A stretch of 64,000 nucleotides of DNA from Felis catus (Eukaryota), in contig NC_058372.1 of assembly GCF_018350175.1 (NCBI RefSeq), positions 52,514,001-52,578,000 on the forward strand, written 5' to 3'. The position numbers were made by a program, and so were the translations under genes. Every line of letters starts with the position of its first letter. Position 1 is the first letter of the stretch. The notes under the pieces are model-generated. The model saw only the letters and a list, made by a program, of their open reading frames with translations, was not told the origin of the DNA and did not search any database. Positions 1 through 64,000 of this stretch are shown here, piece after piece.

Positions 1-2402
1 GATAAGTTTTTATGGAACTATTCATCCTCAAGAATAACGGCTGGATCCAAGCCAAGGCAGTGGCAATGAGGCTGGAAAATAAACATTAGATTTAACATCT
101 AGATGAAGATTTGGGGAATCAGTGAAGTCACATTAACGTCTAATTCTGTTTACAATGGAGCTAAGCCACCATCCACTTTAACAGAGGGAGTGCTGTTCTG
201 TAGCTGAGGTGCTTGTCTTTCTCTTGTTAACATGTTTTTTTTCTGACTGTGTGTGTTTATGGGAGAGGCAAAGTTGGATAGATGTTCACTCGGTGAGCTG
301 TCCTCTTTCTCTTTTACTTCAAACCGATGACGCCTACCCCTCCTTCTGGCATATGTTGCCTCAGGCACCCAAACACTGCTGCCAGTTTGCTAGTCTTAGA
401 GCCAAGAATCTGTCACCACCTTGAACACCACAGCTTGCTCTGCTAGCTGCTCCCCTGCTTATGGTGGCCTTGGGGTACAAGCATGGGTATTGGAGATTCT
501 CTTCTCTCTCCCTCTACCTTTGAGTGCCTGTTTGTGATTGTGTGTTTGAGAGCATGGGTGTGTCTACTGTGAGTAGAAGAGAGCAGGCCACATTTTCTCC
601 TCTTGTGTTATGAACGTCAAAATCTGTCCCAGGTCCAAGTCTTAGAGGCTCTTTCGTGGCACAACTTTTGGGCTGCTATTTCTCAAGGTTGCCACCTGCT
701 GTCAAATGAATTTGAAAATCCCATTTCAGTGCCCCCAGCCTGTAGTCCTCAGAAATTCTTGAGTTCTTTGCATGGGCAGGAGCTGAAGTTAGCAAACATG
801 GTAGTCAATGGTGAAAGGTTGAAAGCTTTTCCTGTAAGATCAGGAACAAGACAAAGGTGTCCACTCCCACTGCTCCTATTCAATATAGTACTGGAAGTCC
901 TAGTTAGACCAATCAGGCAAAACAAAGAAATAAAAGGCATCCAAATTGAAAAGGGTGAAGTAAAATTGTTGTTAGCAGCTGATGGCATAATCTTACAGAT
1001 AGAAAATCTTAAAGCTCCACAAAAACAAGTGTTGAGACTCATCGATCAATTCAGTAAAACTGCAGGAAATAAAATCAATGTACAGAAATCAGTTGCATTT
1101 CTATGTGCTAACAATGCAAATTCAAAAAAGAAAGAAATGAAACTATTCCATTCACAATAGCATCAAAAAATTAAAATATTAAAATTAAATTTAACCAAAA
1201 AATGAAAGATCTGTATTACGAAAACTATGAGACCCTAATGAAAGGCATTGAAGAAGACACAAATAAATGGGAAGACATATCATGTTCATGGATCAGGATT
1301 ATTGTTCAAATGTCCATACCTACCCAAAGCCATGTATATGTTCAACACAATCCCTATCAATGTTCCATTGACATTTTTCACATAAAAAAGAGAAAAAAAG
1401 AAAGTCCTAAAGTTTGTATGGAGCTACATCAAACCTCAAATAGCCAATGAAACCCTGAGAAAGAAGAAAAACGCTGGAGGCATCACATTTCCTAATTTCA
1501 AACTGTATTAATGTATTGTAATAATCAGTATAGTATGACACAAAAACAGACACATAGATCATTGGAACAAAATAGGGAGCCCGGAAATAAACCCACACAT
1601 ATATGATCAACTAAAAAGGATAAGGGAGCCAAGAATACTCAATGGAAAATAGTCTCTTCAACAAATAGTGTCAGGAAAACTGGATAGCCACATGCAGAAA
1701 AATGAAATTAGATTTCTTTCTTACACCATCCCCAAATTAACTTGGAATGAATTAAAGGCTAAGTATAAGACCTACTACCATAAAATTCCTAGAAGAAAAT
1801 TGGGAAAGAAGTTTCTTGACATTGTATGTAGCAATGGTTTCTCAGATAGAACACCAAAGCACAAGCAACAAAAAGNNNNNNNNNNNNNNNNNNNNNNNNN
1901 NNNNNNNNNNNNNNNNNNNNNNNNNNNNNNNNNNNNNNNNNNNNNNNNNNNNNNNNNNNNNNNNNNNNNNNNNNNNNNNNNNNNNNNNNNNNNNNNNNNN
2001 NNNNNNNNNNNNNNNNNNNNNNNNNNNNNNNNNNNNNNNNNNNNNNNNNNNNCAACTTAATAAAACAAAGCCAGAAACAAAACAAAACAAAGACAAAACA
2101 AAACAAAAAACTATGCACCCGGATTTAAAAAAAAAACGGGGGGGGGGTGCAGAGTAACTGAATGGCATTTTTCCAAAGAAGTTATCCAAATGGCTGACTG
2201 ATACAGCATCTGGGAAATGTAAATCAAAACCTCAAAACCACTGTGAGATATCACCTCACACCTATTAGAATGGCTAGACAAGAGATGAATGCTGGCGAGA
2301 ATATGGAGAAAAGGGAGTGCTTGTGCACGATTGGTACGAATGTAAATTGGTGCAACCACTATGGAAAACATTACAGAAGTTCGTCAAAAAATTAAAAATA
2401 GA

Positions 2403-2795
2403 GGGGCCCCTGGGTGACTCAGTAAATTAAGCACCCTGTTCTTTTTTTTTTTAACTTTATTTATTTATTTTTGAGAGAGAGAGAGAAAGAGAGCACACAA
2501 GTGAGGGAGAGGCAGAATCCAAAGCAGGCTCCAGCTCTGAGGTTTCAGCACAGTCCAATGTGGGGCTGAACCCACAAACTGTGAGATCATGACCTGAGCT
2601 GAAGTCAGATGCTCAACTGACTGAGCCACCCAGGCATCCCACATTATCTGCCTGATTTCAGCTCATGTCATGATCTCACAGTTGTGAGATCGAGCCCTGC
2701 GTCAGGCTCTGTGTACTGAGCATGGAGCCTGCTTAAGATTCTCTCTCTCCCTCTTTCTATGCCCCCCCTTAAAAAAATTTTAAAAAGTTAAAAAA
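2403..2795 (+). mobile_element. CAN-SINE (+) inserted in L1 and itself split by a second SINE
   Basis: ggggcccctgggtgactcag head at 2403. The body resumes near 2650 (gatttcagctcatgtcatgatctc) with a CT tract and A tail. TSD-like ttaaaaataga / ttaaaaaataga. Confidence 0.8.
2442..2640 (-). mobile_element. CAN-SINE (nested)
   Basis: polyT, (GA)n and ...ctgagccacccaggcatccc, the reverse-complemented SINE head. Confidence 0.9.
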
Positions 2796-3796
2796 TAGAA
2801 CTATCATATGATCCAGCAATTCCATCGTTTGCTATATCCAAAGAAAATGAAAATAGGATATCAGATTTCTGCATTCCCATGTTTATTGAAATAATGTTAT
2901 AATAACCGAGATATAATGTCANNNNNNNNNNNNNNNNNNNNNNNNNNNNNNNNNNNNNNNNNNNNNNNNNNNNNNNNNNNNNNNNNNNNNNNNNNNNNNN
3001 NNNNNNNNNNNNNNNNNNNNNNNNNNNNNNNNNNNNNNNNNNNNNNNNNNNNNNNNNNNNNAAGAAGGAAAATCTGCTATTTACAACATGGTTGGGTCTT
3101 GAAGGCTAAATGGAAATAACATCATTCAGGAAAAGACAAATACTGTATGATGTCACTAATACGTGGAAACTAAAAAAGCTGAACTCTCAGAAACTCTCTA
3201 GAATGGTAGTTACCAGGAGCTGAGAGGTGGGGCAATTGGGAAGATAGTGATCAAAGTATACAAAATTGCAAATAGAAGACCAATGAGTTCAGGAGATCCA
3301 ATGCACAGCATAGGATTGTAGTCAGCAATACTGTATTATACATTTCAATGTGTGTAAGAGACTAGAACTTTTATGTTCTCACCATAAAAAAATGATAATT
3401 ATGTGAAAGAATAGAGGTGTTAGCTAATGCTACAGTGGCAATTGTATTACAATATATAAATGTGTCAAATCAACACATTGTATACCATAAACTTACACAA
3501 TTTACATGCCAATTATAATTCAAAACTATATATGAGCAAAATACAGACAGTATAAAAATTAAAAATGATAAGATTCAGTTTATCAGGTAATATTAATATA
3601 TTTATTGCAGGAAGTATTATATCAAACAAAAATAAAAATACAGTGAGTACATATATTTAAAGCATACATCTTATACTCTTTGTATTCTGAAAAATATGAA
3701 TATAAATTAAGACACTAGAACATTTGAAATAATTGAAAATGTAAAAAAAAAAAAAAGAAGAAACAATTGAAAATGTATTTGGCCATACAGAAAACC

Positions 3797-4017
3797 TTTT
3801 TTTTTTTTTTTAATGTTTAGTGATTTTTATTTTGAGGGAGAGAGACAGAGAGTAAAATCTGGGGAGGAGAGAGAGAAAGAGGGAGGGACAGAATCCCAAG
3901 CAGGCTCTGTACTGTCAGCGCAGAACCCAAAGTGGGGCTCCATCTCACAAACCACGAGATCGTGATCTGAGCCAAAATCGAGTCAGAGGTTCAACTGACT
4001 GAGTCACCCAAGCGCCC
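3797..4017 (-). mobile_element. CAN-SINE
   Basis: polyT, GA tract, gaatcccaagcaggctc...gagtcacccaagcgccc. Confidence 0.9.
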
Positions 4018-4457
4018 TATCGCCACTCAGAAAACTGTAATAAACATAGGAGTGTAGAGGTACCATAAGATAATCTAATAATAATTTGATAACATTAGGC
4101 ATGAATTGAAGGAATGTTCTATAGTGGTTGTAAATAAAAAGTGGACAGTTAGCCTAGACTTGTGGCAGAAAACTTGGAAAGTTACTTCTCTTTACCTCAG
4201 TTTAATTATCATAATGTTAGGTTAATAATAGTCTCTACAGTTTAGGGTTCTTTTGAGGATCAAATGATTCATCATGTATAAAACACTTAAAATCATTATT
4301 GGCATCTGTATATGCTAAATATATATTAGCACACAAAATTAAGAAACATACACTTATTTAATACTTGATTTAAAATAAAACTAAAACTTAAATGATATTA
4401 TTAACTCAAAAATATTAAAGAGAACACTTAAAAACAGTAGATGTGAAACAGCTGTAT

Positions 4458-4681
4458 CTTTTTTTTAATTTTTTTAAACATTTATTTATTATTGAGAGAC
4501 AGAGAGACACAGAGCATGAGCAGGGTAGGGGTAGAGAGAGGGGGAGACACAGAATCTGAAGCAGGCTCCAGGCTGCGAGCTGTCAGCACAGAGCACGATG
4601 AGGGGCTCGAACTCACAAACTGCAAGATCATGACCTGAGCCGAAGTCATTGGCCCAACCAACTGAGCCACCCAGGGGCCCC
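4458..4681 (-). mobile_element. CAN-SINE (felid type)
   Basis: Full body. TSD cagctgtatcttt at about 4449 and 4684. Confidence 0.93.
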
Positions 4682-5319
4682 ATCAGCTGTATCTTTAAAA
4701 AAAGAAAAAAAAAAAATAGAGTATTACATGTTATTTTTCACAACAAAAATAAATGAACTAATTTTCAATTTTTAGAAATTAAATGTTAAGGAATTAAAAT
4801 AGAAAATAAGAGAAATTTTTGGAGTATACCAAAATTTCTGCTGATAGGAAATAGTTGTAAAAGGGTACATTTTATAAACATGGTAAATGTTTGCCACAGC
4901 CATCTCTGAGAGTGGGGGATATTTTTCGATAGTTGGCAGAATGCCGCTTGCCACTGTAAAGTATTTCAGTTGAGGATGGAAAATAATGATGACAATGATA
5001 CCTCCAAGAAAAATAGTAATACAGTTTTCTCCAGTGTCAGTCAGCGAAGGCAGAACTCATTTATTTGATTTGGGGATTGACAGCTGTTGTGTCTCTAAGG
5101 CTCATAAGTAGAAGCATCTGAGGGCATTAAAGAGTGTGAAGAAATTTCTTAACAGGTTTCTGGATAGGAGGCAAGGGAGTGAAGCCAGGAGAGTAATGAG
5201 AGAATAAAAAAATAAATTGTGCAACACTGGAGATTATGTTGAGGTATCAGAACATCTTGTTGGAAGAGAAACAAGATTGGAAAAGGAAAGAGACTGGCGT
5301 GCTTGAGAGGTGTGGAGAT

Positions 5320-5921
5320 TGTAATCTTTCAGACTGCACCCATGTATATCCAATCCCACATGCTAGTTTTACAACGCTAGCTTGATATTCCTCCATTAGG
5401 AGATGACGGTTCTATTTCTCCTTCCCTTGAAACCAACAAACACTTTGTAATGCCTGGACCGATAGCACGCAGTGGAAGTGATGCTGCATAAACTCAGAAA
5501 CTCACAAAAGGTATTAATGGCTTCCATTTGACTTTCCCTTGAGACATACCCTGTGGGAGCCCTGAACTGACACATAGGAAGCTCAGCTATCACGAAGTTA
5601 CCATGCTGGAGTGACCACGTGGAGAAACTGCATAAAGACAAGAGACTTGTCCAAGGAGTCCAGCTGTTCAAGGCTTGCCAGTTCAGGTGCCAGATAAGTG
5701 ATGAAGACGCTTTCGAGTTTTTCCTTCTGAAAAAGCTTTGACTACAAACTGAGGAAAATCCTGAGCCAGAACCACACAGCCAAGCCTCTCCCAAATTCCA
5801 GACCCACAGAAACAGTGATTATTAAACGAATAAATTAATTAAACAGCGATTAAAGAAATAATTACTGTTTAAAGACACTGATTTGGGGATAATTTTTACA
5901 TTGCATAGATAAAACAAAACA
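5320..5921 (+). mobile_element. MaLR (MLT1-type) solo LTR
   Basis: Typical MLT1 motifs: gtggaagtgatgctg, ccatgctggagtgaccacgtggag, cctctcccaaattccagacccacagaaac, and a tagataaaacaaaaca end. Confidence 0.75.
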
Positions 5922-6599
5922 GATGAATTGGAAAGGTGGAGAACAAAAAAGCAAAGTAAGAGAAAATGGGGAGAAATAAAAGAGGAAAATAATACTCTGC
6001 AGGAAAAGCCAATTCAATGACCATTAAAAGGAAAATTTGTTCTGAGCATCTCAGTGACGAAAAGCTCAGATTACATGGACAGCTTCAGGTTCAGTTACCA
6101 TTTATCTCAGGCTCTATTTGTAGTAATTCGCCTATTAGGAAAATATGAGTTGGAAGTGAGCTCTACTTCAACAGAGAAGTTGAATTTATTTAGAAATTTA
6201 TAATAGGATGGAACGAATAAAAGCTGTTGGAAACGATTTTATGATAATTCCATTAAGTTGACTAAGTCCTTTCCAGGATGAATTAAAGGGAAGTAAACAT
6301 ATGATAATCTGTTTAAAACCTACTAACAGTTCCAGTGAAGCAGCAGACAGATATGGAATACAGAGCAATAGCATCACAGCAGGGGAAGAGAAAGCTAATT
6401 CAGGTGGGTGCTTCCAGTTTAGAGACAGAAGCTAGAGGAAACAGCCAGAATTATATTATAGATGTGACTCAAACACTCATTTCATTTTTATTTGCCGTCA
6501 GTATAAGTGTTTAAGATGTAGAATAAACATCATCTAATATCTCCAATCTCTCCCTTGATCACACATCCCTCTCCAAATCCTTCTCTGATTCTCTGCTTC

Positions 6600-7555
6600 T
6601 CTTTATAGGAAATTTCCTTGAAAGAGGAAATACTTACTATTATCAGATTTTTTCCTGCTTCTCTTTTATCCTGAATGCACCCCGTCTAGGTTTTGGCTCC
6701 CCAGATCCCACAAATACTTCTCTCATTATCATCACCAGTAATCTCCACATTGCTAAATCAATACTCTGTCCTAATTTTACTGAAACTGTTAGTAGTGGAT
6801 TACTCCTTTACCACATATATCTTTGGCTTCAGGGATGCCCTGTTCTCATGGATTTCCTTTCACTTAATTCACCATTTCTTCCTACTTCCTCATCATCTTC
6901 CCAGCCTCACAGTTCGGTGTTCCTAGGGCATAAACCTAGCCTCCCACATAGGCTTCACGCTTTCATTTTGATTCCCCATAGGCTATTATCCACACCGCAG
7001 CAGTTGGGATCCGTTTCAACAAAGAAAACCAACTCAATACATTCCAACAACTCCTTATTTTATTCAAGCAAAAAAATAAATAAATAAATAAATAAAAAAT
7101 CTAAGTTCATACAGTAAGCCTACAAAGTCCCACCATCTGTCTGACCCCATGTCCTATCACTTTCCCCCTTGCTCACTCTGCCCCAGCTACAGTAACCTAA
7201 TAGCTGATTTGTGAACATACCAAGCCCTTACCTATCTCCCTCTGCTTGAAATGTCTCTCCACTTTTTCTGCTGTGGGTCTTGTCCTTTCACTTACTTATC
7301 CTATATAAAGTAGTGATTCTCCCTACAACTCTGGCATTTTGTATCTCCTTTCTCCTGCTTTTTCTTCCTAGACTTACAGGTACCTGGTGTAGATGTACTT
7401 ATTATTTTGTTTTTGTGTTTGTTTGCACTTGTATTCCCCAACTAGAAAATAAGCACCTTGAAGATAAGATCTATGTCTATTTGCCTGTCTATAAAAACAG
7501 GAGCTGTGTTTAGAATGTAGTATGCGTAAAAGAAATATTTGTTGAATAAATAGAA
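6600..7555 (+). mobile_element. LINE-2 fossil (3' portion)
   Basis: Pyrimidine-rich L2 body (cttgctcactctgccccagc) and an L2-type terminus aatatttgttgaataaa. Confidence 0.65.
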
Positions 7556-7576
7556 GAATATTAGACTAAGTAAAGT

Positions 7577-7800
7577 TTAATTTTTTTTTACATTTTTATT
7601 TATTTTTGAGAGAGAGATATTGAGAGAGAGACAGAGCACAGTGGGGGAGGGGCAGAGAGAGGGAGACACAGAATCCGAAACAGTCTCCAGGCTCCAAGCT
7701 GTCAGCACAGAGCCTGATGCGGGGCTCAAACCCACGAACCATGAGATCATGCCCTGAGCAGAAGTCAGTTGCTTAACCGACTGAGCCACCCAGGCACCCC
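7577..7800 (-). mobile_element. CAN-SINE
   Basis: Full body. TSD taagtaaagtttaa / taaataaagtttaa. Confidence 0.93.
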
Positions 7801-7895
7801 TAAATAAAGTTTAAATAATCAACTACTACATAGACATCAATTGACAGTCTTGATATTTACATATGGACATGGACAGTTGTTCATGGTGCATTGTT

Positions 7896-8116
7896 TTTGT
7901 GTTTTTTTTTTTAATTTTTTTTTTTTTTTTTGAGAGAGACAGAGACAGAGTACAAGTGGGGGACGGAGACAGAGAGGGAGAAACAGAATCTGAAGCAGGC
8001 TCCAGGCTCGGAGCTGTCAGCACAGAGCCCCACATGGGGCTCAAACTCATGAATCGTGAGATCATGATCAGAACTGAAGTTGGTCGCTTAACCAACTGAG
8101 CCACCCAGGCACCCCC
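7896..8116 (-). mobile_element. CAN-SINE
   Basis: Full body. TSD atggtgcattgtt on both sides. Confidence 0.93.
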
Positions 8117-8211
8117 ATGGTGCATTGTTAAAGGAACAAACCAAATTGTAGAACACTATGCAGCATATAATCTTAACATTTATATGGTGTATATTTATAC
8201 ATATGTCTGAA

Positions 8212-8423
8212 AAAATTTAATGTTTATTTAGTTTGAGAGAGAGAGCAAGAGTGAGAGTGAGCATGGGCAGGGGAGGGGCAGAGAGAGAGAGGGAGAAAGA
8301 GAATCCCAAGCAGTTTCCACACTGTCTGTGCAAAGCCTGATGTGGGGCTCCATCCCATGAACCGTGAGATCACGACCCTAGCCGAAGTCAGATGCTTAAC
8401 CTGTTGAGCAATCCACGTGCCCC
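8212..8423 (-). mobile_element. CAN-SINE
   Basis: Full body. TSD atgtctgaaaaa / atgcctgaaaaa. Confidence 0.9.
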
Positions 8424-8716
8424 TATGCCTGAAAAATTTTTGAAAGTTGTACATCAAATCTCAACACCATTTATCTCTGAGAATTAAATTATACATTATT
8501 TTTATTTCTTACTTAGAGTTTTCTATATTTTCTGAATTTTTACCAATAATTGTAGGTTACTTGTATAATTACCAAAGACAACTGAGTAGTTTCCACATGA
8601 AAAAAAAAAGGCATTACATGGAAAACATTTATTTTATATGCTATCATATCATTTGAGTTATTTTTCTATTTTAAAATTTAGGGTTTGAAAAGCTTGATTT
8701 AAAAAACATGCATTAA

Positions 8717-8975
8717 GGGGCGCTGGGTGGCTCAGTCGCTTAAGTGGCCGACTTTGGCTCAGGCCATGATCTCACGGTCCGTGAGTTCTAGCCCCGCATC
8801 GGGCTCTGTGCTGACAGCTCAGAGCTTGGAGCCTGCTTCAGATTCTGTGTCTCCCTCTCTCTGACCCTCCCCTGTTCATGCTCTGTCTCTCCCTGTCTCA
8901 AAAATAAATAAATGTTTAAAAATAAATAAATAAATAAATAAACAAATAAATAAATAAAATATTAAAAAATAAAAA
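8717..8975 (+). mobile_element. CAN-SINE with (TAAA)n tail
   Basis: ggggcgctgggtggctcagtcg head, CT tract and AT-rich tail. TSD-like catgcattaa / catacattaa. Confidence 0.93.
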
Positions 8976-11900
8976 CCATACATTAATACTTTAAATCCAA
9001 GATGTGAATGTAGAGTTTTAGTGGAAATAGCTGAAAATTTAAAATAGATGCTTTAACCACCTTTTTCATATTACTTCAATCTATAACTTAGTAATATTTC
9101 TGTGCTATCTATGCTTAAAAAGTGACATATAGGGCACATATGGATGTATGTACATATGTAAAAAGGTCTAAGAAATATAACCAATATAACCAAATATTTG
9201 CATTAGTTATCCATAGGTGGTAAAATCATTGATTTTTTTCCTTGACATTTGCAATCAGAAAAAACAGGTGCTATTAACATTTTTTGTACAAATGTATATA
9301 CAAATATAACAATGATACCTTAAGAATAATAAATAAATATAAGTAAAACAATTGAAACAAAATACACCAAATCAGTGAATATCTCTTGGTGACCTAAATA
9401 TAGATGTTTTTATTTGTTGCTTTCAAATACTAAACATAAGTACTAAATATTTCACAGTGGGGAAAAAATTGCCTTGAGAAGGAAAAGAAGGTAATTTAAA
9501 CAATATAAGTCTGTTTCCAGTAGACTGTTAACATAATAAAAATAATATGTCCCTATATGTTATTATGAGACATCTCTCCCATGAGATGTCCATAGCCTGT
9601 CTTCAATTTCCCTAGGAGAATGAGTCTTACAAAAACTGTCCAGTCTATATTTCAGCAAAAAGCATCCATCCACTACCCTAATCATTCATGTCTCTGGAGG
9701 ACAATGACCGCACTGTGGATGAACTCATTTCAAAAGCCACTGTATCCTATAATAAAAGGAAGAACTATATTAAATTTAAATATGAATATATGGTGCTTTG
9801 AGGTGATCTGGTAACAAGTGGTCCCCTTTCCACTTAATAATAATAAATTTGCCAAATCAGAAGGCACATAATATCTTTCCACCATGATGATCAGAATGTA
9901 CAACAGGCTCTAATATTAACATGAGCTGGAAGCAGAGAGCAGATATGAAGGTAGGAAAAGAAAATTTAAAGAAATTAAGGATATTTTCAACAGTTGGCCT
10001 TGATTATGTTTTTAAAGGTCACAAATTCCTGAAAATCAGACCCAACTAATAGAAGTTATGGAACAGTTCAAAGCCAGCTACAGAACTACTGTTTTCATAT
10101 AGTAATATTAGCTGCTGTATAAGCAAAACTTTCCATGTCATACATGTGACTCTTACGATTAGCCCAATTATATGTGACCTTTTACGATAAAATTTTAAAA
10201 TTATTTGTGTCAAAATCAATAAAACCCAAGCATAGAGAAATGTCCAATTTTAGCTGAAAAAGCTAGCACTGTGACCAGATTGGGCTGTTATGATTATATA
10301 GATTAATTTACCCAAAGAAAGCAAAAATATGGCATATACCTCATTTTTACAAACTACAATATCTGGGGACTCTCCTAACCTGATGCCATTAAATATTCAT
10401 GTAATATCGAATTAATTATAGAACTAATCCCCTTAATCCAAAGCTTTCATCTACTCACTTTCCCTGATTGGCATGCCTACGTGAAGTAAATATCCTGGCT
10501 ATGAGTGGAGCTTCTTTCTGTGAATGAATAAATTGGCAATATGATTAATGATTCTATGATATTTTTTCATGTTAGTGGACTCTTAAAAGCTGAATCCATT
10601 CTTGATCCTATTAGATTGAGAGCCAGACCTTGTACAGCAAGAATTCCCCAAGACAGTGCTGTCTTGTAGAGCTGTTTTGGTCCTCCTGGAGACAGTCAAC
10701 TTATCTTCCTCAGTGACACATAGACTACAGGAACTGTTCCTTCCTTCTAATGTTTAACTTCTTCAGTTGATAGAATTATATTTATAGGCATCTGTGAGAC
10801 AAGTGCCTCAGTAAGTGACTCATCCTGTACTTTTCCTTCTCCCCATCGCCTCCGCCATCTCAAACGGTCACCAAATCCTGTAAATTTCAAATCCTTCACA
10901 TATGTTGGATCTACCATTTCTTCTCCATTGTCACTACTTTTTAGATTGTTACCATTTCCCTTCTGAACTACTGAAATAGCCTCACAACTGGTAATTATCC
11001 TTGTTCCAAACCATCCTCCATAACATTTCTCAAGCAATTTTTAAAAACACCAAATTGGTTGCTTCCTGTTTAAAATTCACCACCAGTCTCCGTTTTCTTT
11101 TTGAATATCCTCTAGTCTCCTTGCAGACTATAATCTGGCCACTTATCTTTTCCTCTTCAGCCACCATGAGTTTCAAAGATAATAGTGCATCTGAAGTCCC
11201 CCAAACATACCTCAGGCGACGGGGAGACTACTCATCTTGAGGCTGCTGGAGACATTCCTCAGGGTGTCTCTGCTGTTTCTCAGTTTCTTTTCCCAATCCT
11301 GGTTGCCCTGTCCCCTGACTCATGGCCAACTCCTATCAGTTTGTTCATAGGAGACCAGTAGGCAATTTGTGGTGAGATGATTAAGTATGCCATCATGTTG
11401 ACTTAATTTTTCTTTTTGGTGAGGATCTCCAGTAAAAGACAATATGAATCTCTTATTACCTCCCAAAGTACTGTCTACTGTCTTCCTTTATTACCAAGTG
11501 TCTTAGAGCCTTATTTATAGGCTTTATAATCAAGGAAGTCATCACCAGAAATATATATTCTTTTCAGATTGTGAATTTTAGGTTGACTCTAAATCTAAGG
11601 CTGATCAGATTTTCTCCCTTCCAGATATGAGCATCTTACAAAATATTAAGTGGACAAATACAGAAACAATGCAGGACTGCTTGAGGGGAAGTCAAATACC
11701 ATTAGACAGAAAGTTCCAAAAATAATGTCTTCTAATAAACGTAGTATATAGATGTTTCACTGATGTATTATGTTTTTATTTTTTCAACAATTTTTCTTTC
11801 TTTTTTATATGTATTTTAGCTAATCTGTGAAACTAGGGACCATTCCTTATTTTTGGTTTTGCACAGCGCTTTGGATATAGTAGGCTTTCAGTAAATGTTG

Positions 11901-13169
11901 AATAGAAATCCTTGTATCTTTTGTCCAGTGACAACGTGCAAGGCCTAGAGTATTTCATTTAACTGTTATAAGAAGGGATTCTTTATGTGAAAACAAATGA
12001 ATAATAAATGAGATCGATGAATTTTGAATAGGAGTTCTGGAATCTTTTGATGTCTCAGTGGCAGCTGTGGATGGTGATGGCAAAGGCCAATTAACAGAGC
12101 TTGGGGCTTCCAACCTGAAGTTCAACTAGAGCACCTCTACTTTCGTCTATTTCTTTTATTTATTGATAGCATTTAGTTTAAAACATAGGACACATTTTAA
12201 AATCTCACACCCATTACCACTGTAATCTACTGAAAGTGATGATTTTATCATTTCCTCTCACCTACAAAATGTTCTGATTCAATAGCCAGTTTCCAAGCAA
12301 TTAATGGATTCTTGAAAGTACTGAGGATTTTTGTTGTTTTGTTTTTAACATTTAAGGTTTATTAATCTGGGGTGTCTATAAATTTGCCAAGAGCAAAGCT
12401 GTATTCTATTTTTACTAACCTCTAATTCATACTCAGTACGTCCTGTGTTGTCTTTATCACCAGTAGAAAATTATAAATCTTTTTAATATGACACTGCATT
12501 AGTAGAAAATACCTCAAATCAGCATTTGTGGTCATCAATACACTGAAATGACAGTATTATCGGACCTCTCTGGATTTTGGTAGGTACTCTGGTAATAAAG
12601 AAGCATATATATATATTACTTTCTCACAAATTTGTTTTAAAAAATATTTTGGTGACTATATTTCAGTATGATTGATTTCTTTTATAATTACTTTAAAACA
12701 AAATTTGTGCCCTTAAAAGTATTCTAAGGAGAGAGTTCTATGGAGAAGGGGGACCAATAACCAAAAGAAATGCTAAAAAGCATTGCTTTAGACAGTGCCA
12801 CAGCTCATTATTATTATGGGACTAGCAGGTATGTTGGCACAGAGGCTTTCCATGCCTGAAAGTGCTAGACCTCAGCAGCTGTACCTGTTTGGCCAAGATT
12901 AGCGTCATTCACTATGTGCCTTAACATTCAGCTTATGTGGAGCACAGCATTCTGGAAAATCATAACCAAATCAGCCTCGAACAAGAAACCGTGCTTTGGT
13001 ATTCTTATCGTTTGTTCTGTTCGTTTATTTTTCTTGTGATAACTTTGCATTAATTCAGAATTTCGATGCTTTACTTTCTGTTCCTGCCTGGGGCTGTTCA
13101 CTTGCTTTTCTAATACCATGACTTTCCTTGGTGATGCATCCCTTTCCTACCATGAGTTTGTGTGGTTAG

Positions 13170-13970
13170 AATAGGCCAGTCCCACCTACATCCACGATGC
13201 TGGGCACCAAATGGGATCGGTTCCACTTGGTGACATTGATGGACACGGGGACGCAATGAACTGATGTGACACAACTGTGGAATTTTACTATGGAAAGAGT
13301 ACACTTCCTGCTCTGGCTTCAAAGACAGAAGAATGCAAGCCAAGCGCTTGAAGCTCCTCTTCCCTCCTAGGAGAAAGAAGCTGCCTGAGAATAGAGTGGA
13401 CACAGAAGATAACAAATAAGAGATAGGAAAGGAAACCCTCAGGCCCCCAAACAAGGTTAAAACATGCCTGAAGTCAATTCTACCCCTGGGCTCTTCAACA
13501 CTGGGAGCCTGTTAAGGAGGTCATTGAGAGGACGTGACCTCCGTTTGACCTGAGAGCTGAACTAGGCGGTGGGAGGCTCCTCACTCCTCCCCGTCCTTGG
13601 AATGCAGGTTACAATCACCACTCCTGCCCTGGGAGCCATTTCAAGGATACAGCTCTCAGAGAGGACTGTGCTATTGAGATCCTCGGACTGTAGACATGAC
13701 TGAACCCAGGTAAGGCCTTTATGTAAACTTGTAAGATTCTGGCAGGCAATGGGGAGCCTACTCATCTTGAGGCTGCTGGAGACAAACCTCATGTGTAAGT
13801 TCCCTTGCTTCTTAAACCCGCCGCCTACAAATCTGTAGTGTCCCTCCCTCTTTCTTGGGCTCTCCTTGCCATCCCTGTCCAGGGGAAGTTTGTGAACCAA
13901 CAGAATCACCGAATCTCTCTCTAGCTTTAGCCATTTTTAGTTGGCTTATATCAAAAAGAACAATGATCTC
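13170..13970 (+). mobile_element. Old MLT1-type LTR interrupted by a younger LTR
   Basis: MLT1-like segments (gctgcctgagaatagag, catgcctgaagtc...ccctgggctcttca) resume after 13902 (tttagccatttttagttgg). Confidence 0.55.
13510..13902 (+). mobile_element. Solo ERV LTR (TG...CA)
   Basis: Starts TGttaagg and ends ccaaCA. GC-richer than the flanks and splits the MLT1 element. Strand is tentative. Confidence 0.6.
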
Positions 13971-14567
13971 TGTAAAGTTTATAATAAAAATTTAGTAACT
14001 TGGTGTCTTTAAAAGGAAATGATTGAATAATTTTATGACATCATTCTTTTGTGAGATAAGTCACCGAGGATAGTATAACTGGCCTTGTTTGATCTTTGGG
14101 ATATAAGCCCCCTACACGTACTTGATGTATACAGCAACCATGGATACAATCAGAACATTTTACCAAGGAGTAAATAAATATAAACAACTTCCAATAAGAT
14201 CTCATTTACCTACATTTATAGAGAAAAATAGTGTTATAATTTCAGTTTGTTGGACTCCCAAATCTGTTTTTTTTTCCATTATGCATTCTGAAACCAAAAT
14301 ATGTTATAAATTCTCTCTAGTGTAAAATAAACGTGGACAATTGGACTCAACAATTTTTCCTCTGTGGACAAAATGCTCCTGTCTCATCTCACATAGTAGC
14401 TTCTTCACACCTGCATTTTCTTAATTTCTTGCTGACACAGCATTGTATACGTCCAAGCATCCATTACAGAAAGATCTCAGATGTTTTAAAAGTGGAAGCC
14501 TCAGGATGCCCCAATGGACATGATGTGCTCTAGGTTCTTGTGAACAAGAACACATTGTAGATACAGG

Positions 14568-14905
14568 ATCAGTCTAATCCATCTGGGCTGCTATAACGAA
14601 ATATAACAGTCTGGTCACTCATAAACCACAGAAATTTATTTTTCACAGTTCTGGAGACTTGAAGTCCAACACCAATGCATGGTCACATTCTCACAAAGGC
14701 CCTCTTCCCAGTTCATAGCTGGTGACTTCCTGCTGTGTCCTCCCTGGTGGAAGGAGCAAGGGATCCCTCTGGAGCCTCATTCACGATGGTTCCACCCTGA
14801 CAACTTAAGCACCTCCTCAAGAATCTACCTATAAATGTAATCATTTTGAGGGCTAGAATGTCCACGTGTAAATTTGTAGGGAGACATAAATATTCAGACC
14901 ACAAC
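14568..14905 (-). mobile_element. MLT1A-like MaLR LTR
   Basis: gggctgctataac...aaaccacagaaatttatttttcacagttctggag...attcagaccacaaca. Confidence 0.8.
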
Positions 14906-15439
14906 AATGCCTCTTACTGAAGCTGGGAGAAACACAGTTGTCAAGTGACTACAAGTGGCTTACCTTTCCAGCGGAACAGGGAATTTTTGCATCGCTGCAA
15001 GGAGTCATTTCTTACACTGATACTGTGTCGGGTGACTTTGGGGAACAGCAGCTGAAACACTACAACCTTAAAGCACACTGGAGCATGTGGCACATGTAGA
15101 GAACATGTCTTGTTTGGGACGATGAGGCACACCAGTTTGATTCTAGTGGAACCTGAATTCCCTATACATTTGCCTGGGCTGCTTATCACCTTTCTCCTTT
15201 TCCACATTCTCAAATGACCTAAACTTGCTGTCATGAGGTTAATTAATGAAGTGGAAACTGAGGATACTCCAGTGTGTAGGAAACCTGGGGGTTATAGTTG
15301 AGAGGCTTTTACACAATTTACTATTCTACTGGAAGGAAAAAAAAAAAAACCAAAAACCTTTCTCATGAATGTGCTGAGCATGTATCATTTCTTAGCATCT
15401 GGCTTGTGGGTTTTTCTTGGAAGCATAATAGCCGAGATT

Positions 15440-15664
15440 AGTATGCTCAGAATAAAATAATTGAATTTGGACATAATTAGGAAAGTTCACAGCTCAGGAA
15501 AGACTGGGGAGGAAATGGTGACAAAGGAAGCTGACTTGACTCAGTAATGCTTTCGGGAAGCAAGGGCAGAAGCTGAAGCCTTATCTGCACAGTTACTGTT
15601 AAGAAGGTGGCTGCAGTTAACACATCTGCCTTTCTTGCAGGTGAATAACACCAGGTTGTCCAGC
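15440..15664 (+). promoter_or_regulatory. GFRAL: GFRAL proximal promoter / 5' UTR region
   Basis: Non-repetitive sequence directly upstream of the ATG. 15580-15664 (cagttactgttaagaag...catctgcc...caggtgaa...gttgtccagcATG) resembles the remembered human 5' UTR. The TSS is not determinable from sequence. Confidence 0.6.
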
Positions 15665-15686
15665 ATGATAGTCTTCATTTTCCTTG
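15665..15686 (+). CDS. GFRAL: GFRAL coding exon 1 (start codon, signal peptide N-terminus MIVFIFL-A)
   Basis: cagcATG ATA GTC TTC ATT TTC CTT G|gtaagt: 22 nt with a consensus donor, phase 1. The peptide matches the remembered human GFRAL N-terminus MIVFIFLA. Confidence 0.95.
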
Positions 15687-17483
15687 GTAAGTGAATCATG
15701 CTTCTAGTTTACCTGGATCCATAGCACTGTTTCTTCATGAACTGAATGCCATCTTATCTGACTTAACTGTTGATTAAACTAATGGGCTTGTAATAGGAAG
15801 TCTCAATTTTCAGTGTATACTTTAACATGGTTTCTTACTTTCTCAAAATTGTACACTTACTCATTTATAACTCTGTAGAAAATGCACAATGCAGGGATTG
15901 CATTCATCTCTCAGATTGTTTGCATTTTATTATATGGGATAATCCAGTTACCTAGGATTTATGGAATTCACACAGATAGTAGAGACTTTGAGAAATGAAA
16001 CCTTCCAGTATCTATTTACAAGTTATAAGATGGCAAATTTCAAATTTATCTATTTTTCTTTGAAATTAAATTAAATGAGATTAACTTAAAGCATTCAGTT
16101 CCCCGAATTTTAAAGTGTTAATATTTACTAAAAAGGATTCATTTCATAGAATAAAACAACTTAACATCCCATCAAATGCTTCACATTTTAGTTAGCTTCT
16201 GTTAGCTACAGGAAAGGTTTGTAATAATCCCTCTTGTGAAGGTATCATAAAATGCTGGTGGAAAAGAATTCATTTGTACTTAAAGTAGAATCCATGAAGA
16301 TCTACTTGTTGTAGGTATCATCGGACAAACTACTGTATTGTTCTTCAGAATTTAGTAGAATCTATAAAATGAATTCAGGAAAAGAAATAGTTATGATTAT
16401 AGCTGAATATTATTCCATTCATTAAAACAGAGCCAGTATTTTTTTGTTTACACTAATAGATATTAATGAATAAAAACATAATTGTGGGCAAGAAAACAAG
16501 GTTATTCCAAATTATGTTGAACATGAATCAAAAAAATTAAGGGGAGAAAGAATGGAATATTTTATATATTTTCAGTTTTTCTTTAGTTTTAGTTATAGTT
16601 ATTTCCTATCTCAAAATTTTGCTCTTGGATTTATTTTAACACTATTTGCTTATTTCCATTCATGATTACAAAGAAAACTCTGGGAAATTTTAATTTTGTA
16701 GATAAGACAGCAGTATAACAGAACACATAAAACATGTTACAACCTCATTATGGCTCCAGTTGAAAAAGCAAGGATCGCCTCTTGTTTTCAAGTTTCCATT
16801 CTAAATTAATTTTGAGACTAGGAAGTGAATGATTTCTAACATTGTTAGGGTCGAAGCTGTACTATCTGATAGGCTTAACCTGTGTTTCCCATAGTTCATT
16901 CTTAAGAATACTTGTCTAACATCACCTAAATAGGTCTAAAGGTGTGGGAAAGTTCTATCGCCAGAGGAACGTGGGGCATGGTAAATTTTTAAAATAGAAC
17001 ATGTCATATCATAATAAGACTTAAGAGGGTAATATTATGTGCAACATTTTTCATATTGTTACTTTAAAACAGAACTTGTGTTTCATTGAGCATTTCAAGA
17101 GAATCCTTGAAAACTCCTGGATTAAATACATGGCCACAAGTTATAGTAAGGAATGACTAAGATTTTGGCAAGTTAAAGTTATTTTCATTCTTGTGGGCCA
17201 GATCACTGAGATGGTTTTCCTAGTAGATTTAGTATTTCATCCTACTAGAGGGTGTGGAAAATCATATAAAGTAAACAATCAAGTGGAACTTAAAATTTTA
17301 AATATGGAAGAAAATGAAACAGATTTGAGAAACATAATATGTAGAATTAAGTAACCATCATTAGACAGAGGTACTGGTAAGGTTTTGATGATATATTCAG
17401 GATACCATCATCTATAAGTTTCCTGAAGGAGCTACTTACAAGATTCAATGATCAATGTCAAATAAAATTCCAGTTTCTTACTT

Positions 17484-17508
17484 TCCTTTTTTTTTATGTT
17501 TATTTATT

Positions 17509-17566
<58 letters not shown>

Positions 17567-17733
17567 CATGAGTAGAAGAGGGGCAGTGAGGGAGGGAGAC
17601 ACAGAATCTGAAGAAAGTTCCAGGCTCTTAGCTGTCAGCACAGAGCTCAATGCAGACCTCAAACCCACAAACTCTGAGATCATGACCTGAGCTGAAATCA
17701 GTTGCTCAATCAACTGAGCCACTGAGTCACCCC
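17484..17733 (-). mobile_element. CAN-SINE with expanded (GA)n
   Basis: (GA) about 24 units at 17512-17560, followed by the SINE body. Confidence 0.92.
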
Positions 17734-18439
17734 ATAGAATTCCACTTTCTTATGAGTAGAGTCTGACATAAAATATTTCAGGGTCTTTGGCAAGCTGGAT
17801 TCAAACAAGTAACTTTGGGCCAGAACCAAAGGGGCTCTCTTTCTCTTTCTCATTGGTTAAATGAGCTTAACAATGAACACATGACAAAACAGAAGGCTGA
17901 TATGTCAATTTTCACTCCAGCCCTCAACAAGAAAAATGTGACTGAGCCACACCCTTGGGCCTAATCTCCAAATGCAGTGACCCAGCAAGTAGTACATATG
18001 ATCCATCCAATGAGTTGTCTTGGATTCTCCTTAGGAGAAGAGGTTTGAAAAGAGGTAAGATAAAGAAAAGATTTTAGGCTTTACTTGAAGCCCATAACTC
18101 TGCATTGTCACAGGCAATTCATAATTAGCATCATCTTTTTAAAAATTCAATTAATTTGACTCTAAGACCTACTTTGAGATCTCCTGATTATAATTAATAT
18201 ATTGTTTCTGTAACTCGATTGCTCTTCCCATATTTTTCTATGGATTGATCCAGCAAGTGTCGCTTGGCATGCTTGCAGAATCAATTCAAATAATTTATAC
18301 ATTATACTAAATTAGCATCACTATGTTTTTGATATTTTTAGAAAACTTTCTGGAAACTTCTCCTCTACCCAACATAACTTGTAAATATCTGGAAGGTATT
18401 ATTTTTATTATAGTATTATAGTATTACTTATTCATAACT

Positions 18440-18650
18440 TCTTTTTTTTAAGTTTATTTATTTTCAGAGAGAGAGAGAGACAGCATGAGTGGGGGAGGAG
18501 CAGAGAGAGAGGGAGAGGGAGAATCCCAAGCAGGTTCCATGCTGTCAGCACAGAGTCCAATGAAGGGATTCATTTCATGAACTGCAAAATCAAGACCAGA
18601 GCTGAGATCAAGAGTCAGATGCTTAAGCGACTGAGCCACCCAGGTGCCCC
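18440..18650 (-). mobile_element. CAN-SINE
   Basis: Full body ending gagccacccaggtgcccc. Confidence 0.92.
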
Positions 18651-18963
18651 TATAATTCATTCTTAAATAACTATTCAAGTTAGTGTAAGTCAACATACAT
18701 ACATAATGTCTCATTGTGTTCGATGATGAGGATACAATTATGAATTACCTCCAATGTCTGCCTAGTAGGACCCTAGAACCCCATGGTGGAGACAATCATA
18801 TAAATACACATTTTCATTACAGAGCAGTAAAGCTATGCTTGGGGAAATCCCAGTATTCTAGTGAAACAAATAAGAGGTGTTAAATTAATTTGGATATAGG
18901 AAGAGGGTATTGAATTCAGGGAAGGATTCCATAAAATAGGTAATTATTGTGTTGAGTGTTAGA

Positions 18964-18964
<1 letters not shown>

Positions 18965-19017
<53 letters not shown>

Positions 19018-19032
19018 CTGAAAGAAAGAAAA
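18965..19032 (+). repeat. (GAAA)n microsatellite
   Basis: Tandem gaaa units seen directly. Confidence 0.95.
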
Positions 19033-20200
19033 GTTTATAGGAGATAAAAAGGAGTGCCTACTAATGAGGGTACAGTAAACACTCAGAGGTACAAGACAGC
19101 ATGGAGCATCTGGGAAACTATACATGCTCAAAAATGTCTAGATTGCATACGATAAGGAATATAAGAACTATCCTATGAGGAACCATCCAAAGGTCGAAGC
19201 AGAGAAATGGCAGGATCAGGATGGTACAGTAGGCAGGTTAGGGGGTATAAAGAACCTATGTGAGTAAGATGAAACTGGAGGAAAATTGACTAATTGATGG
19301 GTTGGTCAAAGATTCAAAATAAGAGTCAAGGAACTATGCACACATGGATATAAAAGAATGAAGTCGAGGATAAAAAAGGAGTCTGTGATGAATCAGTGGT
19401 TTCTAGTGTTGGGTGCTCATGAGAACAGTGAAATTGATGAAGCAGGGCTGTCCACCAGGGAGTGATGATAAAAATACACTGTAGTCTTAAAATGTATCTG
19501 GAACACTTTGGTTGAGATAACAACAAATATAACTGGAATACTGAAAAATAATGGGATTGAATTATGCTTTAGAGAATCATCAATCTAGAGGTTTTAGTTA
19601 AAACCATTAAAGTACATGGAATTGTACATAGAGAATGTGTAAAATGAGAATGGGAAACATCTGAGGATAGACATTAAGCTAAAAATACAGTTCAACAGAA
19701 AAAGACAAAGATCCTGGGAAGAGGCCTAACTATGGTCAGAAAATATCAAATGAATAAGTATCAAGAGAACTAGAAGAGCTGGTTGCCAAAGGAAGAGAGA
19801 GTTTTAAGAACAAAATAGCAACAAAACGTGCAATGATAAAAGTAGGCAAGATGAAGTGTTAAAACTATTAATGTTGATGTCATGGAGATGATTAGGACAG
19901 TTCAGAGAGCAGTTTCAATAGAGCAATAGTCTTAAAAATATAAATTGAGGAATAAATACGCACCAAATAAGAGCACAAATCTAGACTCTTCATTTAAGAA
20001 TCTTATAAAGGAGAAATACAGATCTGTAGTTAGGGGGGAGGTTAAGATCCATTCCAATCTTGTAATGATCTTATCAGATTATATTTTCCATAACACTGTT
20101 GTTTATCACCAGTAACTTAGTTTTGAGGTAAATAACTGTCATACTGTAATATTGCAAACACGTTCTTGTTGTTTTTGTTCTGTTCTTATTGTTATTTCAG

Positions 20201-20335
20201 CTATGGTGCTATGCTTGGAAAATGAATCCACTTCCCAAACCATTGATTGCACATATTTAAGAGAGCAATGCCTAAGTGATACAAATGGATGTAAACTTGC
20301 ATGGAGAAAGATGGAAGATTCATGTAATGTTTCAG
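20201..20335 (+). CDS. GFRAL: GFRAL exon 2 (end of signal peptide, first half of D1)
   Basis: Pyrimidine tract and tttcag acceptor at 20200. Encodes (A)MVLCLENESTSQTIDCTYLREQCLSDTNGCKLAWRKMEDSCNVS. TCAG|gtaaaa donor; 135 nt, phase 1-1. Confidence 0.96.
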
Positions 20336-20352
20336 GTAAAATATATTATTTA

Positions 20353-20564
20353 ATTTTTTAAGTTTATTTATGTATTTATTTTTGAGAGAGAAAAAGAGAG
20401 AGAGAGGGAGGAGGGCACAGAACGAGAGGGAGAGAGAGTGAGAATTCCAAGCAGGCTCTGCACTGTCAGCACAGAGCCTGATGCAGGACTCAAACCCATG
20501 AACCATGAGATCTTGACCAGAGCTGAAGTTGGACGCTTAACCAACTGAACCACCCAAGTGCCTC
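20353..20564 (-). mobile_element. CAN-SINE immediately downstream of the exon 2 donor
   Basis: TSD taaaatatattattta (20337-20352) / taaaatacattattta (20567-20582). Confidence 0.93.
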
Positions 20565-22376
20565 AATAAAATACATTATTTACAATACACACAAATGATT
20601 TATTTTTACTGAGGTAAAAATAGGATTTGATATTTTCTTTCACTGCCCTGGGAACTAAGTTAGCTTTGCTCCAAACACTTTTTTCAAACTTAATATTCAA
20701 GTGATTTACCTTCAATTGCTTATTAGCAAATGTAGTAACAAGAACTCAAGAGCCTTAATGCCCTGCGGGGAGGTTTATGCAAGATTTCAGGGTTTGTTTT
20801 ACTTATCTCACCATGTACAATGTTATAATTATATGCATGCTTGTCAGAAGTATGGCAAAAATTTTTCAAATGTGTTTTTGCTTACATATTAGTATGTCAG
20901 TAATAAAATAGGAAAAAAAAACATTTGTGATGATCAAGAGCATTGTTATTTATTTGTATGTGTATCATACACATTTTTATGTTCTTGCAACAGACATGCT
21001 ATCTTCCATTCCATCTGTGTCGAGAACAATTTAAAATACATTTTTATTTTTAACATGTCCTACATTCCAAACATTTGAGCAGAGTCCCGAGGGTTAGAGA
21101 ATATGAAGATTAGAGTTACTGTTACTTGTTTAAAAGAAAAAGAAAACATACGGAATATATCAATTCGTTGAATAAATATTGTATGGACCATTATAGTAGG
21201 ACTCCATTCACTAAAAATTGATAAACTGATTATATAGTGAGACATTATCTTAGTACTATTATCACAAACGTTTCAAAATATTGTATTCTCATATAATTTA
21301 TCATCTTGTATATTGGATGTTATAATACTATAAAAACCTCATAAACTTTCTGGAATATTCAGTAAGAAAAATTGAAAAGGGAAAATAACAATAGATTCTT
21401 CCATGACGTACTTTCTCTATTTTGCGCAGTGTGGCGTCTGTACTGCTCATGACTCTTGCCTATCTGTGTGTGCATCCTCTACTTTCCAAAAGACGTAAGG
21501 GGAAGTAAGTTGGGTTTAAGAGGCAGCAGCCTATAGTTCTGATGGCCACCATTTACAATCTCCACCATCGGAAGTCCTCCCCATCCCCACAACCTCAAGG
21601 AATTATATAGGATGTAGAGGAAAAGAGAATGATTTCCTTCTCCGTCCTGCCCTTGAAGGCAGCAAGTCCATAGTCCAAAGTAAGTTATAGCTGCCTAACC
21701 CAACATTCTTATTACAAGTCAGGAAAAGAATTTTAAAAGCCTAATTTGCTCTAAGTAATACAGTCATTTTAAGATGAGAATAGAAGACAGTGACAAAAAA
21801 ATCTGTTATTTGTTTTGATGATGAAACTCCTTGTTACATTTTATAAAGCAATTTAAAATACTGCATTCAGTGTGTCATGAATTATAACACGTACTTCAGT
21901 ATACAAATAGCAAGTCATTTTCAGTGAATTGCAGTAATATTTGCATAATTATCTCATTCATGAAGCTGAAATAGAAATATTCTCAAATACATAAATGAAA
22001 TGAACTCAAGTAATTTTATTCAAAAAAATGATTAAAAGAAAATTGTTGGGTGGATGAATAGGACTTTGTAAATTAAAGCAGAAAAGGAAACATTGATAAT
22101 TGTGAAAGACTCATTATTCAATAATATTTATTGAGTGCTTACAAAGTGTTAGGACCACTTCATTTCTCATGATGAATTTTGAGCCACTTGCATGTCTCTT
22201 ATTATAATCTTAGAATGACATATACACTAGAAGATTATGACAAATAGTTAATAAAAATAGCTAAACTGACAAAATAGTGAAGATTATGGATCATTCTGGT
22301 CACCTCATATAAGGACAGCCTTGATTATTATAGAAGAGTAAAAACTGATATTCTAAGTGGGGACAAAGTCATTTTA

Positions 22377-22604
22377 TTTATTTTTTTAAATTTTTTTTCA
22401 ACGTTTTTTATTTATTTTTGGGACAGAGAGAGACAGAGCATGAACGGGGGAGGGGCAAAGAGAGAGGGAGACACAGAATCAGAAACAGGCTCCAGGCTCT
22501 GAGCCATCAGCCCAGAGCCTGACTCGGGGCTCGAACTCACGGAGTGCGAGATCGTGACCTGGCTGAAGTCGGTCGCTTAACCGACTGCGCCATCCAGGCG
22601 CCCC
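22377..22604 (-). mobile_element. Young SINEC_Fc-type SINE
   Basis: CpG-rich and near consensus. Perfect TSD caaagtcatttta. Confidence 0.95.
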
Positions 22605-22836
22605 CAAAGTCATTTTAAAATACAGCAAGCTTTAATCCATTTTGGAAAGTAAACATTGAGAGAAAGATAGTAAAAATAGATTTTGTGCCTAAAAAGTCAC
22701 TTACATGGACATCTTGCAGCATCCCCAGGAAATCTTATTATAATAAGGCATTACTCAGGTTAATACGTTAAAAGCATTTGGAGTAGGGTGATACTTAGAT
22801 TAATATCAGGAGTATTACATGTTTGTTTAAACCCAG

Positions 22837-22989
22837 GTAACCCCTGCAAGATGAAGGATTCATCAAACTGTAACCTGAGCATCCAGTCCTTGGTGGAAAA
22901 CGATTTCCAGTTTGAAGATTGTCTCTGCACTGGTAACCTCCATTGCACTATTAACAAATTGCTTGGGAAAAAATGCATCAATGAATCAG
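22837..22989 (+). CDS. GFRAL: GFRAL exon 3 (second half of D1)
   Basis: acccag| acceptor at 22836. Encodes (G)NPCKMKDSSNCNLSIQSLVENDFQFEDCLCTGNLHCTINKLLGKKCINES. TCAG|gtaata donor; 153 nt, phase 1-1. The 5' boundary is slightly uncertain (see findings). Confidence 0.92.
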
Positions 22990-23075
22990 GTAATAATATG
23001 TGATTATATGAAATATTACAGTCATAAAAAAGAAAAGTACAGTTTCAAAATTAACCACATCTATGTAATTGGATT

Positions 23076-23078
<3 letters not shown>

Positions 23079-23121
<43 letters not shown>
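23079..23121 (+). repeat. (TC)n microsatellite
   Basis: Tandem tc units seen directly. Confidence 0.9.
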
Positions 23122-25036
23122 TTTTTTATTGGTAACTTGAACAGTTTTTTTGTGTAATACAAAGTTCTGTGAGTCACAGATCTCAGTAAGTGCCTAACAT
23201 ATTTCTGTAATTGTTAACCACTATTTCAAGCTTCATCCAATCATAATTAATTAGCATTATATAGTCACTCTCTCAGTTCATATTTTTGTGAGGCTCACTA
23301 TGGCTTTGCCCAAGACCTAAGTGATAGAAGACAAGTAAGGTATCATTTCTGTTGTTAAAGAACTCAGTTTCCTGAGAAAGTCCGAAATATAACCACTTGT
23401 CTGGAATTCTACTTGCCTCTGGATGGGAGCATTTAATCATTTATGCATTTATTTAGAGCTACTCAAGGTGCCGGGCTGACACTGAAGTAGTGGTACTCAA
23501 AGTAGTCTGCATGTGTCCTTGAGGATTCATAAAGATTTTCAAAGGGATATGGAGAATGAAATAGTTCTAAAACAATCAGTTTCTGGATCCTCAATGTTCT
23601 TGCATACTCTCTCTGAAAAGTGGACAGCTTGGGATTGCAGCTGTTATCATGGGGTTCTTGCCTCTTCTTTCATAATCAGCCTTCTCCCATTTTATAAGAA
23701 ATAGGTTTACCCCTCATTTATCATGAATGGTCCCATTATCCCACCTCTCAAAACACTCACGGTGAGCAAACTGGCCAATTTTCTGTTCCATGCTTTTGCT
23801 TTTTCCAGAGTTTCACATAAATAGAATTAGGTAACCTTTTGGAATTAGGGAAACTTGAACCTGCCTGATTTTTTTTTTTAATTTAACATCATGGATTTGA
23901 GATTCACTAGTAGTTTTTGAACAAGTTTGTTCTCTGTTTTGAGTAGTGTTCCATTGTATTGGTTATCCATTCACCACTGAAAGTGGTTTGCATTGTTTCC
24001 AGATTTTTAGAGATTATAAATAAAGCTGCTATAAATATTCACATACGAGACTCCTACAAACATAAGTTTTTATTTCTCCATATTCTTGTTGGGCTATACG
24101 GTAATGTTTATGTTCAACTGTATGGTAAGCTTTCATAGAATATTCTAAGTTTAATTTAACCATCGATGTATAAAAGTTCCACTTGCTCCACATCCTCAGT
24201 AGCACTTGATTTTGTTATTTTCTTTTATTTTGAGGCCATTCCAATATATATGTGGTAGTGTCACATTGTGGTTTTAATTTGCACTTAAATAATGTTGAAC
24301 ATATTTTCATGTGCTTAGGTGTCCTCTATATACATTATTTGGTAAAGCATCTTTTTAAAATTTTGCCCTTTTTTAATTTGAGTTTTGCCTTTTTTATTGG
24401 GTTTTAAGAGTTTTTCCTCTGTGTTGAATAGGGCTTATCAGGATATGTGTTCTGTAAATGATATTTCCCTGTCTATATCTTTTATTGCTTTAAGCGTATA
24501 TTTCAAAAAGCAGAAGTTTGTTGTTTTTTTAAAGTTTAACAATGTCCAGCTTATCATTTTTTTCTTTTATAAATAATGCCTTTGCTGTTGCATCTAAGAA
24601 ATCTTTATCCAACCCCAAATCACAAAGATATTCTTATATGATCTAGACATTAAGTACTTTAGGTTTTGCATTCAGGCTTATGATACACTGTCTAAGTTAA
24701 TTTTTGTTTGTGGTGCAAACCATGGGTCAGATTCACTTATTTATTTTTTTTTCTCTAAGGATATCCAGTTGTTCTACCATATTTGATAAAGGGACTACAG
24801 TTTCACCTTTCTCCAAAATCCTTTGGGCTATATATTAGTGTCTCTATTTCTAGATTGTTCTATCTTGTTCCAGCTGCCATTACTTTCCTCTTAGCATTAT
24901 TTTGTAGTTTTCAGTGTATACTTCATACACACTTTGTGTTAAGATTTACATAAATATGCTTCACTTTTTTGATGCTGTTGTAAATGGTAACTTTTTTATA
25001 TTTTAATTTCTAATCAATTATGGCTAATATATCAAA

Positions 25037-25196
25037 ATTATATATATATATATGGTATATATATAAGGCATATATATATACCATATATACACATATATCT
25101 TATATATACCATATATTTACATATATCGTATATATATACCATATATATACGTATATCTTATATATACCACGTGTGTGTGTGTGTGTGTGTATATAC

Positions 25197-25228
<32 letters not shown>

Positions 25229-25250
25229 GTATATACACACACACACACAC
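25037..25250. repeat. Complex (TA)n/(TG)n/(CA)n microsatellite containing a perfect palindrome
   Basis: Seen directly; see findings. Confidence 0.95.
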
Positions 25251-25397
25251 CTTATAGCCTGTAACTTGCTCAGCTCAGTTATTACTTCTATTATCTTTTA
25301 TTTTGTAGAATCTATAGGATTGTCTACATAGACTTAAATATTTATATCTGCAAATAGAGAGTTTTATTTCTTTCTTTCCAATCTGTAGGCCTTTATT

Positions 25398-25432
<35 letters not shown>

Positions 25433-25582
25433 TAGGCCTTTCTTTCTTTTCCTTGCTCTATTGTTCTGAGTAGGACCTGCAGGATAATGTTAAATAGGAT
25501 TTCTGGGAGTGGCCATCCTTGCCTTTTTACCTGTCTTGGGAGAAATGCATTTAGTTTTGCACCATTAAGAATGGTTTTTGCA

Positions 25583-25810
25583 GGGGTGCCTGGATGGTTC
25601 AGTCAGTTAAGTGACCAACTTCAACTCAGGTCATGATCTCACAATTCGTGGGTTCCAGCCCCTTATCAGGCTCTGTGCAGACATCTCAGAGCCTGGACCC
25701 TGCTTTGGATTCTGTGTCTCCCTCTCTCTCTCTGCCCCTCCCCAACTTGTGCTCTCTTTCTCTAAAACATAAAATAAACATAAAAAAATGTTTTTTAAAT
25801 AAAAAAAAAT
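25583..25810 (+). mobile_element. CAN-SINE
   Basis: ggggtgcctggatggttcagtc head. TSD aatggtttttgca / aatggattttgca. Confidence 0.92.
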
Positions 25811-26186
25811 GGATTTTGCAGTAAGTTCTTTGCAGGTTCCTCTTCCCTTTATCAGGCAGAGAAAATTCCTTCCTATATCTGGTTTGCTTAGAGATTTTAT
25901 CATTAATAGATTTGCAAATGATTTTCTGCCTCTTTTGCAATGATCATGGTTTATATTTTTAGGTTTTTTTTAATATGATGAATTATTTGTTGATTCTTAG
26001 TGTTGGCTATAACCCTTCATTCTGAGGATATATACTATTCAGTTATGAAGTATTTATTCATTTTATATGTTGCTGGATTGAATTTGCTACTATTTTGTTG
26101 AGGGTTTTTAATCTATGTTCCTGAGGGACATTGGAATGTTGTCCTGACAGCATATTTGTTTGATTTTGTTGTCTAGATAATACTGT

Positions 26187-26414
26187 TTTTAATTTTTATA
26201 TCTTTTGAAAATGTTTAGAGAGAGAGTATGTGTGAGCTGGGAAGGGGAAGAGAGAGAAAGAGACGTAGACAGTGAATCCAAAGCAGGCTCCAAGCTGTCA
26301 GCAGATAGCCTGACTTGGGGCTTGAACTCACGACAAACTCATGAACTGTGAGATCATGACTTGAGCAGAAATTAAAAGTTGGGCGCTAAACTGACTGAGC
26401 CACCCAGGTGCCCC
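26187..26414 (-). mobile_element. CAN-SINE
   Basis: Body ending gagccacccaggtgcccc. TSD ataatactgttttt / ataatgctgttttt. Confidence 0.9.
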
Positions 26415-27262
26415 TGGATAATGCTGTTTTTTAAAATGATTTGGGAAGTATTTCATCCTCTTTTTTATTCTAAAAGAGTATACAAAGAAGTAGTAGTATT
26501 TCTTCCTTAAATTTAAGGAATTAATTTAATTCAATTTAATTAATTTAATTCACTAGTGAAGATATCTGAGCAATTCTTCATTGGAAGATTTAAAAATGTT
26601 CAGCGTGTTTGTCATAGAACTGTTTACTTATTTCTTGGTGAGTTTGGTAGTTTGTGTCTTTCAGTGAACTTTTCTGTTTGTTGGATTTATGTTGAATTTT
26701 TCTTTTTGGGGTTTCCATTTTACCTTTTTTCCATATCTCTCTGCTAAGTTGTTCCTAATATTCTCAAATTGTCCTTTAAATATCTATAGGACTTATAGTA
26801 ATGTCCTTTTGTTCATTCAGATGGTGGTAATTTGTGTCTTCCTCTCTTTGTCTCTCCCTGTCTCTCAGTTTTGCTCTTTATTATTTTTTGTTGCTGTTGT
26901 GTTTGACTTGACTTGAAGTTGCTCTTCATTTTCTGTTTTCTTAAGATAAAGGCTTATATCACTGATTTGATATTTTTTTTTCCTTCCTCCTATAAGCATT
27001 TCATTATATAAATGTCCAAGTGCTATTTTAGTTATATTCACAAATTTTAGTATGCTATGTTTTCATTTTTATTCAATTCAAAATGATTTCTCATTTCCCT
27101 TGTGACTTTCTCTTTGATTCATGGTTTATTTTACAATACCATTGTTGAACTTCCAAATATTTGAGGATTTCCCAGATACCTTTGTTATTTACTTTTAGTT
27201 CAATTCTTAATTAAAATGGTAAGTGCTAAGTATCCCCTGTACAATGTGATACATGCTAGGTG

Positions 27263-27264
<2 letters not shown>

Positions 27265-27297
<33 letters not shown>
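27265..27297 (+). repeat. (CA)n microsatellite
   Basis: Seen directly. Confidence 0.95.
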
Positions 27298-27299
<2 letters not shown>

Positions 27300-30200
27300 G
27301 TTTGAAGGTATAGAGGATAAAATAATGGTGATTCAGAAGGTTCACAGAAGAAATGACAGACTTGGGGCTTTTAGGGTGAATTGGGTCGATTAAAGAGACA
27401 AAATGGATGTTCTAAACAGAGAAAATAGAATCAGGCAGAGCACATTCAAGGAGCAACAAATCCTTTGTTAAACTAGACTGTAGAATGGAGGAGTATTAGG
27501 AGATGATGCTGGGAAGAAAGCAGATGTTATAAAAAGGAGGAAGGCTGAATTTATGTATCTTTCTAAAGGGATTAAGCCTCAAACTGTTACTACAAGGGGC
27601 TATTAATGCATTTTAAACAGAGAAATGCAGAATCGGCTTTTCAAAGGGTATCCCTGGCAGGAATGCAAAAGACAGGATGGAGGGGTGGGAAAGATTCAGG
27701 CCAGGGATATCAAATAATTTGAGAGAGAGGTGATGTATGCCTAAACTAACACACTGGTGCTGAGGACTATGGAAGAAGACATAAGTAAGGTATATTTATG
27801 AATCACAATCAATAGGAATTGGTGGCAGTTGGATATGAGGAGAATGAAATGTATAAAGCATGGCTTGGGACAGGGTACTGAGATACACTGAGATAGGAAA
27901 GAAAGAATAAAGCACAGGATTAGGGGTAGAAGTGATGAATTATATTTTGGAGACATTGCATCTGTGGAATGCTTTGGAACATTCACATTAGGAATGTTGG
28001 CATTTTGTTTGAAGTTTTGCAAGATACAAATAATTTTTAAAAAGAAATGAAGGAATGTACATCATCTAGCTTGCATTTGGAAACATGGATCTTGTACTGA
28101 AGAGAGTAATATAAAATAGACATACAGATTTTGGAGTTAAAGGTTTATAAGAAATAGATAAAACCGTGAAGGAAGATAAGATTGGTCAGGAAAGGCTATA
28201 AGGTGAGAATATTATAAAGATTTTGATAATAAAATTCATGATATAGTTAAAGTAACCAAAAAGAAGATTTCAAAGATAGGAAAAGAAACATCAGAAAGAG
28301 TTGTTGAAATCAATGAAAGAGACACAGGGAAAATAGTCAACAATTATAAATGCTGAGAAGTCATCAACTAGGACAGCCTGAAATGACATTAGTTAGCTAA
28401 TTAATACATCTATACTAGTTTTAGATTGAAGTGGGATGAAATAAAAGCATATTGGAATACTAAAAATGTTTATTGACTTTTGTTTCACAATGGTAAGACA
28501 ACTTAATTTATATCTCTTTAGCCACTTTTAATCATACCAAGTTCTGGCAAAATGTAGTGACCAGTCAACAGGTACATATAAATTTAGAGCAGATAAATTG
28601 AAATCAGTTCATATATTTAAACCCTTTTTTTCCCCATAGACACTTACTAAAGACTACTATGCAATAATTTTGATAACCAGGAATATAAAAACCCTATAGA
28701 GAAGACTTAAATGATCTCACAAATAAACTTCATGATGGACATGACCTAGTTGTTATGTATACAGGGAACATTAGTTTATTGCTTATAATTTAGCTTAGTG
28801 TGGGAAGGAAATAACTGAAATCTTAATATCCATCCTATCTCAACTATAACACCTTCCACAAACTTTTTGGTCATCNNNNNNNNNNNNNNNNNNNNNNNNN
28901 NNNNNNNNNNNNNNNNNNNNNNNNNNNNNNNNNNNNNNNNNNNNNNNNNNNNNNNNNNNNNNNNNNNNNNNNNNNNNNNNNNNNNNNNNNNNNNNNNNNN
29001 NNNNNNNNNNNNNNNNNNNNNNNNNNNNNNNNNNNNNNCTTTCCCTACCTTCCCTCTTTGGATTCTCAAAACATTCCCAAACATATATAGGTGTGTACTG
29101 TTCCATTCTTCCTTAATATACTGTAAACTTCTTGAACAAATCAGCTTTGGCATTTCTTTTTTTCTTTTTTACTTACTATGATAAAGCACCCAGCACAGTA
29201 CCTGATACTTAGCAAATAACCAATAATATCATAAGGATTTCAAATTTTTAAACATATTTTTGAGCACCTAAATCATGGATCTATTCATAAAGTTTTTATT
29301 ATTCAGTTAACATGTGTAGATATAAATGCTGGAGGATGGATATAAAGATGAATGAAACAGTCTCTGCTCTTGATTAGCTGAAAATATAGTAGAGCAAAAT
29401 TGACATTTAGCCAAGTCATTTAATTTAGTCCAGCTGATTAAATATATAGATAGAAAGATAGATATTTAGATAGGTTGATTGATGACATTTAGACAGGATT
29501 ACAGATTACTTCAAGGTATATAATTATCAATGTAATAGAACTAATTATATGAGAACAGCATTAATTCACATCCATCCTATTCATGCAACCCAGCATATGC
29601 TAGCCAAAAGTAATAGAAAAGAAGACCTCTGTTCTAGTAAAGGAGTCTGATTTATATAATTATAAAATCCATTGTGAGCTGTTATTTGAGAAATGTGCAA
29701 AATGCTAGAGTAGTGTATTTTTTAAAACACACGCAGTACAGAGGCTGGCTCCAAATAGTGCTTATAAGGATGCCCTAGCAGGTTTTAAGTAAACATGTTC
29801 ATATCATGAAATTGGTTATATTACCTTTATCTTGCATAAATATGATGCATTTGTAGAAACTAAGGCTGTGAGGTCTTATACCTTTTATAAGGTATAAGAA
29901 AATTAATTTAATGAACCAAAATTTAACAATATTTTAGTTTTAGACCAAAATGCCACAGGGAAAAAGGTTACTTTGGGAAGAATTGTAGGGTGAAGGATTT
30001 TTTTTGTTTTTTATTGTAGAGACCTACTTGAAGTGCCTTAGAGGAAGATAAGACTTTTTAGAAATAGTATACTTCTGAAAGCCTGTGTTAAGCTGACTTG
30101 GAGTCTCCTATTGAAGTTGTTTTTCTTATCTTTTTTGTGTAAAGTTCATATAATTATGACTTCATTTGAACTGTCCAGTAAAACATGTATGCTCAGTGAG

Positions 30201-30493
30201 GCATATAACCCCCAAGGGCTGAAAAGGCTTGTTAAGGGAAACATAAAAATATTTTTAGAAGACAGAGAAACACTGAGTGTATTTCTAGGAGAAGATGGAA
30301 ATCCATAAAAATTTATGCAAGGGAAATAATGTGTTGCCTTATAAGTATTAAGTTACACACAATTTCTACCAGTCGTCATCAAAATGTAATGAAAAACAAA
30401 AATAAATGATGAAGACAAAATGTCATTAAAAGAGATTGAGCATTACCATTATGTGGTTACATAAACTATAATCAGTGTTTTTATTTCAAAATT

Positions 30494-30700
30494 TTAAAAA
30501 ATTTTTTTCAGTTTATTTATTTTGAGAGTGAGATAGTGTGAACAGGGGAGGGGCAGAAAGAGAGGGGGAGAGAGAGAGAGCAGGCTCTGTACTCTCAGCC
30601 CAGAGCCCAACGCAGCACTGGAACCCATGAACCATGAGATCATGACCTGAGCCAAAATTAAGATTTGGATGCTTAACCAACTGAGCCACCCAGGCACCCC
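30494..30700 (-). mobile_element. CAN-SINE
   Basis: Full body. TSD ttatttca. Confidence 0.9.
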
Positions 30701-30816
30701 TTATTTCAGTTTTTAAAAACTTGGGTTCATTTGTAATAGCTCTCTTGAAAATTTTAATGGTTTGTAAAAGACAATAGATACAAGAATATTTATAAAAGAT
30801 AAGTCTATATGCTATA

Positions 30817-31020
30817 TTTGTTTATTCATTTATTTTATTTATTTTGAGAGAGAGTGTGCACTCGGACATGCACAAGTGGGAAGGGGCAGAGAGAGCAGGA
30901 GAGTGAGAGTCCCAAGCAGGCTCCCCACTGTCAGCTTAGAGCCCAAGGTGGGGCTCCATCTCATGAACCCCATGAGATCAAATCTGAATCCGATGCCTAA
31001 CCAATGGAGCCACCCAGGCC
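30817..31020 (-). mobile_element. CAN-SINE ending about 70 nt upstream of the extra exon's acceptor
   Basis: tttatttt tail, gagtcccaagcaggctccccactgtcagc...gagccacccaggcc. Confidence 0.88.
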
Positions 31021-31089
31021 AGTTAGTAAGATTAAATTATTTAATTTTTGGTCTCAATCTTTTTTTTTTTTTTTTTTTTAACTTTATAG

Positions 31090-31500
31090 AAGAATCAGCA
31101 CTGTCTTTACATTTGGCTTCACAGTCGAATATCACACAGTGGTTCCATCAGAAAAACACATCATTAATGGTTAGAAAAAAGATTGACTGTGTCACAGCAG
31201 TACATATGTGCCAGGAGTCGGAACATTGCACTCTGTTGTATGAAAATTTTAAGAAAACCTGTGGGAGAGAATCAGAACAATGCAAGACCCTTGATGGAGG
31301 CTACACGTGTGCAGCATTAAGAGAAAGTCTGAAAGAAACGATCTTGTGGAATTGTCATTGCAACAACCCTTCAAAAGTAGAGTGTATTGAAATTTGGAAA
31401 AGTTTGTTTGAAGATATTTGTATACAAGATGTTCACATGAATCAAGTTCCAGCCTACAGTGATGACTATGAAGAGGGATTCAGCCAGGAAATTGTTTCAG
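31090..31500 (+). CDS. GFRAL: Candidate additional GFRAL exon encoding an extra GFRalpha/GAS1 cysteine-rich domain (absent from the canonical human/mouse protein)
   Basis: T21-like tract and tttatag| acceptor at 31089. 411 nt open, phase 1-1, TTTCAG|gttggt donor. Encodes (E)ESALSLHLASQSNITQWFHQKNTSLMVRKKIDCVTAVHMCQESEHCTLLYENFKKTCGRESEQCKTLDGGYTCAALRESLKETILWNCHCNNPSKVECIEIWKSLFEDICIQDVHMNQVPAYSDDYEEGFSQEIVS, with 10 Cys in GFRalpha spacing. Transcription is inferred, not shown. Confidence 0.8.
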
Positions 31501-31705
31501 GTTGGTACACACAAGAAGAATTTAGGAACATTAAGTATGTAATCACGAATATGAATTAGGTAAAGAATATTTAATTTCTAATTCCAACTTTGTCATTTAT
31601 GCCTGTTTCTCTTTGACAATTAATTTTTTTTTAAAAAATGATGCCATGAATATGTCCAAAGGGATTATGAGGAAAGAGGCAAATGCTAAAAGGTTTTAGC
31701 ATCAT

Positions 31706-31741
31706 CTTTTTTTAAAGTTTGTCTGTTTATTTACAGTGAGT

Positions 31742-31778
<37 letters not shown>

Positions 31779-31914
31779 GCAGAGAGAGAATTCCAAGTAG
31801 GCTCCATAGTCAGTGCAGAGCCTGGCACTGGGCCGAATCCTACCAACCATGAGATTGAACCTGAGCTGAAATCATTAGTTGGTTGCTTAACCAACTGAGC
31901 CACCCAGGTGCCCC
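31706..31914 (-). mobile_element. CAN-SINE
   Basis: GA/GACA tract and a body ending gagccacccaggtgcccc. Confidence 0.9.
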
Positions 31915-31929
31915 AACAAAATGTTAATT

Positions 31930-33720
31930 GTATTCATCCATCCATTCATTTATGCATGCATTACACATTCATTAAACAAATACGAGATATTTATAATGTG
32001 CTATGTCCTGTGCAGCAGGATTAAAAAAAAAAAAAGCAATAACAAAACAAAACACTTGTCCTTCATTCAAGGAGCTTATTATTTTTCAGGGGATTTGAAA
32101 AATAAATAGACAAAATGTGGTAAGTAATATTATGTATTTATTTAACAGATATTTCTTTTGTGTTCCTACTATGCCTAGGCCTGGGGCTAAGACCTGGGGG
32201 GAAAGTAGTAAACAAAACAAACGGAAATCATCCCTTTCTTGAAGTTTACATTCTATATTGAGGGGTGTCTTGAATAGGCTTCCCAAGCAAAAGACTGAAA
32301 CAGAGGTTTGCACACAAAAGATGTGTGTGGCCTGAGGGCTTGGAAACAAAAGCAACAAGGAACTGAGGAAAACAGGGTCAGAGGGAGGGAACAGCTGAAA
32401 CTCATACAGCAGCCACAGCAAACTTAACTTTATTCCATAGGAAGGTTGGACCTGGAATGGCTTTTCAGAGATGTCACCTATTGAGGCAAGGGATCAGATC
32501 CTCGAACACTTCCTGTGGGCTAGTCCTGAGATATGAGCTGTCCTCTGGGAAAATGTGTAACCTTGGCTGCGCTTTCTTCACATGAGGGCAATGCCTACAA
32601 AATAACCAGTGTGAGTCATCACGCAACTATACTTTCAGCAGCTGGGAAAATGAGAACCTGTGTCACCAAAAAGGGGTATCTTAGTATTTTTCATATTTCA
32701 AACAGTATGAATGCTAAGAGAAAATGAATCAGAGGGAAAAAAGAGGTCTGAGTGGGTAGTTTGTAATTTTAAGAGGATGGCCAGACAGTTACACCCTTAA
32801 ATGAATTTTGAGCAAAGACGAAAAGAGGTAGGAAATGAGCCTTGTGGATATTTCAGGGAAGAGCAATTAGGTCAGAAGAAAAGGGGAATCAAAAGTCCTG
32901 AACTGGAAATCTGTCTGGAAGTTTGAGGAAGAGCTAAGGAGACACATAGGTAAAGGAGAGAATAAGGGAGAGAGATGTGGAAGATGATATCAGAAATAAG
33001 ACAGGGGCAAGATCATGGAAGGCTTTCTAGGTCATTTCTAGGTCACTGGTTCTTTCTCTGAGTGATACAGTAAATCACTGAAGAATTTTCACAAAGGGAT
33101 CGTCATGATCTGATTTATACCTTTAAAAGGATAATTCTGGTTTTTATGTTGATCATTGACTGAAGAGAAGCAAAGACTCAAGTAGGAAGACGAGTTAGGA
33201 GGCTTGTATAATGATGCAGCAAGAAAAAAATGATGGACAATGGACCACTGTGGGAAGTTGTCAGATTCCAGATATATTTTGATATTAGTAAATTATGTGG
33301 AAATGCAAGAAAGAAGGGAAATGGAAGTTGATCCCAAGGTTTTTATCTTGAGTTATTAGAAGGATGTTGTTGCCATTATTTTTGCTAACCACTATGGGAA
33401 CAACTACAGGAAGAAGAGGTTTCAGTGAGGGACAGAGAAGTCAGATGTCAGTTTTGGACAGGTTGAGTCTGAAATGTTTATTAAGTAACCAAGTAAATAC
33501 ATCAAATTAGGCAGCCCCTTGTATGGAATTGATGTCTAAATTCTATGTATGGCATAAAAAGGTGAGATCTGTACAATAGGTATAAACCAGGGATGGGGTG
33601 CATCATTCACTTGTAGCTGATAAATAAGACCATGGACCTAGAGGTCAACAGAGAAATTCATGCTAACTTGGACTAGGGTGGTAGCAACGTGAGAAGATAG
33701 CAGATTCTGGATATATTTTG
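31930..33720 (-). mobile_element. LINE-2 fossils (antisense), with a probable intervening LTR-like segment near 32260-32680
   Basis: cattcattaaacaaata...ttataatgtgctatgt (reverse L2 end) and purine-rich L2 body motifs (gattctggatatattttg). Confidence 0.6.
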
Positions 33721-34084
33721 ATGAATGATTTGATGAATGATATTTTGATGAATGATTAGTGGATGAATAAAAAAGAACATGTGTATTTTTTTTTTGATGT
33801 ATATGATCTTCTCTTCCAGAGATTGATCTGATTGGTACATTCTTTGATTTATTGCTGTGACATATTGTCCTTTAGCTCCTCTTCAGCAATTAAGCTACTG
33901 TTTAAAATATCCTCCGGGAAAAATGTATATTCATATATGTACCATATGAAATTAGGATTTAATGTGCCCAGAATTTACCTAGATTACTCATAGCAGATAA
34001 AACAGTACACATCCACGATGGGATTTATTTTCCCATGCTAAAATAAATATTTTGTTGTGTTTCTAATAATTACCCACTTAGTGA

Positions 34085-34438
34085 GTATATGAGTCTGCTG
34101 GGGCCACCATAACAAAATATGACAGCCTGGGTTTCTGTTGAAACTTATTTTCTCACAGTTCTGGAGGCTGGAACTTCCAGATCACAGTCTAGCAGGGCTG
34201 GTTTGGGTGAGAGTTCTTTTCCTGGCTTCTGGACTTCGTGGTTTCTTTCTGTATCCTGACGTGAGATTTCCTTAGTGTCTCTTTTTACTTGGATGATAAT
34301 CCTATCAGATGGGCCCCACTCTTATGACCTTGGCTAACCTGAATTACTTTGAGAGACCCCATATTCAAATAAGCCACATAGGGGGTTAGGGCTTCAACAC
34401 GTACATTTTGGAGGAACATAAACGTTCAGTCCATAAAA
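34085..34438 (-). mobile_element. MLT1B/C-like MaLR LTR
   Basis: ccataacaaaat...tctcacagttctggaggctgg...gggggttagggcttcaac...cagtccataa. Confidence 0.8.
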
Positions 34439-34805
34439 GTGAGTAAATTCAGGACTTATTTATGTTTCAATGACAGACTCTTGAATATGTGGTATGTAAT
34501 CAGTGGCATCTCCATACCAATCAGTGCCAAAGCAGAGATGGAAGTCTAGCCTAGACTTTTATATCTGTTGCAAAAGCTGTATGACTCTCTGAGGTTCACT
34601 TATTGGGATCTTGCTCAATCTGGAATAATAGAGCAGAAGAGGGAACATTCCAGGCTTCCTCAGTGACACAGGAGGGTGGATCTAGAAGCACTGTGATTCG
34701 TGAGCTGAGATTTTCTTGGTATAAAAAGGAGAAAGCACATATAATGAGAACAGATGGAACAATACAAGGAGCCTGGAAAGACTGCAACACAGTAACAGAA
34801 GTCAT

Positions 34806-35008
34806 TATTTTTTTTAAGTTTATTTATTTTGAGAGAGAGGGGGAGCAGGGGAAGGGAAGAGAGAAAGGGAGAGAGAAAGAATCCCAAGCAGGCTCTGCAC
34901 TGACAGTGTGGAACCCCACACAGGGCTCAGACCCACAAACCGTGAGATCATGACCTGAACTGAAATCAAGAGTCGGTCACCAAACTGAATGAGCTACCCA
35001 GGTGCTTC
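34806..35008 (-). mobile_element. CAN-SINE
   Basis: Full body. Confidence 0.9.
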
Positions 35009-35705
35009 TGAACTTTTATTTTAAAATGCAAATCTGACCATACTATTCCCTTATCGCTTTATGCATATGTATATTAGTGCTCCTTATGTTTTGTTTGGAT
35101 TTTTTTTTATATGTCTATATTCCATAGCAAGCTGTGAATGCTTCATGATAGGGAGTACACATTGGTGTCTTCAGTATAGTACCTGGTACATAGTAGGGAC
35201 TCAACCAATGCTTCTTGAAATAGTTTAGAAGTAGCTGGCCACTGAGTTGACTTCTAGCAATGCGCTTCTCTAACTCTATGATTATAATTCCTAGGAACTC
35301 TAAGAGATTAAGATAATCAGAGGTGGAAATCATTTTTAAATTGCATTTCAATTTAATTAAGACCCTGCTGGGAAGAATTTTTTTGATTCAGACAATATTC
35401 CTTCTGTTCTTTTCCCCCAGATTCTTTGTTTACTTCAGTGCACATGGCCTGGTCGTTAGCATTTGTTTAAATCTTCAAGTAACTGAATCCTCACAGAAGG
35501 CTGTTTAACTCACTTGAATGAAACTTTGGGGGTTGATTTTTCTTCCTCTACACCTACTAATTTTGAGTATCAAGTCTTAAATAAGTGTTCCATTGGCTTG
35601 TACTTATTTTTGCTTGATTATTCATTTATAAACCTAGCCTGCATACTTCTATTACATTTAAAAAAATCATTCACTAATGAAATGGTCTCTTTGTTTTCCT
35701 TCTAG

Positions 35706-35762
35706 ATAACATGAAAGAGGATAATCAATCCAAGTGGAATCTGACCACTCTTCCCTATAATG
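35706..35762 (+). CDS. GFRAL: GFRAL exon 4 (D1-D2 hinge)
   Basis: tttttccttctag| acceptor. Encodes (D)NMKEDNQSKWNLTTLPYN, similar to human DNVKEDKFKWNLTTRSHH. AATG|gtaatg donor; 57 nt, phase 1-1. Missed by the ORF track because it is short. Confidence 0.93.
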
Positions 35763-36612
35763 GTAATGTTTACATATTGTACTTTCCATCTGTATTGCAA
35801 ATACTAGACAATATGATTTTAAGCATGGCTGCCAGCTTTCTTAAAGATATGCCAATACAAAATAAATTGTGTGGCTTTTTACTAGTCTAATATTGCAAAA
35901 TGCAACAACATTTATGTTTGTTTCGCTCATGTGTCAAAGCAACTTGCCTCCCCATCCATCCTCTATTTACAGTTATGCTGAGGAATACTTTACAGTTAAA
36001 ACTAAAAACTAGATCTGGGTTAAATTTCACTGGTATTTTGATCACATAAATTGTTTGAGGCTAACTGTTTTTGTGTGTATGTGTCTGGTGGCAGGGGGCA
36101 CTCACATGTATCTGTGTTTTCCAGAACTTGAACATCTTTCTTTGCTAGAATAACTATGTATCCAGTCAGTACCTTTAGTCAATATTTTCACCCAAAATAA
36201 AAAGCACAACAGAACAAACAAAAATCATTTTGATTTGAGCCCATGAACTCACCATAAGCTATGTACCTCACATGCAATTTCTGAAGATTTATTGTTTACA
36301 TTTGAGAAACTTGGACTCAATTTTTTTTTTCCACTCTGTTCTGGCTCTACACACTTCCCATCACTTCTGGATCACAATATGTATCCATTATAAATGAAGG
36401 ATGATTCAAATAGCCCACTACTCAGGCCTCAGTGAATTCATACCAACTCTTAAAAACAAAACAAAACAAAACCACACACATACTGTGTGCCCAAAGTAGC
36501 ACATTGTTACACCGTTGTGTGTTGCTCATAGACTTCTTACAGTGTTTTGCAGGTTCTGTAGGTACAGGTTTATGTTTACTTTTCCACGACCTGGACATAT
36601 CCTTGCTTTCAG

Positions 36613-36943
36613 GAATTAAAGGGATCCAGTCCTGTTTGGAAGTGGCAGAGGCGTGCGTAGGGGATGTGGTCTGTAACGCACAGTTGGCCCCTTACCTTAA
36701 AGCTTGCTCAGCAAATGGAAATCTATGTGATGTNNNNNNNNNNNNNNNNNNNNNNNNNNNNNNNNNNNNNNNNNNNNNNNNNNNNNNNNNNNNNNNNNNN
36801 NNNNNNNNNNNNNNNNNNNNNNNNNNNNNNNNNNNNNNNNNNNNNNNNNNNNNNNNNNNNNNNNNNNNNNNNNCCGTGAACATAGTTCCACCCCCTACTT
36901 GCCTCAATGTAATTCACAGCTGCCGAAATGATGAATTATGCAG
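36613..36943 (+). CDS. GFRAL: GFRAL exon 5 (D2, GDF15-binding domain, and start of D3); 140 N at 36734-36873
   Basis: ctttcag| acceptor. Encodes (G)IKGIQSCLEVAEACVGDVVCNAQLAPYLKACSANGNLCD...VNIVPPPTCLNVIHSCRNDELC(R). CAG|gtgagt donor; 331 nt, with frame kept across the gap. Confidence 0.96.
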
Positions 36944-37494
36944 GTGAGTAAAAACACGCATACCTTACTTTCTTATTTCGGCACCTTATTTGTTACAGTC
37001 CAGTCCTAACACTTGATCTCATTACATTAGCTACAGTTCCCACCGTCATCCAACATGATGTAAACAAAGCCAGACAATTCATATTTTTGAATCTGTGGTA
37101 CATGTGTAGCTTCCATTTTGAAATTCACATGCAGAGTATATTTTCAGAATAAGCAAATTCAGTATGTCAAGATTTGGTAGCCATGAAATAGCATTATTAA
37201 AATTAGACATTCAAGTTAGACTAATGAATAAATAAACAGACTTACATGTCAGTTTAATTTGGTTTTTGCTATGATTACAAAAGGCTGCTAAATGTCAGAG
37301 AGTTTTGACAAGGTGACTCTTCAAACTTACAAAATTAGTCTTCCTCTCCTAGGCTGGAGATCAGGAAGGAGAAGTTAGCTTGAGCCTAGCCTGGACATCC
37401 CCAGCACATATGTACACCATGAGGTCAGAAATGTACCCATTCTCCTCTTCCCAACCTCACACCCTTGATTTCCAAGGGAGTAATGTTAGTCACT

Positions 37495-38090
37495 TATTTG
37501 TTTATTCAAATAAGTAATTATCAAGCATCTACTTCTACTCTAGGCATCAGTGTACAAAAGACAAAAATACTTGTCCCGTGGAGCTTGTATTCCAGTGGGG
37601 GAAGAGAGATAATAAATAACGAAAATGTATATTGTATTAAAAGGTAATGAGTATTCTGGAGATGAGCACCCCAAGAGGGAAAACAGAATAAGTGAGATTG
37701 CGAATGGGCAGAAAGAGTTGCAATGTGAACAGGGTGGTCCCAGTAAGGACCATTTTACCAGATTTAAGGAAGTGGAGGAATGAGCCTCTCTCAGCAAGCA
37801 TCTGAAAACAGGGATACCAAACAGACCAGCCAGTGCTGTGGGAAAAACTGGGCCTGTTCAAAAAGCAGTGAGGGCAGAGCATGTATGGGGGACAGCAAGA
37901 TGAGCTGCAGTTAAGCATTTAACTGGATGTGGGGCAGCCCTGCCTAGGTCTCCTAGGGCCCAGAGGGATACTAAGGACTTGATTTAGACTCCCAGTAAAA
38001 TGGACAGGTTCTGGAGGATTTTGAGCAGAAGTATGAATGATCTGGCTCGCTTATTACAACTTCCACTCTTGCTGCTGGTTGAGACTAGTC
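37495..38090 (-). mobile_element. LINE-2 fossil
   Basis: ttattcaaataagtaattatcaagcatctac (reverse L2 end) and ggaggattttgagcag. Confidence 0.65.
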
Positions 38091-39322
38091 TGAGTCTTTC
38101 CAGGTAATTACTCCCGAGAACCATAAATCTAATTCAACACTGGATTTTTTCTTTTCCTCACTACAGTCTTCATTAACACATTTCCTTGTATATTCAAGGT
38201 GAATTTATCTTTTATACGGTAAGAAATCTGCAGTTAATTGGACCTCTTTGGATGAGTAAGAAAATCCAGGAAAGAAGAATACTAAATAAATTTGATGAAT
38301 CAAAATAATTTGTAACACTGCTGTTACCATGTTAAAGGAGCTTTATTTCACAACCGGCATTAAATCATATCATGTTTGGATTCGTCTTGTGCTTCTTTTT
38401 GGAATAATTCTTCATAGCAATTTGCCCAGTGCCTTCTAGCAAGGACTGTTTTATTTAATTTAATTTAAATAACTAAAACTCCATACAGCAAAATCATTTA
38501 AAGGTCAAAATATACATTCAACGTAGAAGAGTAGTCTAGCGTGTGATAGCTCAGAGTAAGGATTGTCACATTTGTCACCTTGCCTTAACCATTGGCAAAT
38601 GAGCTAAAAGATTTATTATCAATTTCCTGAAGGGACTGATTCTCGGCAAACTCCTTTCTTTAGCTTTTTAATTACACTCCTTTACTCTGCCATTCCAACT
38701 TTCAGAATAACTCCAGATCTCCTAAATATCTGTCGAAAAAGACAGGTGCTTTTCTGCAACACACATTCTGTAACATGAGGAGTAAATATCTAAGCAGAGT
38801 GCCAGAACATTGACATCGTTTTTGTGTCAACTTACCACCAAAAATTGCCAAAGTTTTTAAGAAAGTCTTATTTGAGGATCTCGTTTTACAAAAGTTTATC
38901 AGTTATTTTGAGGTTTATTAAGGCGATCTCTTGAGTGAATAAAAAATTCATGACAAAAAAATTTTTTACAATGTAATTTAGATTTTTTAAACTCCTATCT
39001 CAAAAGTCCTCAGTCAGTGAAATATTGTAGTTCATTGATTCTAAGATGTAATTTTTTACACATTTTAATATTTATAAAATCTTTGGAATGAGTCTTAAGC
39101 TCAAAGACAAGAAAATATTTATTAAATTAAAACAACGATTTAATTTCCAATAAGTTATTTCAGTTGTAATAAGATAATGGTATCTCCTATAATCGGTGAA
39201 ATATGGTAAAAATGTTTGATTATCCTTTTTATCATATCACAAATAGAATATTTACATCTACCTGTTAATCATCTACCTATACAAATAATGAAAACTAATA
39301 ATATCTTCACAGCCAGGAAAAC

Positions 39323-39553
39323 TTTTTTTTTTTTTTTTAATTTTTTTTTTCAACGTTTATTTATTTTTGGGACAGAGAGAGACAGAGCATGAACGGGGGA
39401 GGGGCAGAGAGAGAGGGAGACACAGAATCGGAAACAGGCTCCAGGCTCTGAGCCATCAGCCCAGAGCCCCACGCGGGGCTCGAACTCACGGACCGCGAGA
39501 TCGTGACCTGGCTGAAGTCGGACGCTTAACCGACTGCGCCACCCAGGCGCCCC
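39323..39553 (-). mobile_element. Very young SINEC_Fc-type SINE
   Basis: CpGs intact (cacgcggggctcgaactcacggaccgcgagatcgtgacc). Perfect TSD aggaaaacttttttt. Confidence 0.96.
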
Positions 39554-40564
39554 AGGAAAACTTTTTTTTTAAACAATTCCTGTAAAAATATCAGATGTCT
39601 CCATGAATGGGTATCCAGCTTTACTTAATTCCAATGCCAAGATCCTAGGTATACTTCCTCATTATCTTAAAGTTATTTGCATTTAATTTTCAGAACACGA
39701 TATATCTTAGCTTCCCTATCAAATTAAGTATTTTACTGGCAAGTGATGGGATCTGCTATTACAATCCTTGAGGAGCCCCATAACGGATTCTGATGTATAC
39801 ATTCCTGAATTCAACTCATCTGGGCATCAATGCCTTTTCAGACTGGTTGGTACAGAGTTGGTAATTTTTCTCCAAAAGGACTCCTGTATTTAACCACCAC
39901 TCCAAAATGCTTGGTGCATGGTCTGCAAAACTAGAGGCACTTAAAAGACGTCATCTCGTTTCCCTCCACCTTTGAATATCATGCAATTATGCAATTGCAT
40001 ATCTTGTAATTTTTATGATTTTTAATGTACATATATGTGTCTTTTCTTATATAATGTCTGTCTTTCATGGATTAATTCAGAGAGGAAGAACTTGTAGTCT
40101 AGATTTCTTTTCACCATGTGTAAATAGTCCCATAATGAATATTTTATAGAGCTGATGGAAATATGATGCAATATGAGTAGTCAAGGTGAAAAGACAAATC
40201 CTGTCATTTTCTCAAGCAAATTTTGCCTTAGGAAGATTTCTAGCATTTATGTTAACTTAATGTAATTCAGATGAAAAACTCCACATGATAAACTACTCCT
40301 TCAGTAAGAGTGTTGTCTTTTATCTGCCTTTTGTTGTTTGTTGTTGTTGTCGTTGTTGTTGCTGAAGAGCCTGTACTTGGGGAGAGGAGAGCATTTGGGT
40401 TTTAAAATAAAGTTTCTGTCCCCGTTCCAGATTCTTTAATAGATATTAGGTTTTGAAACTATTTATTTGAAAAGGCCAAAGAAGGCAGTATAAAGACTAT
40501 TTTTCAACTCATTTTGTCCAATAGATATATCCTGGGGGATGAGATTATGTTTTGCCAATTACAA

Positions 40565-40785
40565 TTTTTTTAATGTTTATTTTTTAGAGAGAGAGAGAGA
40601 GAGAGAGAGAGACACAGAGTGGAGTGGGGGAGGAGGAGAGAAAGAGAGGGAGACACAGAATTGAAAGCAGCTCCAGGCTCTCAACTGTGAGCACAGAACC
40701 CAACGCAGGGCTCGAGCTCAAGAAACAGGAGATCATTACCTGAGCCAAAGTGGACCGCATAACTGACTGAGTCACCCAGGCTCCC
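40565..40785 (-). mobile_element. CAN-SINE
   Basis: TSD tgttttgccaatta. Confidence 0.92.
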
Positions 40786-42451
40786 TGTTTTGCCAATTAT
40801 ATATGTTTATGAGCTTACAGAAAATTGTAGTACACTATAGTTTCATATGTATGATTCAAGAAAGTAGTGAAAAAAAGTATTTTCTTAAAAAAATTCGACT
40901 TATTTTTTAAAAGCAAACCTCTACTGTGTACACACTTATTTTAAGTGCCATGTAATACAAAATTTGATGTTATATTAGGTCACAAAGGCAAATGTAATAC
41001 ATTCCATGTGCAGAAATGATACCAACTGCATTCTCTTGCATTTTGCAATGTAACCAGAAATCAATAGCAAAAATGAAAACAAAAAAATTCCATTTCAAAA
41101 AATACTTTTAAACAATTGTTTGAACAAAATAATAGAAAACTGCAGTATATCAAGAAAAGAAGGGTAATGAAACACTGTACATCAAAACATTTAAACCTGG
41201 AAAAGAATTTCTATCATATAATTTTTTGCCATATTTAACTCATATAGGTAATGTGTACTAATTGTATGATTTTTTAATATTAAGATATCCTTTAATTCAG
41301 CATTTGTGCAGAATATCACGACTAATTTTCTGAATGAAATAACTTCCATGAGTAGATAACTCCTACAACTTAAATGTAGCAAAATATATATTTAAAAATG
41401 AAAAAAATGACACCTAGGTACAAATATAAATTCCTTATATTTACATGGCATTTCTAGATAAACTTTAATTGAACTAAAGGAACATATTCTGCTGGCTCAA
41501 AAAATTTGTAGGATTTTTTTAAGTATAAATTTTAATAGATACTAATAAATTTTTGCCATTACATTAAAAAGCTGATTCCTTTAAGGTTACTTAAAATATG
41601 AGCTTATTAAAAATAGTTATGGATTTAAGCAGAGTATCACATTGTGGACAAATAAGCTCAAGATAAATGTCATTTATTCAGAAGATTTTCATGCATGTTT
41701 GACGGTGACCTATTCACAAAAGGGTAAGAAGTAATTTTAGGTGATCAATATTAAGTAGGAAGATTAATATCCTTGGTTCCACTGAGAATATCTTCTTTCT
41801 GTGAACATTTTAAAAGTCAAATTGTTGTTCATTATCTAGACTTTTATTCCAAGCTACAACAGCAAGAATCAAATACATAGAAATGTTATGAATAGATATG
41901 GTTATAATGGATTCTCAGTCATTAAATAAATTAATAATTTTTTTTTCAATTAGCTCTTGCTAGAGAAGCTCAAAGTATTTTATAAGTTCTAATTAGTCTG
42001 CTTAGAAATATTAAGAAAGAGTACAGTACTTCCCATCCTGTAGGAAAATTGGCTGGAAAGGTCAAGAGCCTTATACAAAATAACTTGGTAAGAGACAGTG
42101 ACCAAATAGCCACAAAAGCACATTCTGCTTCAAGAATATTGCGAATAAGTCCACCAAGTAGTTCATACTGCTCACCATCACCCGTGGAAATAAAATTAGT
42201 AATGAAAGATGATTCATCCAGGAAATCCTAAACTTAGCCTCTGTCTTTCATCACAAAAGGAAAATAATTCACAAGATTTCTCTTCTTTTACGGTCTCTTT
42301 TGGGATGCTTGAACATACCAAGTTTGTTTTCGGCTATATACCGGCATTTGGAGGGCTTTTTGTTTTATGTCAGTCTTTCATTAGATGAGGCAGCTCCACA
42401 TATTATTGTGGGATATCATTCAGACCAATTCCATTTCTTGATTCTTTCTAG

Positions 42452-42702
42452 GAGGCGCTATAGAACATTTCAGTGGAAATGCTGGCAGCAAGTGACTAGA
42501 AAGTGCCATGAAGATGAGTTTTGCATCAGTACCTTAAGCAAGCAGGATCTCACTTGCTCAGGGAGTGATGACTGCAAAGCAGCTTACATTGGGATCTTGG
42601 GGACAGTCCTTCAAGCGCAGTGCACCTGTAGGACCATCACACAAGGTGAAGAATCTTTGTGCAAGATTTTCCAACATATGCTTCATAGAAGATCATGTTT
42701 CA
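42452..42702 (+). CDS. GFRAL: GFRAL exon 6 (D3)
   Basis: ttctttctag| acceptor. Encodes (R)RRYRTFQWKCWQQVTRKCHEDEFCISTLSKQDLTCSGSDDCKAAYIGILGTVLQAQCTCRTITQGEESLCKIFQHMLHRRSCF. TTCA|gtaagt donor; 251 nt, phase 2-1. Confidence 0.96.
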
Positions 42703-42733
42703 GTAAGTTCTATATATTCAGCAAATTATACAT

Positions 42734-42734
<1 letters not shown>

Positions 42735-42770
<36 letters not shown>
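42735..42770 (+). repeat. poly(T) run (about 36 nt) just downstream of the exon 6 donor
   Basis: Seen directly. Confidence 0.95.
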
Positions 42771-42771
<1 letters not shown>

Positions 42772-43004
42772 GTCTATGCAGCACAAAGTACTAGTCCAGC
42801 ATAGGAAATTTAACAAAGGCAGCCTTATGTTTGCTTTTCTATCTTAAAATATATTTTTTGATTGTTTTGTGTGCTTGCTGTTTTATTCATTTACATGTGA
42901 GTGGTATATGTTTTTTAATGTATATGATTGGTCACTCCTAGTTTTCATTTACTGATTTTAATATCAATAGCATGAAAGGTTTCTCTTACCGCATTACTGA
43001 AAAT

Positions 43005-43450
43005 ATCAGGTATCTATTGTGAATAACAACCCCAAAATGTAGTGGCTTGAAATAACCATTTATTTGCTCACAGTTCTGCACAATGGGCTTAGTTGGGTGA
43101 TTCTCCTGATGGCCTTGCTTGGGGTCCACTCAAGTAGCTACTGTCATTGAGTGACTCAGCTGAGGGTGGATAGTCCAAGATGGTGTTTAGCAAGCGCTAC
43201 TGGCTGGGATATATGGTTCTTCTCTTTAGCAGTCGACCCTGGAATCTTACACGTTGATAGTAGCATACCTAGCAGCTAAGCCCCTATGTGCATATACTTA
43301 TCAATTGTCTGCTTCTGTCATATTTGCTAACGTCTCATTGGGCAGAGAAAGTCACATGGCCAGGCTCTGAGTCACTGTGAGAGGGAACTATACAAGGATG
43401 TGTATATTTAAGGTTGGATTCATCAGAGGATCATTAATTTAATAATCTAT
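43005..43450 (-). mobile_element. MLT1-type MaLR LTR
   Basis: accccaaaatgtagtggcttgaaataaccatttatttgctcacagttctg...tcattgggcagagaaagtcacatggcc. Confidence 0.7.
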
Positions 43451-45389
43451 TATATGACTGTCCCAACCTCCGTGAAATATTTACTCTTGGATTTAGTTTT
43501 TCTACTCTTGATCTTTAACATGTCTGCTGATTAACTGTAATAACAGGATGAAAACACATTTTCTAAAGGTATTATTTACTCAATTTTAGGAACAAGAAAA
43601 CGGAGATTTAGGAATTTAATTTATCCAGAGTATCAGAATGGGCAGGTGGTTGACAGGGATATATATATGAGTCTTATAAAAAAAATCCAAGAACATGATC
43701 ACATACTAAATCAAGGCTTCTCTATTATCCATCTTCTGGGTTAGTCCTTAAAATTGTTCATGTCTTGAAATATCCCCATAAGCCCCTCATTATAACCACC
43801 AAACCTACAAATACCATTCCCAGGAGAAAATAATAGATGTTTACTGTTTCACTGCAAGCCAAATCTTTATATTTATATATATGTATATTTGACAGATACA
43901 GATATGTATATATCTATACCTATAACTCTATGTAGATACACACATTTTTTTAATTTGTTCATTTTTTTTTCTTAGATACTAAAGAGATACACATTAGCTA
44001 ATATGATCAGAATTGTGATTTGATGTGTATTAGGTGATAGAGATACAACTCAGAGTATATGGTTTTCATTCCAACAGAGGTCTCTGTGGAATTTCTTCAA
44101 TTTCTATAATTAGGATGATGTACGTACTTCAATTGAAATCATGGTACAAAGTGGAAAATTGTAGCATTATATGTGTTGAGTCATATTCTGTAAATAATCT
44201 TCTCCTATTAATATTAGATGGCTAACTGTTGGAACTAAATGTACTTAACAACAAATGGCTCAAAACATTACAGAGGAAAATACCAAATACAGTAATTTAA
44301 ACCAACAGAAATATGTACAGCTACAATTACCATGGCACTTACCATGGATATTAAGGGACATCCAGAAAAATAATGCAAGATCCTACAGGTTAGGGATAGC
44401 TTAGTTCTTTGGGCATAATCTCCCTAAAAATGCCAGTGCTGACAATGTAATTTTAGTTTTGAGCCCAGTTTTCACCCATGTGTTTTTAATTATTGTTGTA
44501 TTTGACTTGCATCATGTTTAGGTGCTATAACCTGTCCACAACAAAACCATTTGTAGAGCAACAGCAGAAATGGACATTTAAAAAAATCCAGAAACATGGA
44601 AGTACTATATAATGTTTTGGAAAAATGAAAATTTGAAACTCTTTGACTTTCTTCACTCCCCTGATCAGACCAAACTTAGTAGATTTTCTTTTCAAACATT
44701 ACCTACTGAAGGTAGGAATTTCAAGTGATAGGTTTGTAGAGTTAAAGGAAATTTCAAGGCTTTCCATCACAGTTTGATGGAAACTTTCCATCAAAGTTTC
44801 AAACAAAAACAAGAACTGAGTCCTTAGTCCGGGCTAGCTCTAACAAACCTTTCTCCCTTGCCCCATATACTTGAGAAGGAGCACAACAACATTTTTTAAT
44901 GGACTGTTTCTCTAACCATTGCCTCCTGACTGCCCAGATAACTACAGCGGGCTTATGCGTTATCAAAATCATCCATCAGAGCAGCTCATGTCCAACGTTC
45001 TGGAGCCTCTGCTCACTCTACCTGAAAGCGGAACTGAGTACGACTGAGTGAGCACTTAGGGAAGATTTTGTCTGTCACCTTTGGTTAGCTCAGAAACATG
45101 ATTTTTCAAACTCATTTGACTTCTCACCACAGTAAGCAGTGCATGTTACATTAACTTTTTATGTGCAATGCCTTCTATTTAAAAAAACAACAACAACATA
45201 TTATTATTATTCTATTCCATTTTAATTTTTTTCAATTCTGACTGTGACCCACTAAAAATGATTTCATGACTAACTAATGTGTTGTTCTCTGAAGTTTAAA
45301 AAACATTTACTTGGAACATAAATTCATCTAGAAATAATCGGCATTTTGATGTATCCAAGGCACTCATAATAATTACAAATAATTATAGA

Positions 45390-45590
45390 GTGCCTAGCAT
45401 TTATTGAATGCTTATTTTTGGTCACATTTTCTCATTTAGTCTTAACAATTCAATGAGCCAGATACTATTATTTTCTTGGTTTCCCACGTGAGGAAAAAGA
45501 AGCTAAGAGATGAAATGGCTTGCTCAGGGCTCTATACCCAAGCTGGGTGAGGTAGACTCAGGATCCAAACCCTGGCTCAGAGCCAGTATG
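45390..45590 (-). mobile_element. MIR fossil
   Basis: gatactattattt...tgaggaaa...tgaaatggcttgctcagggc...ggatccaaacc core. Confidence 0.7.
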
Positions 45591-46191
45591 TTCTTCTACT
45601 TGTGAAATGGTGAAGACAGCAAGCTTGTGTCTGTTTAGTGTGCTCCAAAGCCCTCTCAGTTGGAACCTCCTAGTTCTGGTATGAGAACAAAGCTTCAAAA
45701 ACACGCTGCAGAGTGTGTTTCTGCATCCTCCATTCCTGCATGCAGGACCAGATGAGATGCTCAGGCAAATGAGCATCCTGAACAAATTGTCTATTTGGCC
45801 ACTAACTTCCTCTTACCTACTTACTCATCTTTAAATCCATACAGACTTACATTTCTCTCATATCTTGCAACACAGACCAAATTGGTGGCAACTAGAGCTG
45901 GGAGAGTGGTGGGAAACATGGAGCAGGGAGGAATTGGTTAAGACAGAGGCCTGCAGAAGTGGAAAGAGTTAAAGGAGCACTGTTGTGTTTCCTTGTTAAA
46001 CTGAAAGGTTCAGTCCATAGGTATGAGTGTACCTGGCGTGGACAGGAGCGTTCTCTTTTTGCCTTGCTCAAAGTTGGCTTATTTAATGCACCCACAGTCA
46101 TCTAAAAAGGATTTGGACAATCCCTATTCTGCCCCTAAAGACTAAGTTTTTTTTTTTCTTTTTGAATAATGATTTTTAAAAAATAAAAAGA

Positions 46192-46410
46192 GGGGCGCCT
46201 GGGTGGCTCAGTTGGTTGGGCGTCTGACTTCAGTCCAGGTCATGATCTCACGGTTCGTGGGTTTGAGCCCCACGTCGGACTCTGTGCTGACAGCTCAGAG
46301 CCTGGAGCCTGCTTTGAATTCTGTGTCTCCCTCTCTCTCTGCCCCTTCCCTACTCAATGCTCTGTCTTTCTCTGTCTCTCAAAAATAAATAAACATTGAA
46401 AAAAAATGTT
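46192..46410 (+). mobile_element. CAN-SINE
   Basis: ggggcgcctgggtggctcag head, CT tract and A tail. Confidence 0.93.
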
Positions 46411-47519
46411 TTTCACTAAAAAGAGACTACCTTTCTCTGTTAAATCCTACAGGGAATGGAAAGCATAGCAATACGGATATAATACGGATATAATACAAGC
46501 TTAAAGTCTACAGAAAAAATAAATTCCTCCCCCCAATCCCATTGTTTAGAGAGGATCAAGGTTAAGACATTTGGTGTACATTTTTTTGGAATCTTTTTTC
46601 TTGTAATACATACATAACTTGAATGCATTCTATACACTCAAACAGATGCCTCTCTTACACTGACACACACATACACATATTTTTAATGTAATCAAACCAC
46701 ACATGCTGGTTTACAACCTGCTTTTTAACTTAAATATATATGGTGGGCCCATTTGAAAGTGTGTGCATATATGATGACTTTATTCTTTTTAAAGTTTGAA
46801 TAGTATCCTATGGTGTATATGCACGCACGCATGCATGTGTGTATACCATAATTTATTTTATCTATAACTGTTAATGGAGACATTTAGATGGAATGTGATT
46901 GTTTATCACCATAGGCATTGATTGCTGTGATAAATGTTATTGCACATTTTAGTTGGCATTTCAACAGAATATATTTCAAACGGTGAGGTTACTGAACCAT
47001 AGGATTTTTATGTTTTTAAATTTGGTAGAAACTGGAAAAAGAAGTTTATTCCAATTACATTCTTAGAAAACTCTTAATTTTTAATTTGAATTTTTATTAT
47101 AAGTGATGCTGAGCATTTGTTCAGTGATTTGTTGGAAATGCTCTATTTCTTTCCATATGCATATTCTTTGCCCAAAACACCTGCCTTTTTTAGTACTGGC
47201 AAGTGGAAGTTTTGTTGCTTAAATCAGATGTTTGTATTAGTATGTGAGTATTCACTAATAGACATACCTCTTAAAATTATCATGAATTCATAGTCTTATA
47301 TGGCAAAGTGATGATCTGATATATTGTAGGCTCAGGTTCAGATCTTGGCCCTGCTATGTGTTATCTTGGTTATGTAAAGAAGGAAATTTTTTTAATCATT
47401 TCTTGAATAGTCAAGCGTTCTTCAAATGGATAATTTCCATTGCTATAAAAGACATTTTTTAAAACTGATTAATAGTTATCAAAGAAAAAGTATAATAAAA
47501 AAAACATATTCTTAAAAAT

Positions 47520-47690
47520 AGAGAACAAACTTATGGTTGCCAGTGAGGAGGTGGATGGTAAAATAGCTGATGGGGATTAAGAGTATACTTGTGATGATGA
47601 GCACTGAGTAATGTATAGAATTGTGAATCATTACATTGCACACCTGAAACTAACATAACACTGTATGTTATACCTGAATAAAAAATATAA
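47520..47690 (+). mobile_element. Carnivore L1 3' end fragment
   Basis: gatggggattaagag...gatgagcactgagtaatgtatagaattgtgaatca...cacctgaaactaacataacactgtatgtta. Confidence 0.8.
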
Positions 47691-47792
47691 TTTGGGAAAG
47701 AATTTTTAAAATACAAGTATGAAAAATAATTGAATCTACAATTCAATTTAATGTATAAAGCATTGCCATTATTTAAAAAAAAAATTAAGTTC

Positions 47793-48010
47793 TGGTCGCC
47801 TGGGTAGCTCATTCTGTTAAGCATCTGACTTCAGCTCGGGTCATGATCTCACAGCTCATGAGTTCCAGCCCTGGGTCAGGCTCTGTGCTGACAGCCTGGA
47901 GCCTGAAGTCGGCTTCAGATTCTGTGTCTCCCTGTCTCTCTGCTCCTACCCTGCTTGTACTCTCTCTCTCTCTCCTTCTCTTAAAAATAAATAATCATTA
48001 AATTTTTTTT
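47793..48010 (+). mobile_element. CAN-SINE
   Basis: ggtcgcctgggtagctca head, CT tract and A tail. Confidence 0.9.
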
Positions 48011-48567
48011 TAATTTAAAGTTTCACTTCATATCACATCCTTTCTCCCCCAACTCAGAGGTAACCACCCACATACTGATAAACACATGCCGGATACATAA
48101 CTTGTATACACACACATGTGTGATATTGCCCAGGACAGTGGTTCTCAATCTTGACCGAAGATGAGAATCACCAAGAGATTAAAAATTCTGAGGCCCAGTA
48201 AGCTAATAAAATTACATTTTATGGGTATACATGGGTATCAGTAGGGCTAGTCTCATGGGCATGTAGCCAGTGCAATCACACAAGGCTCTGTGTTCAGAAG
48301 GGTCTTGAGCTTGGGGCTTCATGTTCTGCATACATCATCTTGAAGTTGTTAATAATTGTATATTTGAATTTGTGTTTTGTAAATAAACTCTACTGGGACA
48401 TATGTGAGGTACAAGGAGCCTCAGCTCATGTGTATTCCTGCCTCCTGCTACTTTTCCTAGGACAGGTGGGTTCTTACCTGCCTGCCCCACCCCTTGGTGC
48501 CCTCCTCCACTCAGCACTCCTCTATTCCCCACTCTTCACTTGCCACCAGACATTTGCCTTTGCATTG

Positions 48568-48750
48568 TTTTAAAATTTTTTTAATGTTTATTTTTGAGAG
48601 AGAGAGAGATGGGGGTGGGGACAGGGGCAGAGAGAAAAGGGGACACAGAATCCCAAGAAGTCTCCAGGCTCTGAGCTGTCAGCACAGAGCCTGACCTGGG
48701 GCTTGAACTCACGAACGGGAGATCATGATCTGAGCCACCCAGTCTGCCCC
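48568..48750 (-). mobile_element. CAN-SINE with an internal deletion
   Basis: gagatcatgatctgagccaccc joins two normally separated segments. Confidence 0.85.
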
Positions 48751-48807
48751 TGCCTTTGTATTTTCTTAATGATATTGAGCTTTCCAATACATGTATATAG
48801 ATTTTCT

Positions 48808-49012
48808 TTCTTTTTTTAGTTTCTTAAAATTTATTTTGAGAGAGAGTGCAAAGGGGAGGGGCGGACAGAGAGAGGGAGAGAGAGAATCCCAAGCAGTTCC
48901 ACACCATCAGCACAGAGCCCCATTCAGGGCTCAATTTCATGAACCATGAGATCATGGCCTGAGCCGAAATCAAGAGTTGGTTGCTTCTCTGACTGAGCCA
49001 TCCAGGTGCTCC
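48808..49012 (-). mobile_element. CAN-SINE
   Basis: Full body. Confidence 0.9.
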
Positions 49013-51295
49013 TCTATGTAGATTCCTTCGATAAGCTTTTATTGTCTCAATAAAAATAACTTCTCAATAATAATTTCCTGGTATAACATTGGCTCTAATT
49101 ATTTCTAGATATTACTAAATATTACAATTGTTGCTGCAAATCACATCTTCCAAATCAAATCTATTACACTTTCAAACTCTGTCATCGAATTATAGAAATT
49201 TATGTGATTTTTCATGTATGCATTTGTATGCAGCAGCATTTTTGAACACTCACAAAATTTAACGGGTTTTGGAATTCTTTTGTGTTTCCTATGTAATCAT
49301 ATGCTCTTCAGTAATTATAGTTTTGTTTCCTCTGTCTAAGCCTCTTATATTTTTCTTGTCTTTCCCCACTCCACATCTAGGACCCACAGAAAAATGTTAA
49401 ATATAAATGGTGATGGTGGGTACACTTGTTCCTGACCTTAAAGGACCTTCTTTCACCATTTTAGCAGAAAGTATGTTTGTCATTATGTCTGTAGATACTA
49501 TGTATCAGAATAAAGAAGTTCCCTTCTATTCCTTGACTATAACTTCTTTTAAAAAAAAATGAACATTGAATTTTAGTAAGTGCTTTTTCTACCTACATTT
49601 GAAGTTTTTATTTAAAATGTGTTCAGGACTTTTTAATCATATTCTTGTAAAAGAGTGATTGGTTACAGTGCCAATTTTGTCATACTATTAGAAATAGAAG
49701 TACTCTATTCATTTCTAAATATACTAAAGGATCTCTATTTGAATGAAAAGGAAAGGAAAAAAAAAACTTACAAATTAATACCCTGTCTCTTCTCTGTCAC
49801 AGCCAAATTTCCAAAAAAAGAGTTGTCTGTGTTCATTACTTCAATTTCTTCATCTCTTTTTACATATTGATCTACCCAGTCCAGCCTGGTCTCTGGATAC
49901 AGATCCCTTCATAAAACATATCTTACAAGATGACAACCACATCCATGTCAGAGATTCTGGAAGTCTTTGTCTTACTGGAATCTTAAGCCATTTTCAATAA
50001 CAGTTTAATTCTTTCTTTCTTGATACACATTTTTTCTCTCTTGGTTCTTAATCGTTTGATCACTCTGGATGCCTCTTCTATATTTACCTTGTAAGCTCAT
50101 CCAACTGGCCACTTAATATTTATGTTGCTTAAAGATTAGCTGTAGTCTCTCTACCAGAGTAACCCTCTAATTTTCTCCCAGGAGATGTTCTTTGTGGCCA
50201 CATCATTACCCCTTGCACTTATTTACAGTCTTTGTGGCAAACCTCTTTTCTAAGTTTCAGATCCAATTATCTGCCCACCTACTTAATATTTTCTTTTGGA
50301 TTTTAAAATTATTCTAGATCTTGGGTGATGTGCAATCCAGATGTTGTGGTACCTTATAATGATAGGCAACCTATGACTAAAAAAGACTAGTTATTCCCTG
50401 TCATGCCTCCAACACAAGCACCAAACACTGCACACATACTGTATGTGTGTATGTGTGTGTATATACATATATAGTATACTTATATAGCATATATTGTAAC
50501 AGGGATAGCATATATTGTAATAAGCATAAAATAACCTCAGTAAAAGTTTCCATTCAAAATAAGGAAAAATGGTAGAGTATTAGAACACAGTAATGAGATC
50601 CTGCTTGATAGACACTGTGAACCCTCTCTTGCAGTGTGGATTTCTTTGGATACCTGGGAAGGAACCAGCTTCTCTGGCTCCCATTTTGCCCACTGGAAAG
50701 TTCTTCCTTATCCATCTTCCTCCATAGCCATATCTGAAGAAGATTTAGGGAAAAATGCCCTCCTTGAAGAATATGGAGCTCTCATAGACTGTATCCTGTT
50801 CATACAGTTTGAGGCGTATAAAGTTTAGCAGTCACAGACTTTTTACAAATGGACTAGTGGCTCCTTTAGCATAATCTCTTAAAAATGTGTTAGGTTTCTA
50901 ATCTTTTTTGCTTTTATTCAGTTACATGTGCCAGTATCCACAATAAAAAAAAAGTGTTTTCTTGACTTGGTTCCCAAGTCTGCCTTATTTCCTTGATTCC
51001 TCACCCCCATGTCCCGTCTCTCGTTTAATGATTTAAGCTATTCTAAACAATAGACCAGAGTAAAAATGTAATACCTTCAATCTGATTTTTGCTGCATAGT
51101 TGAGTCAATCTAACTCAAAAATACTGGGNNNNNNNNNNNNNNNNNNNNNNNNNNNNNNNNNNNNNNNNNNNNNNNNNNNNNNNNNNNNNNNNNNNNNNNN
51201 NNNNNNNNNNNNNNNNNNNNNNNNNNNNNNNNNNNNNNNNNNNNNNNNNNNNNNNNNNNNNNNNNNNNNNNNNNNNNNNNNNNNNNNNNNNNNNN

Positions 51296-51458
51296 CAAGG
51301 AGGGGAGAGGCAGAGAGAGAAAGAGAGAGAATTCCAAGCAGGCTCCACACTTTTAGCACAGAGCCATATGAGGGGCTTGAACCCATGAACCATGAGGTCA
51401 CGACCTGAGATGAAATCAAGAGTCCAATGCTTAATCAACTGAGCCACCCAGGAGCCCC
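51296..51458 (-). mobile_element. CAN-SINE (tail in gap)
   Basis: Body ending gagccacccaggagcccc. Confidence 0.9.
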
Positions 51459-51949
51459 TGGAGATCTTTCTCAGTCTTATCTCTTATTATTTGGGATCTA
51501 GAAGCAGTCAGCGTTCAGTGTTGGAGAGTCCTTATTTTTAGCTGATCTCTGTCTGAAAACCAGCTATTTTCTACTTGGCTTATATCTTTATTGTAAAACT
51601 CTGCACAATGCTGTCCAGAGTAGTCAATTCACACCATCACTCTACCACTTTCAAGTTGTCTTGATCCTTTTGGGATCTTCCAAGGTGCTTGGAGAAATGC
51701 CCTGCAGAACTGTCTTCATGACAGAAGAAAGGAGAAAGTATTGGTTCTTTGGATCTGGTCTTTCACTTCTGAGGAGTGGTCCCATGAGCTTCGATTCCCT
51801 GGAAATTGTGGATAGTTCATCTATGAATGCCAAGTAGAGCCCAATGTACATTTCATGCTGCAGTGACAGAAAATCACTGAGGAGGAAAGAAGGAAGTGTA
51901 TGGTGCAAAGTTCAAGGTAAACATTGTAAGGACGCATCTACACAAGGAT

Positions 51950-52680
51950 GGATTAGGCATTTAGGGAAGCATTTTGATGGTAAAGAACAAAGATAAATAC
52001 ATATGCATGATGGCCTCCTTCAGAGTGAAGGGATAATGGTATCATCATTCTGCCACCAACCTAGAGAACTGTGAGCACAGTGTAGGTCACTATTGTTGCC
52101 GGGAGGTTTGGTGTTATTAGGAGAACTTTGATGGATCAGCCTTAGGGAGAGATGATCTAGTTTGAGGGGCCCATGCATAGCCACCATCTTTGCCACCTGA
52201 GTTGCTCTCTTCATGCTCATTGCACAGGACTTGGGTGGCTGAAGAGAGGGCATGATTGACCTCTACTGGGTAGATCATCAGTTTACCTGGTTGTTGAGGT
52301 CCTGTTCTATAGTAGATGCTCTGCAAGGCATTAACTCGAGATAAAAAGATCTGCCTACTTTGTGCCACTACCATCGGTGTTTCCATATGCCTCTTCACCT
52401 CATTCAACTCACTTTGTCTACAATCTTCCAAGTTTGCTTTTTCCAAAAATTTGTGTTTTTTTTTTAATTTATTTGCCTTGATATATATATAGAGAGAGAG
52501 CCTTGATATACTGTGCTCTCCATTTTGGGAACCAATGACTTAATGGATCTTATAATACTCAGCAGACTATTAGGGGCTATATTTCAAATGGCAAATGGTC
52601 TTTCACTGCAGGTGGCATAGCCTTGCTGCAGAATGTGAGGGGTCTGTGCTGTAATTCTCCTATTAGGCATTAGCAAAAAC
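51950..52680 (-). mobile_element. ERV-L pol fossil (RT-connection/RNaseH region to integrase)
   Basis: Minus-strand peptides LIGELQHRPLTFCSKAMPPAVKDHLPFEI*, HEESNSGGKDGGYAWAPQ...LPKAD and GWWQNDDTIIP. These resemble ERV-L pol motifs RPLGFWSKALP, HGGRDGGYAWAQQHGLPLTKAD and WWQVDYIGP. Stops and frameshifts are present. Confidence 0.8.
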
Positions 52681-53359
52681 TCTACTTATTTAGAGTGTGA
52701 ATGAGATTAAGTGGATAAAGTGTCCATTACATATCAAATATTCTATACGCTTTAATTGTCCTGTCTTTAAAAAAATATTGCTTTTGGTCCCAGATTCAGG
52801 ACTGGACCATTGGGTTTCTTTTCCTGATGTTTTACAAAGACTATACACATTGTTAGGAGTTTCTACATTAATGTTGCACTAAAGCCAGCTGGTTCCCCAA
52901 CTCTATTAGGAATACTCTTTCCAATGTTAAAGAAGAGCCTGAAGATCACAAAGACAACCTCAAAGTATTGAGAGGATGGACATTAAATTTTTAGTTCTCA
53001 AACCTATTAATTTTCAGAAATATCTAGAAACTTTGTTTAAAATGCATTTTACCTAATCTCATTTATTCCAATTCAATGGGCCTGGGGTGGAGCTCAGAAA
53101 TCTGTATTAAAAAAAAGAAAATGACCCAGGTGGTTGCGATTTTCAACCAAGTTTGGGAACCGCTGCTCTAATCCACATGTGGGAAAAATCTGGTCACCGG
53201 CCATCAGTCCCAAAGCCTCTTTTCGCTCACACCTCTCAGAGAATGAGAAACGTCTGTGCTCAGAAAGGCAAGACTAATACCAGGCAGCTTTCAAGGTGGT
53301 CCGCTTTACCCCAGTGCCTAAAAACACAGTTGGCATACATTAGCCACTCAATAAATAGT

Positions 53360-53410
53360 TAATGAATGAATGAACACACGAATGAATGAATGAATGAATG
53401 AACGAACGAA
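53360..53410 (+). repeat. (GAAT)n/(GAAC)n repeat, L2-tail-like
   Basis: Seen directly after cactcaataaatagtt. Confidence 0.85.
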
Positions 53411-54920
53411 CCAATGTCTACTGTGTGTCCATGGCAGCACTGTCTTCTGAATACTGTTGTTTTTCTTTCCCTTATTAGAACTCTTCTAATAGTACACCTT
53501 CCTTATTAACAACCACGCTCATTTATGTTTCCACTTAAGCTGGAATTTTCAATTCAAATATTTGACCAAAAGAATCAGGAATTAACAAGACCAGGGTGCT
53601 ACTGCTCACTTTAATAAAAACATTTCAAACCCCTTCTGCTTTCCAACACTTTTCCCCTTTATAGACCTATTTTCAAAATGTCTGAGTAGTAGGAAAGTAT
53701 TTTACATTTGATCCTGGGATGGTGTCAACACTGTAAATAAACAGTTGATCCTAACAGTTTTGCTCTTAAATATGGGTATTTTCTTAACAAACTCTGTGAG
53801 ATTATTATCTCTATTAATAACAAAGATAAAAAAAGATTATCTCCCAAAGATTTGTAAAACTAGCTGTCTCTTATTAAATATTAATACAGAAACTCATAAA
53901 AATGTATATAGTCTTTTGAGATGCTTAAGAAAAGAGCCCTTCTAATTAGTACCTGTTTCTACCACTTAATTTCTTTTCTGTAGCCCTTTATCCCACCTGT
54001 CGATGGAGGCCTCATCTTGGATATCAAGATTGCTAGTATGGCCATTTTATTTATCTTTTCTACATCCGATGGATAGATTCTGTATTTGGCTGCATTTCCT
54101 CATACCTTACAACATTTCATACCTGTTTCCAGTGAAGGTCTCTATCTAAAACTAATATTTCCCTAGTGTAGATTTTAATAGAAAGTTCATTAAACACACC
54201 CATATATCTATGTAGGTGCATAATATATAGTTCTAAATTTTTTTCTAAACTGCATAAAATTTTACACTTATTCTTAGTAAAGTCATTTAAAGATTGTGTA
54301 ATATGGGTTTATAAAAGTTCAAACTCACTTTCATATATATTCTTAATTTTTTATTTGCATCTGATCACTAGCTGTCTGAGAAAGGAAGATTATAGACTAT
54401 GAATAAAACATTGAGCTGAGTGAATTGTGGAAGATATTCCCATTGCAACAATACCCTCTCCCACTCTGTCCCTCTCACATATGGACACACACACCCCATC
54501 TTCTCTTATAGCCAATTCACATNNNNNNNNNNNNNNNNNNNNNNNNNNNNNNNNNNNNNNNNNNNNNNNNNNNNNNNNNNNNNNNNNNNNNNNNNNNNNN
54601 NNNNNNNNNNNNNNNNNNNNNNNNNNNNNNNNNNNNNNNNNNNNNNNNNNNNNNNNNNNNNNNNNNNNNNNNNNNNNNTTTTTCCAAGGAACACTCGACA
54701 GAATTTCTCTTCCCTGTATTCACATTTATAACATAGCCTCTAAATAGTCCAGTATTTTGTATTTTCTGGATTAAAGTGGCTCCATAGTGAATTTGTAGTC
54801 CTTCGATTCATAGACACTCACGAATTAATGTATATTTTTCCTCTTAGAAATTATTATTCCTTAGGATCTTGTGTTGTTATTTGCAAACTCTTTTATATTC
54901 TTTAGAAGATGAGCATGTGT

Positions 54921-55133
54921 GGGGGCAACTGGGTGGTTCAGTCGGTTAAGCATCCGAATTCAGCTCGGGTCATGATCTCATGGTTTGTGGGTTCGAGCCC
55001 TGCGTCGGGCTCTGTGTTGACAGCTCAGAGCCTCCCTTTCTCTCTGCCTTTTCCCCTACTCATGCTCTGTCTCTCTCTCTCTCAAAAATAAATAAGCATT
55101 TTAAAAGTTTAAAAAATTACTTTAAAAAAATAA
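54921..55133 (+). mobile_element. CAN-SINE
   Basis: Head gggggcaactgggtggttcagtcgg. TSD atgagcatgtgt. Confidence 0.92.
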
Positions 55134-55877
55134 AATGAGCATGTGTGTTATAAGTTAGCAATACAAAAAATAATAAAAACAAACCAGTTCTTTAGCATGA
55201 CTTTAGTTACCATCCAGTGTAAAAATCTGGATTCATGGTAAATTCTGTAACTTTGGCTTTTATGTTATTTCACAGGTAGTCTTAGAATTCCGGATATTTA
55301 TTTGGGTTTGGGGCCTCAGGGATAAATCATTGTATTTAACCTTTATGAGATTTCAAACCTAAAGTATAAACAGGGCCTCTTCTGCCCATTTCCTCCTCAG
55401 CCCCACTCTTGAATTTTGGTTAAAAATTGTGACTAGTGGCAATGCCTTTAATAATCAAATGATATGTTTGGAAATGTTAATATGCCTTCTAGAGCACAAC
55501 CATAGAGAGGTACTATGGTCCCAGCATGTCTGGGTTCAAATAATTTCTCCACCGTTTATGAGACAGGTAACTGAAAAACTTATTCTCTTGTTGCCTCCAT
55601 CTCTTGTCTGTGAAATATAAAATATAATTAATTCTAACCCAGAACTTTGGTGCAATGATTATATCAGTTAATTTATATAATAAAGTATCCATAATGTAGT
55701 GAAATTCAGTAAATACTAACTCTTAATATAGATTTTGAAGGATCTGGAAAATAATTATGATGTCATCCAGGTGGTGTGGGAGCCAGAATTATTTCTAGAT
55801 GATCTAAAGGTGTCATATTTTCTCAGGATAAGTGAGAATATATACCTTTGGATAATTTTAGGGCAGATGATGAATTC

Positions 55878-56104
55878 AGACAGTTGCTTTCAAGCTTTAA
55901 TGTATATTAGAATCACATGGTTTCCAGTTAAAATGCAGATTCTGACTCTGTAGGTTAGGGATGGGGCCTGAGATTTTCATTTCTAAAAGCTCCCAGGTGA
56001 TGCTAACATTGTTTGGTACAGAGGTCACACTTTGAGTAGCATGACCTAGACAACTTCTTAAGAACCTTTGAATAAAAATATCTAATTTTATGTATGTATG
56101 CATG

Positions 56105-56138
<34 letters not shown>

Positions 56139-56520
56139 AAATACTTTATATGTCTCATATATAACAACATGTCTGCTACTGAGAAATAAACCAACTTAAT
56201 CAACCTGGTGCATTTTGTCAATGTAGTAATCTCTTTTCCGTGTACACTATGTGTGTTAGTGACATGAAAGAGTTTCAGTAGATGTCTTTATAATTGTAAA
56301 GCTCTTCTTGAGATAGTAGCTTAGAACAGTGCTTTTCAAACTTTCACTCCGTTAGAACAGTGGTTTTCAAACTTTAGCTCCATGAGAATCACCTGGAGGG
56401 CTTGTTACCACTGGGTCTTTACTCCTAGAGTTTTTGATTCAGTAAGTCTGCGATGCAACTTGGGCATCTGCATTTCTAACCAGTTCCCAGGTGTTGCATT
56501 CTTAAGAATCATTGGCATAG
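55878..56520. mobile_element. MER5A-like hAT DNA transposon fossils (two copies) around a (TG)n
   Basis: cagtggttttcaaact...gagaatcacctggag...ctgcatttctaaccagttcccaggtg, and tagaatcacatgg...aatgcagattctgactc...ctcccaggtgatgcta. Confidence 0.7.
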
Positions 56521-56647
56521 AATGCTCATTGATTCTTTCCTGAAATCAGCCAGAGTCTAGCAATATTCTCTTACTTGAATCATCACTGTAGGCATACACT
56601 TCTGAACTTCCACTGGAGACATTTCAACATGGGTTGTTTTGAAATAC

Positions 56648-57483
56648 TGTGATATTGTGACTTATAATAAAAAAAATATATACTTGCTTTTCTATCCTGT
56701 TCCTGGCATAGAGCCCCTAAAATCCTTGGAATTTCCTGTGACAAGAGTGATAAAGTTATCTTTTGTTATTAATGAGGTGACTCTTGGAAAGCCTTTAGAT
56801 AACCTAAGGATAGGGGCTGGTTGCCTGGGAAACCAACCAAGTGGTTAAAGGGTTGGAACTTTCAGTATCCAATCCCAACTTAACTTCTAGAGAGGGGAGA
56901 GGAACTGGAGGTTAAAGGCCAACGGCCAATGATTTAATCATTCATAGCTGTGTAATGAAGCCTTTGTAAAAACCCAAAGGACAGTGTTTGGAGAGCTTCC
57001 AGGTTGGTGAACACATGGAGATTCTTGGAAAATGGCACATCTGGAGAGAACCTGGAAGCTCTGCATTCATTCCCCATGCCTTCCCCTGTGCATCTCTTCC
57101 ATCTGGCTGTTTCTAACTTACATCCTTTTATAAGAAACCAGTGATCCAGGAAGCAAAATATTTCTTGGAGTTCTGTGAGCCACTCTAGCAAATTAATTGA
57201 ACACAAAGAGGAGGTCATGGTAATCTTTAATTTATAGTCAGTCATTCAGAAGTACAGATAACAACCTGGACTTGCAACAGGCATCTGAAATAGGGAAAAG
57301 AGGGAGGGGTCTTATAGGGCTGAATCCCTAACCTGTGGTATCTGATGCTATCTCAGGGTAGTGGTGTCAGACTGAGTTGAATTAGAGGACACCCAGCTGA
57401 TGTCTTGAGAGCTGCTTGTTGAGGTGGGGGGAACCTCTCTCCTGCCACATTGGATTCGGACTCAGAACACCAAAAAGATACCA
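56648..57483 (+). mobile_element. MER21-like solo LTR
   Basis: TGtgatattgtgacttataataaaa...cctggcatagagcccctaaaatccttggaatttcctg...gagttctgtgagccactctagcaaattaattgaac...gagttgaattagaggacacccagctg. Confidence 0.75.
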
Positions 57484-60400
57484 TTCCTAGAATCATGATT
57501 CTTAAATGTTTGAATTTGCTTACCAAGTCAGGGAACCAAAAGACCTCATCACCTCCCATTTATCCCCACACAATAAAACATCCCCAGAGTCAACAGCAAG
57601 AGAGGCACTGGTTTTGATTAAAGAACAGTGAAGTGATGCCTGTTTTGTATTACAGATAAATAAATTATTAATATATCCCAGATGTATTTAGTGCCAAGGC
57701 TGTCATGTTATAAACATGAAAAAGTAAACATGAATCACTAGAAGAATGCTCACTGGCCCCCAAATTTCACTGTCCACATGATAACCACTGATCTAATAGA
57801 TAAAAGTCATGGATCTAAAAGACATCAGAACAGTGTCATCAGTTGAATTTCAGCATCCAACACATGGTATTTAGAAAGTAGTACAGAAAGTGTGCTCCAC
57901 ACTGCGTGAAATTAGACTTGGAGGTGAAGAGCAGCCAAAGGGTGAAGAGGGAAATTCACTGGATAAGGTTACTTGAGTAAGTCATATCTGCCATATTAAC
58001 TTTTGCAACTTTAAAGGCCAGTTGTCCTGGTAGTTGGAATCTGCATCAGAACTCCACAAAAAGAATCATCTCAGGACCCATTAGTTCACCCTGGATTTGC
58101 TTAGCCTCTCAAGAAGGATAGCAGTGAGTAAGTTAGACTCCATTGTCAGGTTAGACTATGTGGAATGCTCTAACTTCTTTGATGGTGTACTTGGGGCTAT
58201 TCTGGAAAGCATCGGTCTTTGCAATAGAGAGGTAGAGCCAATAGATGAGCTTCTACCATGCATTTAGCTTCATAGTTGACATCACTTGTTATGGAAAGCA
58301 ATAACTATCAGGTGTTGGTACTCTTAGAGCAAATTATTACCTGCCTCAAATAGACTGAAGAAAGAGTAAAGAACTAATGGCCAGGAGCAGATCTTTAAAA
58401 CATTGAATTATTATTAATAATCCTAGGATCTGGGCAAACTCTTGAAAATAATCCTACTATTTGACAAACCACAATGAACATTTTAACGGATCTGCTTACA
58501 AACTCATCATTGTGAAATGAAAGCATGGAGGAAACTGAAGCTATAATAAGATATAATATCCTTTAAATGGTGGTTTAATAAGCATCTAAAGTTACTGCTT
58601 CCCAGTTTAAAGCTGTACCCTGGCTATGAACACTAGTTTACTTGTCTTTTGCTTACTCAGTGTCCTACAACCTGAGTATTTACTAAGTGTGAGACACGAT
58701 TTTACTGATTTAATATGTCTTGATTAATTTCCACAAGCAATATATGAGGTAGGTGTTTTTTTCTTTTACCTTAGAGGAAACAGAGACACCTAGAATTTGG
58801 TAACCTGTCCAAGGTCACACAGAAGGCAATAGATGCATAATTTAAACAAGGATATTTTGGAGACCAGAAACTGTGATGTCAGAAAACAAAATATGCTCTT
58901 CTCATCTAATGGTGGGAAATTTAGAATTCACAACTGATGTTCTATCTCCCAGGGAGTATGTTTACATAACAAGAGAATTTCAGAAAAAAAAATGTGTTTG
59001 TTGGGAGGCAGTATGGAGTAATAAAAAGAACAAGAACTAAGCAACAAGTTTGAGCCCTATCTACACATGGTGGTTTGAAGGAGGTCAGTTATTCCCTCCT
59101 TATACCTCACATTTCTTGCATATTAAATTTGGGTAATGGTTTAACAAAAATAGATGACCTCTGATATTAGATGTGCTTAATATTCTTGGGCTAGATGACT
59201 GAAGATATTTTTGATGCCACTGCACTTTCCACAAACCTCGTCACTGCCTGCGAATTGGGATATATCTGAAGTGATATATATTTTTTTATGCCCAAAGACA
59301 GCCAAGAACTTTTTCTTTCTATGGTTATGCTAAAATTTTAAGATAGTGTGTATCATTTCTTTTTTTGGTCTTGAAAAATACTCATGCCCTCAGAGATCTT
59401 AACTGAGATTTGTAATAAAATGGTTTTCTCTAGTGCTGGATTACTTTTTATTGTTTTGTTTCCCCAAATTCTAAATAGCTTCATAAATAACATATTTCAA
59501 ACTCACGATATAACCATGGTAGAGCATGTGTCATTGCTTCTGTTTTTATGTTTAAATCTATAAATTTGCATTATTTTTTCAAGGAATATGATCATTTTCA
59601 CTCAGGGCATATTTAAGATATGAGGTGGGACTTTTGCTACATACAAAGCCAATAAGTTGGCCATTATTTGCTCCTGTAACTAGGCACTACTGTGTTATGT
59701 GTGTGTGTGTTGGGGGGGGGGGACTTTAGTATATGTAAAGAGAGAATCATTAGCTATTTTAATTGAGGTAATTTAAAATTAGATTACAGAAAGAGACCAA
59801 TCTTCCTCTCATCCCCCTGAAGATTTGACTATGAGAAGCCTCATATCTGGTTGTGCCTTCCACCTTCATTGGCTAAGATTTCAATCAGGTACTCTAAGGA
59901 ATAATCTGGCAGGTTTCTCTTAGGACCCTTCAAAATTCAAAACTCTCTCAAGGGAAGAGACATGGAGGGGATAGCCCCTAAAGATGTAGCCCACTCCAGT
60001 GGAGACAAATGCTGGTTTTAGTTTCACCACTAGGTTTACTTGCGTGCAAAAGTTACCAATAAAATCCAGCTGTTTTAAATTTTGTCTACAGACCTGAAAC
60101 CCAGCAAATTTGGCTTGGCTTCCTATTTTGCAGAAAATGTTTCACACGGCTGTAATCTGGAAAGACTGAAGTGTACAAACCCTTAACAGAAACAACAGGA
60201 GAACAGCTGTCTCCTACCTTCACTTTCTCCCACCTCTACCCTTAAAGCCTTGGGTGTTTTTAACAGAGGGGAAAATGTCTGCCTCTGAGCATGAAAGATG
60301 GTATGAATCATCCATGACTACCTTTGTTGTTTGCTCTAAGCCAAAAAGGAAAGATTAAAGAGTTGCCATTGATGAGTGAGACAACTCAACTTTTGGCATC

Positions 60401-62009
60401 ACTAGAGAAGGAAGGAGCATTTAAGATCATGGAGGGAAATAAAACAACAAAACAATACTGTTACAATTTGAACAATAACAGGCTTCAGTATGTGAAAGCG
60501 TAGTGTTATCTTTTCCATTTTCCACTCTCGTGCTTTCATTGGCTTCATATAATCCCCTTGTTGCCTATAATTGGGGATGGAGTTAGTGCCAAAGCTGCAT
60601 AAAATAAGCAATCTTTCCTTTATACTTTCTGTGCATCATGATTGTGTATGTGAAGTCATAAAAATAATTTATTATGAGCATGTGTATTCCTGGCTTAAAG
60701 AGCCAAGTATTCTTGTGACAACAGTATAATAGCATCACATGTATTCCTATAAAACACCATATGTGGGCACTTAATAGTTATTGCCCTGGCACCTATATAC
60801 TGGGATATCATCTTAAAGGGAGACTCCTTAGAGTAAAGAACAATTGGCACTCAGACAAATAAAATCCTGTAGATGAGATAGGTGAACAAGGAGTAGAGAT
60901 AATTATTAAGAATTCACTGATAACGACACTCTTTCATCTTCCGTTACTATATCAGATTGTCTCAAACCTCTTTCTAGAGGTTTTTTTCCCCCCATGGGTT
61001 CAGGAAAATCTTTTACAGCATTGCCAACATCGGCAAATATTCTCTCAGTCTCAAATTTGCAAGAATGCCCTAACATCACACAGATATGTAGTAAACCGTA
61101 AGAATGGGCACAGCATAATTTTTCTTCTTCTAAATATTATTCCTTGAAAAGCATTTATTTGGGGTTTGTGGTACAAATAACAGTGAGCAAACTGACTTTC
61201 AGTAGATAAGTAGATTAGTAGATAAGAGTGTGCAGAATGGACGAAAGCTGCTATATGGCACGGTGTGCTTGCCTGGTGATATGATGAGAGTGTGCATCTG
61301 TGACAGACAGAGACTATTGCTCATTGTCACTTTCCTTTCCACTGGCTTTCAGCTTAGTGTGGAATGGCTTCCTTTGGGTGCCACTAAGCCCGGAGAGTGG
61401 CTTTACCAATCCCAATATGCTTTGAGTATTCAGAAAACTCTGGGACTGGTGTTTGACTATTGCATTAGCACCTTATTCAAGTGGCCAGATGCTCACTGTA
61501 GGCATAGGTTAGGGACTTTCAAAGTAACTCAACTGAAGACAGAGGCCAGAGCCCACTCATTCCAGATTGTATGTCTACTTTAGTTGAGAGTCAAGGTGAT
61601 CTGCAAGGAGAAAAGCCATATAAATTGGACTGTAGTGCTTTCTCCAAAGGGCAACTTAGCTTAGTGATACACTGCTGTGTGTCACTGGGGTCTATGTAGG
61701 AAGATGCCTCTGTTGATGTCTTTAGTGTCTAGGCAGCTATGATTCAGTACTTGCATCTCTCTTCACTCACTCTTCCTAGTGTAATGGCCTGAAACTTACA
61801 ATAGTATTTTGTTTTAAGTACATATGGTAGTTATTACATGGAAAATGTACACTAAGCATATGTCTACAACCCTAATAGCTCCTTCCAACACTTCTACACG
61901 GCTGCTTCCACCCAGTCAATTTCTCTCACTGTTCTTTGGCCCAAATTTCCATTCCAGCACCCCTCCTCCTCTACAATGGAAATATTGTTGCTTTTAATTG
62001 TTTTGTTCT

Positions 62010-62088
62010 TTTTTTAAAAGTTTTTAATTCCAGTTAGTTAACATACAGTGTTATTATAATTTCAGGTGTACAAAATAGTGATTCGACA
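62010..62088 (-). mobile_element. Extremely 5'-truncated carnivore L1 3' end with TSD
   Basis: ttccagttagttaacatacagtgttatt...tttcaggtgtacaaaatagtgattcgaca, flanked by ttaattgttttgttctttt / ttaatttgttttgttctttt. Confidence 0.75.
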
Positions 62089-62889
62089 TTAATTTGTTTT
62101 GTTCTTTTAATACTGCCAGGTAGCTGAAAGGGAACTTTTGAGGTGTAACATCTTTTACTGATACAAATATATACATATATATCTTTTTCAATCAGTAAAT
62201 TACTTAGCAATTACTATCTATGTATCTTACTCTCCACCAACTGCTGGTTTTTTCAAAGGCCTTTACTTACTAAACTTAAATCCCTGACCTCTTCTCTCTT
62301 TCTAGTTATGAACTTCTATTAGCCTACCATAATGTGGTTTAGAATTTTATCTCCCTTCTGTCCACCTTCTGCCCTCCCTTCTGTCCTCCTTTCTGTCCAA
62401 CCATGTGTTTTCCATTCTCTACCAGTGAATCTCCATCCTGACCATTCTCTATATCTAGGTCATTGGATTAGGAGACATTCAAGAGCAAAGAGGGTTGATA
62501 ATGTCTCTAAGTTTCAGTTCTCTCATTTATAAAATGAAACTAGAATACCTAGCTTTGCAAGAGTTTTTTGAGGATGAAAATATTAAAACTCATATTAGGA
62601 TAAGCAGGGTTTGTGGAATCTTTCATGAGAAATAATGTGCATCTGTAGGGAGGAAGAGAAAGGAAAACAAGGGTAAGAGAAGGGATTCCTTTGATGGTTC
62701 TTTTTCTCTACCCCTTGCCCCTTCCTATCCTCCTTTCCTTCCTTCCTTTCCTTAGAACAATCTTGGGCCAATTCACTGAAGTATCCTAAAACATCAAGTC
62801 GTCTCAAGAACCTAAGAGTCACCTCTCATTTAGTCCTCTGCGTTTTTGGTGTCAAATAAAACTACAAATGGCAAAATGTTTAATAACTA

Positions 62890-63090
62890 TGTAATCTACT
62901 GAGCACTTCCTTTGTGTTCTTTTCACATACTGTCTTGTTTAATTTGGAACAATCAGTGCTGTGGTAGGTATTATCCCATTTTAAAAATAAAGGAGCAAAG
63001 TCTCAGTAAGTTGCCTAAAATGACAGCGCTGAGGTGAGGCCGAGCTGGTTTCTGATCCATACCCAATTCTAACATCTGTGCCTGCTATGT
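62890..63090 (-). mobile_element. MIR fossil
   Basis: ggtaggtattatcccatttt...taagttgcctaaaatgacagc core. Confidence 0.6.
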
Positions 63091-64000
63091 TTGAAATGTA
63101 GCCACACACTGTCTCTCTTCTCTACAATACTTTCTACCACCTATTTTTAGTTTTCATCTTCTCACATCTGAATTGTTTCGTAGTTAGTCTCCTCACCAAA
63201 TGAGCCGATTCACTATGAGTAGACTAAGTCTCCATCTCTGTCCTGATCATGCTATTTCTGTCTGCAAAAGGCCTCTGTTGCTCTCCAGTGCTTCTTCTTT
63301 CCAACCTCAGCTGGGGTCTGAGGACAGAGAGATCACTAAACTTCATCAGATTCCCAAGAACACCCTGAATGCAAATCAGTCTTATTTCTCCCCATTCCTC
63401 AAATGTGTACCTTCCCTTAGCTCTCCCTGGTCGGTTCCCACCTCACTTTATTTAAATTATTTCCCTTACCTGAAACTAGATTGAGAACTTCATAAGAGTG
63501 GGGTCATGTATCATCCTACCAATATATTCCCATGCTGACTGCCATGGTGCTAGTTTTGAAGTAGGAAGTAATTACTTATCTGGAAAATCTTTATGTGGGT
63601 CCAAATATGGTGGTTTCTGCTACGGGGTCCTGTGGACATTCATAGGTGACTAGGTGTAAATGATCCATGAACCCCTTCTCGTTCTGCTGGAATGGGTCTC
63701 CTAAGTAGAGGGCAGATTTTAAATTCTCCATGTCCCCTGAGGACAAATTGAGAAATTGAAGTATGGCAGATTAACCGGCAGCAAATGTGGAATTAATGTT
63801 GCATCACACCAATCTCTCTAAGGGGCAATAGGAGTAGCCTTTGTGGGTCAGGCATCTCCCAAACCATAGGTTAAAAAATTTGCTTAACTCTCAGGAATAG
63901 AGAACAAGAGAAATTGTGGTGTCAGGTGCTTGTATATATGTATGCTTAATAGAGGAAATGATTATAAATGGTGCCTGTATTCAGGAACACAAAATACTAT

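Follow-up and report, generated by a model that had tools for sequence, protein, structure and literature searches.

In published accounts, GFRAL is a receptor with three cysteine-rich domains. The main review describes a gene of nine exons encoding 394 aa with domains D1–D3, and the sole variant that it mentions is one in which exon 6 is skipped (PMC7299427). D2 of GFRAL binds GDF15 and D3 binds RET (PMC6760901, PMC7299427), and in the human complex the N-terminal domain of GFRAL is invisible and touches neither partner (PMC6760901). The solved GFRAL structures in the PDB (5VZ4, 6Q2J, 6WMW, and 9HYT) are all of the three-domain receptor. The GFRalpha receptors, unlike GFRAL, carry a GPI anchor, and D1 is their most N-terminal domain. 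In GFRalpha2, this D1 packs on D3 and also touches RET CLD1 (PMC6760901). A four-domain layout has been described for the Drosophila protein Gfrl (DmGfrl), with domains named D0–D3, and the invertebrate Gfr-like proteins differ from GFRAL in being about twice as long, in being GPI-anchored and in having no GDNF-family ligand (PMC3527400).

The cat locus studied here, a window of 64,000 nt, carries a large part of the GFRAL gene on its forward strand, and it differs from the three-domain layout by an additional coding exon at 31090–31500 in intron 3. We consider it very likely that this segment is a genuine cassette exon of cat GFRAL, that the domain it encodes (Dx) is of the GFRalpha type and is homologous to D1 of the GFRalpha receptors, and that it is ancestral in jawed vertebrates. 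The exon measures 411 nt, equal to 137 codons, and is in phase 1 at both ends. It is preceded by a polypyrimidine tract of about 22 T and an AG acceptor (31058–31089), the sequence reading aactttatAG directly 5' of position 31090, and it ends in ...TTTCAG at position 31500. The GT donor that follows reads gttggt, which is non-consensus at +3 and +4; together with the start of the intron that follows, it makes up the ~60-nt stretch 31501–31560. A stop-free segment with these splice sites and phases had been claimed in the original prediction from the bare letters, along with the spacing of ten cysteines in its translation, and all of these features are present as described. The assignment of the exon rests on the sequence itself, on a Pfam match and on a match to RefSeq.

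The neighboring exons were placed by comparison with database sequences, and the proteins P0167 and P0047 served in place of a spliced model built from the exons in the window. Coding exon 2 (20200–20335, bounds within 2 nt) was recognized by exact 8-mer matches to residues 8–53 of cat isoform X4 and by its ORF translation, and encodes the end of the signal peptide and the first half of the canonical N-terminal domain, "D1" of the literature and here termed D1n. Exon 3 (22837–22989, 153 nt, phase 1/1), delimited by its splice sites and corresponding to residues 53–103 of P0047, encodes the second half of D1n and ends in ...CINES. Exon 4 (35706–35762, 57 nt, phase 1/1) encodes a linker, DNMKEDNQSKWNLTTLPYN, between Dx and D2. 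For exons 3 and 4 the placement originally given is correct, and their bounds have been slightly corrected to those listed here. Exon 5 (36614–36944) encodes D2, the GDF15-binding domain, and was matched to residues 260–300 and 348–370 of P0047, which flank a run of N at 36734–36873 inside the exon that hides roughly protein residues 301–347. Most of D3 is encoded by an exon at 42450–42644, as judged from residues 370–434 of P0047 and from the ORF translation. As exons 3, Dx, and 4 are all of phase 1/1, any of the three can be skipped without a frameshift, and several in-frame combinations are possible.

The product of the Dx exon consists of a 29-residue linker with two N-glycosylation sequons (NIT and NTS), a GDNF/GAS1 core with ten cysteines (about residues 134–216) and a 24-residue acidic tail. 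When its 136 complete codons were compared with Pfam, the GDNF/GAS1 profile (PF02351) scored 25.7 bits, above its gathering cutoff of 22 (E = 2e-5), the match spanning profile positions 1–87 of 87 and Dx residues 33–110. The best sequence matches in the PDB were to D1 of GFRalpha1 (4UX8, 6Q2N, 7AML) and GFRalpha2 (6Q2O, 6GL7, 5MR4), with E-values of 2e-5 to 4e-4. All ten cysteines are present in cat and are invariant or nearly so in alignments of orthologs, with exactly ten found in 74 of the 78 GFRAL proteins that bear Dx.

The structure of Dx was modeled with AlphaFold2 from an alignment of 66 sequences. The model is all-helical with pLDDT of at least 90 over residues 30–112, has five helices in or beside the core, and is disordered over its first 27 and last 22 residues. 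When this model was searched with Foldseek, the first fifteen matches listed were all chains of GFRalpha, GFRAL, or GAS1. Re-alignment with VIA-align again placed these families in the best 17 rows (Z 9.8 to 6.0), and the next row was an unrelated protein with Z of 3.4. The alignment to D3 of GFRalpha1 gave Z 9.8 and an rmsd of 2.7 over 88 residues, and structural alignment with VIA-align did not tell a kinship of Dx with D1 from one with D3. On the profile match and the predicted fold, Dx is a real ten-cysteine domain of the GDNF/GAS1 type, in agreement with the original prediction: an HMM match and a helical cysteine-rich fold, the lack of either of which was to refute that claim, were looked for and are present, the Pfam score being above its cutoff, the helical core confident in AlphaFold2 and the structural matches confined to this family.

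The exon is already part of the cat annotation. The translation of 31092–31499 is an exact substring (residues 105–240) of RefSeq Felis catus GFRAL isoform X4 (XP_044913608.1, 511 aa), and the whole Dx exon corresponds to residues 104–240 of both X4 and isoform X1 (XP_044913604.1, 530 aa; UniProt A0ABI7WWA6_FELCA). From the numbering of the isoforms, it is probably found in X2 and X3 as well. The X isoforms of cat in RefSeq are computed models. Junctions between 22989 and 31090 and between 31500 and 35706 had been forecast from the DNA, and the residues at the junctions of X4 (...CINES-E...IVS-D-NMKED...) are those that they give, so that the cat RefSeq isoform is matched exactly. The remaining GFRAL exons of the window match that protein as well. 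A second cat protein of 393 aa (A0ABI7WW94_FELCA) differs only by the missing 137 residues of Dx, which means that the annotation treats the Dx exon as a cassette. Isoform X4 lacks ~19 residues relative to X1 at the end of D3 (...GEESLCKIFQHMLHRRSCFN; window 42450–42644 and downstream), so that two conserved cysteines are lost; use of an alternative donor is the presumed cause, and X4 may be a non-functional model.

The description of the exon as hidden in an intron therefore does not hold, given its presence in X1 and X4, and neither does its description as a peculiarity of felids, as it is also found in dog, fox, whales, bats, pig, rabbit, rhino, hedgehog, mole, and many rodents, and in curated NP_ records of rat. 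The suggestion, made at the same time, that automated annotations might already include the exon was borne out by cat X1 and X4 and by other species. At the level of databases the Dx exon is already known, being listed for cat, dog, rat, and most vertebrates and curated in rat.

Homologs were then collected over a wider range of species. A HMMER search of 1.84 billion representatives returned 34 relatives, among them full-length four-domain GFRAL proteins of ~490–530 aa. By name they are the GFRAL entries in RefSeq for bilby, caecilian, fence lizard, and spotted gar, besides which there are partial models for elephant seal, giant pangolin, and wild camel. A profile search recovered cat X4 and a 31-member cluster at 90% headed by cheetah isoform X1, with cat X1, leopard, clouded leopard, jaguarundi, leopard cat, Geoffroy's cat, Arctic fox, and dog (XP_038409275.1, 560 aa) among its members. 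With the cat Dx as the scored region, annotated Dx was found across Laurasiatheria (cetaceans, Myotis, pig, black rhino, hedgehog, mole) and Glires (rabbit, hamster, vole, blind mole rat, grasshopper mouse, deer mouse, ground squirrel). Rat has two curated RefSeq proteins with Dx, NP_001388718.1 (isoform 1, 540 aa) and NP_001388719.1 (isoform 2 precursor, 510 aa), which are listed beside the canonical isoform 3 of 394 aa. Outside the placentals, Dx is carried by marsupials, about fifty clusters of birds, turtles, alligators, lizards including geckos, frogs, a newt, a caecilian, gar, and stingrays.

Of 128 GFRAL proteins collected, 78 have Dx and 48 are without it. Among the proteins without it are that of mouse, every primate entry seen, and those of several carnivores (panda, bears, seals, lion, tiger, and lynx), an absence that is to be read at the level of annotation and not of the genome. 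For panda, bears, seals, lion, tiger, and lynx, the records hold only forms of about 395–398 aa, and a "hypothetical protein" of elephant seal contains Dx while the RefSeq seal model is without it. Dx occurs at the same position of the gene from stingray and gar to mammals, and its age is thus at least that of the common ancestor of jawed vertebrates. By this distribution, the Dx exon appears to be ancestral to the GFRAL of jawed vertebrates, and the prediction of an old domain, as opposed to a recent duplicate of D1–D3, agrees with the range of its carriers. Two further records were unusual. One is a caniform-like model from MetaClust (P0158, 320 aa) in which D1n and Dx are joined straight to the stalk and transmembrane segment with D2 and D3 skipped, and which is either an odd isoform or an artifact. 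The other, from Denticeps clupeoides (P0027, 454 aa), is named "GFRalpha-2" by one source and has the D1n-Dx-D2-D3 layout of GFRAL; it is probably misnamed.

Comparison with the GFRalpha receptors and with the invertebrate proteins suggests an identity for the additional domain. On its own, Dx matches residues 26–114 of GFRalpha1 and D1 of GFRalpha2 among the PDB sequences. Using phmmer, residues 2–274 of GFRalpha1 (D1-D2-D3) were found to be colinear with residues 134–424 of cheetah GFRAL (Dx-D2-D3), and human GFRAL (6Q2J) aligns to cheetah residues 20–104 and 240–488, omitting exactly Dx. The likeness of Dx to D1 of GFRalpha1 and GFRalpha2 (4UX8, 6Q2N, 7AML, 5MR4, 6Q2O, 6GL7) thus covers the cysteine pattern, the helical fold, and colinearity, with an identity of only about 25–29%. 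A phmmer search of the PDB with a seal fragment of D1n and Dx (P0001) returned only D1 of human GFRAL, and this same search also missed the known match of Dx to GFRalpha D1.

The invertebrate Gfr-like proteins (DmGfrl; moth P0034, tardigrade P0237, Trichinella P0021) have four ten-cysteine domains in the same order as the long GFRAL. HMMs of D1n, Dx, D2, and D3 match the first to fourth domains of the moth protein in that order. The strongest match to these proteins is that of Dx to the second domain, at 52–61 bits: in moth the Dx HMM scored 51.8 bits for the second domain and 31.5 for the first, and in tardigrade the corresponding scores were 60.9 (residues 171–249) and 7.5, with D1n matching residues 26–91. 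The match of D1n to D0 is weak, at 10–14 bits. The original prediction had noted that insect Gfrl has four domains, and the likeness extends to all four being colinear in the HMM matches (PMC3527400 for the insect domains). By sequence, Dx is the counterpart of D1 of GFRalpha1 and GFRalpha2 and of the second domain of the invertebrate Gfr-like proteins. The simplest reading is that GFRAL has kept an ancestral D0-D1-D2-D3 arrangement in which Dx would be the homolog of D1 and, as a reasoned suggestion, the "D1" of human GFRAL would be a D0. A larger proposal joins this to function, namely that the four-domain GFRAL is both ancestral and physiologically used in most vertebrates, with the textbook "D1" being D0, Dx the true D1 and the three-domain form of human and mouse a derived, exon-skipped one; this we put forward tentatively, as a possibility in which our confidence is low.

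The conservation of Dx was compared with that of the other domains at the protein level. Between cheetah and other placentals, the identity of the Dx core (residues 134–216) and of D1n was respectively 83 and 78% for whale, 80 and 74% for pig, 77 and 72% for Myotis, 71 and 64% for rabbit, and 52 and 46% for rat, and in most placental pairs the core equals or exceeds D1n. D2 (85–95%) and D3 (63–89%) are more conserved than the Dx core, and the linkers that flank the core are far less conserved than the core itself. With identity serving as a proxy, these values support purifying selection on Dx. Selection of this kind had been proposed from the cat frame alone, and at the protein level it is consistent with a core as conserved in placentals as the canonical D1 and with the ten cysteines kept in 74 of 78 proteins. 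Intact frames with all cysteines over many placental orders would be unlike a neutrally decaying segment of an intron.

Evidence for splicing comes from assembled contigs and curated records. Three Logan contigs encode a full four-domain protein, namely P0049 (557 aa on 2653 nt; a placental about 73% identical to carnivores), P0211 of the rat cluster (510 aa on 1680 nt) and P0217 of the Myotis cluster (536 aa on 1849 nt), and as all three are too short to hold the introns, they derive from spliced RNA. These intron-free contigs and the curated rat NP_ records show that the Dx exon is spliced into mRNA in placentals. The exon combinations vary between species. In rat NP_001388719.1 and in the Myotis models exon 4 is skipped and Dx is joined straight to the D2 exon, and the models of cat, dog, whale, rabbit, and marsupials keep both Dx and exon 4. 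Like the cat protein, rat isoforms 1 and 2 have a ten-cysteine Dx placed after exon 3 and before D2, with a core about 52% identical to that of felids; they differ from the cat protein in the skipped exon 4 and, for isoform 1, in an extra insertion inside D1n.

A further contig (P0003, 1088 nt) has an intact Dx frame and comes from a murine rodent other than Rattus, its Dx being 88–92% identical to that of rat. The Mus genome might likewise keep the Dx exon, despite only a 393-aa form being annotated. The intron directly after the Dx donor (31501–31560) is apparently conserved between species. Read-through of the donor gives ...SGWYTQEEFRNIKY in cat and GWYSKDFRNIKY and GWYLKEELRNIK in the unspliced Logan ORFs P0002 and P0003, respectively, and a tail of GWY..FRNIKY is common to the three. 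This stretch may serve to regulate alternative splicing of the exon, and a sub-consensus donor followed by a conserved intron fits a regulated alternative exon. The donor GTTGGT being off consensus at +3 and +4, and a Dx-less form of cat being annotated, inclusion of the exon may be partial or low. Among the sequencing runs with the exon, 14 small contig sets (44–421 Mb, from five studies; run type unrecorded) contain 100% of the sampled words of 31090–31500. This is unexpected for a random stretch of intron, and would fit either RNA data or exome-capture designs covering the exon; the sets were given no weight as evidence.

Two other explanations of the segment were weighed. One is that its frame is open merely by chance, or that it arose in intron 3 through a recent duplication, within the gene, of D1, D2, or D3. 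The stop-free stretch around the Dx exon (30768–31556, 263 codons) is the longest in the window, and first-order Markov simulation of the window, run 100 times, gave longest open stretches of 136 codons on average and 178 at most, none of the 100 reaching 227 codons or the real 263. A bare frame of 137 codons is nevertheless expected about 0.6 times per window of such composition, which lends the idea of chance some support and makes the open frame alone weak evidence, the strong evidence being the encoded product. That product scores above the Pfam cutoff, has orthologs at the same gene position across jawed vertebrates, and finds its nearest relatives in D1 of GFRalpha1 and GFRalpha2, not in GFRAL's own D1–D3. 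Chance or recent duplication is hence scarcely credible, and was ruled out by the Pfam match, the orthologs of other species, and the exact match to the cat isoform.

The other explanation accepts an old exon, and holds that it is a relic that is intact in the cat genome and is no longer spliced into functional mRNA, with the four-domain isoforms being artifacts of homology-driven models. Among 20 sequencing runs that contain the Dx exon, none is on record as RNA, and this, together with the sub-optimal donor, the annotated three-domain protein of cat, and the records of panda, bears, seals, lion, tiger, and lynx that list only forms of ~395–398 aa, is what a relic would lead one to expect. 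However, GFRAL is expressed in a tiny population of the hindbrain, and its absence from general RNA runs is accordingly expected. The frame and ten cysteines have stayed intact in many placental orders that have been apart for tens of millions of years, the conservation of Dx equals that of the canonical D1, and the exon is found both in cDNA-like contigs and in curated mRNA records of rat. For these reasons we regard a relic as improbable, and favor a cassette exon that is in use.

As a functional cassette exon, its inclusion would lengthen the protein by 137 residues, placed after the N-terminal cysteine-rich domain and before the short linker exon that precedes D2. The inserted part would comprise a flexible linker, an 83-residue helical domain of the GFRalpha type with five predicted disulfides (Dx), and an acidic tail. 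The product of inclusion would be a 530-aa receptor with four GFRalpha-type domains, equal to the RefSeq cat isoform X1, and that of skipping a 393-aa form with three, equivalent to the GFRAL of human and mouse. The canonical three-domain proteins (human, 394 aa, 5VZ4/6Q2J; mouse NP_995316.2, 393 aa; cat A0ABI7WW94_FELCA) have the same D1n, D2, D3, transmembrane segment, and tail, and differ from the long form in the absence of exactly the 137 Dx residues. In the cat, hindbrain transcripts would be expected to include the Dx exon.

The exons of D2 and D3 are unchanged in the long form, which should therefore still bind GDF15 and RET. An AlphaFold2 model of the full-length cat protein has four folded domains, with Dx (134–214) lying between disordered linkers (101–133 and 215–262). 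With a pTM of only 0.44 the interdomain packing of this model is unreadable, and a modulatory role of Dx is conjecture. By analogy, Dx could act as a module that stabilizes the receptor or sets its geometry in the manner of D1 of GFRalpha2, or alternatively as a spacer or a partner-binding domain.

These findings point to a gap between databases and literature, in that papers describe a three-domain, nine-exon GFRAL (PMC7299427, PMC6760901) and most vertebrates encode a four-domain form. No description of a four-domain vertebrate GFRAL was found in the full-text literature searched, and older papers on GFRalpha evolution (Airaksinen, 2006; Hatinen, 2007) may mention one. Published structures and pharmacology are, as far as found, all on the three-domain form, and the searchable GDF15–GFRAL papers yielded no mention of an effect of Dx inclusion on pharmacology. 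The exon itself is real, conserved, and coding, and could be recovered from raw sequence by a reader without tools; as biology it is not new. The residual interest lies mainly in species differences in GDF15/GFRAL pharmacology. Rat and dog are commonly used preclinical species, and if the four-domain form is used, Dx could alter the geometry of the RET complex, trafficking, and the pharmacology of antibodies and ligands in rat, dog, and cat. Should the long form predominate in the hindbrain neurons of any of these three species, Dx ought to be considered when results with GDF15/GFRAL agonists and blocking antibodies are carried over from one species to another, and likewise in veterinary use in cachexia or nausea.
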